Below are positions 1 through 64,000 of a stretch of 64,000 bases of DNA, in pieces (the stretch's first letter is position 1; every line of letters starts with the position of its first letter). The DNA comes from Hyaloraphidium curvatum SAG 235-1 (lineage: Eukaryota > Fungi > Monoblepharomycota): positions 620,001-684,000 of the forward strand of contig JAIVFI010000019.1 in the NCBI GenBank assembly GCA_025558095.1, given 5' to 3'. The position numbers and the translations under genes are program-made. The notes under the pieces are model-generated. The model saw only the letters and a list, made by a program, of their open reading frames with translations, was not told the origin of the DNA and searched no databases.

Positions 1-630
1 CGCCAGGCCGACGTGGTCCGTCGTTGCGGAGAGGTCGAGGCGCCGCAGGTTTCCCCACTTCGGCAGCCACTGCCCGATCACGTCCCCGTGCACGTCGCCC
101 GAAAGCAAAGTGAATTCCGTTATGTCCATCCGCCCTGCTTCGCCGACGAAGCGACACAGCAGATCCTTTGCCAGGTCCGAGCCGCCGCACTCGAAACCGA
201 TGCTCTGGAGCTGCATAAGCGGCAGCGCGGCCAGCAGCGCCTCGAAGGCGGGCATCTGTTGCCAGATCATCTCCAACATGACGTAAAGGCTTCGCACCGA
301 GCCCAGGTATAGTTCGCCGCGCGGGGATGCTAGAGCCGAGAGCACCGCACCCCGGGCGACGATCCGGTGGGTGAGCCTCAGGTCCCTCCAAACGAGCCGG
401 GCCGCCTCCCTGAAGAAAGCTCGGTTGATCGTCAGCACGGAACGCAACGTCATGAGCTTCAGCCGGCCGTCCGGGCCGCGGCGCAAGTGGTGCCTGCCCG
501 AGCGGAGTTGGCACACGTCAACGCATGCGCGGCGCCGCCTCGCCCACCTGACGATCGAAGCGATGACCTCGCCAGGGAGCTCGCGCGGCGGCAGGGGCTG
601 GCTGCCCTTGGATGGGGCGCGGGAGGACAT
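1..630 (-). CDS. F-box-like/LRR-like protein, runs off window start (3' truncated)
   Basis: Open frame from ATG at 630: MSSRAPSKGSQPLPPRELPGEVIASIVRW (F-box-like LPxEV..I) ... LPKWGNLRRLDLS (LRR-like); no stop before position 1. Confidence 0.6.
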   Translation of the reverse strand, partial: MSSRAPSKGSQPLPPRELPGEVIASIVRWARRRRACVDVCQLRSGRHHLRRGPDGRLKLMTLRSVLTINRAFFREAARLVWRDLRLTHRIVARGAVLSALASPRGELYLGSVRSLYVMLEMIWQQMPAFEALLAALPLMQLQSIGFECGGSDLAKDLLCRFVGEAGRMDITEFTLLSGDVHGDVIGQWLPKWGNLRRLDLSATTDHVGLA

Positions 631-841
631 GGCGGAGTTTGCGGAATCCGCGTCACCTACGCTAGAGCCGCTTGGGCCTTCGCGGAATACGGAAGCGGGC
701 TGTCGGCAACTTGCTTCGGAAACGAAAGTCGATCATGTCAATTGACGTACAGAACACAATCCATGGAATGCAGGCCCCTATCTACAACCAAACCCCGTGG
801 CGATGGAGAGAACTGACGATGCAAAGATCCCACCGCATCGC

Positions 842-2510
842 CTACCCTTCCCTCGCCGGCTCCTCCGACGGCCCCGCCTCCCCTTCGGCGTCCGCCGCCT
901 CCCCCATCTCGACGTCCCCCGCCGCCACCGCCATCTCCGCGTCCTCGTCGGGCGTCGCCGGGCTCCCTTGCACCGCTTCCGATGCGTCGACCAGCATCGC
1001 GGCGTCGCCAACGTCGCCCCCGTCCGCAACGGCAGCCTGCTGCCCCGCTTCGGCCAGCTGCTCGCCCGCCGCGGCGTCGTCCTCAGCCGGCGCCGGCTGG
1101 GCCTGCGCGGCCGGCGGAGGGACGAAGGCGGGGTTGTTGACGAAGCAGGCATACCTGTGCCCGGCCACCCAGGCCGCCGACTGCACCCAAGGGAAGCGAT
1201 CAGCCCTTCCCGTCCACGATCAAGCACCGTGACGCAACCGACGCACCTGGCACTCCCTCCCGCAGTAGAACACCACCCTGCACCTCGCGCACCTCTGCAG
1301 CGCCCTCGTCCTCGCCTCCCTCCTGCAGTGGTCGCAGCTGTCAGCCACCCTCCCCCTCCTCCGCACCACCTCGGCCGCAGCGTGCGCGTCGGGTGGGACG
1401 CCCTGCGCGCCGGGGGGTGCGATGGTCCAGAGGCAGTTGAGGTCGCGGGCCAAGGACAGGAGGCGGTCCCGGAGGGGCGTGGCGAGGGGCGGGTGGGGAA
1501 GGAGGGATTGGTGCGCGGCGCGGAGTTCCCAGAGGGTGCGGACGAGGAGGTTGAGGATGACGACGGCCTATCGGGGGGCAAAGGTTAGGTGGGAGGGCAA
1601 AGGCGGGGAACGGAAAGCGCACCATCGGCTCGGGGCTGGCGAACGTGTGGCGCTGCCAAGGCCCGCGGGATTCGGCGACGACCTGTGCGAGGATGGAAGC
1701 GGCGGCGTCGAGCTCCGGGCCGACGGCGCGGTGGTGGGCAAAGGCCGGGGGCTGGTGCTCGTCGGCGGCGACCGAGAAGGAGGAGGCGCCCCACGAGGCG
1801 AGCGAGTCGAGCAACCGCAGATCCTGGCCCAGGCGCATGCGCACAGGGCGGGAGAAGAGCAGGTGCGCGATGCAGCAGGCCGCGAGCAGCGCCGCGCGGC
1901 CGAAGCGGTCGTCGTACTCGGCGGCGGCGTCCCGGTCGAACAGGGCGAGGTGGCCGCCGGCGTCGGGATGCTGCATCAGCGCAACGAAAGTCGGCCGTAC
2001 GTTGACGCCCCAGGCGAGCTGGCGCGGGCGGTGTGCGTAGGCGACGATCGGGCGGCGGAGGGCCGGGAAGTGGTCGCGGAAGGCGTCGAGCTGCAGGTTC
2101 GCGACAAAGTCGTCCTCGGAGGCGTCGCGAAGGTGCGGGTCGCCGGGCAGGGCGTCCTCGGGGAAGAACGGCTTCAGCAGGTCGCGGAGTGCGGCGTCGC
2201 CGTCGAGCGCCGCGAGCAGATCCGCCGCCTCCTTCAGCCTGTCCAGGGCCAGCACGCTTGCGCCGGTTTCCGGGTCGGGCTCGCCGGGCGCGGGCGGGGC
2301 GTTCGTGGCGGCGATGTACGGCGCGTAGCCGTCGGCAAAGGCATCGACCAGGTCCTTCAGGCGGCCGGTGAAGCCCGCGCAGTCCATTTTGTGCCAACCG
2401 TGCGTGGGCCGCGGCGGCGCCTCCTCCGCCTCGGCGTCCTCGGCGCCATCGACAGCAACCACTTCCACCGACGGCGGCGCGGCCTCGGGAGCGGAAACGT
2501 AGGAGCCCAT
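842..2510 (-). CDS. MYND-type zinc finger protein (spliced, acidic C-tail)
   Basis: CDHCRREARTRALQRCARCRVVFYCGRECQ / intron / SAAWVAGHRYAC is the MYND consensus; N-terminus MGSYVS. Confidence 0.8.
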
Positions 2511-2852
2511 CGCGAATGGTTCCAGGGGGTGGGGCAAGGGATTGGAAAGCAGCCGCCGCCAGTAAAGAACTCTGGCAGGAATCAAGAGTACAGGGGACAT
2601 GGAAGCAATTACTGCCGCTCATCGAAACCAAATTGATGCCTCTGAGGATGGCCGGACGTCGGCTGCCGGGATTCCTGCCGGGCGGCACGTATCTGCACGG
2701 GGTCTGCACGCGCACAGCTCCTGCATGCACGGTCCCCCGGCACCTCCCCACCTGGCCGTGCGGGCTGCGGATCCGATGCCGGTACATAAGCCCACGGTCG
2801 TGGAGGAGGGCCGGCACCATTCTCCGGAGCCAGTTCCCGAGCAGAATCCGAA

Positions 2853-3603
2853 ATGCGCTTCGCCTTCATCGCCGCCTTCATCGCCGCCTCCGTCGCCTTC
2901 TTCCTGGCCTCCGCCGCGGTCGCTTCCCCAGACGGCAACCACGGCAACGGCCACGACGACGGGTACCATTGCCGCCCGCACCTGGTGGTGGTCAAGAAGT
3001 ACCGGACAAAGAGCAAGACGGTCCCGTACACGCACTATGTCGGTAGCACCTACACGGTCTACCAGACGGTGACGGAGAGCCGGACCAAGGAGATCCCGAG
3101 CGAGACGACCGTCTACGGTGGGCTCTCTGCCCGGGGCTCCGCATCTCGTCGCTGACCGAGCGTTGATTCCTTCCAGCAACGTACACCGTCTTTTCCACGA
3201 AGACGCAGTACGCCTCGCAAACGACCACGTACACGTCGACGGTCTACTCCACGGCCTACGCCACGGCAACCACGACCGTCCGCTCGACCACCACGGTACA
3301 CAAGCCCACCACGGTCACTTCCGTCAGCTACAAGACCCAGACTGCGTACCGCACCGTGAAGGACAAGCGGACTTCGACCGTGACCACGACGTCGACGTAC
3401 CACACGTCGGCAACAAAGACGTACACCTCGTACACCACCTACACGTCGTACAGCACCGAACACAAGCCGACAACGTGCACCACGCACGTGGGTGTCCCTC
3501 TGGGTTCGCGGGCGCGGCGCAGCTAACTCTACCTCTCTTCAAGGTCACGGAAACGACGTACAAGACCAAGTACGCGACGAAATCTCACTGCCCCGAGCAC
3601 TAG
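2853..3603 (+). CDS. Secreted Thr/Tyr-rich protein (2 introns)
   Basis: Signal peptide MRFAFIAAFIAASVAFFLASAAVA; spliced exons encode TYTVFSTKTQYASQTTTYTSTVYSTAY...; ends KSHCPEH*. Confidence 0.75.
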
Positions 3604-3637
3604 CTCACATACATATAGACGGCCAATGCCAACGACT

Positions 3638-4753
3638 TCACATCTTCGCCTTGTCCCGCTTCGGCAGCCGTTCCCGATAGTCGTCCAGCTTGAAAGAAGC
3701 GGGGTACACCCGCGGCTCGCCCTTTTCGCCGCTCACGACCCAGCACTTCCCCCGTCCCTTGTCCTCGTCCGCTACGCACATGAGGAAGGCGTCGGCGACC
3801 GCGCCGATGGGCGTCCAGCCGCCCATGCCTTCGACCATGCCGGGGAACTTGGTGTTCATCTCGTCCTTGTTCTCCAGGGCCCGGCCGCCCATGGCCTATT
3901 CGCAGTGGGTCGGAACGACGTCAGGAATCCCATCGGGACCAGCAAAGGGCACGCGGCGACACCCACGTCCACCATCGAGTTCTTGCGCAGGAAGTTGGTG
4001 TCCACGAACCCCGGCATCACCGCCGAGAACCTGACGGGCGACTTCCCTTTCTTCTTGGACTGGAGGTGCGAGAGCTCCGCAATCGCCTGCGCGCTCTTGA
4101 CGAACTGCACCAGGCCCGCCTTGCTCACGGCGTCTACGGTGGAAGTTAGCTTCACTGTCGAGCAGGAGCGAGCGCGGAAGGGCTCACACGACATGAAGGT
4201 CGTCATCCCGAGCCCCCATTCGATGTACCCGTGGAGCCCGTAGATGGACGAATTGACCACGAACGCGCCCGCCCCCCCGTCCGACGCCCAATGCGTCGCC
4301 GCCAACCTCCCCAGCAGCATCGTCCCCACGAGGTTGCCCTGGATCCCGCGCAGCCAGCCCGAGTCGTCCGCGTTCGCGACGGCGTCGCTCCAGACGTCCG
4401 AGGAGAAGCCGGCGTTGGCGACGACCGCGTCGACGCGTCCCAAGATGGCCACGGTCTTTTCGAAGGAGGTCCGGATGGAGGGTTCCGAGCAGATGTCGCA
4501 GGGAACGAAAGCGAGCTCCTTCTGCCCCACCCCGAACTCGGTCCGCAGATCGGAAAGCACGGACGAAGCGAGCTTCTCGTTGCGATTGGAAACAACGACC
4601 CTAGCTCCCTCCTGGAGCAGGCGGCGGACGACAGCCAGGCCGATGCCCTGGGAGACGCGGCGTCAGGCTTCCGGCTCGGCCCGGGAGAAGGCAGAATCGC
4701 ACTTCGGTGCCTCCCGTGACGAGGACGCCTTTTCCTTTGATCTCGAAGACCAT
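3638..4753 (-). CDS. Short-chain dehydrogenase/reductase (15-PGDH-like), spliced
   Basis: VLVTGGT..GIG Rossmann motif, VVANAG, NSS, AVSKAG catalytic region, MPGFVDT. Confidence 0.9.
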
Positions 4754-4907
4754 GATTTGGACGCTACGGCGCGGCGCGGATCCACGGAGGGGTCCGATCA
4801 AGGCGACGATCGACGCCGCCGAGAACTTCGGCGCAACTTGCCCCGCATCGCGCCCGCCGGTTTCCGGGGGCCCGTTCCCGCAATCGCCAGTGCGGACCGC
4901 CGCCGCG

Positions 4908-5857
4908 ATGTCCATCCTCCCCGGCGCCTTCCCCGACGACGAGCCCCCCGCGCGCCGCGAGGTGGTGCTCTCCGAGAAGGGCCGCCGCGAGGAGGAGCGC
5001 AAGCGCAAAACGGCCGAGAAGGCCGCCGAGTTCGCGGACAAGTGGGAGGGGTGGAAGAAGATGGGCGCGAAGGAGTGGAGCGAGAGGGTGTACAAGCCCG
5101 AGCCGGGGCAGGAGACCTCCAAGACGAACCCGCGGATCTCGCCGGGGAACCACCTCAGCAGGAGGTTCCAGGTCATGGATCTGGACTTCCAGCCCGACAT
5201 GGACATTGACTTTTGGGAGCTCACCGTTTCGAGCCATCTCGGGACGGTGAAGCTGAACCTGGAGGACATTCGGGAGCTGGGGGAGCAGACCTACGTCGCG
5301 GATTTCCACTGCGTGACCAGGTGGTCGGCGTTCGACGTCCAGTGGACGGGGGTGCCTTTCTCCAGGGTCATGGAGAGGTGCCGGCACGTCATTCCCCCAG
5401 GCTGGAAGGTGATCTACGAGACGTCGGCCGACGGCTACACTACCAACGTCGTGGGTTGTGACGTTGGGTCGGCATCGCCCCAGGCTAATCTGCTTGCCAC
5501 TCAGCAACGGCGGGACGTGGAACGCGACGACGTTTGGCTCGTTTATGGCCTCAACGGGCAGATCCCCATCCCTCTGGAGCACGGCACCGTCCGAATACTC
5601 AAGCCGCATCTCTACGCCTGGGTGGGTGCTCGCTGATTCGCCCGCAACCCGGCGGTCTACTTACGGGCCCACAGAAGAGCGCAAAGTGGCTGGAACGGAT
5701 CGATTTCCTGATGGAGGACACGCCTGGATTCTGGGAGGTGCGCGGATTCCATCGGAGAGCCAACGCGTGGGCGGAAGAGAGGTACGGCGGGCCGGATGAT
5801 CCGCTGCCGGAACTGGGACCGGAGTTCGAACGGCTTCCCGGGTACAAGGCCGGTTGA
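4908..5857 (+). CDS. Molybdopterin-binding sulfite-oxidase-like oxidoreductase (YuiH/MsrP-like), 2 introns
   Basis: DFHCVTRWS (Mo-ligating Cys), DGYTTN, PLEHG, LYAW/KSAKWL, GFWEVRGFH motifs. Confidence 0.9.
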
Positions 5858-5858
5858 T

Positions 5859-7025
5859 TCACGCGGTGTACACGGGACCATCGAGCTCCATGATCTCCAC
5901 TTCATCGTCCCGGCCGACGTAGGCCAGGCCCGGGTCCAGATAGATCACGCGCGTGCCGCCCTCTTTCGCCGGCCGGATGCCAATCTCCACCTCGGGTTCG
6001 ACTCCCTGACGCCCGAAGTGGAGCGTGTGGCAATGCCCGAAACTGTGGGACGCCCCGGAGCCCCATGAACCCATGTTCTTCCTTAGGAGGCTGCCGTTGG
6101 TGTGCCCGACAATCTGCGAGAAACCCAGGGGCAGCTTGGAGACGTCGTACCGCCTCGGCCTCCCCTCAGCAAAGCCCCACGCGCTGTCGGCTATTGCCGC
6201 CGGGTTTGCAGGTCTGTGGGCCATTAAACCTCCGGGCTGCGTGCTTGCTACCCCGGCGAAGTGGAGAGGCTCCAAGTTTAGCGCTTCGTTGCCCCCATCG
6301 CGCCAAGCGTTTACGACGCGGTCGACGGCGCGATCCAGGCTGCTTTGCAACGCCGCAGCTACCTCTTTAGCACCAGATTCATCGGAAAGTCCGAGAACGT
6401 GGAGCTCCCGGCGCGTCGTCCCCGCGTGGTTCATCAGGAGCACGTCGCCCCCGTGCTGGGCGGTCGTGGCCAGCCGGTACCGCCGTGCCAACAGGAGTGA
6501 CTTCACTAGATCCCGCTGGGCTTCGGTAAAGGTGCTGAAGTCCCTCCTGAGGATCCCAGGCTCCGCAATGTCGAACTCGTCGCAGAAGGCGCGCACCTCT
6601 TCGGGTTTCACGTCAAAGCTCCGCTTCCGTGCAGCCCGGAATGACGCGTCGGAAAACTTGGCGAGCTCCATGACGCGGACGGCATCGTGGTTGCCTAGAA
6701 TGATGACCACCTGCTCCGGCTCGTGGGCAGCGAGCCATGAGAGGTTCAGCAGGCCCTCGCGCCCCGCAGTTGCCCTGTTCTCCGGGTCGTCCTTCTGCGT
6801 CCCGAGAAAATCGAAGTGGTCGCCCATGGAGACGAGGCCCACGTCGGGCCTGAGCCATCCTTCGTCTGACACGAGGCCGCGGGAGGCAAGGGTCCGGAGG
6901 AACCGGTCGAACGGGCATTGCGGGTCGCCGACGGCGAACCACCGCTCAACAGCGGGAGAGTGCGACGGACTGCCCCCGGAAAAAGATTCCTCGGCGCGGA
7001 CGCGTGCCGCGGCGAGGGGATCCAT
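5859..7025 (-). CDS. Calcineurin-like metallophosphoesterase, intronless, bacterial (myxobacterial-like)
   Basis: GDPQ, SMGDHFD, LGNHD, NHAG, QIVGHT motifs in a single ORF. Confidence 0.85.
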   Translation of the reverse strand: MDPLAAARVRAEESFSGGSPSHSPAVERWFAVGDPQCPFDRFLRTLASRGLVSDEGWLRPDVGLVSMGDHFDFLGTQKDDPENRATAGREGLLNLSWLAAHEPEQVVIILGNHDAVRVMELAKFSDASFRAARKRSFDVKPEEVRAFCDEFDIAEPGILRRDFSTFTEAQRDLVKSLLLARRYRLATTAQHGGDVLLMNHAGTTRRELHVLGLSDESGAKEVAAALQSSLDRAVDRVVNAWRDGGNEALNLEPLHFAGVASTQPGGLMAHRPANPAAIADSAWGFAEGRPRRYDVSKLPLGFSQIVGHTNGSLLRKNMGSWGSGASHSFGHCHTLHFGRQGVEPEVEIGIRPAKEGGTRVIYLDPGLAYVGRDDEVEIMELDGPVYTA

Positions 7026-7554
7026 CGCGGCGGGATCCTGATTCCTGGTTGAGCGGTCTTCGTTCGATCGCCGCCGTGGTGCGAGCAATGTGAACAACGT
7101 AGGCTAACAAACAGCTTTCAGACTGAAAAGCGAGACAGAGAAAGAAGGTTGAAGCACCCGAATGACTAGGATGGATTCGACGACTTGACTTCACCTTTGA
7201 GTCGAACTGACGTGCAATCTCCTCCCTCCGCGCACCGCGTTGATGAAAATAGCTCGGCGAATGTCGGAGTCCACTTTTCCAATTCATTATTTTCTCATTT
7301 GGCCATCAACGGATCAGCGCAGTGGGCGGGGACGGAGCCGATCAGGATCGATCGATGGTCGGCGATGACCGATGTGGCGGCGCGGAATCGCGGACCTTGC
7401 CTCGTTCCGATTCCGAGTCACACATTTAGCGCTGGAGCCGCTCAGCGTCGCGGACACTTCCAACGCAGTCGAGAGAAGCGCTACCTTGATCTTCTGACCG
7501 CCTCGTGAGCGGGAGTGGCCGCCGGAGTCCACACTCGACGCTCCTCGAATCGCC

Positions 7555-8784
7555 ATGGCGACAAACGCGAGCGCCATCGTTGGCGCCATGCCCGGCCTGC
7601 CGGCGCACCTGCTTGGGGACTCGCTGTGGGCACGCATCGGCCGGAGCTTCCTGAGCTTCACCAAGCCCATCTACGAGCGTATCGGCGGGGTCGGGACCCA
7701 CACTCTCTACACGTTCGCCCTCTTCTGGACATCCTATGTGGCCATGTACAACTTCTACACCGCCGTGGACAAGCACAACCTCTGGGGACTGCAGCGCTAC
7801 AAGATTCATCCCGGGAAGATGGAGCCACAGGAGCTGAACGACAAGGTCACGGACGGCCTCAAGAGCGGTTTCTGGAAGGGGGTTGGTGGCAGCAACCCGT
7901 CAAGGAATCACCGGAGACTGACCTATGGCTCAGGCCGTCCGCACTGCCGCCGCGTACGGCGTGTTTTTCTCCTTCGGGCGCCAGCCGATCATGTCCTTCC
8001 CCAAATCGCCCCTCTCGCTCCTTGGCAACCTCGTCTTTGGATATTTCCTCTTCGATTTCGGGTTCTACTGGTGTGTTGGCTTCTCATTCATCTCACCGAC
8101 CACCATCTGATGGTGCACGATATGGTTCTAGGCTCCACCGAATGGAACACCTTCCGCAGTTCTACAAGACCTGGCACAAGCAACACCGTGAGTTCGTTTG
8201 CCCGTCTTTTCGGTCTACTCTGACGATCCTGCAGACGAGTTCAAGCTGACCAACCGCGGCGCCACGTCCTGGAACGACATGAGGGAATCCTTCGGTATCA
8301 TGTTCTTGAACGACCTTACGGCGATGTTCCTGAAGTTTGACCTGTTCACGTGGTGCGTCTGGACTGTCTACACCAACTACTTGGATTTCCACATCCACTG
8401 CGGTGCGTCGGACCGTGGAACCGTGCCCAGCATCTGACTGACGTGCTCGTCACGCCGTCTTCAGGCTACAAGTTCCCCTGGAACCCAATCAACCTGATCG
8501 AGGACCCCCTGGTTCACGACTTCCACGTAGGTTTGCGCACGTGTGGCTCTCAACCTGCGTTCTGACCGGTTTGCTCCTCCTTCGCACCAAAATGTTCCAA
8601 TCAGCACTACCGGAACGTTGGAAACTTCGCGACGACCCACTGGGACATTCTGTTCGGAACTAACAAGCACTACGTTCAGTGGCAGAAGCGGCAAGCGGAG
8701 CGGAAGGCCAAGGGCCTTGAGGAGGAGGCTGAGCGACGGACGGACCCGGATGAGGACGGCGACGCAGCTGAGAAGCTGGAGTGA
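7555..8784 (+). CDS. Fatty acid hydroxylase/sterol desaturase superfamily protein (5 introns)
   Basis: His boxes across exons: YW/LHRMEH, HKQH/H, HIHCG/Y, HDFH/HY..GNF...WDILFGT. Confidence 0.9.
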
Positions 8785-8919
8785 TGGCTTTGGGCGTCGG
8801 AGAACCCGGCCGCGGCTGGTGAATGATGACGATGGATAGAGCTGGATAAAGTGATGATTTGACTTCGTTTATAGAGATGGCACAGGGTTGGACACAATGC
8901 AATTCAAGTCCGTTCATGT

Positions 8920-10666
8920 TCACAGGTCCTTCTTGGAACCCAAGCGTTCCTTTTTCAAGCCCCGCACCTCTTCCCCCATCCTAGCCACCGCGTTCTCGAA
9001 AAGCTCGACGATCCTGTCCGCGGATCCCTCCGAAAACTCGGGGAGCGCGTCGTCGCGTTCCATCATCACGGCGACGCTGAACTTGCCCGCACCTGCAAGA
9101 GCTTGTTAATCAGATCACGAGTGATTCGGCGCCTGCACTGTACCCACTCGAAAGAACGGCCACTCCGAGAGCTCCGGGCGCGGAGTTGGAGATCGGGTTA
9201 AAGACGTGGATGGTGTGCTGGAAGCCCGGCCAGAAGCCGGTCGTGGGGCCGGGCACGTTGGACAGGCCGCCGTGAGATTTGGCGAGCTGGCGTTCCATGA
9301 GCCTACGAGCGCCTGTAAGTTTGCACATGGCAACGTCGCGCACCATGTTTGTCACCTCTTCGGGATCATCCAGGGCGCTCTGACGAAAGTGTCCGCCGCC
9401 CACGCGGTGATCTTGACCAGCGGACGCATCCGTCTCTGCAGTCCCATCCAGGTCGCGATCTGGCGAGCACGCTCCGAAATAGCAGTCGGATCCGAAGCAG
9501 GGGAGAGCAACACGTAGTAGAGGAGCTGGTTCGAAAGCGAAGAGTCGCCGGGCATCCGGAGGGAAGCTGGGGACGAAGTGTGAGGTGTCGTGCGGACCAC
9601 ATGAGCAGCAAAGTTTCTCACTCGGAAGGCCGTAGGCGAAGTTCTCATCCCGAAGCGCCTTCTTCTCCCGCAGGAACGACTCGATTGCGTCCGTCACGCA
9701 AGCGAGCACGACGTCGTTGAGGCTCACGCCCAGGGCATTCTTGGCGTCCTTGACGACGGCGAGGTCCACCATGCGCTCCGGCGACGACCATGCCACTTGT
9801 TTGTGCCGGTTGTGCTGGCGACCGTCGGGGAAGACGAGCGACCGCCGAGCTCCGGGCATGATCTGGCCATGAACGTTGAATATCAGAGCTCCTGGGGTAG
9901 TAGGCGAGCCGATCAGCTTACCAGCGGGAGATAGATCCAATCGATGGCGATGCTCAGCACGATCGCGACCGCAATCGACCAGAGAGTGGAGATGAAGGAA
10001 AGAGCAGCTTGGACGAGAGACTGCTGCCTGCCTTTCTGCCGGTGCACGTCGTACTGGATCGGCGGCTCCCTGCCTTGCTCGCGGGCCATTGCTTCTCCCT
10101 GGTGCGCGATCGTCAGTGATCCGATACAGGGCAAGCCGAACGAGCAGATCACCCACGAGATGCCTGATGGACCCCTCGCCATCCGTCAGTGCATGATGCT
10201 GCTTGTCCAGCAAGGCAATTCCGCCGCCGGGGAGGTTCGAGATGTAGTAGAGATGCCACACGGCGGCGTTGTCGAGGTCCAGCGGCGCCGACATCAGCTC
10301 CGACACCGTCGAACGCAGGCACGGCTCGGTCGGTTCGGCGAGCTCCACGAGGCTGACCTGGTCGTCGATCGAGAACGCGAAGCCTTCAGAAGAGAAGAAC
10401 GGGCTGCGCCAGAACGGGTCCGTGGCCGCGTCACCGGAGACGACGAGCTTCCTGGTCCAACGCGAGGTGCAGCGGGTGCGGGCCGTGAATGCCTTGACGT
10501 AGTCGTAGCCGAGCAGCTCCTGGTCGATGGGCGGCGCGAAGATGGTGAGGCTGGCGCCGGCGATGAAGGCCACGTTGGGGCTCGCGAGGCCGCCGAAGAG
10601 GACGTCGAGGCCGCGGAGGTACTCGCGCTCCGACCCGTCAGCACGTTTATCCTTCAACGCCGCCAT
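8920..10666 (-). CDS. Wax ester synthase/diacylglycerol acyltransferase (WS/DGAT), spliced
   Basis: HHALTDG catalytic motif, VSLNDVVLACV, LSNVPGP, C-terminal AGKFSVAV. Confidence 0.9.
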
Positions 10667-10879
10667 CGAATCTCTCTGACGAGCGAGCGGAGGACGCCAA
10701 ATACGCGGATGCCGAGCGGGAGGGAGGCGGGTCGAAGGGGCGTTGGGAGACAGCGGTGAGTCACGCGAGTTCGGACCAAACGAGAAGACGAGAACGAGAG
10801 CAACATCTTAGTCTGTGTCTTTCTACACTCTTTCCAAACCCTTTCTGACCACGGTGGATCAATCATCAATCACGGTGTA

Positions 10880-12073
10880 TCACTTCGCGCCTTCGACCGG
10901 CTTCCCGGCCGTCGACGTGATGAGCTCGCCCTTGAACGCCGCCGACCTCTTCCCCAGCCACCATCCATATGCCGGGGGAACCATGCCGTACCCGTCCAGT
11001 CCGAACTTGTTGGCCGCATCCATGGGCCAGGACGGGTTATACAGCATCTCCCGGCCCAGGGCCACGAGGTCAGCCCTACCCTCGCTTAGGATGCGCTCGG
11101 CCTGCTCGTGCTCGATGATCAGCCCGACGGCCATCGTCATGATCCCCGCCTCCCGCTTGAGCTTCTCGGCGTAGGGAACCTGGTACCCGTACCCAATCGG
11201 CGCCGAGCGCACGGGCCGCGCGGTCATCCCGCCGCCGCTACAGTCGATCACGTCGATCCCGATGTCCTTGAGCTTCCGCGCCAGGGCGACGCTGTCGTCC
11301 GGCGACCACCCGGCGTCGTCGTCGACCGAGAGCCGCATGAAGACGGGCTTGTGCTCGGGCATGGCCGCGCGGACGGCCTTGGCGACCTCGAGCGCGAAGC
11401 GGTGCCGTTTTTCCGTGCTCCCGCCGAAATCGTCCGTCCTCTGGTTGGCCACCGGCGACAAAAACTCGTGGACCAGGTACCCGTGCGCGCCGTGGATCTC
11501 GACCATGTCGAACCCGGCCTCGTTGGCCCGCCTGGCGGCCTCGCCAAAGGCCCTGACCATCCCCCAGACCTCCTCCGTGCTGGGCTCGTGCGGGATGGGC
11601 CAGCCCTCGTCGTTGACGGCGCTGGGCCCGACGATCTTCCAGGCCTCCCAACTCGCGTCCGAAATCTCCGGTGCATCTTCCCAGTTGAGCGGCTTGGACC
11701 CCTCCCAAGGCCTGCCCGTCCTCGCCTTCCTCCCGGAATGCCCGAGCTGGATCCCCGCCGCGGCCCCGTTGCCCTTGACCAGCTTCACGATCTCCGCCAG
11801 CGGCGCGACGAACGCGTCGTCCCACAGCCCGAGGTCGCCCACGGTCCCGCACCCCCGCCTTTCCACCTTTGTCGACTCGAAGATGACCAGCCCGGCGCCG
11901 CCGGCCGAGTAGCGCCCGTAGTTCTGCGTGTGCCAAGTGGTGGGAAAGCCGTCCTTGGCGGCATACTGGTGCATCGGCGCCACGACGACGCGGTTCTTGA
12001 GCTCGAGGGAGCGGATCTTGATTGGAGTGAAGAGGAGCGGGAGCGCGTGGCCGTTGGTCTTTGGTTCGGCCAT
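10880..12073 (-). CDS. NADH:flavin oxidoreductase (Old Yellow Enzyme, YqjM/NamA-like), intronless
   Basis: LKNRVVVAPMHQY, GIQLGHSGRK, EIHGAHGYL..FLSP..NQRTDDFGGS, ADLVALGRE. Confidence 0.95.
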   Translation of the reverse strand: MAEPKTNGHALPLLFTPIKIRSLELKNRVVVAPMHQYAAKDGFPTTWHTQNYGRYSAGGAGLVIFESTKVERRGCGTVGDLGLWDDAFVAPLAEIVKLVKGNGAAAGIQLGHSGRKARTGRPWEGSKPLNWEDAPEISDASWEAWKIVGPSAVNDEGWPIPHEPSTEEVWGMVRAFGEAARRANEAGFDMVEIHGAHGYLVHEFLSPVANQRTDDFGGSTEKRHRFALEVAKAVRAAMPEHKPVFMRLSVDDDAGWSPDDSVALARKLKDIGIDVIDCSGGGMTARPVRSAPIGYGYQVPYAEKLKREAGIMTMAVGLIIEHEQAERILSEGRADLVALGREMLYNPSWPMDAANKFGLDGYGMVPPAYGWWLGKRSAAFKGELITSTAGKPVEGAK

Positions 12074-12354
12074 CGTGCCGAACGTCGATAGGAGCTTCGC
12101 CGCGCGCGCCAGAGGGGAAAGGAGGGGCGATGGGCCGCGATGCGGGGCGGGAGGTCGGGCCGAAGCTCGAGCCGGTGGCGACGGATCGACGTACTTCCTG
12201 AATCACCGTCCACTCCGATGAAGCATTTGGAGTCCCAATCCGACCCTTTTACCAGAAGATCATCTGCGACAACGGGCAAGAGGCTACTGAGCTACGGCCA
12301 CCTAGCGCAAGAAGGACCAACGAAAGAGCAATCCTCCCAAAGACGGGCAGCCCA

Positions 12355-15174
12355 CTACCCGCTCAACCTCCCCTTGACGACCGCCGCCTCCTCGCTCGTC
12401 AGCCTCACCCACACGTCCAGCGCATCCTCCACGTCCTGGTCCCTCTCCAAAAGCCCGCAGATGACGTTGAACGCCCCCCGGAAGTGCTTCCAGAAGTTGC
12501 CGGCGTCGGGGATGTCGGCGAGGAGGGCGACGATGTCTTGCAGGAGGGCGGCGACGGTGGACATGGCCTGCTGGGTGGCGGGGGCGTCCGGGGGGGCGGT
12601 GCGCAGGATGTGGCGGAACTTGCGGATCGCGCTGCGGAGCGGACGCCGTCAGCTTGCGGTGGTTCCGACGCGCAGGTGTGGAGACCCACATGACGTGCAC
12701 CCAGCACGCGCGGACGACGAGCGTGGGCCACAGCGGTGTGGTGCCCCGCACGTCGGGCTTGCGGAGGTCACCGCCGGGGGTGACGACGGCGCTCTTGACG
12801 AGGCGCGAGATGGTGATGGCGTGCGACTCGGCGACGATGAAGGCGTCCGAAAAGGGCCCTGGTCGGAAGGGTGTTCAGTGTGAAATACCGGAGAAGCGAG
12901 AGGCGAATCTCACAGTCCTCCAGGGCGGCGAATCCGGGGGAGCTCGGGTCCGTGAACGGCCACTCGCCCAGGATGTCGTACGGGGCATGCAGGAGCAGGT
13001 GCGTCGCGTGGAAGAACACGAGCATCTGCGGGCTGGAAGGCCGTCAGAAACGGACGCCGGCCGTCCCGCGGCCGGCACCCACATCAGCGCCGCCCTGTAC
13101 GCCCCCCAGTGCTCGCTGCACACCTCGGTGAGCCCGTTCGCGTCCCCCGCCTCGTCCATGGTCCGCACCCGTTCGGGCAGGTGCGCCCACAGGTCTTCCA
13201 GGCACGTCACCAGGCGGTCCCTGATCCCCGTCGCCTCGGGGTCCGACTCGGGCGGGCGGAACAGGGCGTACCCCCTCGCGGCGCAGAGGTCCTCGTACCG
13301 CCTGAACCTGCCCCAGATGCCGCTGCGGACGGCCTGCAGCCCGACGCAGCCGGATTCGAAGAGGCCGCCGATGGCGCGCTCGAGAAAGGCCGTGCGGAGG
13401 GGGTCGCCCGAGGGGATGTCCATCCACGAAAAGTACAGCCCGAGCGGCAGCGGTGCCGGGTGAGGGGGTACCGAGGCGGCGGACGGGTCGAGCGAGTCGA
13501 AGAGGAGGTCCGAGACGGACATGGGCATGTTGGCCCACCCCTCTGCGAACCTGCCGCGCGCGGCGTCCCAGGGGATGCCGCGGAGCGAGGGGGTGAGGAC
13601 CAGTGGGCCGCCGAGGAAGAAGCCGGCGACGATCTCCGTGACAACCATGAAGCAGCACAGGCGGGTGCGCTCCTGGGCGGCGATCCAGCCCGGCACATCG
13701 TCCGGCGGGCAGGGGGCGCCATCCTCGGGAAGCTCGCCGAATCGGAGCATGGGGAACAGGCCGCGCAGCGCGTTGTGGTACTCAGCGGCCGAGGGGCTGC
13801 CCCCGGCGATGCTGCCGAGGCGGCCGAGGGTGGCCGCGCGCGCGAGGTCCGTCACCTTGGCCAGGTCGTTGGGCGAGCCCGGGCGCAGGCACTTTGCGAG
13901 TTCCTCGCCGAAGCGGCGGCGGCAGAATTCCGAGAGGCCGTCCCGGAGGTGCGCCGACCGCAGCCACGCCCACCGCCAGCCGCCCGCGTCCGGCCCCATC
14001 TCGTCGAGCATCCGAAGGCTCAGCTGCATGAGGGACGCAAGTGTGAGCGGGTCGGCCGTTCCGTTTTCGACCCTGCGCCGGAAGCTGGGGATGTGGAAGA
14101 TGCTGTGGTATGCCCCGTCGTAGCGGTGAAAGTGCGCGATGAGTACGTTGACGAGCGGCAGCGGGGGGAGCAGGTGCGCGGGGATGTCGGGGTACAGGTC
14201 GTGGAGGTGGTGCCGCGGGACCGACGGGCCGCAGCATGCGCAGTCGACGTCGGTCAGGGCCATCGACTCGGTCCACTCGGGCGACATTGGCGTGGCGGCG
14301 AGGGCGAGCAGGTTGAGAGGGGAGGCGGGCGTGTGGTCCGCCAGCGTCGAGACGTCCCAGGTGCCGTCGAGCACCGGCTGCCAGTCCCAGGTGTCGGGCA
14401 GGTCGGTCGGGGCAGGGGTGGCGGCGGGCAAGGCGTCCGTGATGCCGCCGGATTGCGGGTCGGCGAAGTTTCCGGGCGTGGAGGCGCCGCTCCACTGCGG
14501 CAGCGCGAACCCTCCGTTCGCGGGCACTGAAGCGGGGCCTGAAGATGGGCTCGCGGTGCTCGGCTCGCCGTCCTCCATCCCCACCGTGTCCTCGCCCGAG
14601 CCGTCGGCGCCCCGCGAGTCCGCCCGCCTCCGCACGGGGGCTTTGCCGGAGCAGGACCCCGCGAACCGCTTCGCGTGGCGTACGAGCGCGTCGCGCCGCG
14701 TGAAGGTTGCGCCGCACGCCCCGCAGCGCAGGCCGCCGTCGGGCGCGGCGTCGGCGTCGTTGTCGGGCTTGGCGACCACGCGGTCGACGCACGGCCTCTT
14801 CGCCGACCGCCGCAGGTGCCGCGCGAGCACGTCGCTGCGCGGGAACACCGAGCCGCACATGTCGCACGCGAACGACGTGGGCCGCGTGCCGTCGCCCTGG
14901 TTGTGCGTCGTCCGCAGGTGCCGCTTGAGCTCGTACACGCGGACAAACGTGCTCTGAACGCATAGACATAGGGGACGGTTACCACATACGAAGGTTAAGG
15001 CGTCGTTAGAACACTTTAGGACGGGGCGGCGGCGGCAGTTACCCCGCAGAGCTCGCACGCGTGCGCCTTCTCGGCCGGGAAGTGCGTCTGACGATGGGCC
15101 ACGGCGTTCTGCTTCCGGCCGAACGTGCGCCCGCAGATGTCGCACGCGAACGCGCCCGGCTCGTCGCCCTCCAT
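12355..15174 (-). CDS. C2H2 zinc-finger transcription factor with fungal-TF-like middle domain (spliced)
   Basis: FACDICGRTF..H, HACELCG/STFVRVYELKRH, FACDMCGSVFPRSDVLARH, CGACGATFTRRDALVRH; IFHIPSF and QERTRL motifs. Confidence 0.85.
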
Positions 15175-15894
15175 CGCGGCGGCGGCGGCGGGCGCCTACT
15201 CGGTGGCCGCACCCGGGTTGGTGGAGTGAGGGGCGACTCGGAGTGGGTGACAAAACTGGACGCCAAGGAGCAGTGCCACATCACTCACACTTTGCCCGCG
15301 AGTGAGGCACGGGAAGGCCATGGAATAAAGCTAGATGCGTGAGAAGATGTTGCCGTTTCTCAATGACTCGTCCCCAGGAGTTTTCAAGACGGGTTACCAG
15401 TGACAACCGACCAGTTCGGAACCGTCTTCCGTATCCTGCCTTCTTTTCAACACCCTCTGTGAACAACAGCTGATCGAGTTACAATCTAGATTGAGCTCCA
15501 AGGGCCGCAATGTGCCATCCAGCAGCCGGCCGTCCCTCCGATCGGAACCCCTTGTCATCGACCGGTCTCGTTTGATTGACTTGTTGACGGTAAACAACCC
15601 GCCCTCCGAATCCGCATCCCCGAAGCACGCGCTGCGGCAAGCTGTGCCCAGGCTGCCGCACTCACTCCTCGCGTGCGCGTGCGAGGACCCCCAAAGACCT
15701 GCGGCATCCCCGGGGATTGGCGGGTAATTGGTTGTTTGCGCCCGCGCACGCGACGGACCCGGCACAGCTGCGGCCGCCGGTCCGGGGTACAAAAGCCGGG
15801 CCGCCGGGGACGGGAGAGAGCATCGCATCGCAGTGCCGCTCGACCGCCGACCTCCCGCCTTTGCATCGTGGCCCTCCCACCCCCTGCGTGCACC

Positions 15895-16446
15895 ATGCCC
15901 CGCTTCCTCCCCGCCCTCTTCCTCCTCGCCGCCCTCCTCGCCCTCCTCGTTCCCTCCTCCACGGCCTGCAGCTGCATCCCCACCCCACCCGCTTACGATG
16001 CCCTAGCCCTGAGCGACGCCGTCTTTGCCGGCCGCGTGATCTCGGTCAACTCCACGGAAACCGGCAAGCGCGTGCTTCTTGCGGTCCGCGAGGCGTGGAA
16101 GGGCGTCGCCCGCTCCAAGGTTCAAGTGCGCACTGCGCCGCACTCGGCCATGTGCGGGTTCACCTTCGACGTGGGGCGCAAGTACCTCGTCTACGCGCGC
16201 AAGTCCGACGGCGTCTTGGAGGCCGGCCTGTGCTCGCGCACGTCGGACTTCTGGTACGCCGCCGACGATCTGGCGATGCTCGGGGAGCCCGAGAGGAGGT
16301 TCGGGGGGAGATCGACGATGGATGCCGTGGACGAGCTGGCCGTGCTGGTTCTGGCGAGAACTCAGCCGGTTCCGGTTCCGCTTCCGGAGCCGGAGCCGCC
16401 CGTGCCCATCGTGTGCGGGGGGGCGAACGGGACGGTGGCCAACTGA
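15895..16446 (+). CDS. Secreted TIMP-like/NTR-fold protein (bacterial-type single domain), intronless
   Basis: Signal peptide then CSC; SDAVFAGRV, VREAWKG, CGFTFDVGRKYLVYA, LCSRT. Confidence 0.85.
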   Translation: MPRFLPALFLLAALLALLVPSSTACSCIPTPPAYDALALSDAVFAGRVISVNSTETGKRVLLAVREAWKGVARSKVQVRTAPHSAMCGFTFDVGRKYLVYARKSDGVLEAGLCSRTSDFWYAADDLAMLGEPERRFGGRSTMDAVDELAVLVLARTQPVPVPLPEPEPPVPIVCGGANGTVAN

Positions 16447-16739
16447 AGAAGGATTGCGATTGCGAGGCGGCGAGCCTGGCCGTGATGTGCGGCTTGACAA
16501 GTGGACTATACCCGGACCTCATCTTATGAATGTACTAGTCAATCGTAATCTATTGGTGGATTGGGATGATACACAGCTTGTCGGCAAGCGGAGCCCGAAG
16601 TTTCGTCGAGTGGGACCAGGACGTCGAGGGGCACGAGTCAGTGGCGGTGGTCCAGGCTAGGGAGGTCGAGCGTTGGCAGGATTCGGTCGGCTTCGAAAAG
16701 GTATCGTGTTTCGTCTTAGAGAGCTACATGGTCCGTAGA

Positions 16740-17846
16740 TCAGTAGCCTCTTGCCTGGGTTGTTGATCGTCGAGTTGAGAATGAGGGGTCAGAGGAGAGG
16801 GCGATCGTCGAGTTGGGGGAGGGGGGCGGAGGGGTCAGAAGAGAGCGCAAACCATCAAGTCCGACAAACCCACCGCAGCAAACCGGTTTAGCCAGTCCAA
16901 AACTAGCATCGTGATGACGACGTGTGGTGCAACGCGTGTGTAGTATGTACCGAAGCCGCGGTAGAAGACGAAGCCCTCCTCCTTCATAACTTGGCGGAAA
17001 CAGTCCACCACGCCGGCGTACTTGCCCTTGCCCGTGGCCGGATCCGCGACCTGCTTCTGGAGCCGCGTCTTGACAAAGTCGAAGGGGAGGGAGAAGAAGG
17101 ACGCCAGGAAGGCGGCGACAAAGGCCGCGCCGAAGGTGGCGGTCCGCCGCTTCGCCTCGGTGTCCGTCCCCAGAGCCGCTTGCAGCCTCGCCAGCGCCTC
17201 CGAGTTCCCTGCCAGCTGGCCCACATTGAGAGCGATCGCTCGGACCACTGTTGGCCCCGAGCCCCGCCACAGCCCGAGCACGCCCTCCGACTTGACGATG
17301 CTGCTGAAGGCATGGAACACGCCCTTGTAGTTCCGCCTCAGCTCCGGGGGCAGCACCGCGTCCGACTGCATCCGCACGAGGCTGAGGTCCGCCGGGACGC
17401 CGCAGAGCGAGCCCAGGCCGCCGGCCACGACGCCGGCGAGGGTCCGGTCCGCGAGGGTGAGCTTCGAGGCGGGTTTCCGGGCCTGGATGGCGTCCAGGAC
17501 GGTCTGGAAGATGCCGAGGCGGGTCGTCGCTGGCCGCGACGCGTCAGCCGAGGCGAAGAAAGAACGCGGAGACGACAGGCCCACCGTAGGTGAGTTGTCT
17601 CATGTAGGCTGCACCGAGGCCTTTGTAGAGCGCCCGAGCGCCCTCCTCCGCGACAATCTTCCGGCCGACAGCGAGCGGGTTCGCGCTCCCGCCACCCTTG
17701 CCGCCCTCGCCCGACAGCTGGATCCGCACTTTGACCATATCGATGGGCTGTATCGCAGTAGTGGCCACCATGCCGGCCATGCCGCCCAGGACGTAGGGGC
17801 GGAGGAAGGTCCAGGCGGCGGGAGGAGATGTCGAGTTCGAGGACAT
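16740..17846 (-). CDS. Mitochondrial 2-oxoglutarate/malate (dicarboxylate-tricarboxylate) carrier
   Basis: Three carrier signatures PIDMVKVRIQ, PADLSLVRMQ, PFDFVKTRLQ; RQLTY/TTTRLG, RVAPH; last exon ARGY*. Confidence 0.95.
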
Positions 17847-18186
17847 TTCCGGCGGCAAAGGCGAAGCGGCAGCGGCGCGATTGGCCTCTGGGCTTGGGGA
17901 GAGGAGGAAGAGATAAATCGGCTGACCGATGCCTTCCGCGTCGGTCTGATTAGGTTGTTGTAGTAGGGCGAAGATCAGTTTGCCTATGAAATCGGATGCC
18001 GGCGTCCCGACAGTCCGAGCTGTGAACAGCTTCAGCGCCAGAGCCGTGCAAATCCATCAGCAGCTCGCAAATGTAGCTCAAGTAACTGCCGATGGCTCGC
18101 AAGATGGAGCTCAAGCTGATGCTGATGATTCCGTCGATTCCAGTACAGCATTAACACCTGGTCGAGAACGCTAGCAACGCCTCCCA

Positions 18187-18546
18187 TCAACGACGCTCCT
18201 CATCGTCATCGCCGCCTCCTTCCCCTCCTTCCTCTTCATCTCCTGCTCCCTCTTCGGAGCCCCCGCCGGCCTTGACGGCTTTGGCCTTCACCTTCTCGAT
18301 GAGGGCAGCAAGCTGCTCGTTGATCTCCTTAATGTTCTTCGAGGTCTCGTCCTTGAACTTCTTCATCTGCTCCATGGCAACTTCCACCTGGTTCTGAATC
18401 GGCGGAAGGCCCTTCTTCGAGAAGAAGTTCTTGAGCGCCGTGCCTTTGATTTTGTCGAAGAGGCTCTCCGCGTCCGACGGGCGCGCTAGAAGCGCAAGAA
18501 GCACGGCCACGAAAGCCAGTAGATGAACTGTGTCGCGAGAAGGCAT
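18187..18546 (-). CDS. Small secreted helical protein with acidic Gly tail
   Basis: Signal peptide ..LLAFVAVLLALLARPSDA, Lys-rich amphipathic segment, coiled coil, EEGAGDEEEGG..EERR. Confidence 0.75.
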   Translation of the reverse strand: MPSRDTVHLLAFVAVLLALLARPSDAESLFDKIKGTALKNFFSKKGLPPIQNQVEVAMEQMKKFKDETSKNIKEINEQLAALIEKVKAKAVKAGGGSEEGAGDEEEGGEGGGDDDEERR

Positions 18547-18578
18547 TCAGGTTGACAAACGGCAAACGGTGGAGATGC

Positions 18579-18611
18579 GGGGGGGGGGGGGGGGGGGGGG
18601 GGGGTGGGGGG
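18579..18611. repeat. Poly-G tract (G26-T-G6)
   Basis: Directly visible homopolymer ~30 bp upstream of the ATG at 18546. Confidence 0.9.
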
Positions 18612-18948
18612 ACGGGCGAAATGGGCGCCGTGGGGAGGACGTGACACCGTCAGGAAACATGGTTTACCGAGCGCAACGCCTAGCACGAACGAAATCGGAG
18701 AGCGCGCATGGCGGAGTGCCGTGCCACGCGGGATCAAACGTCGCGGGAAGGCGTGTGAGTGGGCAGAATGGCGCGTCGTCGACGGGTCCGTGGATGCCCC
18801 CCCGTGCGTCCCGAGTCAGGACGTCCACCAACTTCGCCAGCAGCAGCCCGATCATATCTCCGACAATTACAGACCGAAATGATACATATGATGAACTTGA
18901 ATCCAACCAGTCCCGGTCCGCCTCCGCCTTGAGGCCCACTCGAGCTTT

Positions 18949-19610
18949 TCACTTTCTCTCCTCCTCGGCGTCACCACCACCTCCGTCTCCACCGCCATCG
19001 ATCTGCTTTTCCAGCTCCTTTACCATGTCCTTAATCTTCTGCAGCCCCTTGGTCGTCTCGTCGCGGAACGCCCTGAACTCGGCGAGGATCCCCGCCAGCG
19101 GGATGCTGTTGGCCGCCAGGGCCGCGTTTGCGCTGTTGACGACATCCTTGACGTTCAGGGCGGCCCGGACGTTGTTGCCTTTTTCGGCGTTCTTCAGTGC
19201 CATGTTTGCGCTTTTCACCGCATTCGCGATGTTCATGTTCGACGTCTTGACGGCGTTGCTGATGGCACCGTTCACATCCTTGAGCATGTTGCCGAAATCT
19301 CCCTGCCTGTTCTTCACTGCTTCCTGGATCTTCTTCCTGCAGGGCGGGAAAAATGGTCACCTCCAGGCGCGGACGAGAACGGCGCCCTTCCCAAAGATGG
19401 AGGCATCCAGTGAGACCCCGTCCGCTTTCCACGGTCCATAACGACCCCCGGGCCGCGGTCCATACGGTTCGCTTTCCACAGTCCGTACCGGCCCGGTCCT
19501 CACCATTGATTCAGGGCGTCACTGGTCTTCACGCCCCACGCGTCGGCAGGCATTGCCACCGCAGCGAGCAGCACGGCGAAGGCAGCGAAAACGGCAGCTT
19601 TCCACCGGCA
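18949..19610 (-). CDS. Paralogous small secreted helical protein (1 intron; start codon unclear)
   Basis: Exon 1 ..AAVFAAFAVLLAAVAMPADAWGVKTSDALNQ splices in frame to WKKIQEAVKNRQG...FRDETTKGLQKI..GGGDAEEERK*. Confidence 0.65.
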
Positions 19611-20599
19611 CAGTGTTCAATGTCACAGTGTTTAATGTTCCCGCAGGTTGGAGAGTTGAAAGATGCCGGTCCCAACAGGAGGAAGGTGGTGAGTCTTCGA
19701 GGACGTTGAGGAGCCGGCCGGCGAATGGCGCCCACCTAGCCGGAAAAGCGGCATCGCGCCCCGCGGCATGGTCGCCCGGCTCGTTCGAAGGAGTTCACGG
19801 ACTGAGGCCGGTCCCGACGGCAGTGGAGGTCCCGGGAGAGTCGTCGCGTCGACGACGGGTCCAGGATCAGTTGCGCGTCCCAATCCCTTTGCCCGGCTAT
19901 GCGGCACTGCGGATGCGCGAGCGACAGTGGCCATATCGACCGTTCGCCTCGTGCGCTCGAAACTGACATAGGAGATCTAGGAAGGCGGCGGCCCCGGGAT
20001 GCCCGCCGAACGCGTTTGCCTTGCAACTCGCGACGCGTCGCGCGAGGACGATCACGGCGCCAGACGCACTAGTGGAGCTCCAGCTTGCTGCTCCCGGCCT
20101 AACGCCATATGACCTGTGAGGTTGGTTTTGTGGCTTGGGAGTCTTAAAGGCGCGGCAACGGGGCCACGAGCGAAGCGGACGCGTCGACGGGAAAGGCATT
20201 CCTTCCGAACGCGTTTCCGCCTAAAGTGCAATCTCCGTCACTCTGATTCGGACGGGCGTGGACATGGTCGTGACCAGCCTCACCCCGAGGGCGCCGCAAC
20301 GCGGGATTTCCAAGCGCCCCCAGCACCTGTGCTGGCCGGCGGTAATCTCCCGCGGACAATGGGCGACGGACCGCCCAATTGGCTCCCGCCGTCGCCGTGG
20401 CGCCGGGCCATAAGGCCGTCGGAGATTTGGATCGTACCTGTTTCGTGTTCTGACCTTTCTTTGTTCCTGCAGCCGTTCCCGCAGCAAAGATCTCGATGAG
20501 CCAATCACACACCAGCGAGGTCGCCGAATCACAAGACCAGGACCACAACTTGAAGACTTCCTCTTCCGCTTTCCGCCCTCGTCCCGCGTCTCCGCCGAG

Positions 20600-22011
20600 C
20601 TAACCCCCTCCGGAGGCAGCCCCGACCCTCCCGCCCTCCGTCGTGCCTCCCTCCCCGGCGCGTTCCATGAGCCCCCGCGGGCCCACCGTCGACGTCGAGT
20701 AGTACATCGAGGTGACGTAGGTCGTGACGTAGGCCGTGCAGGTCGGCGAGACGGTCGAGTAGCTCGTGGATGTTTCCTGCGGGCCGGGAATGTCAGCGCG
20801 ATCCATCATTGAGGGGCAGTGAGGGCCCACGGTCCGGGTCGCCGTGGCGTAGGACGTCGTGGTGTAGCTGACGGTTTGGTACGACGTAGCGGTGCTCTGC
20901 GGACAAAGTGTCGGACCAATCCAACGGGAAACAAAACTCGACAGGTCCCACCGTTCGAGTCGCGGTCAAGTACGTCGTCGTGGTGTAGTTGGCCGTGTAG
21001 TAGGACGTCGCGGTGCTCTGCGAGCCCGATCTGTGAGAGCGGTCCAACAGCCAGAGGGACGACAGATACCCACCGTGCGGGTCGACGTCACGTTCGAAGT
21101 CGTCGTGTAGTTGGCGGTGTAGTAGGAAGTCGAGGTCGCCGTGATGTAGCTGACCGGGCGAAAACCTGAGCCGAGCCTGGGAACGAGAGTCGGCCGGGGA
21201 TCACTTACGACGTGCTGTTGTAGGTCACTGTATAGGTCACGTAGCTCGTCGCGTACTGTGTCAGGTAGCTCCGGACCTGCAGAAAGTCGGACAGGATCAG
21301 CTACCGGAGGCGGATCCCTGTCGGCCACCAACCGTGATGTACCGGTGGAGCACGACGATCCGGGGCACCGTCCGAGTCCTGTAGACCGTGGCGGTGGAGG
21401 TCGCGGTGTAGGTCGAGTACGAGGTGAGGGTGCTGTACGAGGTTTGCGTGTAGTAGATCTGCGGCGACGGAGGAAGGGGGGAAATCGAGCGCCGCCCGGA
21501 GTCGCGGACCGCGGGACGGAACGAGGCAACGAGGTGCCCACCTGCTCGGTCAAGGTGCTGTAGGAGGTGTAGGTAGCTGATCATGCCATTTCGAGCGACG
21601 CCGAGGACGCGAACGGCCGATCAGCACCATTGAAGGCCACGTCACCAGCGCGATCTGCACCCACTCGGCACCCGGATGTATCGCACAAGCACGCGGGTCC
21701 GCGTCCTATAGACCGTGACGGTGCTGTACTCGACCGCGCTGACGGTGTAGTAGATCGAGGTCGTTGCGGTCGCGTAGGCGGTTTCCGTGGTCGGAGGAGG
21801 GCACTGCACCGGGACAGACGGGGCCTTGAGCTCAGGCCGGTCTGTCTCGCGTTTCGCAGGCACTTGCCTGGTAAGTCGTAGTGGTCGCGGGGAGAGCGGT
21901 GACGGTGACGACGGTCGTGACATAGGTCGTCCGCGTGGGGGGCTGCGCGATCGCCGGGGCGAGCGCGAGGGCCACAAGGGCGAGGAGGAGGGCGGCACCG
22001 CAGGACGGCAT
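20600..22011 (-). CDS. Secreted Thr/Tyr-rich protein built from many short repeated exons
   Basis: Signal MPSCGAALLLALVALALAPAIA; exons STATSYYTANYTTTTYLTATRT, STATSYQTVSYTTTSYATATRT, etc. Confidence 0.7.
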
Positions 22012-22311
22012 CTTGGCTGCGAGCATGCTCGTAAAGCACCAGGGGCGGTATCGGAACGCTCGAGTTCGCGGTTCCAAAGGTCGCCGAGGGCCAGGCAGGG
22101 CAGCGAGCCGAGAGGAGGACGGCCGAAGCAACAAGGAGCTTCCAGGTGCAGCTCCCGTCCTTCAAATGAACCGGAACTACGTTTTCCAGCGCTGTTTCCG
22201 GGTTCCGAACTGGCCGTCGCGCCGTGCTGTGCCCGCGCATGACAGGTCCCGCCGAGCCGAGTCACCTCCTCCGTCTCCGATCGCGTCACCTCACCAAACA
22301 CGCAACCCGTG

Positions 22312-23583
22312 CTACATCCGCTGCCTCCCCATCTCGTACGCTACCCACCCCTCCCTCGACACAATCACCGCCACGAAGCTCCCCCCCGCCTCGCACCGCG
22401 CCCCTCCGCCTTTGCCCGCGAACGCCACGGGCGAGTCGCGGAAGCCGTGCACGGAGAGTGCGGCCCAGGGCACCTCGGGGTGGTCCTCCAGCACTTTCCT
22501 GCGCAGAGAGGGGGGCATCGGAAGCGGTTCCCCGTTGCAGGCCCGCGAAGGGACCCACCGGAGCGCCTCCAGCACCCGGACCGCCGCATCCGCCCCGAAC
22601 AACCCCCTCCAACCGCCCCTCCACGCCTCCCCCACCGTTCCCTCCTCCACCCGGTAAACGCTCACGTACGGATCCTCCCGCTCGTACGCGTCCAGCGCGC
22701 CCGGCGCCGAAAAGAGCATCCCCAGCCATTCCAGCGCGGGGTGGCCGTCCGGCGGGACGGGGGAGGGGAAGGGGGGGACGAGGATGCCGGGGATGTGCTG
22801 GGAAGAGGGGGTGAGGGGGTATTTGGCGGGTTGGAGCCCGGGGGGGAAGGTGATTTCGAGGGAGCGGGCTGGGAGGAGGCGGGGTCAGCGACGGGGTCGA
22901 CGAGGCGGAAGCGGGCGGAGGCGGACCTCCGTCGGTGAAGCCGACGAGCAGCTCCATCTCGCCCGCAAAGGTGTTGTCCAGGCACCACCGGAGCCGGTCC
23001 CACATCCTGCTCCCCGGCCTGTACTCCCCCCCGAAATCGCACGCGACGATCCAGCGGTGCCCGTCCTTCCCGTCCCTCTTCCCCGCGAGACCCATGGACT
23101 CGTACGTGTCCTTTGTCAGGCACATGGTGAGCACCCCGCCCGCGAGGCACAGCGCGTCGGCCGAGTCGAGGGGGGTCCGGTGGGAGACCAGGAGGAGGTT
23201 GCCTGCCGTGCCGCGGTGGCGCAGGCCGGAACCACGCCGCGTAGACGCGGCGAAGGAGGGGCGGGAACGCGTCCGTCAGCCCTTGTGAAACCCCCGCGGC
23301 GACGGACCCGCGCCCCACCCTCGCCGTCCCCGGCCGGCACGTGCCTCTCCACGAACCCCCTCTCCAACAGCCTCCCCAACGGACATTTCACGAGGTAGAA
23401 GAACAGCTCGGTGCCCCGCAGCTCCTTCTCCAGCCTCCTCGCGACCGCTTCCGACGCGCCGGGCACGGCGATCCGAAGCGCGTGGTTGAGCGGGTGCGCG
23501 GCCAGCAGGGACGCCGGGGAGCGGGGGAAGGAGGAGTGCGTGGAGACGATGGGGAAGGAGGGGGAGGGGAGCGCGGAGAACAT
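22312..23583 (-). CDS. RPP40: Ribonuclease P/MRP protein subunit p40
   Basis: HPLNH, GVLTMCLTKDTYESMGLAG, PWAALSVHGFRDSP motifs typical of RPP40. Confidence 0.8.
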
Positions 23584-23959
23584 CGTGGGTTGGAGTTGGA
23601 GGGGTACGTAAACAAAGCGACGCGTCGGGAGGTGAGGGCGAGGCTGAGTATACGGGTGCCGTTGCCGGGCACCCAACCCATCGAAACGGATCCGGATGGA
23701 ACGGGTGGACCGCAGCGCATTCGAAGAGGGGAGCCCCCTTGCCTGCGGGGCATCGGAAGCTGGAGCCACGGAGGCCGGGGCCGACCACCCGACGGCCCCG
23801 ACTGGGGCACTGCCGGCAAGCCGTCCAACATCGTCGACATTGCGCGAAGTGCCATCCATGCTCAGATATCCCATCCATGATCCACATCCTCCCCCATGCC
23901 AAGTGCCATGTGGCTTCCGACGCCGGAAGGCCCGGAAGGAGCCGCTTTCCAGCCCGAGA

Positions 23960-24489
23960 TCAGACGCTGTGCCTCTGCCCCGACTTCTCGTTCCGGTACT
24001 TCGGCACGGGAACCGCGGCCGGCTTTGGCGCGGGAGGGGAGCCGGGCTCGGCGGCGGGCGCCGCGCCGTCGGGCCCGCCGACCTCCCCATCGGCACCCTC
24101 CGCGGCATCCTCGGCCGGCCCGACCGGCTCCTCGCACTTGACGCACGTCGCCTGTCTTTCTCCGGGCCGGTCGGTCACCCCGTTTCCGCCGCGCATTCCG
24201 CCTTCGGAACCCACCCCGCCCAACCGCCTTCCACCGCCCACAGCGGCACCCCCATGCTCCTCTTCCTCCTGCACGCTAGCGCCCCGCACACGCCCTCCAT
24301 GCCTTCCTCCCCCGGCCCGCAGAGACAGGCCCCGTGGCGCGCGGCGTCGTGTGCGCGGCAGGCGGGGGAGCAGTACAGCGCGTCCTTTCGGGCGGGTCAG
24401 ACGGGCGGCAGCGAACGGGAACAGGAACCGGGTACCGGGTTCGAGAGGAGGCGCAGGCACACGGCGCACCACGCGGTGTGGAAGTCCAT
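23960..24489 (-). CDS. Ecl1-family-like (lifespan regulatory) zinc-binding protein; 3' end uncertain (24115 or 23960)
   Basis: MDFHTAWCAVCLRLL / intron / ALYCSPACRAHD matches the WCxxC...LYCSxxCR..D pattern. Confidence 0.6.
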
Positions 24490-25584
24490 CGCGCGCGCGG
24501 GGATGGTGGGTCGGCGGGAAGGGGGGCGGGCTGGTGCGCCGATGGGTCGACGCCGGGCCGGCCAGAGGCGTCGAAATCGTGGGGCGCCCTGGAAATGGGA
24601 AAGAGGCGGTATGGGACGGCGAGAGAGGGTTTCGGGGCGCGGTTCGGTGCCTTGGTTGGCGGCGGGCGGGATGGAGCGCGGGCTGCGCTGCCGGCAGTCC
24701 TTGGGTAAGAGATCGGCGGATTGTGCGGCCCGCTCCCCGGCGAATCCCAATGAAATGAAACAGCCTTACCGTCGGTTGGGCAGCGCGGTGGCCTGCTTAA
24801 TAGCCTGGTGAAGCCAGGGCGGCGTTGCGGGAGCAGCCCGGACCCGCTGCCGCGTCGCGGCGGCTGGTGCGGGCCAGCGAGAGGCCCGGAGGACCATCCC
24901 CGGGTTTTGAGGGCGCTCATGCCAAACTTTGGCTCCTATGCCTCTTTCGGTGCCGTCGTAGGGGTCCGATCGCGGTCCGGCGGGCATGGCGGGGCAGGGT
25001 TTGCCTCCCGCGGCGGGGCGGTCCGGGGTGCCGACAGCGCTGCCATCCGGGGCCGCATTGCATGCGGCGCGCCGAGCCGGGCGCGACCGCACGCACCTAG
25101 CTGCCTGCCGCGGGATGCATGCATCCGCCGCCCCGCACCGCCGCGGCCGCGGGTGCGTGTGGGTCATTAGGATGGCCCGAAGCTGTGGGCCACCCGATCG
25201 CCGCGACCGCGGCCCCGGACCGCACGCCTCCCACCGGACGCGCGCCTCCGTCCCGCGCCGCGCGCCGCCGCAGTCGGCGCCCCGCAGCGCACGGTTCCGG
25301 CGGTTCCGCTGAGGGCACGCGCGCCGGGCGGCTGCGGCACCCGGCGGACGCTCGCTTCGCCGGCCGGGCCGACGCGCACAGCGGACGCCGCCCGCCGAGC
25401 GCCGGCCTCCAATTCCCATCGGGCCGATCCGCACGCCGTTTTCGCGGCCCCGCGCGGCGTGTCCGCGGGCCGCGGCGCGCCCCGCCACCCTCATCCGCCT
25501 GTCTCCCACGCGGCGATCGCCCCGCCCGCCGCGCACCCGCCGCCCGATCCGCCCGCCGACCCCCGCCGCCCAACGCAGCACGCA

Positions 25585-26707
25585 ATGGCCGCCCCGCGCT
25601 CGCCCCCGCCCGACCCCCGCGGCCCGCCCGCCGCCCGCCCGCCCTTCCAGCCCGACCCGGCGCAGATCCACGGCGGCTACCCGTTCCCCCCGCGCCCGCT
25701 GTTCCTCGCGCCCCCGCCGCCCGGCGTCCTACCCCCCGGCCCCGTCTCCCCCCCCGGCCCCTTCTTCGTCCCCGCGCCGCTGATGTACCCCGGCGTGGGG
25801 CCGTACTTCCCCCCCGCCCCGCCTCCGTTCGGCTACCCGCCCGTGCAGGGCGGCCACAGGCACGTGCACCGGGGCGGCTCGTCCAGCCCGCTGAGGGGCG
25901 AGGAGGAGAACGGGGGGGCCAACGGCAACGGCAGCGACACGAGCGGGACGACGGCGGCGGACAGGAGGGCCAGCAGCGTGTCGCAGGCCAAGGTGCGCCG
26001 CGCTTGCCCGCCCTGCATGTTCGCATTTGCTGACGGCGCATGCACGCACGGCAGGGTGACGACCCGGCCTACGCCATGTCCGACCTCGCGGAAGCGCTGC
26101 CCCCCAGCACGCCCACCGGCTCGGCCTCGGACGACCCGGAGCCGTCTTACCCGCCCGCGTACGGCGGGCAGGGCCGCTCCCTGGTGTTCACCTCCCCGCC
26201 CGCCGGCCCGCGGGGCAAAAAGGTGCCGCATTGCCCCCCTCCCTTTTGTCGCTCGCACTCACCGGCCCCCGTGCGCAGGTCCAGCCGCCCCCGGGCAGCC
26301 AGTGCCGGTACTTCATCCAGGGCCGCTGCTGGGCCGGCGAGCAGTGCCGGTGGTCGCACGCCGTGCCGCCTTACTACTACCCCGTGCAGGTGGGGGCGGG
26401 GCCGCCGCAGTTCGTGCAGTGGTGGTATCCCCCCGGCGAGGGGGCCAATGGGGGGGAGGGGAGCCCGACGGGGATGGGGATGCAGGGTGGGGGCGGCGGA
26501 GGTGGGTTCCTCGGGGTCTTTTGCGGGAAGCCGGCTGACGTCCGTGCGATCCAAGGGAGGAACGGCGGCGAAGCCAGGAACGGCAACGGCGGCGGAAGCG
26601 AAGCCCGCGGCGAAGGACGGAACGGCGGCGGGCCGGGCGCGCAGTGCTTCTACTGGCGCCAGGGGCGGTGCCGCTTCGGCGCGCAGTGCAGGTTCGCGCA
26701 CTCGTAG
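25585..26707 (+). CDS. Pro-rich tandem CCCH zinc-finger protein (2 introns)
   Basis: CRYFIQGRCWAGEQCRWSH and CFYWRQGRCRFGAQCRFAH. Confidence 0.85.
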
Positions 26708-27333
26708 CCCGCGCGCGCGGACGGGCCGGGGACGGCGACCGCGGCGGATGGACGGCGACGGCGGATGGATCGGCGGACGATAAATTGCGCGCGCGGCGTG
26801 GCCGGCGCACACGACGTTTTGTGCGCGTCCGCGGGGGGCGCGCCGGCGGAGGCGGTTTGCCACGTCCGCCGGCACGGCCCCCGTGGCCGGAATCCCGGTC
26901 GAACCATCCTCGGCGCGGAATCGAGGGAGAGGAAAGAGGAAGGGAATAGGAGCCGGCGTGGCGCCATGCTCGGCTTGGCCGGAGGATCCGGGCCGGTGCC
27001 GTTGCGCGGGATGCCGTCGCCTCCTCGCCGGAGCGCGATCGGCATGCCAGAGCCGCCGCCCGAATGCAATCCACCCCCGGACGGCGTTGCTCATCCCTTC
27101 CGGAGGCCGAGCACGGATGACCGAGGTCCGATCATCGGTCCGACATCCGGGCAAGTGGGCTGCGTCAGCGGCGCGCGCCAGCACCCGTCGTCGACGCGCC
27201 CACGACTCACAAAGCCCACACGGCGGCGCCGCAGCAAGCCCTGCGCGCCGGCCGTCCGCTCCGCGCGCAAACGACGCGCGCGACAGGGCCCGCCACGATC
27301 CGCACCGCGCGGGGCGCGATGCCCTCCGCGGCG

Positions 27334-29546
27334 ATGGGCACCCGCGCGTCCCTGCTCGCGCTCGCCGCCGCGCTGCTCGCCCTCGTCGCGATGCTCGCCG
27401 CCGCGCCCGCCGACGCCCGCGCGGTGGTCGGCGCCCATTTGGGGTCGGGGCTCGCGCCGCGGGTGCGCGTGCCCGATGCCGAGCGCGGGCGCGCGGCGCT
27501 GGCCAGGCGGCAGTACGGGGAAGATGACGGCGACGACGACGAGGACGACGCCGAGGGTGATGACGACGACGGCGACGACGACGATGTGGGTTTTCTCTGG
27601 TCCGCATGGCTTGGATGGCGCTGAGCGGGTCGCCGCCTCGCAGTCCGGGCCGTTCCGCTTCCTCCGCCGCCTCTTCCGCCGCGCCAAAACCAAGGCCTCC
27701 TCCAAGCCCAAGCAGTCCAAGGTACTCCTCCCGCCCCCGCCGCTCCCGCGTGCCGCCTGACCCCCCGTCCATCCAGCCCCCCAAGCAGTCCAAGCCCCCC
27801 AAGCAGCCCAAGGCCAAGCCGCCCAAAAAGTCCAAGGCCGCCAAAGTCGCCAAGACCAAGAAGGCCAAGGCCGCCAAGACCTCCAAGGTCAAGGCGCAGA
27901 AGACGCAGAAGGCCACGGGCGCCGGCGCCGGGTCCGGTTCGGGGTCCGCGGCGGGGTCGGGTTCGTGCACGGCCAAGGGCAAGAACAAGAAGTGCACCGC
28001 GGACGCCGGCTGCGCCCCCGCAAAGAAGGGCGGCAAGCTCCCCAACCCCCTCCCCGCAGCCTGCACCCCCGAGGCGCTGGCGCAGTACTGCGGCGCGTCG
28101 GCCAAGAACAAGAAGGACCCCGCGTGCGTCGCGGCCGCCGGAGGGTGCACCCCCGTCAAGAAGGGCATCGGATCGGCCAAGCTCCCCTCCCCGCTTCCCG
28201 CATCCTGCACGCCCGAGCTGCTCCAGCAGTACTGCAGCGCGAGCGCCAAGAACAAGAAGGACCCCGCGTGCCTTGCGGCGGCGGGCGGCTGCACACCGGT
28301 GAAGAAGGGCGTCGGGTCGGCCAAGCTCCCCTCCCCGCTCCCCGCATCCTGCACGCCCGAGCTGCTGGAGCAGTACTGCAACGCGAGCCCCAAGAACAAG
28401 AAGGACCCCGCGTGCAAGGCCGCCGCCACGGGCTGCGTGCCCGTCAAGAAGGGCCTCGTCGGATCGGCCAAGCTGCCCAACCCGCTGCCCGAGAGCTGCA
28501 CGCCCGAGCTGCTCGAGCAGTACTGCGCGGTCGCCAAGAACCAGAAGGATCCGGCGTGCGCGGCGACGGGCAACCCGGACAACTGCGTGCCCAGCGAGGA
28601 GGACGTGGTGCGTACCCCCCCCGTGCGCACCGCACCGCAGCGCGCGGAGCTCACCGGGAATCCGCGGCGCGCAGGACGGGAACATGGTCCTTCCCAAGCC
28701 CCCCGGATGCTCCAAGAACGACCTGGCGGCGTACTGCCTCTCCCTCGGCGCGGACAAGAACGTAGGCCTGCCCCGTGTCCCCCCCCCCCCCCTCCGCGCG
28801 CACTCTGATTCCCGTTCCCGCGCGGCAGTCGGAACCCCAGTGCAAGTCCGGCCTCGCCAAGCTCGGCTCGGCCATCGGCGGCGCGGCCAACAAGATCACG
28901 GGCGCCTTCAACAAGTTCAAGCCGCAGATCGCCGAGCTGGGCGCCACCATCGGTATCGACAACTACACGCCCACGCAGTTTGCGCTGGATTTCGGACCCA
29001 TCCCCATGGCATCGGGCGGGGACCCAAAGAAGATGACGAGCATGGTGAAGAAGAAGCTGCAGGCGATCGCGGTGGATGCCTCGGGGGTCAAGCAGGCCAG
29101 TACGTGTCCCCGGCTTTGCCGTTGCGGAGGAGGGAGGGATGTTGATGCGTTTTGCCGCAGTGGCGATGGTGCAGACGATCCTCGGGCAGGCGCCGACGGA
29201 GGACGAGGTGTCCGAGGAAGGCGGGGGGATGGAGGAGGGCGGCGGGATGGAGGACGGTGGCGGGATGGGCGGCGAGGAAGGCGGGATGGGCGGGGACGAG
29301 GGCGAGGGGTCGACGGGGGCCGACGACGGGGGCGAAGGGAGCATGTCGGAGGAGGAGCCGCCCGCGGAGGAGGAGCCGCCGGTGGAAGACGAGCCGCCGG
29401 CGGAGGAGCCGCCGATGGACGAGCCGCCGGCGGAGGAGCCGCCGATGGACGAGCCGATGGAGGACGAGCCGATGGAGGACGGGATGGGCGGGGGGGACGA
29501 GGAGGGGGCGAACGATGCGGGGGAGGGGGACGACGAGTACAAGTAG
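27334..29546 (+). CDS. Secreted multi-block protein with 48-aa Cys-rich tandem repeats
   Basis: Signal peptide, RR site, Asp tract, Lys tract, 4x KLPSPLPASCTPELLQQYC..KNKKDPAC..GC, helical region, acidic EEPP tail. Confidence 0.8.
28032..28580 (+). repeat. 144-bp coding tandem repeat x4
   Basis: AAGAAC(A/C)AGAAGGA anchor at 28104, 28248, 28392, 28536. Confidence 0.9.
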
Positions 29547-29890
29547 GAAGGACAAGTGGCGATTTTTGGATCGGGGAAGCAAGTGCATCGACAACTGTAT
29601 TCTATCGGATGGTATGGGAATCAGCGAAGGCCGGAAGTGGCCGTCGTTTTAAGGGGAGCCGGTGGTCGGCGGGCGCATCCCCTGCCGGCGGGACGGATCC
29701 ACTCTTTGCTGAGGGTTACGAGGTGCCGTCGGATGATCGGAGGAAGCCGCACGGCCGGTTTTGGCGGGGCCCCTGGATTGCTGGGGACGGCGGCGCCCAG
29801 ACGACCGCAGCACCCCAGCCCCCGCCGCAGCAGCCGCCTGTCACACTCCAGCAAAACGGAGTTCCCCTCGGAACGCAACACAAACCCACG

Positions 29891-30875
29891 ATGGACGCTT
29901 CGCGATCCCGTGCCACCCTCCCGGCGGGATCCCAGCGCCGGCGGCGCCGCCCCGCCCTCGCGGCGGGCCTCTGCCTCTGCGCCCTGGGGACGCTGCTCGC
30001 CCCCGCTTCCGGGAACCCCACCAACGCCGGCACCCTCTGCTCCGCCGCGCAGCTGCCCGCCGTCGCCGCCGCGCACGGGGGCGTGTCGGCCGGCAGCGGG
30101 GGTTTCTCACTCACCGTCGTCGAGATGCTCCCCGATTGGCCGGGGTATTGGAACATCTCGCTCTCGGGCACCTCCCCCTTCAAGGGCGTGCTGGTCTACG
30201 CATCGGACGGCAGCGGCTACGCGGGCGCCTTCACGGAGCTGCCGGACTCGCTGTCGGTGAAGGACGACTGCGGGGCGACGTCCGACTCGGTCGTGCAGCA
30301 CAACTCGCCGGACGACAAGACCGGGTTCTCGCTCAGCTGGGACGGGGGGGATGCGCCGCCGGCGGACGGAACGAAGGTGCAGATCTATGCCATAGGTGGG
30401 TCGGCTGCAGTGGCTTCAGGAGGGAGGGCGGGGACTGACGTTCCCGTTCATCCACGCAGTCCTCCAGTCCAACAGGGTCTGGTACAACCTCCCCGCCGTC
30501 GAGTTCACGTACGCCCCCGGGGCATCCCCCACCCTCACCCCGGGCGCCGAAACCGCCACCACCGCGGCCCCCGAGCCCACCGCGACGGTAAACCCCGACG
30601 AGGCGGCGAGCACCACCACCCGCGCCGCCGCCACGACCCGGCCCACCACCCGCGCGGGGAGCTCGACGTCCCGCCGCACATCGTCGTCGACCCGCCGCAC
30701 GACGGGCACGCAGCCCGCGGTCAAGCCCACGGCGGCGGTGCCGGACGCGCTCAAGAACCTGGCGGGGATCGCGGTCAAGCTGAGCCCGCTGCAGATGGAG
30801 CGGCGGAGGAGGAGGGAGGAGAGGAGGAAGGAGAGGGAGGGGAGGGAGTCGAAGTGGAAGTGGCTCCGGTCATGA
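29891..30875 (+). CDS. Secreted Reeler-domain protein with Thr-rich tail
   Basis: Hydrophobic leader, NPTNAGTLC...H, PFKGVLVYA..GAF, C..SVVQHNSPDDK...W, /VLQSNRVW. Confidence 0.75.
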
Positions 30876-31539
30876 ACCCGCGGGATAAGGCGTCGCCGTG
30901 GTGGAAGATGTCGGAGCTCTCTCTGTCTATGGACTTGCTTTCCTTTGTCGCATTAGATTATGCTAGAATCATAGCTTGATTCCGGCGGTGGTCGCCCCGC
31001 CGAACTGGCTTGGCCGGGCCGCCGGGCCCAGGGCTGCCTCCATTCGCAGGATCTGACCCAATATACTTGTGAAATGACATTGTTTCCCATAGGCAACTTC
31101 TATCGTTCGGTCAATCCAACGACGGCTTGATATCCCGGGCGGGTTGGCAGCTTGTTTTTCACTTCGTTCACGGCTCTTTTCCACCCGTTCGGACAGATGC
31201 CGATCAAAGTGGCGCCCAAGTTCGTTTTTCCGGACGTCGGTCTTCTTTCCATCGTGAGCCACGGCCGACATGGCCGATGCTCCTCAAATGAAAGCGGCCG
31301 CTCGGCGGCCGACGCTCGTTCCTACAGTGCTACCGCAAGCGAGATGCGCGCCGACACCGAATCCAGCTCTATTGTGCCTTCCGCGATCACACATGCATCG
31401 GACAGCCTCGCCAAGAACGGAGATGTGTCGGGGATTACGTCACGAGTGTCCACGCGGGGGGCGGTTGCATCACTTCGATCGACCTCGCTCCGGGACCGTG
31501 CGGCCACCGGTCCGGAACTGAACCCGCCGCCGACCGCCG

Positions 31540-33576
31540 ATGGGACCGCCCGAGGGCGCGTCGACGGCCGCGTCGCCCAGCGTCCCGCCGCCGGCGCCGC
31601 GGGCGGCGTGCGCGTCGTGCTGGGCTCAAAAGGAAAGTGAACGATTTCCAGGCTACCTGGTGCCGAATGTGACCGCGGCCGTGCTCCAACAGAAAAGGTG
31701 CGAGTACGACGGCGGCTCGGAGGCGTGCAGCCGCTGCCGCCGCATGGGCCGCGTGTGCGCCCCGGTGCTGCCGGGCGGCCGCCGCCGGCGCGTCCGCGAG
31801 TGGCTCGGCGGCGCGCTCCACACGTCGGGCAACGGCAGGCGGGGCTCCGACGACAGGCGCGTCTCGCCGGAGGCCGCGGTGCCGTCCGCATTGCCGTGGC
31901 GCCCGTCCTGCCCCGGGAACCCGCCGCCCGAAGTGCTGTTCGCCTGCGTGTCGGCCTATTGGGACTCGCCGCACGTGCACTCGCCGCTGATCCACAGGCA
32001 CACCTTGGAGCGGGCTTTTCTCGACGTCGGCTCGCCCATGTACGGCGAAGGAAGACGGCCGACTGCGCTGCTTTCGGCGATGGCCTCCAACGGCGCCAGC
32101 ACCGTCGATCTGCCCGGGTGGTCCATCGCCGAGCGCGAAGCGCTGGCCGCCATGTACGCCGACAATGCCGACCGGCTGCTGCGCAAGGGCGACGCTAGTG
32201 ACCTCGAGGCCGTACAGGCGCTGGCCCTCCTGCGCCGCAGGAATCTGACAGCGCACCATACTGGCGGCAACCGCTCGGCGGCCGACCGCGCATGGGACCT
32301 GCTGCGGCCGCTTCTCGCTGAGGGTCGGCTCCCCGGCGGCTTCCTGTCGCGTGACTGGGAGCCCGCCGACAGCGCAGAATGGGTGCGCGGCGACATGCTC
32401 ATGCGCGTGACGCTCTTCATGGGCATGATCGACCTTCTGGAAGTCATGTACGGGAACAAGGCGCCGGACCTGGACCTCTACCTCCACGGGGAGCTTCCCC
32501 TCCCGTGCAGCGACGTGGTCTTCGAGATGCCCGCCGAGGATGCCTTTGCGCTCCTCTCGCACCCGGGCACACCACTCCCGCGCGCCTTTGTCGATCCCGC
32601 CCCGCTGCTAGTCACCGTTCCCGACATGGAGGCGGCCCAGGGCGTCGTCGTCAGCCTCATCAGGGCCCTCTTCGAGCTGCGCGCCGGTCGCCAGGCCTTT
32701 GTCCTGCTGTGGCAGCTCCTGGGCCACCTCGTCTGCCGCCTCCGCGACCATCCCGGCCTGTGCAACGTGGATCGCGTGGCTCTTGCCTCCTCCGATCCGG
32801 CGGACGACACGCAGGACATGGCCGCAGTGCGCGCGGGCAACGCCGCGCTTGAACGCCTCGTCGCTGGTGTGTTCGAAGCCATGCCCCCCGAGTTCGGCCT
32901 GCCCCTCGCAGTCGGCGACCCTTCACCGTTCCTGACCTCCGCCGACGCCCTCCTGGGTGGCCTGCCCCACGCCCTCGCCCTCCTGAGCGGCATCGTCGCC
33001 CTCCACGCGCATGTGATCGCTGCCTGGGTGCGCGGCGACCCCGGCGGCGCCGACGCCGCCTTCTTCGCCTCGGCCCCGATGACCAGCGTGCTGGCCAGCG
33101 GCCTCGCCGCGTCGCGGCTCATGGAAGCCCACCTCGCGCTCGACCCGACCCTGAAGTGGGCGCACAGGTACGCCTACGTCGCCGTGCTCAAGGTCGGCGC
33201 GCTCAGCGCCGCGGTGGCCTCGGCCGCCGGGCCCGAAACCGAGGCCGGCGCCGCGGCCGCGCACGACGCGAGGGTCGCGGGGCGGTACATGGAGACATAC
33301 GCGAAGGTGCATCCCGCGGCAGGTGCGGTCGCCTTCCCCAGCGTTCCGCGCCCGGACCGATCTGATCGCATCAATCCCGCCCTGGTCTGCACAGCGTCCT
33401 TCCACGACCAGGCGTTCCGCGCCCTGCTCGCCGCGTCCGGCATCGCGTCCGGAAGCCCGCCTCGTCCCGCGGAAAGCAATGCCGGGGCGGAGTTCGTGGA
33501 GGCGGTGGCGCTGCCGGACCTGCTGGCTATGGAGCTGTTTGGACTGCAACTGGGCGATGGGGCTGTGGGAACGTGA
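31540..33576 (+). CDS. Zn(II)2Cys6 fungal transcription factor
   Basis: ACASCWAQK / intron / KRCEYDGGSEACSRCRRMGRVC; PLIHRHT and LPLPCSD middle-domain motifs. Confidence 0.85.
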   Translation: MGPPEGASTAASPSVPPPAPRAACASCWAQKESERFPGYLVPNVTAAVLQQKRCEYDGGSEACSRCRRMGRVCAPVLPGGRRRRVREWLGGALHTSGNGRRGSDDRRVSPEAAVPSALPWRPSCPGNPPPEVLFACVSAYWDSPHVHSPLIHRHTLERAFLDVGSPMYGEGRRPTALLSAMASNGASTVDLPGWSIAEREALAAMYADNADRLLRKGDASDLEAVQALALLRRRNLTAHHTGGNRSAADRAWDLLRPLLAEGRLPGGFLSRDWEPADSAEWVRGDMLMRVTLFMGMIDLLEVMYGNKAPDLDLYLHGELPLPCSDVVFEMPAEDAFALLSHPGTPLPRAFVDPAPLLVTVPDMEAAQGVVVSLIRALFELRAGRQAFVLLWQLLGHLVCRLRDHPGLCNVDRVALASSDPADDTQDMAAVRAGNAALERLVAGVFEAMPPEFGLPLAVGDPSPFLTSADALLGGLPHALALLSGIVALHAHVIAAWVRGDPGGADAAFFASAPMTSVLASGLAASRLMEAHLALDPTLKWAHRYAYVAVLKVGALSAAVASAAGPETEAGAAAAHDARVAGRYMETYAKVHPAAGAVAFPSVPRPDRSDRINPALVCTASFHDQAFRALLAASGIASGSPPRPAESNAGAEFVEAVALPDLLAMELFGLQLGDGAVGT

Positions 33577-33813
33577 TGGAAAGGTGGTTCCTGTGTATGA
33601 TTCTCATGCGCATTGGCAAGTATTCGGTTTGGAGCTCTATCCGTTTGGTTTGTTCAGTGTGTCTGTGGTTTCGAAAAACACAAACCATGCTTACCGAAGT
33701 GGCCAAAACGGGGTAATCGACGCGCTGCTCAGGGTGCCTGAGCGGCCGGCGCAGGTCGCCGAAGCGGACGAGGATCGCGGATTCGCAGACGATCGCTCAT
33801 CCGACTATCTCGA

Positions 33814-33965
33814 ATGAAATCTGACGCCGTCCCCTTCTGCCGTGCGGGCACCTGGTATTGTGCATGGCCTGCGCGATGGAGCTTCTGCGGAAGCGAGACG
33901 AGTGGAGATGGTGCCCCGTGTGCAGGAAGGCGATCGAGTCGGTCAGTCGCGTCTTTCTCCGACAA
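33814..33965 (+). pseudogene. RING-HC (C3HC4) finger fragment
   Basis: LLPCGHLVLCMACAMELL...CPVCRKAIESVSRVFL; upstream DAV is out of frame and the first CxxC is not found. Confidence 0.55.
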
Positions 33966-34427
33966 GGTTTTGGCGAGGGACGGTTCTCGCGGGATTTGGC
34001 GGAGCATAGCCCTGGGTCGAAACTTCCACGCAGCACCGTCCCCGAGGCGAAGGCGACGAGGCGGTGCTTCGCTGGCGGGTATAATAGACGGTTATGGAGG
34101 AGATAGAGGCCCAGCCGCGGGCAACAACCCATAGAACTGAGTAACTGTCACTGCAACCTCTGGACGATCGTACTCCCAACCAGACGCTACGTCGTCACCC
34201 ACAACATCCACGCACAGTCCCAATAGCTCCTGGCGACGCAAGTGAGAATCTTGACGAAACGTTCCATCTGATCCGTTGCTGATTCAGCATCCCTACCCAA
34301 AGCTGCTTCTCGCGAACGGTTCCTTCGGAGCGGACAAACAAATCAACCTCGGCGCCTGCCCTGCTGTCTCCCAACCCCATTCCGCGTGGCGGCCCACGGC
34401 CCCATCTCCCCCCGCTCGCAGCGCAAA

Positions 34428-35252
34428 ATGCCCATCCTCCACACCTTTGCCGTCAAGTGCCCCCCCGAGGGCGACGACGCCATGTCCGCGGCGCTCCACG
34501 GGCTCGCGGCCGGCACCTCCTCCGCGAGCAACTCCCCAGTCGCCGTCGGCCGCCTGTCGTACTACACCGAGCCGTACTCGCGGGGGTACCGGTGGCTGTG
34601 CGCGATGAAGATGCGGGACGGGGAGGCGCTGGCGTCGTACGGGAAACACCCTGCGCGTGGGTTGACTCGGCGGTTGCGCGCAGGGGGCTCGGGCGCCGAC
34701 GGTTCCCGCTGCAGATGATTCCGGGGTCGCCAAGATGGCCCAGATCATGGAGGGCCAGAAGCAGGGCCTGATCAACTTCGATTTCGAGGTGCCGGACTCT
34801 TTCGCGCTCCCCACCGGAGCGCACATCCTACACTTTGTCTTTGTCAAGATGCAGGCTTCTGATGCCGCGCGGAAGGGGTTCGTGGACGTTTGCCGCGAGC
34901 TGGGTGAAAAGACGGAGGGCGGGGGTGGCAGCTGGCCGGGCACGCTGATCCACTACGGGCCGATGGTGGACCAGAAGCTCTCGCGGGGCTACAACCACGG
35001 CGAGTCTGCCTGCTGTGCCGGTGGTTCGTTCAAAGGCTGACGCGGCCCGCGTGCGCAGTGCTCATACTGCACTTCCCCGACCGCGCGCGGCTGGACGGGT
35101 ACATGAAGGCGCACGCTCCCCTGATCCGCGAAAAGATGCAGCCGCACATGGTCGAGACCCCGGAAAAGGGCGGCTCGTTCCTGGCCGAGATCGATGTGCC
35201 GGACGAGAAGGCGAGGGCCGCGATATGGAAGGGGCTGGGTGCGCGGCTGTGA
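34428..35252 (+). CDS. Stress-responsive A/B barrel (Dabb)-like tandem-domain protein
   Basis: Two repeats: ILHTFAVK..SRGYRW and ILHFVFVK..SRGYNH/VLILHFPDRARLDGY..H. Confidence 0.7.
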
Positions 35253-35330
35253 GAGCGGAGATGGCGTAGCATGGTGATGTCCGGCGCTGTGGTCTATAAA
35301 CGACGAGTCCTTGCATCCACTGAAGGTCCC

Positions 35331-36014
35331 TCAGTCCTTCTTTGCCACCGCCGGGGCCGTCTTGCCCACCGGTCCGCCCGGGAATCCCCTCGCAGCCCCG
35401 AGGAACAGCCACACCATCAAGAGCACCTCGCCAAAGAACGTGTACATGGATACCTCGGGAAGCTCGCCCGGGAACGCGAGCCTGCCGATACTGTCCACAG
35501 TGTATCCCAGCCCCGACAGGGCGACCAGCGGGCCGAGGAAAGGCGGAAACAGCCCCGACTTGTAGACGGCGGCGCCGAGGACGAGCAGGTGGAGTCCGAA
35601 GAGGAAGAGTCCCGAGTCCCAGGTCGAGTAGAAGGATTCGAGCTGGATCCCGACGAGGAGCTGCGCCGAATCGGGATCCGCTGAGGCCGGGGACGCGAGG
35701 ATCTTGGGAATGAGGGCGAGGTGGGAAACGGCCGGGGCAAAGACGGCGGCGTAGGCGAGTCTGAGGCCCGCGGCGACGAGGGAGAGGCTTCCGGCACTGC
35801 CCCGGAGCACGAGGTGCAGCGTAGATGCCGAGACCGCGTCCAGCGCGACGACGACCATGAGGAACGCGATGGCGCGGCGTAGGGCGTCCTGCGACGCGAC
35901 AATATCGTCGAAGGACGCGTTGCGCAGCGGGTCCAGCGTGCCCATGAGGGCGACGGGGGCGAGCGCGGCCATGCCGAGGAGGCAGAGGGCGGAGACAAGG
36001 GCCGCGAGCCTCAT
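35331..36014 (-). CDS. DUF4386-like membrane protein, intronless, bacterial type
   Basis: LDAV..LHLVL...SLVAAGLRLAYAAVF; W..GLFLFGLHLLVLG..VYKSG..P; GLGYTVDS; FGEVLLMVWL. Confidence 0.8.
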   Translation of the reverse strand: MRLAALVSALCLLGMAALAPVALMGTLDPLRNASFDDIVASQDALRRAIAFLMVVVALDAVSASTLHLVLRGSAGSLSLVAAGLRLAYAAVFAPAVSHLALIPKILASPASADPDSAQLLVGIQLESFYSTWDSGLFLFGLHLLVLGAAVYKSGLFPPFLGPLVALSGLGYTVDSIGRLAFPGELPEVSMYTFFGEVLLMVWLFLGAARGFPGGPVGKTAPAVAKKD

Positions 36015-36326
36015 GTTCACGATGCGTCCAGGGGGACCACGTCGGTCGTTGATAAAACGCGTCGAGCGATTGTTTGTGCCGTCGCAACGACGCTTTTCGC
36101 CGTGCCGTTTCCGGGGTTGGGACGCGCGGGGCGGAGTATCGCCCCGGGCTCCTTCGCCACGGGACGCTCCATGAACAGCGACTCTCCGTGTGCATCCTTG
36201 AGCTTCGTCCGGAACCCAGCAGTGGATCAGTCCGACCCACGCTTTGTCCCAGAGACGGGCTCATTCTAGGAGTCTTCAAGGGCTACATGCAACGGACTGA
36301 TTCCAGCAGCGTCCCCGATCCTCCGT

Positions 36327-38598
36327 TCACGGCTTCACGGTCAGCTTGGCCGACCCGCCAGACGCCAGCAGCGTGCCGTTCCCGCCGAAGCTAGCCGCAA
36401 TGGCCGCGTTCCCGACCCGCATCGTCCGCAGGACCGCGAAGGCCAGCGAGGCCAGCCCGGCGGCATTTGTCCTCGCGCGTCCCACGAGCGTCCCGTTGAC
36501 ACGGAAAGATACCTGCGCGTCCGAAACTGGGCGTCCGGTGTTGGTCCGCGCGCCGTCAATCCGTGCCAGCGTCGCACGCAGGTTCACCCTTGCCCCCCTC
36601 CTGCCACGCGCCGCCTCGACCCGCAGCGCCGTCCGCGCAGGGCAACCGGCCGTGGGGCACTGCGCCAGCCCGAGGATGTACCTGCTCAGCAGCACCCCGG
36701 GCGCGGGGGTCCACCGCGCGCACGAGGCAAACTCCCTGCACGTCTTTGTCCGCGCCTCCCACGAGGCGAACTTGCACCGCGCCGGGCCGAGGGCCTGGCA
36801 CCCGTCCTCGCACGCCTTGCGCGACGCCACCGTGCGGACGCGACTGGGGGTACCGCAGCACGTCGTGTTTGCGGCGCAATCGCCGAACCACCTGATCGGG
36901 GGCGGGGGCGGCGGAGGCGAGGTGGGGCACCCCCGCGCAACGGGGCAGTCCCCGGGGTCGCGGGCGCCGAGGAAGGCGCGTGGGGAAGCGGTCCAGCGGC
37001 CGTAGGGGCATCGGGAAGCCGAGTAGATGCGGCAGGTGCGGGGGCCGGGGTCGTACCCGACGAGCTGGCAGAACACGTCCCTGCACTTGGTTTCGCACGC
37101 CGCCAGGGTGAGGTTGCGGAACACATCGTCGGGGTGGCCGCAGCAGGTGCGGTTGCGGCCGCAGTCGGCCATGGAGAGGAAGCCCGATGGGGGTGGAGGG
37201 GGTGCGGGGAGTGGGGAAGGGGAGGCGTAGGCGCGGTAGGCGGAGAATTCAGCGACGAGGTTGCGGATCGCGCGCGCGTTGTCGGAGCGGTTGGCAATCC
37301 CAGTGCGTCGGCCCGCAAAGAGTACGTCCGGGTTGGAAAAGTACGGGACGGTGGGGCAGACGCCTCCCGTTTCGCACTCGTAGGCCATCACTGTGCGGAA
37401 CACCCCGGGGACGCGGTACCCGTACGCGTAGGGGAACGCGGCCGCGCTTGCGCCGGGTTTGTCGGCGCCTGCCGTCTCGCGGTCATGCCAGCAACCCATG
37501 TTGTGCCCCATTTCTGGTGAACAAACGGGACGGTCAGAGGGGGGCCGGCAGCAGGCCGCAAAACGCACCGTGAGCCAGGGTTGTATCGGCGATGCAGGTA
37601 ATGCTGATGACCGAGAAGCCCTTGGCCGCATTGCCCGGTGCTCCCGGCACCTCCAGAATGTGGGCGAAGCCGCAGTAGTCTTCGAAGTTGGCGTACAGCG
37701 CGACGAGGTCGGCGCCGTACTGGTCGCGCAGCGCGTGCAGCTCGTCCATCCGCCCGTCGGTGGTGTTGGTGAGGTCTTCCAGGGCGAAATCCGAGGGACC
37801 CTTGATTCCGACGTAGTCTCTCTCGACGTAGGCGGTCCGCGCGACGTGCACGAGGCGCACACGCATGGGGATGCCGCTGTTGCGGTAGGCGTCGTTGGCC
37901 AGCTGCACGTCGTGCCAGGCGACAAAGTCGGGGTTGCGGGAGGGGCCCAGGTATTTCACGGCCGCTGGGGTAAAGGCCAAGAGGACGTCGACGGTGTAGA
38001 TGCCGTCGGGGCCGGGTTCCGCCGCGGGGGCGGGCATCTGCGAAGCGCCGTTCGCGGCTAGGGGCCCATCTGTCGCCCCGTCTGCAGCCAACGGCCCGAC
38101 GGCGACCGAGGGCTGGCTGCCGGGGCCCCTGTGCTGGCCGGTCGTGCCGCACTTTGGCTTTGCCTGCAGGTCGAGCTCGCGCAGCGTGTGCACCCCGCTC
38201 CCATCGGGCATGATGTCGAACGCGGCCCCGCCCGCCACCACCGTGCCGATGATCGATCCCTCTGCGTCCCGTGACAGCGCGACGTAGCCGGCGTCCACGC
38301 CGAGCAGGGAGCCGAACCACGTCTCCCTGCCGTCTTCGCCGCTCCTCCGGTCGAGCACGGCGGTGAAGTTGGCGCCGGAAAACAGCGGCAGCGCGATGCG
38401 CGGCGGACCGTCGCCGCGGAGCAGCGACGCGTCGGCGGCCACGCGGCGGATGCGGCGGGCGCGGGCGTCGGGGCGCGGCGGTTCGTCGGCGGGCGGGAGC
38501 TCCGAGAAGAGGGACCGCGGGGCAGCCGCGGCGCACGGAAGCAGCACGCACGCGAGCAGAAGAAGGGTACAGACGCGGAAGGCGGCCGTTCGCGACAT
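36327..38598 (-). CDS. Secreted reprolysin-like (M12B) zinc metallopeptidase with two PAN/apple-like domains and a C-terminal Ig-like domain
   Basis: Signal peptide, prodomain CGT, RDQYGADLV, TLAH/EMGHNMGCWH, Met-turn TVMAY, YFSNP; Cys-rich PAN-like repeats; VSFRVNG..ARTNAAGLA..FGGN. Confidence 0.85.
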
Positions 38599-39413
38599 TT
38601 TCGAGGCAGGAGTCCTGGGAACGGGAACGCCTGTGGGGGACGTCTGCGCCTCACTCTTGCTTCCAGCCAGGCCCCATCGACGCCCCGTACGGGTCCGGCT
38701 CGCCCGGCTCGGTGGAGTCCGAGCAGGGATGCCACCTCGAAGAAGCAGCTCGCATGCTTGGACACGAGTCTCGCGCATGTGGGTCGTGGTTGGGCAAGAT
38801 CGCTGTAGCACAGCCCGCGCCCATTTCGATTGAGCCTCCGACTGCCTTTGGAGGTTCCTGCCCCAAATCGACCGGTGACACCTTGCAGTAAGCCAGAGGG
38901 CGAAATGGCTCTGAACAATCTTCTGCAGATTGCGGCCTCTCGCGGCTGCAGCAACAGGAGGAACGAGAGTTCGTACGGAGTTCGAGGAGGCATAACTTGA
39001 CATCCACGACCGCCGACCCCGAACCTGCAGCGTGAAAGCATTGTTTCGTCTTGATCGTACCTCAGATTTGGCCAGAGATAGCAGTTGGTTCCGGCAAGGC
39101 GAGATCGGGCGATCGTCCCTTGCCACCCGCGCAGCGCGCCTCGCCGCCGCCCGCGCATCTCCGCTGGCCAACGCCATAGGCGTCGGCGCCCGTCTCCCCC
39201 GACTGTACACGCCAAAGGGCGGCACTACCCCCGCTCCTGCCCAATTTCCCGCTGGGCTTCTGAGGCCGTCCTCCGCCCGCGCCGCGCTATCTGCACGCCG
39301 CCACACTTGCTTCCGTTCCGCGGCGCCCCCGAGTGCCGCCCACCCGCCGCCTCCGCCCCGCCTCCGCCGCCCTCCTCCACCGCGGTTGTTCCTTCTCCCG
39401 CTCCGGAAAAGCC

Positions 39414-40528
39414 ATGGCCGCCCACCGCACGCTCACCACGCTGCCCAACACCGCCACCGTCGCCGAGGCCGTCGCCGTCGTCGAGCGCGAGGGCGGCGTG
39501 ATCATCCGCGACATGTTCGACGCCGAGACCATCGACGGGCTCGCGCGCGACATCGGCCCGATCCTCGATACGGTCAGGGCCGGGTACAAGGAGGACAGCG
39601 GGTTCACGGGCACGCACACCAAGCGCACGGGCGCGCTGTTCGCAAAGTCGAGCCACATGCCCAAGGTCGCGCTGCACCCGCTGTACCACGGCGTCGCGAA
39701 GCACTTCCTCCGCAGGCCCGTTGAAGCCTGGTGGGCAACGTCGCTCTGGCCTGCCAATCTGCTCCTGACACCGCCTGGTGGTCCAGGCTGGGCGAGGACC
39801 GCATCCAAATTGTCCCCGACATGCAGGTCGGCTTCACCCAGGCCATCCGCATCGAGCCTGGCCAGGGCGCGCAGCCGCTGCACCGCGATGACATGTCGTT
39901 CCTGTGGCGGCACCCGCAGTACGGCCGCGAAGGGCGCGTGCAAATCATGGTTGCCGTGAGCGAGTTCACGGCCGAGAACGGAGGAACCCTGGTCATCCCG
40001 GGGAGCAACCACTGGGACGACCAGCGCAAGCCGGAGAGGAGCGAGGCGGTGTCGACCATCATGCCCAAGGGCTCGGGTGAGTCCAACCATGCGACCGGTG
40101 CCGTTCGCGGGATGCTCAATCCTCCCTCCTCCACAGGGATGATCTTCATCGGCTCTACGTACCACGCCGGCGGCCAGAACAACACCGAAAAGGCCCGCTT
40201 CGGCCTCTCGATGTCCTGGGACCTCTCCAACCTGCGCTCCGAGGAGAACCACTTTGTCTCGACCCCGCTGTCGGTCGTGAAGCAGCTTCCCCCCGAGATC
40301 CAGCGCGGGCTGGGGTGGTCGTTCGGGGAGAACTACATGGGATGGTGGGTCCCTGCTCCTCGGTGTTGCTGCGGCCGAAAGCTGACCGGCATCCGTCCCG
40401 CGCGAAGGGTCATTATCGACGGGCAGATGAGCGACCCGAACGAGCTGCTGCACCGGGAGGACTACAAGACGGTGGACCAGGGGGTACCCGGCGATACTCT
40501 GCCCTTGCTCGCAAAGTCGAAGCTGTGA
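39414..40528 (+). CDS. Phytanoyl-CoA dioxygenase family (Fe/2OG) protein
   Basis: IEPGQGAQPLHRDD, FTAENGGTLVIPGSNHW, STYHAGGQN, LRSEEN. Confidence 0.9.
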
Positions 40529-40747
40529 TGCGTGCCATGCGGCGAGAGAGGGATCTGTGGCCAAATGCTGGAAATGTAATGCTTTTGGAACGAGATGTAC
40601 TCATTGGATGCCTGCCTCGATCCATTCCGTTCGTCGACTCTTGGCGGCCGATTCGAGTCGAATCGGTGGAGGCGGGGTGGCAAAGCGGGAGACAGCTCAG
40701 GCTCCGCCCTTCACTCTCCGTCGCGCGCTCCGGGCCCCTCAAAAACC

Positions 40748-42087
40748 ATGGCCGCGCAGTCCAAGCCCGAGAACGAAGGCGCGGCGGCCGGCGCCGCCGC
40801 GAAGCCGCGGTCCAAGCCGCCGTGGTGGATCATCTTCGTGGACTGGCCCGACGCAATCGCCATGCTCGGTTTCCTCGGGGCCCTGATCGCCTTCAACAAG
40901 TCCGATTTCGCCCGGCGCTTCTACGCCGACCTCGCCAAGCGGTTCCCGGACAAGCTCGAGCGGGCACGCCACATGCTCGACATCAACGGGAGCGTCCAGC
41001 TCTACACCTTCTGGACCCTGGCCGCGCTCTACGCCGTCCTCGACCTGCTCAAGTGGCCCAAGTTCCTCTACCAGTTCCGGATCCAGAAGGGCGACCCGCC
41101 CAAGGCTTCGTGGTACCTCAAGGTCGCCGTGTGGAACTTCGCCGCCCAGAGCCTGGTCATGGGGCCCTTTGCCAACCACGTGCTCGAGCCACTGTGGTGG
41201 AAACGCGGCGGGGCCGAAAGGGCACTGAAGATTCCGTCGGTGGGGAGGATGGTCAAGGAGTGGTTCATCTGCGAGGCCTGGGTGCAGTTCTGGCTGTGGG
41301 TCCCCTCGAGGAAGGCGGTCCGCGAATCGAGCTGACTTGCCGAGGACAGGTACACCTCGCACCGCATCATGCACCTGCCCTGGCTCTACAAGTGGACCCA
41401 CAAGGTGCGTCCCGCCCCAGCTTTGCTCTCCGCCCGACGATCTCACGGATCGGGACCGCTTTAGCGCCACCACTACCACACCAACCCCATGGTCATCGCC
41501 AACTTCTACGGCACCCCGTTCGAGTACATCTTCCAGAACACCCTGGCGACCGCCGCCGAGTTCCTGCTGCCCATCCACCCGAGCACCATGTGGTTCTTTG
41601 GCGCGTACCACAACTGGGAGACCGCGACCTCGCACTCTGGTGGGTTGCGTGTCGTCCCCGTGCTCAGTTGCGATTGATTGCAAAGGCCAATGTCTGCATC
41701 CCACAGGCTACGCGATCCCCTTCGCCACCAACGCGCTGCAGCACAACTACCACCACAGGATGTTCGAGGGCCTGTACGGGCTCCACAGCGGGTGGGTGTT
41801 GCCTTGGTGCCGCCGCACGGGCCCCTCTGACGCCCACTGTGCGCAGCATGCCGATCATGGACATGATCTTCGGCACCGCGGACGAATACTTCCAGTGGCG
41901 CTGGGAGTGGCTCAAGACGCACCACTGGTGGGCTCGAAGGGGGTCTGCTGCCTCTCCTGCGGCTGCTGACCCGTCGCCTTCGGCTCACAGGCTGTGGAAC
42001 ACCCGGCTCGACGGTGTCAAGGACGAGGAGGCGGAAAAGGTGCTCAACATCGAGGGCGTGGACAGGGACGGGGTGCCTCTGATCTGA
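40748..42087 (+). CDS. Fatty acid hydroxylase/sterol desaturase superfamily, tandem copy 1
   Basis: YTSHRIMH, HK/RHH, HSG/Y, HNYHH, MDMIFGT. Confidence 0.9.
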
Positions 42088-42459
42088 GCCAGGGCGGCGG
42101 CGGACTGAGCGGGCCAGGTTTTGGGCCAAGGAAGTGCCGGCCCGGGTACCGAGCATATATCGGAAATTGCTTGCATCATCCCCGGGGACAGTAGTGATCA
42201 TTGTGTACCCACGTGCCATTCTGGAGTGGTGTTCATCGTTTTCGGGGGGGAAGGAGTCGGCAGGCTTCCTCCCCATCCATCATGGCGCCCCGTGGTTTCC
42301 TTTGGGTCGCTCCTTCTGCTGGGCTAGTTTGATGGCCGACGTTCGCAGCGCCGGAATGGGAGCTGAGGGTGACGGGGGGTGGTGGGGCGGCGAGCTGGGA
42401 GACAGGCGATTGGCCCACCTGCGCGTCCACTCGTCGTGCCCCAAGCCCCGCCCGAAACC

Positions 42460-43740
42460 ATGGCCGCGCAGTCCAAACCGGAAAACGAAGGCGGCGCCGC
42501 CGCGAAGCCGCGGTCCAAGCCGCCGTGGTGGATCATTTTCGTGGACTGGCCCGACGCCGTCGCCATGCTCGCCTTCCTCGGGGCCCTGATCGCCTTCAAC
42601 AAGTCCGACTTTGCCCGGCGCTTCTACGCCGACCTCGCCAAGCGGTTCCCCGACAAGCTCGAGCGGGCGCGCCACATGCTCGACATCAGCGGCAGCGTGC
42701 AGCTATACACCTTCTGGACACTTGCCGCGCTCTACGCCGTGCTGGACCTCACCAAATGGCCCAAGTTCCTCTATCGGTTCCGGATCCAGAAAGGGGACCC
42801 GCCCAAGGCGTCGTGGTACCTCAAGGTCGCCGTGTACAACTTCGCCGCCCAGAGCCTGGTCATGGGGCCGTTCGCGAGCAAGGTCCTGGAACCCATTTGG
42901 TGGAAACGCGGCGGGGCCCAGCACGCGACGAGGATCCCGTCGGTGGGAAGGACGGTCAAGGAGTGGTTCATCTGCGAGGCCTGGGTGCAGTTCTGGCTCT
43001 ACACGAGCCACCGCATCATGCACCTCCCCTGGCTCTACAAGTGGACCCACAAGGTGATACTTCTGGTCAGTTCGACGTCTGGTAGCCGACCACTCGGTCC
43101 CAGTTCCACCACTACCACACCAACCCCATGGTCATCGCCAATTTCTATGGCACCCCGTTCGAGTCGATCTTCCAAAACACCCTGGCGGGCCTCGCCCAGT
43201 ACCTCCTCCCCATCCACCCGAGCACCATGTGGTTTTTCAACGCCTACCACGATTGGGAAACCGCGACGTCTCACTCGGGTTGGTTCCCGCGCCGCTGCCG
43301 AACTGGTTGTGATAAGAGCGATCACACGCAATCCGCAGGCTACGCGATCCCCTTCGCCACCAACGCGCTGCAGCACAACTACCACCACAGGATGTTCGAG
43401 GGCCTGTACGGGCTCCACAGCGGGTGGGTGTTGCCTTGCTGCCGCCGCACGGGCCCCTCTGACGCCCACTGTGCGCAGCATGCCGATCATGGACATGATC
43501 TTCGGCACCGCGGACGAATACTTCCAGTGGCGCTGGGAGTGGCTCAAGACGCACCACTGGTGGGCTCGAAGGGGGTCTGCTGCCTCTCCTGCGGCTGCTG
43601 ACCCGTCGCCTTCGGCTCACAGGCTGTGGAACACCCGACTGGACGGGGTCAAGGACGAGGAGGCGGAGAAGGTGCTCAACATCGAGGGCGTGGACAGGGA
43701 CGGGGCGCCGCTGATCGGGGGACGGGCCGAGGCAGCGTGA
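42460..43740 (+). CDS. Fatty acid hydroxylase/sterol desaturase superfamily, tandem copy 2
   Basis: Close paralog of 40748-42087 with the same His boxes. Confidence 0.9.
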   Translation: MAAQSKPENEGGAAAKPRSKPPWWIIFVDWPDAVAMLAFLGALIAFNKSDFARRFYADLAKRFPDKLERARHMLDISGSVQLYTFWTLAALYAVLDLTKWPKFLYRFRIQKGDPPKASWYLKVAVYNFAAQSLVMGPFASKVLEPIWWKRGGAQHATRIPSVGRTVKEWFICEAWVQFWLYTSHRIMHLPWLYKWTHKVILLVSSTSGSRPLGPSSTTTTPTPWSSPISMAPRSSRSSKTPWRASPSTSSPSTRAPCGFSTPTTIGKPRRLTRVGSRAAAELVVIRAITRNPQATRSPSPPTRCSTTTTTGCSRACTGSTAGGCCLAAAARAPLTPTVRSMPIMDMIFGTADEYFQWRWEWLKTHHWWARRGSAASPAAADPSPSAHRLWNTRLDGVKDEEAEKVLNIEGVDRDGAPLIGGRAEAA

Positions 43741-43955
43741 GCTCGTGCGGGGTGGGGTTTGGATCGTGGGGCCGGGGAGGGTCCGACAAGAGTATGGCGC
43801 TAGATGTCTGAAGTGTTTGCATTAGTGGTAGCAGCCAACAGAGTCGGGTTGCTGACAGACGGGCGGGTACAAGTCCAAAGCGGCGCGGTCACCTGCACGC
43901 TGCATACTCAGCGAAATCTTGCTTCGGTGCATGTCAATCCAAGTCAGCTCTCTTG

Positions 43956-44909
43956 CTAGCCATCTACACCGGGCCAATGCACGCCCCCGCCCCCGTCGTC
44001 CTCGCCCTGGAGCCACCCCGCCACCCAGGACCTCTTGGACTCTGGCATCTTGCTGCCGTCTGTAGGTGGCACGCTGATACTCCGCAGGTTAGAGTCTCTT
44101 CGCTCGGTCCGTGGGGGTTTGTGGATTATGTAGCTGGTGCTGGGTCGGAGGAAGTCTGTTCTTTCCCTCCACGCCTCTGCTCCGACGTCCCAAGCGGATC
44201 CCGGCTGTGTTTCGGAGTCGCAGGCGGGGGTTGGACCGTCCCCCAGCTCACGCGCTCGTCCAGCCTGCGAAGACAGTAGAGCGTTACGGAGGTATTCGAC
44301 GTGCCAAGGAACCGAGAGCCGTGCCGTCGAGGCAAATGACGGAGGCGCGGCCGCGAGCGGCGGGAATGTCCGGTGCCCGTCGAGCAGGGGCTGTCCCACG
44401 GAACGGTGGGCAAGCGACGTTGACGATGGGGAGAGTATGTCCCCGGTGCTGCGGGAGAACCGGCGGCCGACAAGCCTGGGACGCGGCGCCGACGGGTCGA
44501 AAACGTGTGCAGCCAGCCGCCGCGCCCCAGGCCCGTCCAGGGACTCAGTGCCCGAGCCGTCCGACTCGTCCGACTCGCTTTCGTCTTCGCTGTCCAGATT
44601 CCGGTACCCGGGGCCGATGGCCATGGTGCGGCTGGAACCGGAAAGGACGAACGGGGCTGCCCTTGCTGCGGGGTCCGCGGGTGGCGGAGCCCGCGCCCAG
44701 TCGGCGGCCACAAAATCAAGCGGAATCGCCGCCGCCGACCGCGAGCGGGATATCGGGAGCAGCGGGGCGGGGGCGGGACCCGGTGCGGTGCCCGCCGCAC
44801 CCCTCTCCCGCCGGCCGTCCGCCGACAGCGGCGACAGGGGCACGAGCGCCTGGACGAACTTCTCGTCGCGGGGCCACAGCGAGTCCGGGGCCGACGACGC
44901 GCGCCGCAT
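43956..44909 (-). CDS. Orphan disordered protein A (shared N-terminal motif family)
   Basis: Uninterrupted ORF beginning MRRASSAPDSLWPRDEKFVQALVP. Confidence 0.55.
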   Translation of the reverse strand: MRRASSAPDSLWPRDEKFVQALVPLSPLSADGRRERGAAGTAPGPAPAPLLPISRSRSAAAIPLDFVAADWARAPPPADPAARAAPFVLSGSSRTMAIGPGYRNLDSEDESESDESDGSGTESLDGPGARRLAAHVFDPSAPRPRLVGRRFSRSTGDILSPSSTSLAHRSVGQPLLDGHRTFPPLAAAPPSFASTARLSVPWHVEYLRNALLSSQAGRARELGDGPTPACDSETQPGSAWDVGAEAWRERTDFLRPSTSYIIHKPPRTERRDSNLRSISVPPTDGSKMPESKRSWVAGWLQGEDDGGGGVHWPGVDG

Positions 44910-45748
44910 CGCGATCCGTGCCGTCGTCCTCGATCCTTCGGTTCTGAGTGGTGCGGCAGGTCGGTCCAGTCCCCGTGTTTCGGGCGGGATTTCTTCAGGG
45001 CAACGCATGCCGCCTCGCTCCTCTGCTCATGCATGCCAAATGCACCATCCGCTGGGGGCAATCCATGAACAATGTGTGCTCCACGCACGGCATCTATCCA
45101 TGCGCCGCAAGGTTGTCGGGGGGAGCGGGCGGTTCTTTGGGCGGATTTTCCTGTTCTCTGTCAGATAACGGAAATAGGATGAAGGACTGGACGGGACACG
45201 TATAAAAAGGAATACGAACTGGCCACTCCACATCTCCGTTGGGGAACTGGCGACTAATTGGTTTGGCAGCTTGCTCGCGCAAGAAAAACCGCCTTTTGCC
45301 ACCAGGGCCCAACGTCTGCCGAAGCAACTACATATCCGCATGGAGCTCTCGCGCGACAGTCGGACCGCCTCGGAGACGGGTTACTGAGGCGATGGAAGGC
45401 GGTCCGTGTCGAGTCCATGCAAAGGAATGCGAACGGCGGATCTTCCCCTGTCGGCATTCTTGGCCGGTTGCGGCGGGGCGCGTGTCGTGTTCTGTTCCTT
45501 ATTGAAGTCAAAGACTCTTGCAGCTCCGCAATGCGAACCCCATCCGCCCCCAGCGCAGCGGAAGTTCTCGTTTCGAGCCGAGCGTTGGGATTGGATAACG
45601 CGCCGGCTGGTCCGGAACCAATCCACGGTTCGAAGACACGATCAGCTAGCCGGGAAACCGCCCGTTTGCCCCGGCTCTAAGCGGTCGTCCGACGAGGAGA
45701 TCGGAGCCACCTCAGCGCCGGCCAGGAAGCGCAGCCATCTGTCTGCCC

Positions 45749-46585
45749 CTACACAGCGGGCTCCGAGTGCCGGCGCAGGTGGGGCCCGGGGGCGGGAGAG
45801 GCAAGGGAATGGTGCAATGCAGTTGCTTGTCCGGCAGTGCACAGGTGCGATCCGCGGTCGATATCTGCTGGGAGGGATGCGTAGATCACGGGAGGACCGG
45901 ATCTGCCCGGAGGGGAGGGAACGTCCGAGTCGGGTGAGGAGTCGTCGTCCCTGTGCTCTTGCTCCGGGTGCGTGCGAAGTGGGATGATGAGCACGCGGGG
46001 CGAGGGCTCGGAACGGCGTCTCGGTGGGGAGGGCGGGTCGTGCCGGTGGCCGTGTTGATGGTGGTGCTTCGGGGCCGAAGGAGGGGCGTCAGGCCTCTCC
46101 AGGTATATCGGCTGGTCATGGAGTGGTTCAGGATCACGTGGCGTCCGGTAAAAAGCCTGCATGGACGCGGCGACCGCACAGGGCGGCGGCCCCGGTGGCA
46201 GGTCCTGCCCGTGCCCGGCCCCGCCGTGGTGGCCGTGCCGCCCCGGGTGCTTTTCGGAATCAGACGTGCGGTGCGGTGATGCGCCTGGCACGGCGGCGCC
46301 GGCCGCGTCCGGCGGCAGAGGGAGTCCGGCCACGTGAATCCCCGCCGGTGACCCCGCCGGCGCCCGAACCGCCGCCCCGCCCCCCGCCGCGTCCTCTGGT
46401 GCGATCTCCGCGTCACCCAGCGCGGCCAAGGATTCTTCGACCGGCGCCGGGCCCCGTTTGCTGTCCTCTCCTCCCTGCCGCGGCACGAGCTCCCTGACCC
46501 AGGCAGCGTCCCTCAGTCTTGACCACGCCCCTGGATCCGACGCCCGCCTCGTCCCGGGCCCCGGCGGCGCCAGAAGATTGTCCAT
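45749..46585 (-). CDS. Orphan disordered protein B (shared N-terminal motif family)
   Basis: MDNLLAPPGPGTRRASDPGAWSRLRDAAWVRELVP; further RRRSEP and RRHSEP. Confidence 0.55.
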   Translation of the reverse strand: MDNLLAPPGPGTRRASDPGAWSRLRDAAWVRELVPRQGGEDSKRGPAPVEESLAALGDAEIAPEDAAGGGAAVRAPAGSPAGIHVAGLPLPPDAAGAAVPGASPHRTSDSEKHPGRHGHHGGAGHGQDLPPGPPPCAVAASMQAFYRTPRDPEPLHDQPIYLERPDAPPSAPKHHHQHGHRHDPPSPPRRRSEPSPRVLIIPLRTHPEQEHRDDDSSPDSDVPSPPGRSGPPVIYASLPADIDRGSHLCTAGQATALHHSLASPAPGPHLRRHSEPAV

Positions 46586-47227
46586 TGCTCCTGGTTTCGG
46601 GCGCCTCTCAACCTCGCGTGTTGGGGGACGAGGGAGCGCTTCCCTCCAAAACCCCTCAGGCTCCTGACTGTGGCCTCCCTCCCCCGAGGACCCCGGCCCA
46701 GCCATCCCAGCAACCCGCCCCTCAGCACATCGCTCACCACCGCCGTGCACAAATTTGGCCCAGCGATGAGGGAGTCTTCTATCGTCTTGCTTGCGTCCGG
46801 TCCCCGTGCTCAGGGGAGCCGAATAGCAGGGCCCGATCCCCGTTCCCAAATGACTCACATCCGTGCCGCTCCTTCCTTTGTTTGCCCAAGGGAGGTGCGG
46901 TAGTGGACGCTTGCGAAGGGTGCGGGGAAGGTGCTGGACAACGATCCGGGGTACATCTGGCTGACGGAGGGAAGGATGGTGTTCGAGACGGCCGGATCGG
47001 TGTTTTCGGTCAATCTGCTGTAACCTTTTGAAAACATAAGCATCAAGGTTCCGTCGGGTCTGGGGGACCAGGATGATGGAATATGGGTCTCTCGGATGCC
47101 CAGATCGTGTTTGTGCTCGGATTACACGGTGGCGCGCCTGCGCACCGCCGGATGCTACTCATCGATGCCCTACAGCGGATGCCCAGATTTCAGCTTTCCA
47201 GCCTCCTCCCTCCCTCTTCACCTCCGC

Positions 47228-47995
47228 TCATGCCGCCACCTCCCTCCCTCCCCAGTACCCCCTCAGATCCTCCCCCCCGTCGCCGCACACGGCCGTGTAC
47301 GCCCGCAGCCCCGGGCCGACCTTGCCGTGCAGATCCCCGCGGAGCGATTCGAGCCCCTCGCGGAGGATGCGCTCGCACTCTGCGGGCGGGTACCCCCGCG
47401 CGTAGTCCGCTACAGCCCACGTCTCGCGCACCTCGACGGCCCCCAGGAAGCGCACCCGCTTGCGGGGTTTCGCCGCGCCTGGGAGGGCGGGGACGGCGCC
47501 CGAGGGGCGGCGCAGACGGGCGGCGGCGCGGGCGCAGGGGAAGGAGGCCGATGCGCGGGCGGGGAAGGAGGCGTCGGGCGTCGCGGAGGGCCCGCGGGGG
47601 TGCGGGAAGGGCGAGGCGGGGGAGGAGGACAGGGAGGAGATGGAGGGCGCGGCGGCGGGGAAGAGCGGCGAGTCGAGGGTCGAGTCCGACGCGGAGGGCG
47701 ACGGCGGGTGCGTGTCCAGGGGCGGCGGCGGGGCCTTTGCCCGGTAGCGCGCGAGCCCGGCCGCGGGGCCGTCGCCGCCGAGCGTCGCGTCCGAGTCTAG
47801 CGAGTCCGAGCGCACCTTTCCGAACGGCGGCTCGCCATGCCCGGCGGCCGCGAGCGCGGCGTCTGCGCTGGCCCTGCGCGGCATGAGGTCCCGCACGAAC
47901 TGCATGTCCCGCGGCCAGGCGGCGCCCGCCCCGACGCACGGGTCGGAGCGGCGCCGCGGGATGGCGAACGCGGGGCCGCGGTCGGGGAACTGCAT
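47228..47995 (-). CDS. Orphan protein C, putative PP1-interacting (RVxF) protein
   Basis: RRRSDPCVGAGAAWPRDMQFVRDLMP; KRVRFLGAVEVRETWAVADYAR. Confidence 0.65.
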   Translation of the reverse strand: MQFPDRGPAFAIPRRRSDPCVGAGAAWPRDMQFVRDLMPRRASADAALAAAGHGEPPFGKVRSDSLDSDATLGGDGPAAGLARYRAKAPPPPLDTHPPSPSASDSTLDSPLFPAAAPSISSLSSSPASPFPHPRGPSATPDASFPARASASFPCARAAARLRRPSGAVPALPGAAKPRKRVRFLGAVEVRETWAVADYARGYPPAECERILREGLESLRGDLHGKVGPGLRAYTAVCGDGGEDLRGYWGGREVAA

Positions 47996-48728
47996 CGTGC
48001 TTCGTGGTAACTGCTGCGTGATGTTCTGCTTGTCTGTGTTGGAGGTGTGTCCTGCGGCGGAGCTGACGTCCGGCGAGCCTAATCGCTGCGTCCCTGGATC
48101 CTCCTCGGTTAGTCACCGTCGACGTCATGCGAGGGAACGCCGTGGCCGTCGCCCATACGACGCATCTTCTGATCTCCATGTCCTCGTGACGGACATCTAA
48201 CATTGACCCGCGCCTTTCCCGCCTCTTGGCCCCACCCCCGGAGTTTTTCTCCGACGGTCACGCGCCCATCGAAAGACCCACCCTTTTGACTCGATCCCAA
48301 ACCGCTGCAAGCCCCCCCGTGCCCGGGGATCGCCCGCACGCCCCGTCCCCTCCATCTACCAGGTTCGGATCCCCGCCTCCCCTTTCCCGCCCCCGGCGTT
48401 CCCGCGCCCGGCCGACGCAGCGGGAACGCCACACCCGCATCCGGAGCGGGACCCCATGCGGTCCCTCGCTTCGCGGGCCCTCGGGATTCCCATCCCCCGG
48501 GGAGCGGGCAAGCGGCGTTCGAGGAATCGGCGGGGCGGGATGCCATCGGGTCGATGGTGGGGCGAATCCGGTGGGACGGTCCGTGCGGGCCGGCGCGAAT
48601 GAGCCCCCGAGTCGGCCGGTCGGTGGCAAGTCCCTCGGGCGCGCTTCGGCCGCACGCGACGATGCTCGTGGACCGGGGGCGATGGATGAGTGCGGGCCCA
48701 TGTAGGCGAGGCGCAGGCAGCACGTTCG

Positions 48729-49927
48729 CTACGTCCACAGGCTGAAATCCGCCAGCTCCATCTCCCCCTTTGCCCTGTCCGGCCTCTCCGTCCCCGGCTT
48801 CCCCTCCGGCGGCTGCTCCCACTCCTCGTACGACGGGTAAGCCTGCACCTTGGGATCGAACCCCCACCCCCACACCCCGTCCCTCAAAACGAGGCTCCTG
48901 ATCCCGCGCTCCCCGAGCAGGTGGCTCGCCCACCCGGCCCGCCTGTGGGTCCTGCAGTGGATCACCAGCGGCTTCCCGCCGTGCCGCACGGCGCCCCAAT
49001 CCACCCCCGTCCGCTCCTCCAGCCTGTCCCACCCCCCGGGCCCCTCGGCATCGGCGAGGGCCTGGGGCAGCTCGTCGACGGGGATCCAGCCCCCGTGCGG
49101 GTCGATGGAGCCGAACCGGTCGCGCTCGTCGCCGCGGCGGACGTCGAGGATCTCGGCGCGGGATTGCGACAGGAGGAGGGAGAGCGCGTCGCGGGAGAGG
49201 TACCGCGGGGGGAGGGGGACGAGGGCGGGGTGGGGGATGGTGGGGAGGAGGACGGGGGTGGTGACGGAGGGGTTTTGGGGGATGCCTGGAAAGGGGTGTG
49301 GGGTCAGAGGGAGGGGAAGGAGGGGAGCAGCGTGGGGGGCGGACCTGCCGACGCGGCTTCCCGCTGCATCTGTTCCCGCAGCATGGCCGCTTCCTCGAGC
49401 GATAGGTGTGACGCTGATGGCGACAGAATAAAGGGCTGAAGAAGGGCCGGGACCGCGAATCAGCTCGGCCTCGATCGCGCCGCCCGCGTCCGGCAACCCA
49501 CGTCGAAGGCGGCCAGCCCCCCCTCCAGCACCACGATCTTCTGGAACCCGAACCACCGCAGCATATCCACGACGCCTTTCGTCTGCGCCTCGGTCCCCGC
49601 GATGGTCAGCACCACGACCAGGTGCGTCTTCCTCGCGTCCCTCCTCGGGTTGTCCGGATCCGCGTGGAAGTGCGACTGCAGGAAGCCCAGCAGCGCGGTC
49701 TCGTCCTTGCCCACCAGGGGCACGCGGCAGTACTCGGTGGTCCCGGGGCGCTCGAACGGCAGCGGCGGGGGCGCCTCCTCGGCCACGTCGTCGAACGGCA
49801 GCGCGTCGGGGTCCGCGGGCGGCCGCACGTCGAGCAGCATGTGCGGCGTCGGGTCGAGCTGCATCAGCAGCAGCAGCGCCGCGGGGGTGATGGTCGCCGT
49901 GCGGCGCGGCGCCGTGCGCGACGACAT
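48729..49927 (-). CDS. Tandem rhodanese-domain protein (2 introns)
   Basis: LLDVR..GFQKIVVLEGG (domain 1, no catalytic Cys) and ILDVR..VIHCRTHRRA..LRDGVWGW (domain 2). Confidence 0.8.
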
Positions 49928-50213
49928 CGCGGGAAGGCGGGGGACGGGCCGGGGAGGTTCCGCGCCGGGAGCCGGCGTCCGGGCTTAAGTTGGGGTCTAA
50001 GAAGGCAGGCAGCGGAAGGGCGGCCCGCTAAAGGGACAGGCAAGGCTGCGCTCGGGAGGTGGTTACGGGAATGGCGCGACCCGCGTCTCCCGCCGGCGCA
50101 ACGCCGCCGGGCCGACTGCGGCGACGAAACTTCCCCGCTTCCATCCTCGAAACGGGCCTCCAACTCCCGAACTCTCCCAAAGGGCAGCATACAGGCGACA
50201 TCTATCGGTCCAA

Positions 50214-51911
50214 TCACATCTTGGGCGGCTCCGGCCGCGCCCGCAGCACCACCGTGGCCCTCGTGTCGGCGTCGGGCGTCCACCCGCGCAGCAGGTCGTG
50301 CACGAGGTCGATCCGGTCCTGGCCCCACGCGATCTCGGAGCCGACCTGGAAGGTGGGGAATCTGCCGTGCTGTCAGCGCCGCTTCGCTGGCGAACAGCGG
50401 CAACGGGAAGAGACCCACCCGCACCCTCCGATCCTGATGAACTCGGCCGTGTTCTCCCTCAGCATCCCCTCGCACACACCCCCCTCGTTCGCCCTGTCCA
50501 CCAGCGCCTTCCCATCGAGCCCTTTGGCGTCCAAATGCCCCGCCAGCTTCCCCACGTCCGAAACGTCCACGTCGTCCGCCCACACCGCCTTGAACAGCAG
50601 GTCGACGAGCTCCCACACGGCATCGCCCGGGCGCGCCTGGTCGGACCCGGCGGCGCGGATGGCGGAGAGGGCGATCCGCAGGGCTTGGGGGGTACGCACG
50701 GGGAAGTGGCTGTTGAACCTGAAGGGCACGGTTTCGGTGCGGCCGTCGGGGTAGGGGAGGTGGCTCTGCGCGGTAGGGACGGGAAAGTAGTTAGCGAAGG
50801 CAGCGGCGGGCGAGGGAGGGAACGGGTACCCAGTAGCGGACCCAGTTCTGCAGGTCGATGCCCTGCAGCTTGCGCTTGGCGGGGGAGGTGACGGCCGACG
50901 GCACCACGGGGGTGCTGGCGAGGGCAGGGTAAGACGACAGGGCACCCCGGTCCAGCACATCGGACGAACCCGATGCTCTTGAAGACGATGCCGAGGAGGG
51001 TCGGCTTGAGGCTGACCGTGAGGCCGGGGCCGGCCTCCTCCATGATCCGCTTGACCTGCGTCCAGCCGAGGTAGGTCCAGGGGCTGTCGGCGGCACGCGG
51101 GTTCAAGATGAGGGACAAAGCAGACGCCCGATTCGGCCCACCTCGAGAAATCGAACCAGAAGGTCATGTGCTGCCTCCCCTCGATCGGCTTCCTCGGCAT
51201 CACCGTCTCCTGCACCGCGCTGATCGGCACCGGCACCTTGTCCCCCGGCTGCCTGGCCTCCTCCACCGCCCCCGCGACAAAGTGGAACCTGTCCCCGCCC
51301 CAGAACATCCTCCCCGCGCCGTCGAACCTTGTGTCGGGCACGAAGCAGTCCGGCACACCCACCGCGCCCAGCCGGACAAAGTAGTCGGTGGTGGTGCGCA
51401 GCGCGCCCTTGTACGTGTCGGAGACGTCGACGATGTAGTGCAGCTCCTCGGGCTTAAGGGCCTTCCACGGGAACGTGGCGTTGTACGCGCCCAGGAGCAC
51501 CTCCTGCGACGCCACGTCGAGGTTGTCGATCCAGTACGCCCTGAAGAGCGCGTGGAACAGCGCCGCCCTCTCCTTCTGCGAGACCACCGAGTGCAGAAGC
51601 CTCAGCGCCCGCACGCTCCTCACGGGGTGCTTGGGATGGAACTTCAGGTCCACGCCCCACCGCTTGGCGGTGCGGTACAGCTCCCGCGATTCGTAGCGCT
51701 GCTTCTGCGGCGCGTTGAGGTCCGACGCCGAGCCGTCCTTGCCCTGGGGCGCGCGGATCTGCCGGTAGATGCCGCCAAGCAGGGTCGGGTGCCATTCCAG
51801 TTCGGCGCCAGTGGAGGCGGCGAGCGCCTCGATGCGCTTCGAGGCGATGTAGGCCCAGGGGCACACGACGTCGGCGGCGAACTGGATCGAGGGGGTGCGG
51901 GGGGCCGCCAT
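50214..51911 (-). CDS. Tandem DsbA-like/HCCA isomerase (GST-kappa family) protein
   Basis: DVVCPWAYIA..GAVGVP..FWGGDR, then FWFDFS/SPWTYL..PTFQV..WGQDR. Confidence 0.9.
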
Positions 51912-52212
51912 CGCGGTGTCTCCCGTTTCCGGAGGATGCGGCGTCTGGGGGGCGGGGCGCGGCCGAATTGCGGTTCGGAAGGCGATGGGGGAGATTGCAG
52001 AAGGCGAAAGACGCGACTGCGCGACGGCAGCGACCCGGAAGAAGAGGGAAAGCGCGGTTTCGGGAGGACGGATCTTCCCGACTCCCGGCCCCGCGCGGCG
52101 TTGCGCACCTGGGCCGCCAAGAGCACCGTCACCGCACCAATCGGCCGCGATCCCGACATTCCGGACGCCGTTCTATCTCCTACGGCTCATCGCATCCCCC
52201 TCTCCGTCCCCC

Positions 52213-52600
52213 ATGGCCTCCCACCCCAAGGAGGAGCTCTTCTCCCTCCCCGGCGTGCACCCCGGCTCCTCCGTCCTCCGCGTCGGCTCGGGCCCGGGCA
52301 CCGCCGTCTTCCGCGTGCACCAGCACATCATCAAGACCGTTTCGACGAAACTGGGGAGGAAGCTTTCCGACGGCACCGGCGCCGCGGTGGGATCGCTCCG
52401 CCCGACAATTCGGGCACGCGCTGACGTGGCCCCGCGATGCGCGAAGATCGATCTGCCCGGGATCTCGAGCTCTTCCGCACTTTCCTGCCTTTGTTCTACC
52501 CGGAGACTGGGTGAGGGAGGCGGAGACGGCGCCGCTGATGGGTCTGGCGGAGGCGTGGTGTGTCGAGACCTAGAGGGAGGCGATCGCGCTCGCGCACGGA
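52213..52600 (+). pseudogene. BTB/POZ-like gene remnant
   Basis: VLRVG...FRVHQHII..VS, then DLELFRTFLPLFYP and LMGLAEAWCVET* in different frames. Confidence 0.5.
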
Positions 52601-52827
52601 GTGGCCGAGGACGGCGTGGGAAGAGACGCATGGACCGGACGGTAATAAGGCGGCAGTAGAGCACCCAAAATGTGATTCTACTGCGGTGTCCAGTCTATCC
52701 CCAGCGCTGCTGTTTTTCACCCCGTGTCGGAACCCGCTCTTTCCCTCCCAAAATCCCCGAAACCCCGTGCCAAGCACCCCGCAAGACGTCGAACAATTCC
52801 CCCCATGCATCTAGATCCCGCCGCTGA

Positions 52828-53707
52828 TCACTGGCTGGGCTTGCCGTTGCTGTCGAACTCGTGCACGCGGTGCTCCTTGGCATCGACGTAGCCGTGCTTG
52901 GCGCCGCGGACGGCCGCGCTGGTCTGCGCCTCGAGCTCCTTCTCGGCCTGCGATGCAAGTAAGGGGAGGAGGAGGGAAGTCAGATGCGCGATCAGCGGGT
53001 GATCATGCGGAGATCTCGACGCACCAAGCCCAGGGCCCTCATCAGCCTGTTCCACGCCAGCGGCAGCCCCCTGGTAACGGTCAACCACCCCAGCACCGGC
53101 CCCCACACGCTTCCCACGACCATCCCCACGGCAGCAAGCCCGATCAGCATGCCGACGGCGCCGACGAGGAGCAGCGGGATCTCGGCGGCGCCGACGGCGA
53201 GCGAGGCGGCGAGGCCGAGGGCGGAGAGGGTGGCCAGGGACCAGCCGGCGAAGAGCAGGGGAGGGAGGAGGAAGGCGAGGAGGGAGGCGAGGAGGGCGGT
53301 GCGGAGGTACGGGCGGGAGGAGAAGTAGTCGCGGACGCGGGGCCAGACGGTGGTGCTGACGGTGTTGCTGCGAAGGGAGGAAGGAGGGAGGTCAGAATCG
53401 CCCATGCGGAGACCACCGAACGACGGCCGGAGACGGGAGATCATCGCATCGGGCCATCGGACGGCAGATTTCCGGCCCCGGCCTCCACGCTGCCCGACAC
53501 CCACGCGACGTCCTTGACCCTGTCCTTCCCGCCGTAGAGCCCCCTGACCGCCCTGCGCTTGGCCCTCTCGCTGGCGTCCTCGGCCGTCTCGGGCAGGTTC
53601 TGGATGGCGTCGACGACCTTGGCCGTGACCTTGTAGGCGGCTTCCTCGGTCCTGCGCTCCCTCTCAGGGCGGGTCGCGTCGACGCGGTCGAGGACAGCGG
53701 TGGACAT
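52828..53707 (-). CDS. Promethin/LDAF1-like lipid-droplet membrane protein
   Basis: YFSSRPYLRTALL..PPLLFAGW followed by a ~70-aa uninterrupted hydrophobic hairpin; 2 introns. Confidence 0.65.
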
Positions 53708-54029
53708 GGCGGCGGCGGTGCGGTGCGGTTGGAGCAGGGCGGAGAGTGGCAGCGGAATGGAATGGAGTGATGGAGCGGCGAGTCGTCGGGCCGAGTCGGC
53801 CTTTTGAATGCCGGCACAGCCGCAAGCTCGTGTTCGGCGGCGCACAGTCACCTCTCTCCAAGATTCCCGCCGCGAGGCCCCCCAATTCCCGCCGGAAAGC
53901 ATATGAAAATCTGGAAACGCATGAGAGAGGAGCATGGAAGTCCGAGTATTTCTCAAGCTACGTTTCCAAGCGTCGGACAAGGAAGATGTGTCGCGAAAGT
54001 GGCCGCACCGAGAAGCCCCGATCCCAGTC

Positions 54030-55307
54030 TCACTCGGGCTTCCGGCCCTCCGATCCGGCACCCAGAGGCTTCAGGCCCTTCCACTCCGGCTTCCTCTTGC
54101 CCAAGAACGCTGCGGCGCCTTCCGCGACGTTGGGCCCGCGCACCATGGCGTGGACCTCGGGGAGCGTGCGGAAGAGGCGGTTGGTTTCTGCCTCCGGGCA
54201 ACCAAGAACGAAAGAGACGACGAATCAGTCACGCTACTCTTTGGTGAAGCGGATCGAAGCGTACCTTGCCACCCTTTCTCCATCCCGAGCCTGGCAACGG
54301 CCTTGGTCGCCCGCACGCTGTCCGGCGAGTTGGAGGCAATCTCGGAAGCCAGCTCCACGGCCCTCCTTTCGAGGTCCTGCGGAAACAAGACAGTCGACCA
54401 ATCGCTCAGTTGATCTTAAGCTCTGGGCCCACCTCACGTCCGACGACCTCCTGCACGATCCCGAGCGCTTTGGCCTCGTCCGCGAAACTGGTGCGGCCGG
54501 TGAGCAGGAGGTGCATGGCAGTGTGGTAGCCGATGATCTTTGGGAGCACCTGGCAGGCTCCTGTCCGTTGACCACATGTGGATGGCACGTCAGATCGAAA
54601 AGCAGTCAGACCCCACCGCAAAGTCGACGGACCTCCCAAAGCTGCGAGTCCGACCTTGACCTCCCTTGCGGAGAACTTCGCGTCCTCGGAGGCGAGCACG
54701 ATGTCGCAGGCGAGGGCGAGCTCGAAGCCGCCGCCGAACGCGGCGCCGTTCACGGCGGCGATGATCGGCTGTCCGATATACCCGGCGGAGTTGGACGCGA
54801 CCAATGAGATGATGCCGCGTTCACCAAAGCTGCATAGATCGGACCTTGTTCAGATCGCTCCGGAAGGTGAGCCCACCGAATCCGTTCGCCCGGAGATCCT
54901 CGGGTCCGCTCTTCGAAAGCTGGTCCCGTTGCGGAACAGGATAAGTCAGGATATTCGACTCGCTCAAAGAGGCTCCCCACCTCCTTGAGATCCAGTCCAG
55001 CGCAGAAGGCCTTGCCCGTCCCTGCTCCACCACGTCAACGCCTCTTCCGAAAGCCCTTCCGGCGCACGCCCTTCCCACCGGTCAAGACCGCGACCCAGAC
55101 CTCATCATCCTCCTTGAACGCCTCCCAAACACCCCCCAGCTCCTCCTGAGTGGCGCGGTCCAGAGCGTTGGCGGCCTCGGGACGGTCGATGCGGACGAGG
55201 AGCACGTGCGGGGCGGGGAGGGAGAGGCGCACATGACGTTGCGGAAGGGAGGAGAATGAGATGGGGAGGGAGTTGGAAGGAGGCGCGGATTCGTTGCTGG
55301 AGAGCAT
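54030..55307 (-). CDS. Enoyl-CoA hydratase/crotonase family protein (multi-exon)
   Basis: IDRPEAANAL, KAFCAGLDLKE, PIIAAVNGAAFGGGFELALACDI, EVKVGL, EGAAAFLGKRKPEW. Confidence 0.92.
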
Positions 55308-55801
55308 GACGGGGAGGAGTTTGTGATTCGAGCAGTGGGGGACGAGTCATCGGTGGATCAAACGTCGAGAGTGACGCCAGGATGGAGCACACCTAAATGC
55401 CACAAGCCCGTCAATTCCAACCACGTGGGAGACGTCGGACCTACCTCCGCTCCCCTCGGCGCGGGCGGAGGACGGCGCGCGCTGGGAGAAGGATTTCGAC
55501 ACGCGCGAGTTTGCCGTCGCGTCGCGCCGCGCCACCGAATCGCTCGTCCGCGACGAGGCCTGGAAGGCCGCGCGTGTTCGGCCAGCGGGTGCGCAATGTG
55601 GCGATTTCCACGCTTCCGGGGCGCTCGTTCTGCTGTGCACGCTGGTGACTTGACGGCTTTCTGGATTGGAACCGGCCGTAGCTTTCGCACCGCTTTTTCC
55701 GGTACAAGGAAGGGGCTCCAGTTGCCGGTCCTCCGGAGCACATCAAGGCAGCAATTGCGCTTGGGATCTTCCGCACGACGTACCCCGCCCTGCGCCGCGC
55801 C

Positions 55802-56490
55802 GTGACGGGCGCGGCCCGCAGGCTCCAAAACGCACCCTTTGATCCGGGTACCGAATGCGCAAGGGGGCTCCGCTGGGTTCTCGAAGAAGCCACCCGGGCC
55901 TTTGTGATTATTTCGCGCATGGCAGAGTGCTCCTCGGCGGTGCGGAGCAGGCTCGCAGATGATCCTGGGATCACGGAAGCCGCGGCCCAGCTCGCCGTCC
56001 GTGTATTCGAGGGCAGCCCGGGCAGGATCACGCACAGGATCAGCGACGGCTTCATCGTTCCCGGAAAGAGCGACGGCATGGCCTTCCTCCACGCAGCATG
56101 TCGCTTCGCGAGTCTGACTCTGAGGCTTTCCGCCGCTCGCCTCCCGGAGCCATCAGAGGACTCTTCATGTGCACCGCCAAGGTCCGCACAGCGCTGACGG
56201 AACTATACCCCGGCTTCTACGATCTGTTCTGGGTCTTCTATCGCGGCCTGGAGGGCAGCGGGCAGCCCTGGCCCGCCCACGCGCAAACCTTGCGCCACCG
56301 GTTGCGAGCGGTTGGCCGGCACGCCGACCACTGCGACTCCTGCAACGCCGAGGCTTCGGAGCACCTGCGCCTCAAGCGCTGCGCCCGGTGCAAGGTCGCT
56401 CGGTACTGCTCGAGGGAGTGCCAGGCCGCTGCGTGGAAGGCGGTGCACAAGAAGGACTGCCGGGCGCCGGATGCCACGGAGGAGGAGTGA
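55802..56490 (+). CDS. MYND zinc-finger protein (5' structure uncertain, possibly degraded)
   Basis: CDSC...LKRCARCKVARYCSRECQAAAWKAVHKKDC. Confidence 0.7.
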
Positions 56491-56713
56491 GCCATTCGGA
56501 TGATGGGTCTATATGCGAATCGATATTGTTCTTATTGTAGATTGTTGTTGCCGATCGAATCAGGATCTCGACGGACTCTTGCTTTGCCACCCACTCGTGC
56601 CGCACTTCCTGATCGGGGCGGATAACCGCGGAGCGACGCGAGCAACCCGTGCATGTTTCGGCACCCAACTCGTACACGATCCCATGTTTTTCCCCCATCC
56701 AACCGCGCCGCAA

Positions 56714-58810
56714 TCACCTAGCGCAGGTCGTGACCTGGATCTTGATCTCCGATGTGTAGCCCAGCTCCGTCCCGACGTTGTTGTCCTTGCCCACGACGGG
56801 CTTGGCGCCCGTGAAGGTCTTGAGCTTGCCGTACAGGAACCATGTGCCGCGCTTGAGGACCTTCCGGGAGAGGGTGACGACGGTGGTGTCCGCTTGCTGT
56901 GGGACAGGGAGGTGGACGTCAGGGAGGCCGGGCGAACAACACGAAGGCGGAAGACGTACCCCGGGGAGCAGCGGCAGGTCGCACAGGTTGTCGATGAACG
57001 CCACGCTCGTGGGCCTGCCCGCGATCGGCCCCGCGCGCGACTTGCCCAGCTTGTCCAGCTGCTTGTCGAACACCTTGAGGAACATCCTCCCGTTGGCGTT
57101 GGTCAGGGTGCCGTCCGCGCACCGCGCGCGGATGTAGGGCGTCATGCCGATGGCCACCCTGACGGTGCCGCCGCACGAGAAGCCGGTGACGGACGAGGTC
57201 TGCGCGCCGCCCTGGCCGTAGACTTCGAGGTTGCCGACGAAACGGTCCGTGCGGTCCGAGGTCTTGAGGCGCTCGTCCGAGGCCGCGGCGAAGATGCCCT
57301 CCTCGTTGACGATCTCGAGGATCGCGCGGGCCTTGGCTTCCTTGGTGTTGGCGACCCACGCGGGGATGTCGGCATCGTAGACGCCCGAGTTGAGCACGTA
57401 GTCCGAGGAGAAGTAGGTGTGCAGCAGCTCCGACGCGTCCTTGGGGCGGCGGTCCGCGGGGAGCTGGGTAAGGGTGTCGATCAGGTCCCAGAGGGCGTTC
57501 TTGCGGGCGTCCGAGAGGGCCAGGCGCAGGGCCTTGGGTAGGGCGGGCGCGGTGTTGTAGAAGGGTAGCGTCACTTCGGGGAGCTTGGTGGGGCCCTTGG
57601 CGCTGGCACGGTCCGCGTAGAGCTGCCACAGCGAGATGCCGAGCGCGTACACGTCGGGGCCCATGCCGGGGATGGCGTAGGTGATTGGGGTCGTGGGGAA
57701 AGCGGCATTCTGGGCCGCGGTTTTGGCGGTGGCGGCCCACGCCTTGAGCTGAAGCTCGGGCGAGACGTAGCGGGGCGTGACCCCGACGACCCTCTTAGCG
57801 ACGTTGTACATCTGAAGCAGATCGGCTTTGGTCGTGACGGATCCGTAGTCGATGAGCCTGGGCCAGTTACCGGCGCTGGAGGGCGGCGGGAAGTCAGTCG
57901 ACGCCGACCGTACTGCGAAACCGATGAGCACCAACCAGATCATGAAGTTCTCCGGCTTGACGTCGAGGTGGACGTACCCCTTCTGATGAACGAAGGCCAG
58001 GGCCACGACGGCGCGCGAGAACTGGCGCACGATTTCGGCGTCCGAGGGCCCCGTGGCGCCCCACGACTCAAAGTCGCCGCCCGTGCAGGGGGCGATAACG
58101 AGCCCTCCTCCGGTACGCAGGGGAGTGCCGCCGAGCGCCGGAACGGCCCTGATGAATCCCCACAGCTTGAGGATGAAGGGGCCGCCCTGGAACAGCGCCG
58201 TGTTGGCTGCCTCGCTGTCGAGCAGTTTGGTGGCGGTTTTGACGATGAATGTGTTGCCGGGGAACTTGTTCAGGTTGGCGCGGTAGACGACGCCGGAGCC
58301 GCCGCGACCGATGATGTTGGCGTCGTCGAGGCCGAAGGGGTCGCGGCCATTGTTGAGGGCCACGCCGCGGTCCTCCAGCGTGCGCGGGAGGAGGTTCACG
58401 TCCTGCAGCGTCTTAAGCACGGGGGCCTGGCCGGCCCAGTTTGTCGCGGCCGCGGGGCCGGGAGGGGCACCGCCGTCGTCGTCGTCGTCGCCTTCGCCGC
58501 TGTTGCTGCCGTCGCCGTCGTCCACGCTGCCCGACCCGTCCTCGTCGCCCGACCCGCTGCCGTCGTCGCCGCCGCCGTCGCCGCCCGACGAGTCGTAGCC
58601 CGAGTCGCTTCCGCTGCCGCTGGCCGCGTCGCTGCCGTCGCTGTCGTCGGACGTGCTCGGCCGCCGGCCCCCGCCGGAGCGCCCCCCGCCGGAGCTGCTC
58701 GGCCGGCGCGACCCCGACGACCCGCTCGGCCGCCGCTCAGACGCCGACACGGTGCCCGCGAGGAGCACACACGCGAGGAGGAGGATCGCGAGCAGCTGGA
58801 GGGCGCGCAT
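56714..58810 (-). CDS. Ser/Thr protein kinase with N-terminal signal peptide and unknown C-terminal domain
   Basis: MRALQLLAILLLACVLLAGTVSA; IGRGGSGVVY, FIVK, HLDVKPEN, IDYG, TPRYVSPE, DVYALG. Confidence 0.88.
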   Translation of the reverse strand: MRALQLLAILLLACVLLAGTVSASERRPSGSSGSRRPSSSGGGRSGGGRRPSTSDDSDGSDAASGSGSDSGYDSSGGDGGGDDGSGSGDEDGSGSVDDGDGSNSGEGDDDDDGGAPPGPAAATNWAGQAPVLKTLQDVNLLPRTLEDRGVALNNGRDPFGLDDANIIGRGGSGVVYRANLNKFPGNTFIVKTATKLLDSEAANTALFQGGPFILKLWGFIRAVPALGGTPLRTGGGLVIAPCTGGDFESWGATGPSDAEIVRQFSRAVVALAFVHQKGYVHLDVKPENFMIWLVLIGFAVRSASTDFPPPSSAGNWPRLIDYGSVTTKADLLQMYNVAKRVVGVTPRYVSPELQLKAWAATAKTAAQNAAFPTTPITYAIPGMGPDVYALGISLWQLYADRASAKGPTKLPEVTLPFYNTAPALPKALRLALSDARKNALWDLIDTLTQLPADRRPKDASELLHTYFSSDYVLNSGVYDADIPAWVANTKEAKARAILEIVNEEGIFAAASDERLKTSDRTDRFVGNLEVYGQGGAQTSSVTGFSCGGTVRVAIGMTPYIRARCADGTLTNANGRMFLKVFDKQLDKLGKSRAGPIAGRPTSVAFIDNLCDLPLLPGVRLPPSCCSPGLPDVHLPVPQQADTTVVTLSRKVLKRGTWFLYGKLKTFTGAKPVVGKDNNVGTELGYTSEIKIQVTTCAR

Positions 58811-59267
58811 CGCGGCAGTGCGGGTGGATGATGCTGCAGGAGCGGGCGGAACACGGGTCCATGTTGGGTCCATGCCCGGCGGCGAGAGAAAGGGTCCACT
58901 TTGATCCATGCAATCGCACATTGTACACTTCAAGACGAGAATGGAACGAGGCTCGCAGCTCGTAACCTATCAATGACGTTGCCACGATGTGTCTCTTGGG
59001 ATTGATTCGGACTCCGCTCAATTTAGCCCTCCGCCTGCTTCCCCTCCCCGTTCGCCTGCCTTTTCGAGAGCCATACCCGCCTTCTGGTTCTCGCCCTGGT
59101 TCGCTCTTTCAATTCGTCCACTAGGCTTCTGCGCCGGATCGGGATTGGATTCGGCGCGGTCGGCGAGGCGCCCGAAGTTGGATGGGAGCTCAGCCTCTTG
59201 GCGGCACAGCACCCTCAGCCCGTGGTCGGGCCCATAAGGCGGGGGCTGCGGCGAGCAATCCAACCCG

Positions 59268-59826
59268 ATGCGTGCCGCCATCCTGCTAGGAAGCTCCACA
59301 CAGGACGCCTGCGACCGCCTGCTGCGGCTCCTCCCCAACGCCCGGCATGTCCTGCTCGGGAAGGCCGACATGCGGAGCACCCTGCGGCAACTCGCGGACC
59401 GGGGGCTGCCCTTCGGCACTTTCCTGGTGTTCACGGACGTCGTCGACCCCTCGGATGCGGCGCATCTGGGCTGGTGGCTGGAGGGAGACGATTTGGTGGT
59501 GGATTTGCGGGGCGACGCGCCGGGCTTCCTCCTCCCGGACGTCGTCGGAGACAGCGATGACCTCCTGGACGATGTCGCGGCGTTCGCGGTGGGACGAGCA
59601 TCCAAGGCCGAGGTCCGCTCGAGACACCCGATGCCCTGCGACCCTGGCGCCCGCGTGCGAGATCCCTTGGTGTTGCCCGCTCAATGGTCGCTCTTCCGGC
59701 ACGGGCGACGGCCTTTGCAGGATCGAACGATCTGAGATGCTCGATGCGCGATGCCGAGTCGAGTCCGGCGTCGCGAAGTTGGCGCTGGATGAATGGGCGA
59801 AGGCACTGGGCGGCATCAACCGGTAA
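59268..59826 (+). other. Hypothetical coding fragment, possibly a pseudogene
   Basis: Coding-like ORF (..LLRLLPNARHVLL..) with a putative intron followed by an early stop; no family recognised. Confidence 0.3.
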
Positions 59827-59872
59827 TTGGGACCGGTGCAACAACGCTGGAATCTAGTCCGCTCGGCCGTGA

Positions 59873-61392
59873 TCACCTCGTTGGGCAGATCGAGTCCAGC
59901 GTGAAGAACACCGATCCGCGCAGGATCGACCAGAGCCCGACGAGCAGGGTAAACACCGTCACCAGGAAGGTCCTCAGCACCCCGAAATCCACCACGAATC
60001 CCAAGAACCTGCCGCGGAACCCCGACACCTCCCTGAAAGACGCCAGCAGCCTGTCGTGCTTCGCCAGCGCGTCCAGCAGGTGCGCCCTGTCGGGGTCGGG
60101 GGGGAGCGGCGCCGCGCGCACGAGCATGTCCCGGATCGCGGTCTGCGCCTGCCGGTAGAGCTCCGTGATGAGCTCGATCTGCTCGTTGGAGAGCGCCACG
60201 TGGGTGAGGTCCGTGGTGCTGACGTTGATGAGGTACACGAACGAGAGGACGACGAAGACGGGGATGCACGAGCCGGCGGCCAGGTCTGCGACCAGCGGGA
60301 CGGCAAAGGCCGCGGAGGCGAAGCCCAGCATGATGCGGCCGGAAACGATGGGCACGCGGCGCTCCCAGATTTCGGCGAGGCGGTAGTGCAGCTTGGCGTA
60401 GAGTTGCGCGTCGGGGATGTCCCCGGCCGGGTGTTCGGAGAAAATGACGCGGTCAAAGGCGTCGAGCATGTCGTTCAGGGAGAGGAACATGGCGCGGCGC
60501 TGGACCCGGAGGGAGAGTCGCAGCAGCGACGCGTTGGTCGAGAACCGCCCGATGGTGTTGATGGGGATGTAGTCCAGGGCGCCGACCACCGCCAAGACGC
60601 CCGGGAGGGCCCACCAAGATGTCCAGAACGGGACGGCGCGGACCATCATGGGCGTCGCGAGGACGAACAGAATGAAGCCCGTGGGCGGCAGCGTCCGAGC
60701 CAGGGCCTCGACAAGGCACAACAGCGGGGCACTCCGAACGAGGCGACCGGCGCAGCTTGTCAAAGGGCAGGGGCACAGCGGGTCCCCGGTCCGGTGCTCC
60801 AGGAGCCGCGATGCGCCGCCCGTCGCCGATCCATTTTCGGCCTCACCCCTGCCCGTGACGGAGCGCGAATCGAGTTCCACGAGCTGCGACCACCGAACGA
60901 GCCCAGCCAGAGCGTGCGCACTGTAGTCCGGCTCCGGCGCGGGATCGCCACCGGGCTTGCCCCGCACGGGCGCAAACGCCTTCCACGTCCGGGTGAGGGC
61001 CGAGGGCATGACGATTAGGAAGGAGACCGAGACGTGGAAAAGGCCCCGAACATTCCGGCGGCCAGCTGCGGGGTCGCGTAGCGCCCGTCGTTGAACGCCA
61101 GCGTCGAAAACACGACCACGGCGGCGGGCGCGGAATAGAGGGCGGCCCTGAGCGTGACCCTGGAGGACCAGGGAACAACTGAAAAATGGACGCGCGCCAG
61201 GAGGAGCAGGAATGCGCTGCGGCCGCCGACTTCGCGAAGAAGCGTGCGTCGGTCCAGCAGTGAAGGCCGTTTCTGGTCCGCACCGCCGCCCCGGAAGAGC
61301 TCGGCCTCCGCGGCCGGTGCGGGTGGTGAGGGAACGATGGCGAGCCATTCTGATTCGGAAAAGTCGAGGGGGGCGCCGTGTTTGCTGGCCAT
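59873..61392 (-). CDS. Multipass membrane protein, gustatory-receptor-like/7TMIC-like C-terminus; 1-nt frameshift near 61040
   Basis: About 7 hydrophobic segments; C-terminal GRFLGFVVDFGVLRTFLVTVFTLLVGLW; N-terminal frame GMFGAF switches to FHVSVSFL at a T4 run. Confidence 0.6.
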
Positions 61393-61667
61393 TTTGGCGA
61401 CGGGGAATGTTCGACGGAAAGGGCGGGTGGCAAAGCAACGCGGATTGAGGTCCCAAGGCAGTTGCCTCGAGTATCGTCGGCGAATACTGCTGAGGACCGT
61501 GAGATTGCTACGCGTAATGAAGACCACGGCTTGACGATTGGCCCCACGCGTCGTCGAGAACGGATGGACTGGACTACGCCCCCGGCAGATGCACTCCTCG
61601 ACTTCCCCCTCACTCCTTGCCGGTACATAGCCAGGTACTTCCAATTCGGAATTCAGCAGTCCCATAT

Positions 61668-64000
61668 CTACACCCGTCTGTAGCCCGCATCCCCTCCCCG
61701 GGCGACGCCAGTCCTCCTCGCCAGCAGGAACCCGCCCGCGGCGCCGACCACGAGCGCGATCGCCACGCTGCCCGCCGACTCGGGCACCCTCCGCGCCACC
61801 GCGGCCGCGTACCCCCTCGCGGCGTCCATCCCCCGCCGCGCCAGCGTCGACCTCTTGGCGGGGTAGCTCCGCACCGCGGGCGGCAGCACCCCCGCGAACG
61901 GATCGTCGTCCCTGTACGGCTCCGCGTCTCCGAGGCAGTTGGCCACCGTGTCGAGCGCGTAGCCCTTGGCCTTGAGGAGGTCCACCAGCGGGCCCGCGAG
62001 CTCCACCGCGGTGCTGTAGATCGAGTCGTGCGCGAGCAGCGTTATCCCGACCCTGCGCCCGTTGGGCAGGCCGTAGTTGAGCGCGTTGATGTCCGAATCG
62101 ACCGAGTTGAGCACGTCCTGGATCGGATACCGCCCCGTCGCGTTCTCCTGCACCTTGTCGTCCGTGACCAGGTCCCACATGTGCATGAGGTAGCCCATCG
62201 CGCCGACCACCAGCGCCGACTGCGGGTTCCAGTCGCCCCACGGGGGCCGGAAGTACCGCGGGCGGACGCCGGTCTCGGCGAGGAGCAGCGCCTCGAGGTC
62301 GCCCATCTCCTTGCGGATCGAGGCCTCGGAGTGGTAGGGGATGCTGATGTGGTTCCAGGTGTGCACGCCGAGCTGGTGGCCCTCGGCCACGATGCGGCGC
62401 AGGAGGGGGAGGCGGTCGGTGATGGAGCAGCGCCTGGAGAGGCAAACGGGGCCTCAGCTTGCGCCGGACGGCGACCAACAGGGCGAGGCTTCCTCACCAT
62501 TTTCCCACGACGAAAAACGTCGCGCGCACGCCCTTGGATTTCAAGGTGTCCAAGAGCTGATCCGTCCACGTGCAAGGCCCGTCGTCGAACGTCAGCGCCG
62601 CCACCCCGTCCGCGCACCCGCGGTAGACGGGGCTCGAGGCCGCCACGAACCTCCCCCGGATCGGCACTGGCGCCACCGGCCCCGCCCCGCCGTACGACAG
62701 GCAGAACGCGAACGTGGCGTTGGCCTGCGGCGGCACGCTCCCGATCGCGGTGCCGAACGCCGGCGGGGCGACGGCGAGGAAGCGGTCGAACTGCCGCGGG
62801 GGCGCCACGAGGCCGGCGGCGGTGACCCGCTGCGGCAGCGCGGCGACGGTGTAGTTCAGCCCCCCCGTCCTGCCCTCGGCCAGCAGCTCCGTGCCCGGCG
62901 CCAGCGCGAGCCAGACCTCCCACGAGTCGGACGAAAAGCCGACGGCGTTGGCGAGGTCCCCCGCGGGCAGCTGGAAGTGCGGCATCGAGGCGGAGTAGCA
63001 CGCCTTGTCGGCGGAGGAGGACGTGGGGACGACGTCGATCCCGCGGGAGCCGCGGGTGCCCACGTAGGATGCGTTGATCGGGGGAGCTGGCACCAGGCCG
63101 AAGCACTTGCCGTAGCCGACCTGGCAGTTTTCCGGCCCGCACCCTGCGGCGGACGGACGTGCCCGTTAGCGCGCGGAAAGGGGGGGAAAGGGCGCACGGC
63201 ACTCACAATCCCACCCGTCGTTGCCCCCGTCGTTCTCGCAGTACCCCACGTTGCTGCAGCACACCCCGTCCGGGCACCGGGTCCCGAACGAGAAGCCGCA
63301 CCGGCCGTTGGTGCTGACGGGGTACGTCGTTTTGGGGCCGCTGACGAGCACGGGGGTGCCGCGGACGGTGAGCGTGGGGGAGGTGCTGCCCGATGCTGCC
63401 GAGGTTGTGGCACTCGAGGTCGTCCGGCTTGTGCTGCTGGTGGTTGTGGAGCTGCCCGCGGTCGTCTTGCTGCTCGCCGTCGCAGCCGTCGCGGTCGCAC
63501 CGAACCCCGGGCACGCCGCAAACGCCGTCGCAACCGGCACGGCGGTGAAGCACTTGCCGTACCCGAGCTGGCACCCCGCGCCGCACCACGGGCTCCCGGA
63601 ATCCCCGCCGTCGTCCTGCACGGCCGCGCGCATCAGACCCGCACGAGGCCGCCGCACGCACGCACCGACCTGGCAGTAGCCCCACTGCGAGCAGCAGTAA
63701 CCATCCGGGCACCGTTTGCCGCCGTTGTTGGCGCCGCAGGCGCCGGGGACGGTGCCGACGGGGAGGGTGGGGCAGGGTGCGTACACGGTGGTGCTCCTGG
63801 AGACGGTGAGCAGGGCGGGCTGGGTGGCGGGGGACGACGTGGTGGTTGTCTTGCTCGTCGTGGGCGGGCTGGCGGTCGTGGTGGTGCTCGCGGACGTCGG
63901 AGTGCCCGGTGAGCCCGAGGTGGTCGCCCCGGGGCAATAGTCCGAGACGACCGGCGCCGTCCCGACGAAGCACTTGCCGTACCCCTTCTGGCACCCGTCC
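61668..64000 (-). CDS. Chitin deacetylase (CE4/NodB) with multiple CBM18 chitin-binding modules and a C-terminal membrane anchor; 5' end outside window
   Basis: CPDGYCCSQWGYC, CPDGVCCSNVGYC..CQVGYGKC; ALTFDDGP, HTWNH, YFRPPWG, LLAHD; hydrophobic C-terminus. Confidence 0.92.

Follow-up and report, generated by a model that had tools for sequence, protein, structure and literature searches.

The locus analyzed here lies within a window of 64,000 nucleotides from Hyaloraphidium curvatum, a monoblepharid chytrid, and raises the question of what unites three ORFs of the minus strand, denoted A, B and C, that share a short N-terminal motif and little else. The preliminary description presented them as tandem, intronless orphan genes with divergent effector tails, one of which (C) carries a signature for binding of protein phosphatase PP1. 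The three ORFs are present as claimed (Table 1). Apart from the motif, there is indeed no alignment between A, B and the family of C; comparison of A, B and C at the DNA level yields short matches at the chance level and nothing more, and Pfam scans of the three proteins and their relatives detect no family above the threshold. The GC content of this genome is 64-77%, with long ORFs in every frame and low-complexity sequences, and overlapping ORFs of 250-340 aa are abundant in the other frames of the A/B/C region. The overall account that we favor, with moderate confidence, is that C represents a PP1-docking family with an N-terminal phosphomotif, and that A and B are neighbors that carry the motif and lack the docking block.

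Table 1. Features of the A/B/C locus (positions in the window)
Feature	Positions	Strand	Description
Gene A	43956..44909	-	317 aa from likely Met at 44909 (ORF 43956-45008); N-terminal motif only, no PP1 block
N-terminal motif of A	44838..44906	-	residues 2-24; variant RRASSAP
GC-rich hairpin in A	44478..44544	-	flanked by 5-nt direct repeat GGGAC; fold -60.8 kcal/mol, z -3.2
Gene B	45749..46585	-	278 aa from likely Met at 46585 (ORF 45749-46858); N-terminal motif only, no PP1 block
N-terminal motif of B	46481..46549	-	residues 13-35
Second RRxSEP of B	46004..46021	-	RRRSEP, residues 189-194
Third RRxSEP of B	45758..45775	-	RRHSEP, residues 271-276, C-terminus
Gene C	47228..47995	-	255 aa, disordered; N-terminal motif, PP1-docking block and terminal DLRGYW (full family member)
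N-terminal motif of C	47879..47956	-	residues 14-39, RRRSDP...WPRDMQFVRDLMP
PP1-docking block of C (predicted)	47327..47464	-	residues 178-223: RVRF (RVxF), VEV (PhiPhi), ETW, DYAR (Arg motif), then helix
Terminal DLRGYW of C	47252..47269	-	conserved (M)PxL(R/K)xYW end motif of the family (alignment)

The designation of C as an orphan turned out to be wrong. The H. curvatum genome encodes about nine paralogs of C, which makes about 10 full copies, often in tandem, and at least four relatives (P0003, P0006, P0007 and P0015) come from at least three other eukaryotic samples, a tandem pair in L054 among them. Full members of the family are disordered proteins of 226-414 aa that share the N-terminal motif, a C-terminal block of the form K/R-V-x-F..V.V.ETW...EYxRG accompanied by a helix, and PxL(R/K)xYW at the very end. 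Instead of three orphans with divergent tails, about 10 paralogs and four foreign relatives combine the N-terminal motif with the docking block, and, judging from the sequences, this combination is the ancestral architecture. Related fungal proteins produce weak matches to PF17817, and three fungal relatives (P0009, P0011 and P0013) have a longer tail, ...DYDRRGD..C..LT..IK.ELN..K..EM.VH...THFF, that is absent from the Hyaloraphidium family. Word-indexed protein searches started with C or with the family alignment were swamped by low-complexity words and yielded nothing beyond the query itself and a single known relative, which says nothing on absence; in the ESM Atlas, C and the tail of A retrieved just sub-threshold clusters of fungal "hypothetical proteins". 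The codon usage of C is typical of the genes of this genome (GC3 0.93, codon log-odds 0.37), and its protein is present in NCBI nr (label P0001). The AF2 model of C contains no folded domain and is disordered except for two helices, residues 29-37 and 204-223, the latter with a pLDDT of about 85.

The string RVRF..ETW..DYAR is located in C as described (Table 1) and opens with an RVxF motif, [RK]-[VI]-x-[FW], at R180-V181-R182-F183. The family form of this string is (K/R)(V/T)x-F-x3-V-x-V-x-E-T-(W/Y)-x3-(E/D)-Y-x-R-G, with a helix after it; across 26 C-terminal blocks, V and F of the RVxF motif hardly vary, if at all, and profile positions T22, Y28 and R30 are the same throughout. A hydrophobic PhiPhi strand falls in the range of 4-7 residues past RVxF, and the aromatic T(Y/W) and then (D/E)-Y-x-R come at a spinophilin-like spacing, with the consensus VrFse.aVeVgeTWskdEYdR aligned to spinophilin by HMMER. 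A search of the PDB (177,635 sequences) with the profile of this block bears out the proposed PP1-binding signature: the matches are spinophilin (3EGG/3EGH, E 8.4e-5) and neurabin (9GSU, 2.1e-4; 3HVQ, 1.7e-3), and the alignment to the spinophilin/neurabin chains from PP1 complexes spans RVxF through DYDR. Matches of the same profile to Phactr, KNL1 and DP71L are marginal (E 0.26 to 2.5) and not significant. One class of PP1 cofactors has in common an RVxF-PhiPhi-R-W string, a disordered segment that runs around PP1, from the pocket for RVxF onward along strand beta14, after which a helix can reshape the hydrophobic groove; the domains of Phactr and Bni4 are related (PMC7599070). At the sequence level, the C family, its conservation and its match to the PP1-binding region are established, and the C-type family, with its predicted binding, is a new variety within the known class of PP1 regulatory subunits.

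We infer that this block enables C to recruit the catalytic subunit of PP1. Prediction of a complex between residues 165-255 of C and a PP1 core gives scores of 0.78, 0.60 and 0.56 (median 0.60, best control 0.00), a result that is rated as weak support and that comes with no reported interface. A similar complex is already solved, and the score may echo the model's memory of the spinophilin-PP1 structure; across the runs, at least 59% of the contacts agree and the pLDDT of the partner is at least 46. PP1 was represented in these runs by a metagenomic fragment (P0016:1-250) that lacks about 55 N-terminal residues, not by the H. curvatum protein. The PP1 and PPZ genes of H. curvatum are multi-exon.

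The PP1-binding domain of spinophilin (PPP1R9B) and neurabin-1 (PPP1R9A) is collinear with KRVRF-LGAVEVRETW-AVADYAR of C, and a helix follows in both. The likeness is limited to the docking string and thus does not imply orthology: spinophilin and neurabin possess an actin-binding region, a PDZ domain and a coiled coil, all of which are missing in C, whereas the proteins of the C family are short and disordered, have an N-terminal motif and a terminal PxLRxYW of their own, and the block itself is found at dozens of loci. Phactr1-4, PNUTS, PPP1R15A/B (GADD34/CReP), the viral protein DP71L and yeast Bni4 follow a general docking logic like that proposed for C but differ in the spacing and the flanking domains.

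The element that all three ORFs share is the motif RRxS(D/E)P..W.RD..(F/W)V..L(V/M)P near the probable start codons of A, B and C. In the family, it takes the form M-x(0-12)-RRxS(D/E)P-x(4-10)-(W)x(R/K)D-xx-FV-xx-L(V/I)P and, in all members, comes immediately after the probable start codon, with a short amphipathic helix after a site of the basophilic-kinase type in an R-x-x-S-x-P context. A profile built from 10 family members, none of them from the window, and run against 1290 six-frame pieces recovers C (E 1.5e-11), B (2.1e-9) and A (2.2e-5), with the next match at 0.11, so the motif is truly shared as had been proposed; hhalign against the family gives E 2.9e-5 for B and 4.3e-4 for A. The motif is also conserved in relatives from other organisms, including lower-GC ones, and matches no known domain in Pfam or the PDB sequence library. 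RRxS(D/E)P is found in 10 of the 14 family proteins, with 13 occurrences (four outside the N-terminal motif) against 0.06 expected from composition, and the shorter RRxS occurs 27 times in these 14 proteins against 3.6 expected. Classically, PKA prefers R-R-x-S/T sites with a hydrophobic +1 residue, D or E in this position being atypical; in the family, the +1 residue of the RRxS sites is D/E or S, not hydrophobic. By pattern, RRxS(D/E)P matches the sequence context of 14-3-3 mode 1, R-x-x-(pS/pT)-x-P: like the mode-1 clients (R-S-x-pS-x-P), it places Arg at positions -3/-4 with Pro at +2, and, like bidentate 14-3-3 clients, family members B and C9 repeat the site two or three times, but the continuation W.RD..FV..L.P belongs to no described 14-3-3 motif. 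The variant RRASSAP of A keeps the R-x-x-S-x-P of 14-3-3 clients with a shift of one residue, and a 14-3-3 gene is present in the H. curvatum genome. These features are compatible with a phosphorylation-dependent switch under a basophilic kinase; once the serine of RRxSxP is phosphorylated, the likeliest partner would be a 14-3-3 protein, the binding of which would control the place or the timing of PP1 holoenzyme action.

Among the credible matches to the N-terminal motif in the genome, only A and B carry the motif without the block, and the profile of the C-terminal block matches neither gene in any of the six frames. By eye, F-x9-W-x3-Y-x-R near residue 230 of A, and possibly a segment of B, might pass for a degenerate remnant of the block, but this is unsupported by the block profile and hhalign. 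Most likely, A and B are local, perhaps partial, duplicates of a C-like gene, the 3' part of which was lost or replaced. The transcript contigs come from a single run, presumed to be RNA because one contig skips an intron, and carry neither strand nor expression level; within these terms, the coverage of A and B by contigs is in line with the initial proposal. The contig of A (43843-44948, with adapter sequence at the 44948 end) has the greatest depth in the region, 118; B is covered at 45252-46155 and 46319-46644 with no joint, and C at 47237-47517 and 47570-47720. Given the contig coverage and the retention of several RRxS sites, A and B may act as competitors devoid of PP1 for the reader of the N-terminal motif.

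Alternatively, A and B could be transcribed but non-functional partial tandem duplicates, with 3' parts that are chance ORFs read through GC-rich non-coding DNA, so that C is the sole working gene; we regard this as rather unlikely. In its favor, the codon log-odds of A falls from 0.30 in the N-terminal half to 0.03 in the C-terminal half, and that of B starts at 0.13 and declines to 0.00 by the end of the ORF, with 0.06 to 0.00 in the last two thirds, compared with a median of 0.30 for the training genes and -0.12 to 0.16 for the best intergenic frames. The GC3 of A (0.75) and B (0.71) is low against 0.83-0.93 in the family, their tails showed no resemblance to anything in the searches and alignments run, long ORFs in other frames are many, and B, with either tested start, is missing from the public protein collection. 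On the other hand, by the codon score the frame of each ORF is the best of six in every segment, the tail of A contains two more RRxS sites, and that of B has, as had been reported, two more RRxSEP hexamers, for each of which the expectation is about 0.005. The depth of the A contig and the presence of A in the public annotation (a model that starts at 45008, 350 aa, in NCBI nr under label P0014) likewise speak against remnants. Taken together, the tails of A and B are weakly constrained, and both genes may be decaying copies. That the N-terminal motif itself is a chance resemblance of unrelated Arg-, Pro- and Ala-rich ORFs is highly improbable: high GC, long ORFs in all frames and low complexity would favor such an origin, but it is contradicted by the leave-out profile, the fixed position after the start and the conservation in lower-GC relatives.

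A different role of the motif within a genuine family is also conceivable, namely, that it is not a 14-3-3 switch but faces PP1 as a tethered substrate or pseudosubstrate, with the phosphoserine at the active site of the phosphatase held by the C-terminal block. In Inhibitor-1 and DARPP-32, an N-terminal RVxF motif is followed about 25 residues downstream by a PKA phosphosite, RRRRPpTP. Like these proteins, C is a small disordered putative PP1 ligand that couples RVxF to a basophilic site, and in all full members the motif and the PP1 block occur together, with 150-250 residues of flexible linker between them. The site lies near a hydrophobic helix, and composite surfaces of PP1 and its cofactors read hydrophobic residues downstream of a phosphosite (PMC7599070). 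We nevertheless consider this arrangement improbable: A and B keep the motif without the PP1 block, which implies either a PP1-independent reader or a vestigial motif in these two genes, and the order and spacing of the elements are unlike those of Inhibitor-1, the phosphosite being N-terminal and RVxF, as part of a spinophilin-like string, following only after 150-250 residues; nor is there any sequence similarity to Inhibitor-1 and DARPP-32. The reading of C as a PP1-docking protein with an N-terminal switch, accompanied by A and B as motif-only neighbors, is retained here.

The specificity of PP1 is provided by hundreds of cofactors, mostly disordered, and, to our knowledge, switching of the cofactors themselves is known for just a few. 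The family described here is lineage-specific, belongs to an early-diverging fungus and combines a well-understood kind of docking string, that of spinophilin, with a putative N-terminal phosphomotif that is undescribed and fixed in position. The docking string is found at no fewer than 84 loci of the 32-Mb genome, which suggests an unusual expansion of predicted PP1 cofactors, undescribed as far as the present searches show. It is a speculative extension, to which we assign a low probability, that monoblepharid chytrids amplified the spinophilin-type string to at least 80 regulators, with one subfamily gated by the N-terminal phospho-SLiM (RRxS(D/E)P plus the FVxxLxP helix) and decoys like A and B titrating its reader; if true, this would add a new regulatory layer to the assembly of PP1 holoenzymes. 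In practice, this locus is of modest importance. It demonstrates no new biochemical principle, and the two motif-only genes are perhaps just decaying duplicates; as natural "deletion mutants" next to the full copy C, however, they make the function of the motif directly testable.

The claim that the genes are intronless agrees with the contigs for B and C; for A, the cDNA contig lacks 62 nt (44478-44539, joint 44477>44540). An intron was considered here, as a gene close by contains one of 63 nt with GT..AG ends, and rejected as the likeliest reading: no position of the cut provides canonical ends, the junction falls at a 5-nt direct repeat, the missing segment is a hairpin, and the codon score of the resulting frame is -0.42. 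For these reasons, the skip is most likely a jump of the reverse transcriptase over the hairpin, and a deletion allele fits less well. If the skip were real in the mRNA, A would be cut to 186 aa.

All three neighbouring minus-strand ORFs, A, B and C, are present as described in the preliminary description, and the quoted N-terminal motifs, the two additional RRxSEP sites of B and the RVRF..ETW..DYAR string of C were verified at their exact coordinates. The genes, which had been taken for orphans, belong to a family. Searches of the genome of Hyaloraphidium curvatum, a monoblepharid chytrid (G000; 31.9 Mb, 55 contigs, ~67% GC), identify four close full-length paralogs of C (on contigs C11 and C26, and two on C25) and more distant ones on C9, C11 (a second copy), C28 and C2 (two copies), all of which carry the N-motif (RRxS(D/E)P..W.RD..(F/W)V..L(V/M)P in A, B and C) close to their start and, towards the C-terminus, a conserved block (C-block). 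In one C2 member (see the table), the two blocks lie in different open frames, so that this gene is either intron-containing or frameshifted. An exhaustive HMMER search with a five-member alignment against 1.84 billion representatives yields only 13 matches, three of which are full-length foreign relatives: P0006, of metagenomic origin, and P0003 and P0007, each from a different SRA assembly. P0007 is in tandem with a further family member, P0015, and this tandem pair is encoded in L054, a sequence from SRA assembly SRR26194948 of a lower-GC eukaryote. The L054 pair adjoins a homeodomain gene as well as a CitMHS transporter, which is 51-65% identical to Hyaloraphidium homologs, and both its members contain the motif HG..GHGLCW.CWK, which is absent from the Hyaloraphidium copies. 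The lower-GC relatives retain three elements, namely RRxS(D/E)(P/S)...(R/K)D..F(V/F)..L(I/L); K.V.F....E(T/S)(W/Y)...(D/E)Y.RG followed by a helix; and the terminal PxL(K/R)x(F/Y)W. This sequence conservation indicates that the family is real and predates the species. No Pfam model matches any part of the family proteins.

A search of all PDB chain sequences with a profile of 26 C-blocks yields significant matches only to spinophilin (3EGG, 3EGH; E 8.4e-5) and neurabin-1 (9GSU, 3HVQ), and the matched chains are PP1-binding domains crystallised with PP1. The alignment spans the RVxF motif, the PhiPhi strand and T(Y/W), up to the arginine of DYDR; Phactr, KNL1 and DP71L, likewise PP1 ligands, come next with non-significant scores. 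The RVxF-PhiPhi-R-W string is common to spinophilin/neurabin, PNUTS, PPP1R15A/B and Phactr1, and the Phactr domain can replace that of yeast Bni4 (PMC7599070). The AF2 model of C is disordered throughout except for helices 29-37, within the N-motif, and 204-223, directly after the Arg motif. Prediction of a complex between residues 165-255 of C and a PP1 catalytic core (residues 1-250 of the metagenomic fragment P0016; the PP1 genes of H. curvatum are multi-exon) gave scores of 0.78, 0.60 and 0.56, whereas all three controls scored 0.00; at least 59% of contacts were shared between runs, and the partner pLDDT was at least 46. By the rating of the prediction tool, this counts as weak support, and it may reflect memory of solved complexes. 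The family architecture is conserved, and the C-block significantly matches a structurally defined PP1-binding string; it is likely that C binds PP1 via this block, with the following helix on the PP1 hydrophobic groove as in spinophilin and Phactr1. In this respect, C resembles spinophilin/neurabin as a putative PP1 cofactor of that type, but it lacks their PDZ, actin-binding and coiled-coil parts and hence is not an ortholog.

The PP1 site of C is a recognisable, already known string; what merits attention is the conserved N-terminal motif, the natural copies with this motif only, and the large expansion of the docking string. At E<=0.01, the C-block profile detects 84 loci in the genome, ~65 of which also reach E<=1e-5; they lie in open frames of 110-1100 codons and are often clustered, several in tandem, in what appears to be an expansion of PP1 cofactors that is both large and lineage-specific.

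Coordinates of the features discussed (without prefix, positions in the window, which corresponds to G000:C19:620001-684000; G000:C2, C25, C28 and C36 are contigs of the H. curvatum genome, distinct from gene C)
Feature	Location	Strand	Remarks
ORF A	43956-45008	-	
Likely start of A	Met 44909	-	MRRASSAP..., cf. MARRASDP in a paralog; from motif position in relatives and cDNA coverage
ORF B	45749-46858	-	
Likely start of B	Met 46585	-	from motif position in relatives and cDNA coverage
ORF C	47228-47995	-	
Likely start of C	Met 47995	-	from motif position in relatives and cDNA coverage
GC-rich hairpin in coding region of A	44478-44544	-	near-perfect, ~24 bp, -60.8 kcal/mol, z -3.2
X1 contig over A	43843-44948		depth 118
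X1 contigs over B	45252-46155, 46319-46644		depth ~12
X1 contigs over C			two fragments, depth 2-5
Neighbouring gene	42379-43740	+	63-nt GT..AG intron 43559-43621, contig joint
Family member	G000:C2:224812-226328	-	N-motif 226233-226328, C-block 224812-225000
C-block cluster	G000:C36:496000-523000		~10 loci
C-block cluster	G000:C25:556000-590000		several loci
C-block cluster	G000:C28:549000-567000		several loci
Tandem pair, co-oriented	L054:4476-5720, L054:6430-7425		N-motif and PP1 block in both

The N-motif is common to A, B and C beyond chance, because a profile built from ten family members encoded outside the window and searched against 1290 six-frame pieces recovers C, B and A with E values of 1.5e-11, 2.1e-9 and 2.2e-5, respectively, the next match being at 0.11. 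The hhalign alignments of A and B with the family are confined to this motif, outside which A and B do not align with each other. No counterpart of the continuation W.RD..FV..L.P was found in PDB or Pfam; the libraries searched contain no description of the N-motif or of the terminal PxLRxYW, both of which are specific to the family. Across 14 family proteins, RRxS occurs 27 times against 3.6 expected (three times each in A, B and C), and RRxS(D/E)P 13 times against 0.06 predicted from composition. The N-motif has arginine at -3/-4 and proline at +2, some members contain it more than once, and the genome has a 14-3-3 gene, which tentatively suggests a putative phospho-switch read by 14-3-3; D/E at +1 of the serine departs from the classical PKA preference, so that no particular kinase is indicated.

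Among credible N-motif matches in the genome, A and B are the only copies without the C-block. A codon log-odds model trained on 21 family genes at other genomic loci always ranks the annotated frame first of six, with in-frame scores of 0.37 for C (median of the training genes, 0.30), 0.30 and 0.03 for the N and C halves of A, and 0.13, 0.06 and 0.00 for successive thirds of B, against up to 0.16 for the best frame of intergenic DNA. The tails of A and B are thus weakly coding, as would be expected of decaying copies, an explanation that appears less likely than not: the excess of RRxS and of RRxS(D/E)P, two extra copies of which fall in the tail of B, argues against pure decay. Local duplication best accounts for A and B, which would have retained the promoter-proximal N-motif, with the PP1 block lost or replaced; such proteins may act as PP1-less competitors, though this too is less likely than not.

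The preliminary description called for RNA coverage of the ORFs, and contigs of X1, presumably an RNA run since one of its contigs skips the 63-nt intron of the neighbouring plus-strand gene, cover all three genes, although they give neither strand nor a reliable expression level. A 350-aa form of A is present in the public protein set, where B, sought with two candidate starts, was not found. The only cDNA contig across the hairpin of A lacks 62 nt (44478-44539), and this skip, which takes out the hairpin, is flanked on both sides by the direct repeat GGGAC, has no canonical splice ends at any admissible cut and leads into a frame scoring -0.42 in the codon model versus 0.03 unskipped. A reverse-transcription jump is the probable cause, with a deletion allele and non-canonical processing as possible alternatives. 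The cDNA contig of B extends ~500 nt beyond the stop (45252-45748), to ~300 nt from the likely 5' end of A, which implies either that the 3' UTR of B is long or that there is read-through in the direction of A. The neighbouring plus-strand gene, the unspliced first part of which gave no match in a Pfam scan, contains, by eye, His-box motifs resembling those of a fatty-acid hydroxylase or sterol desaturase.
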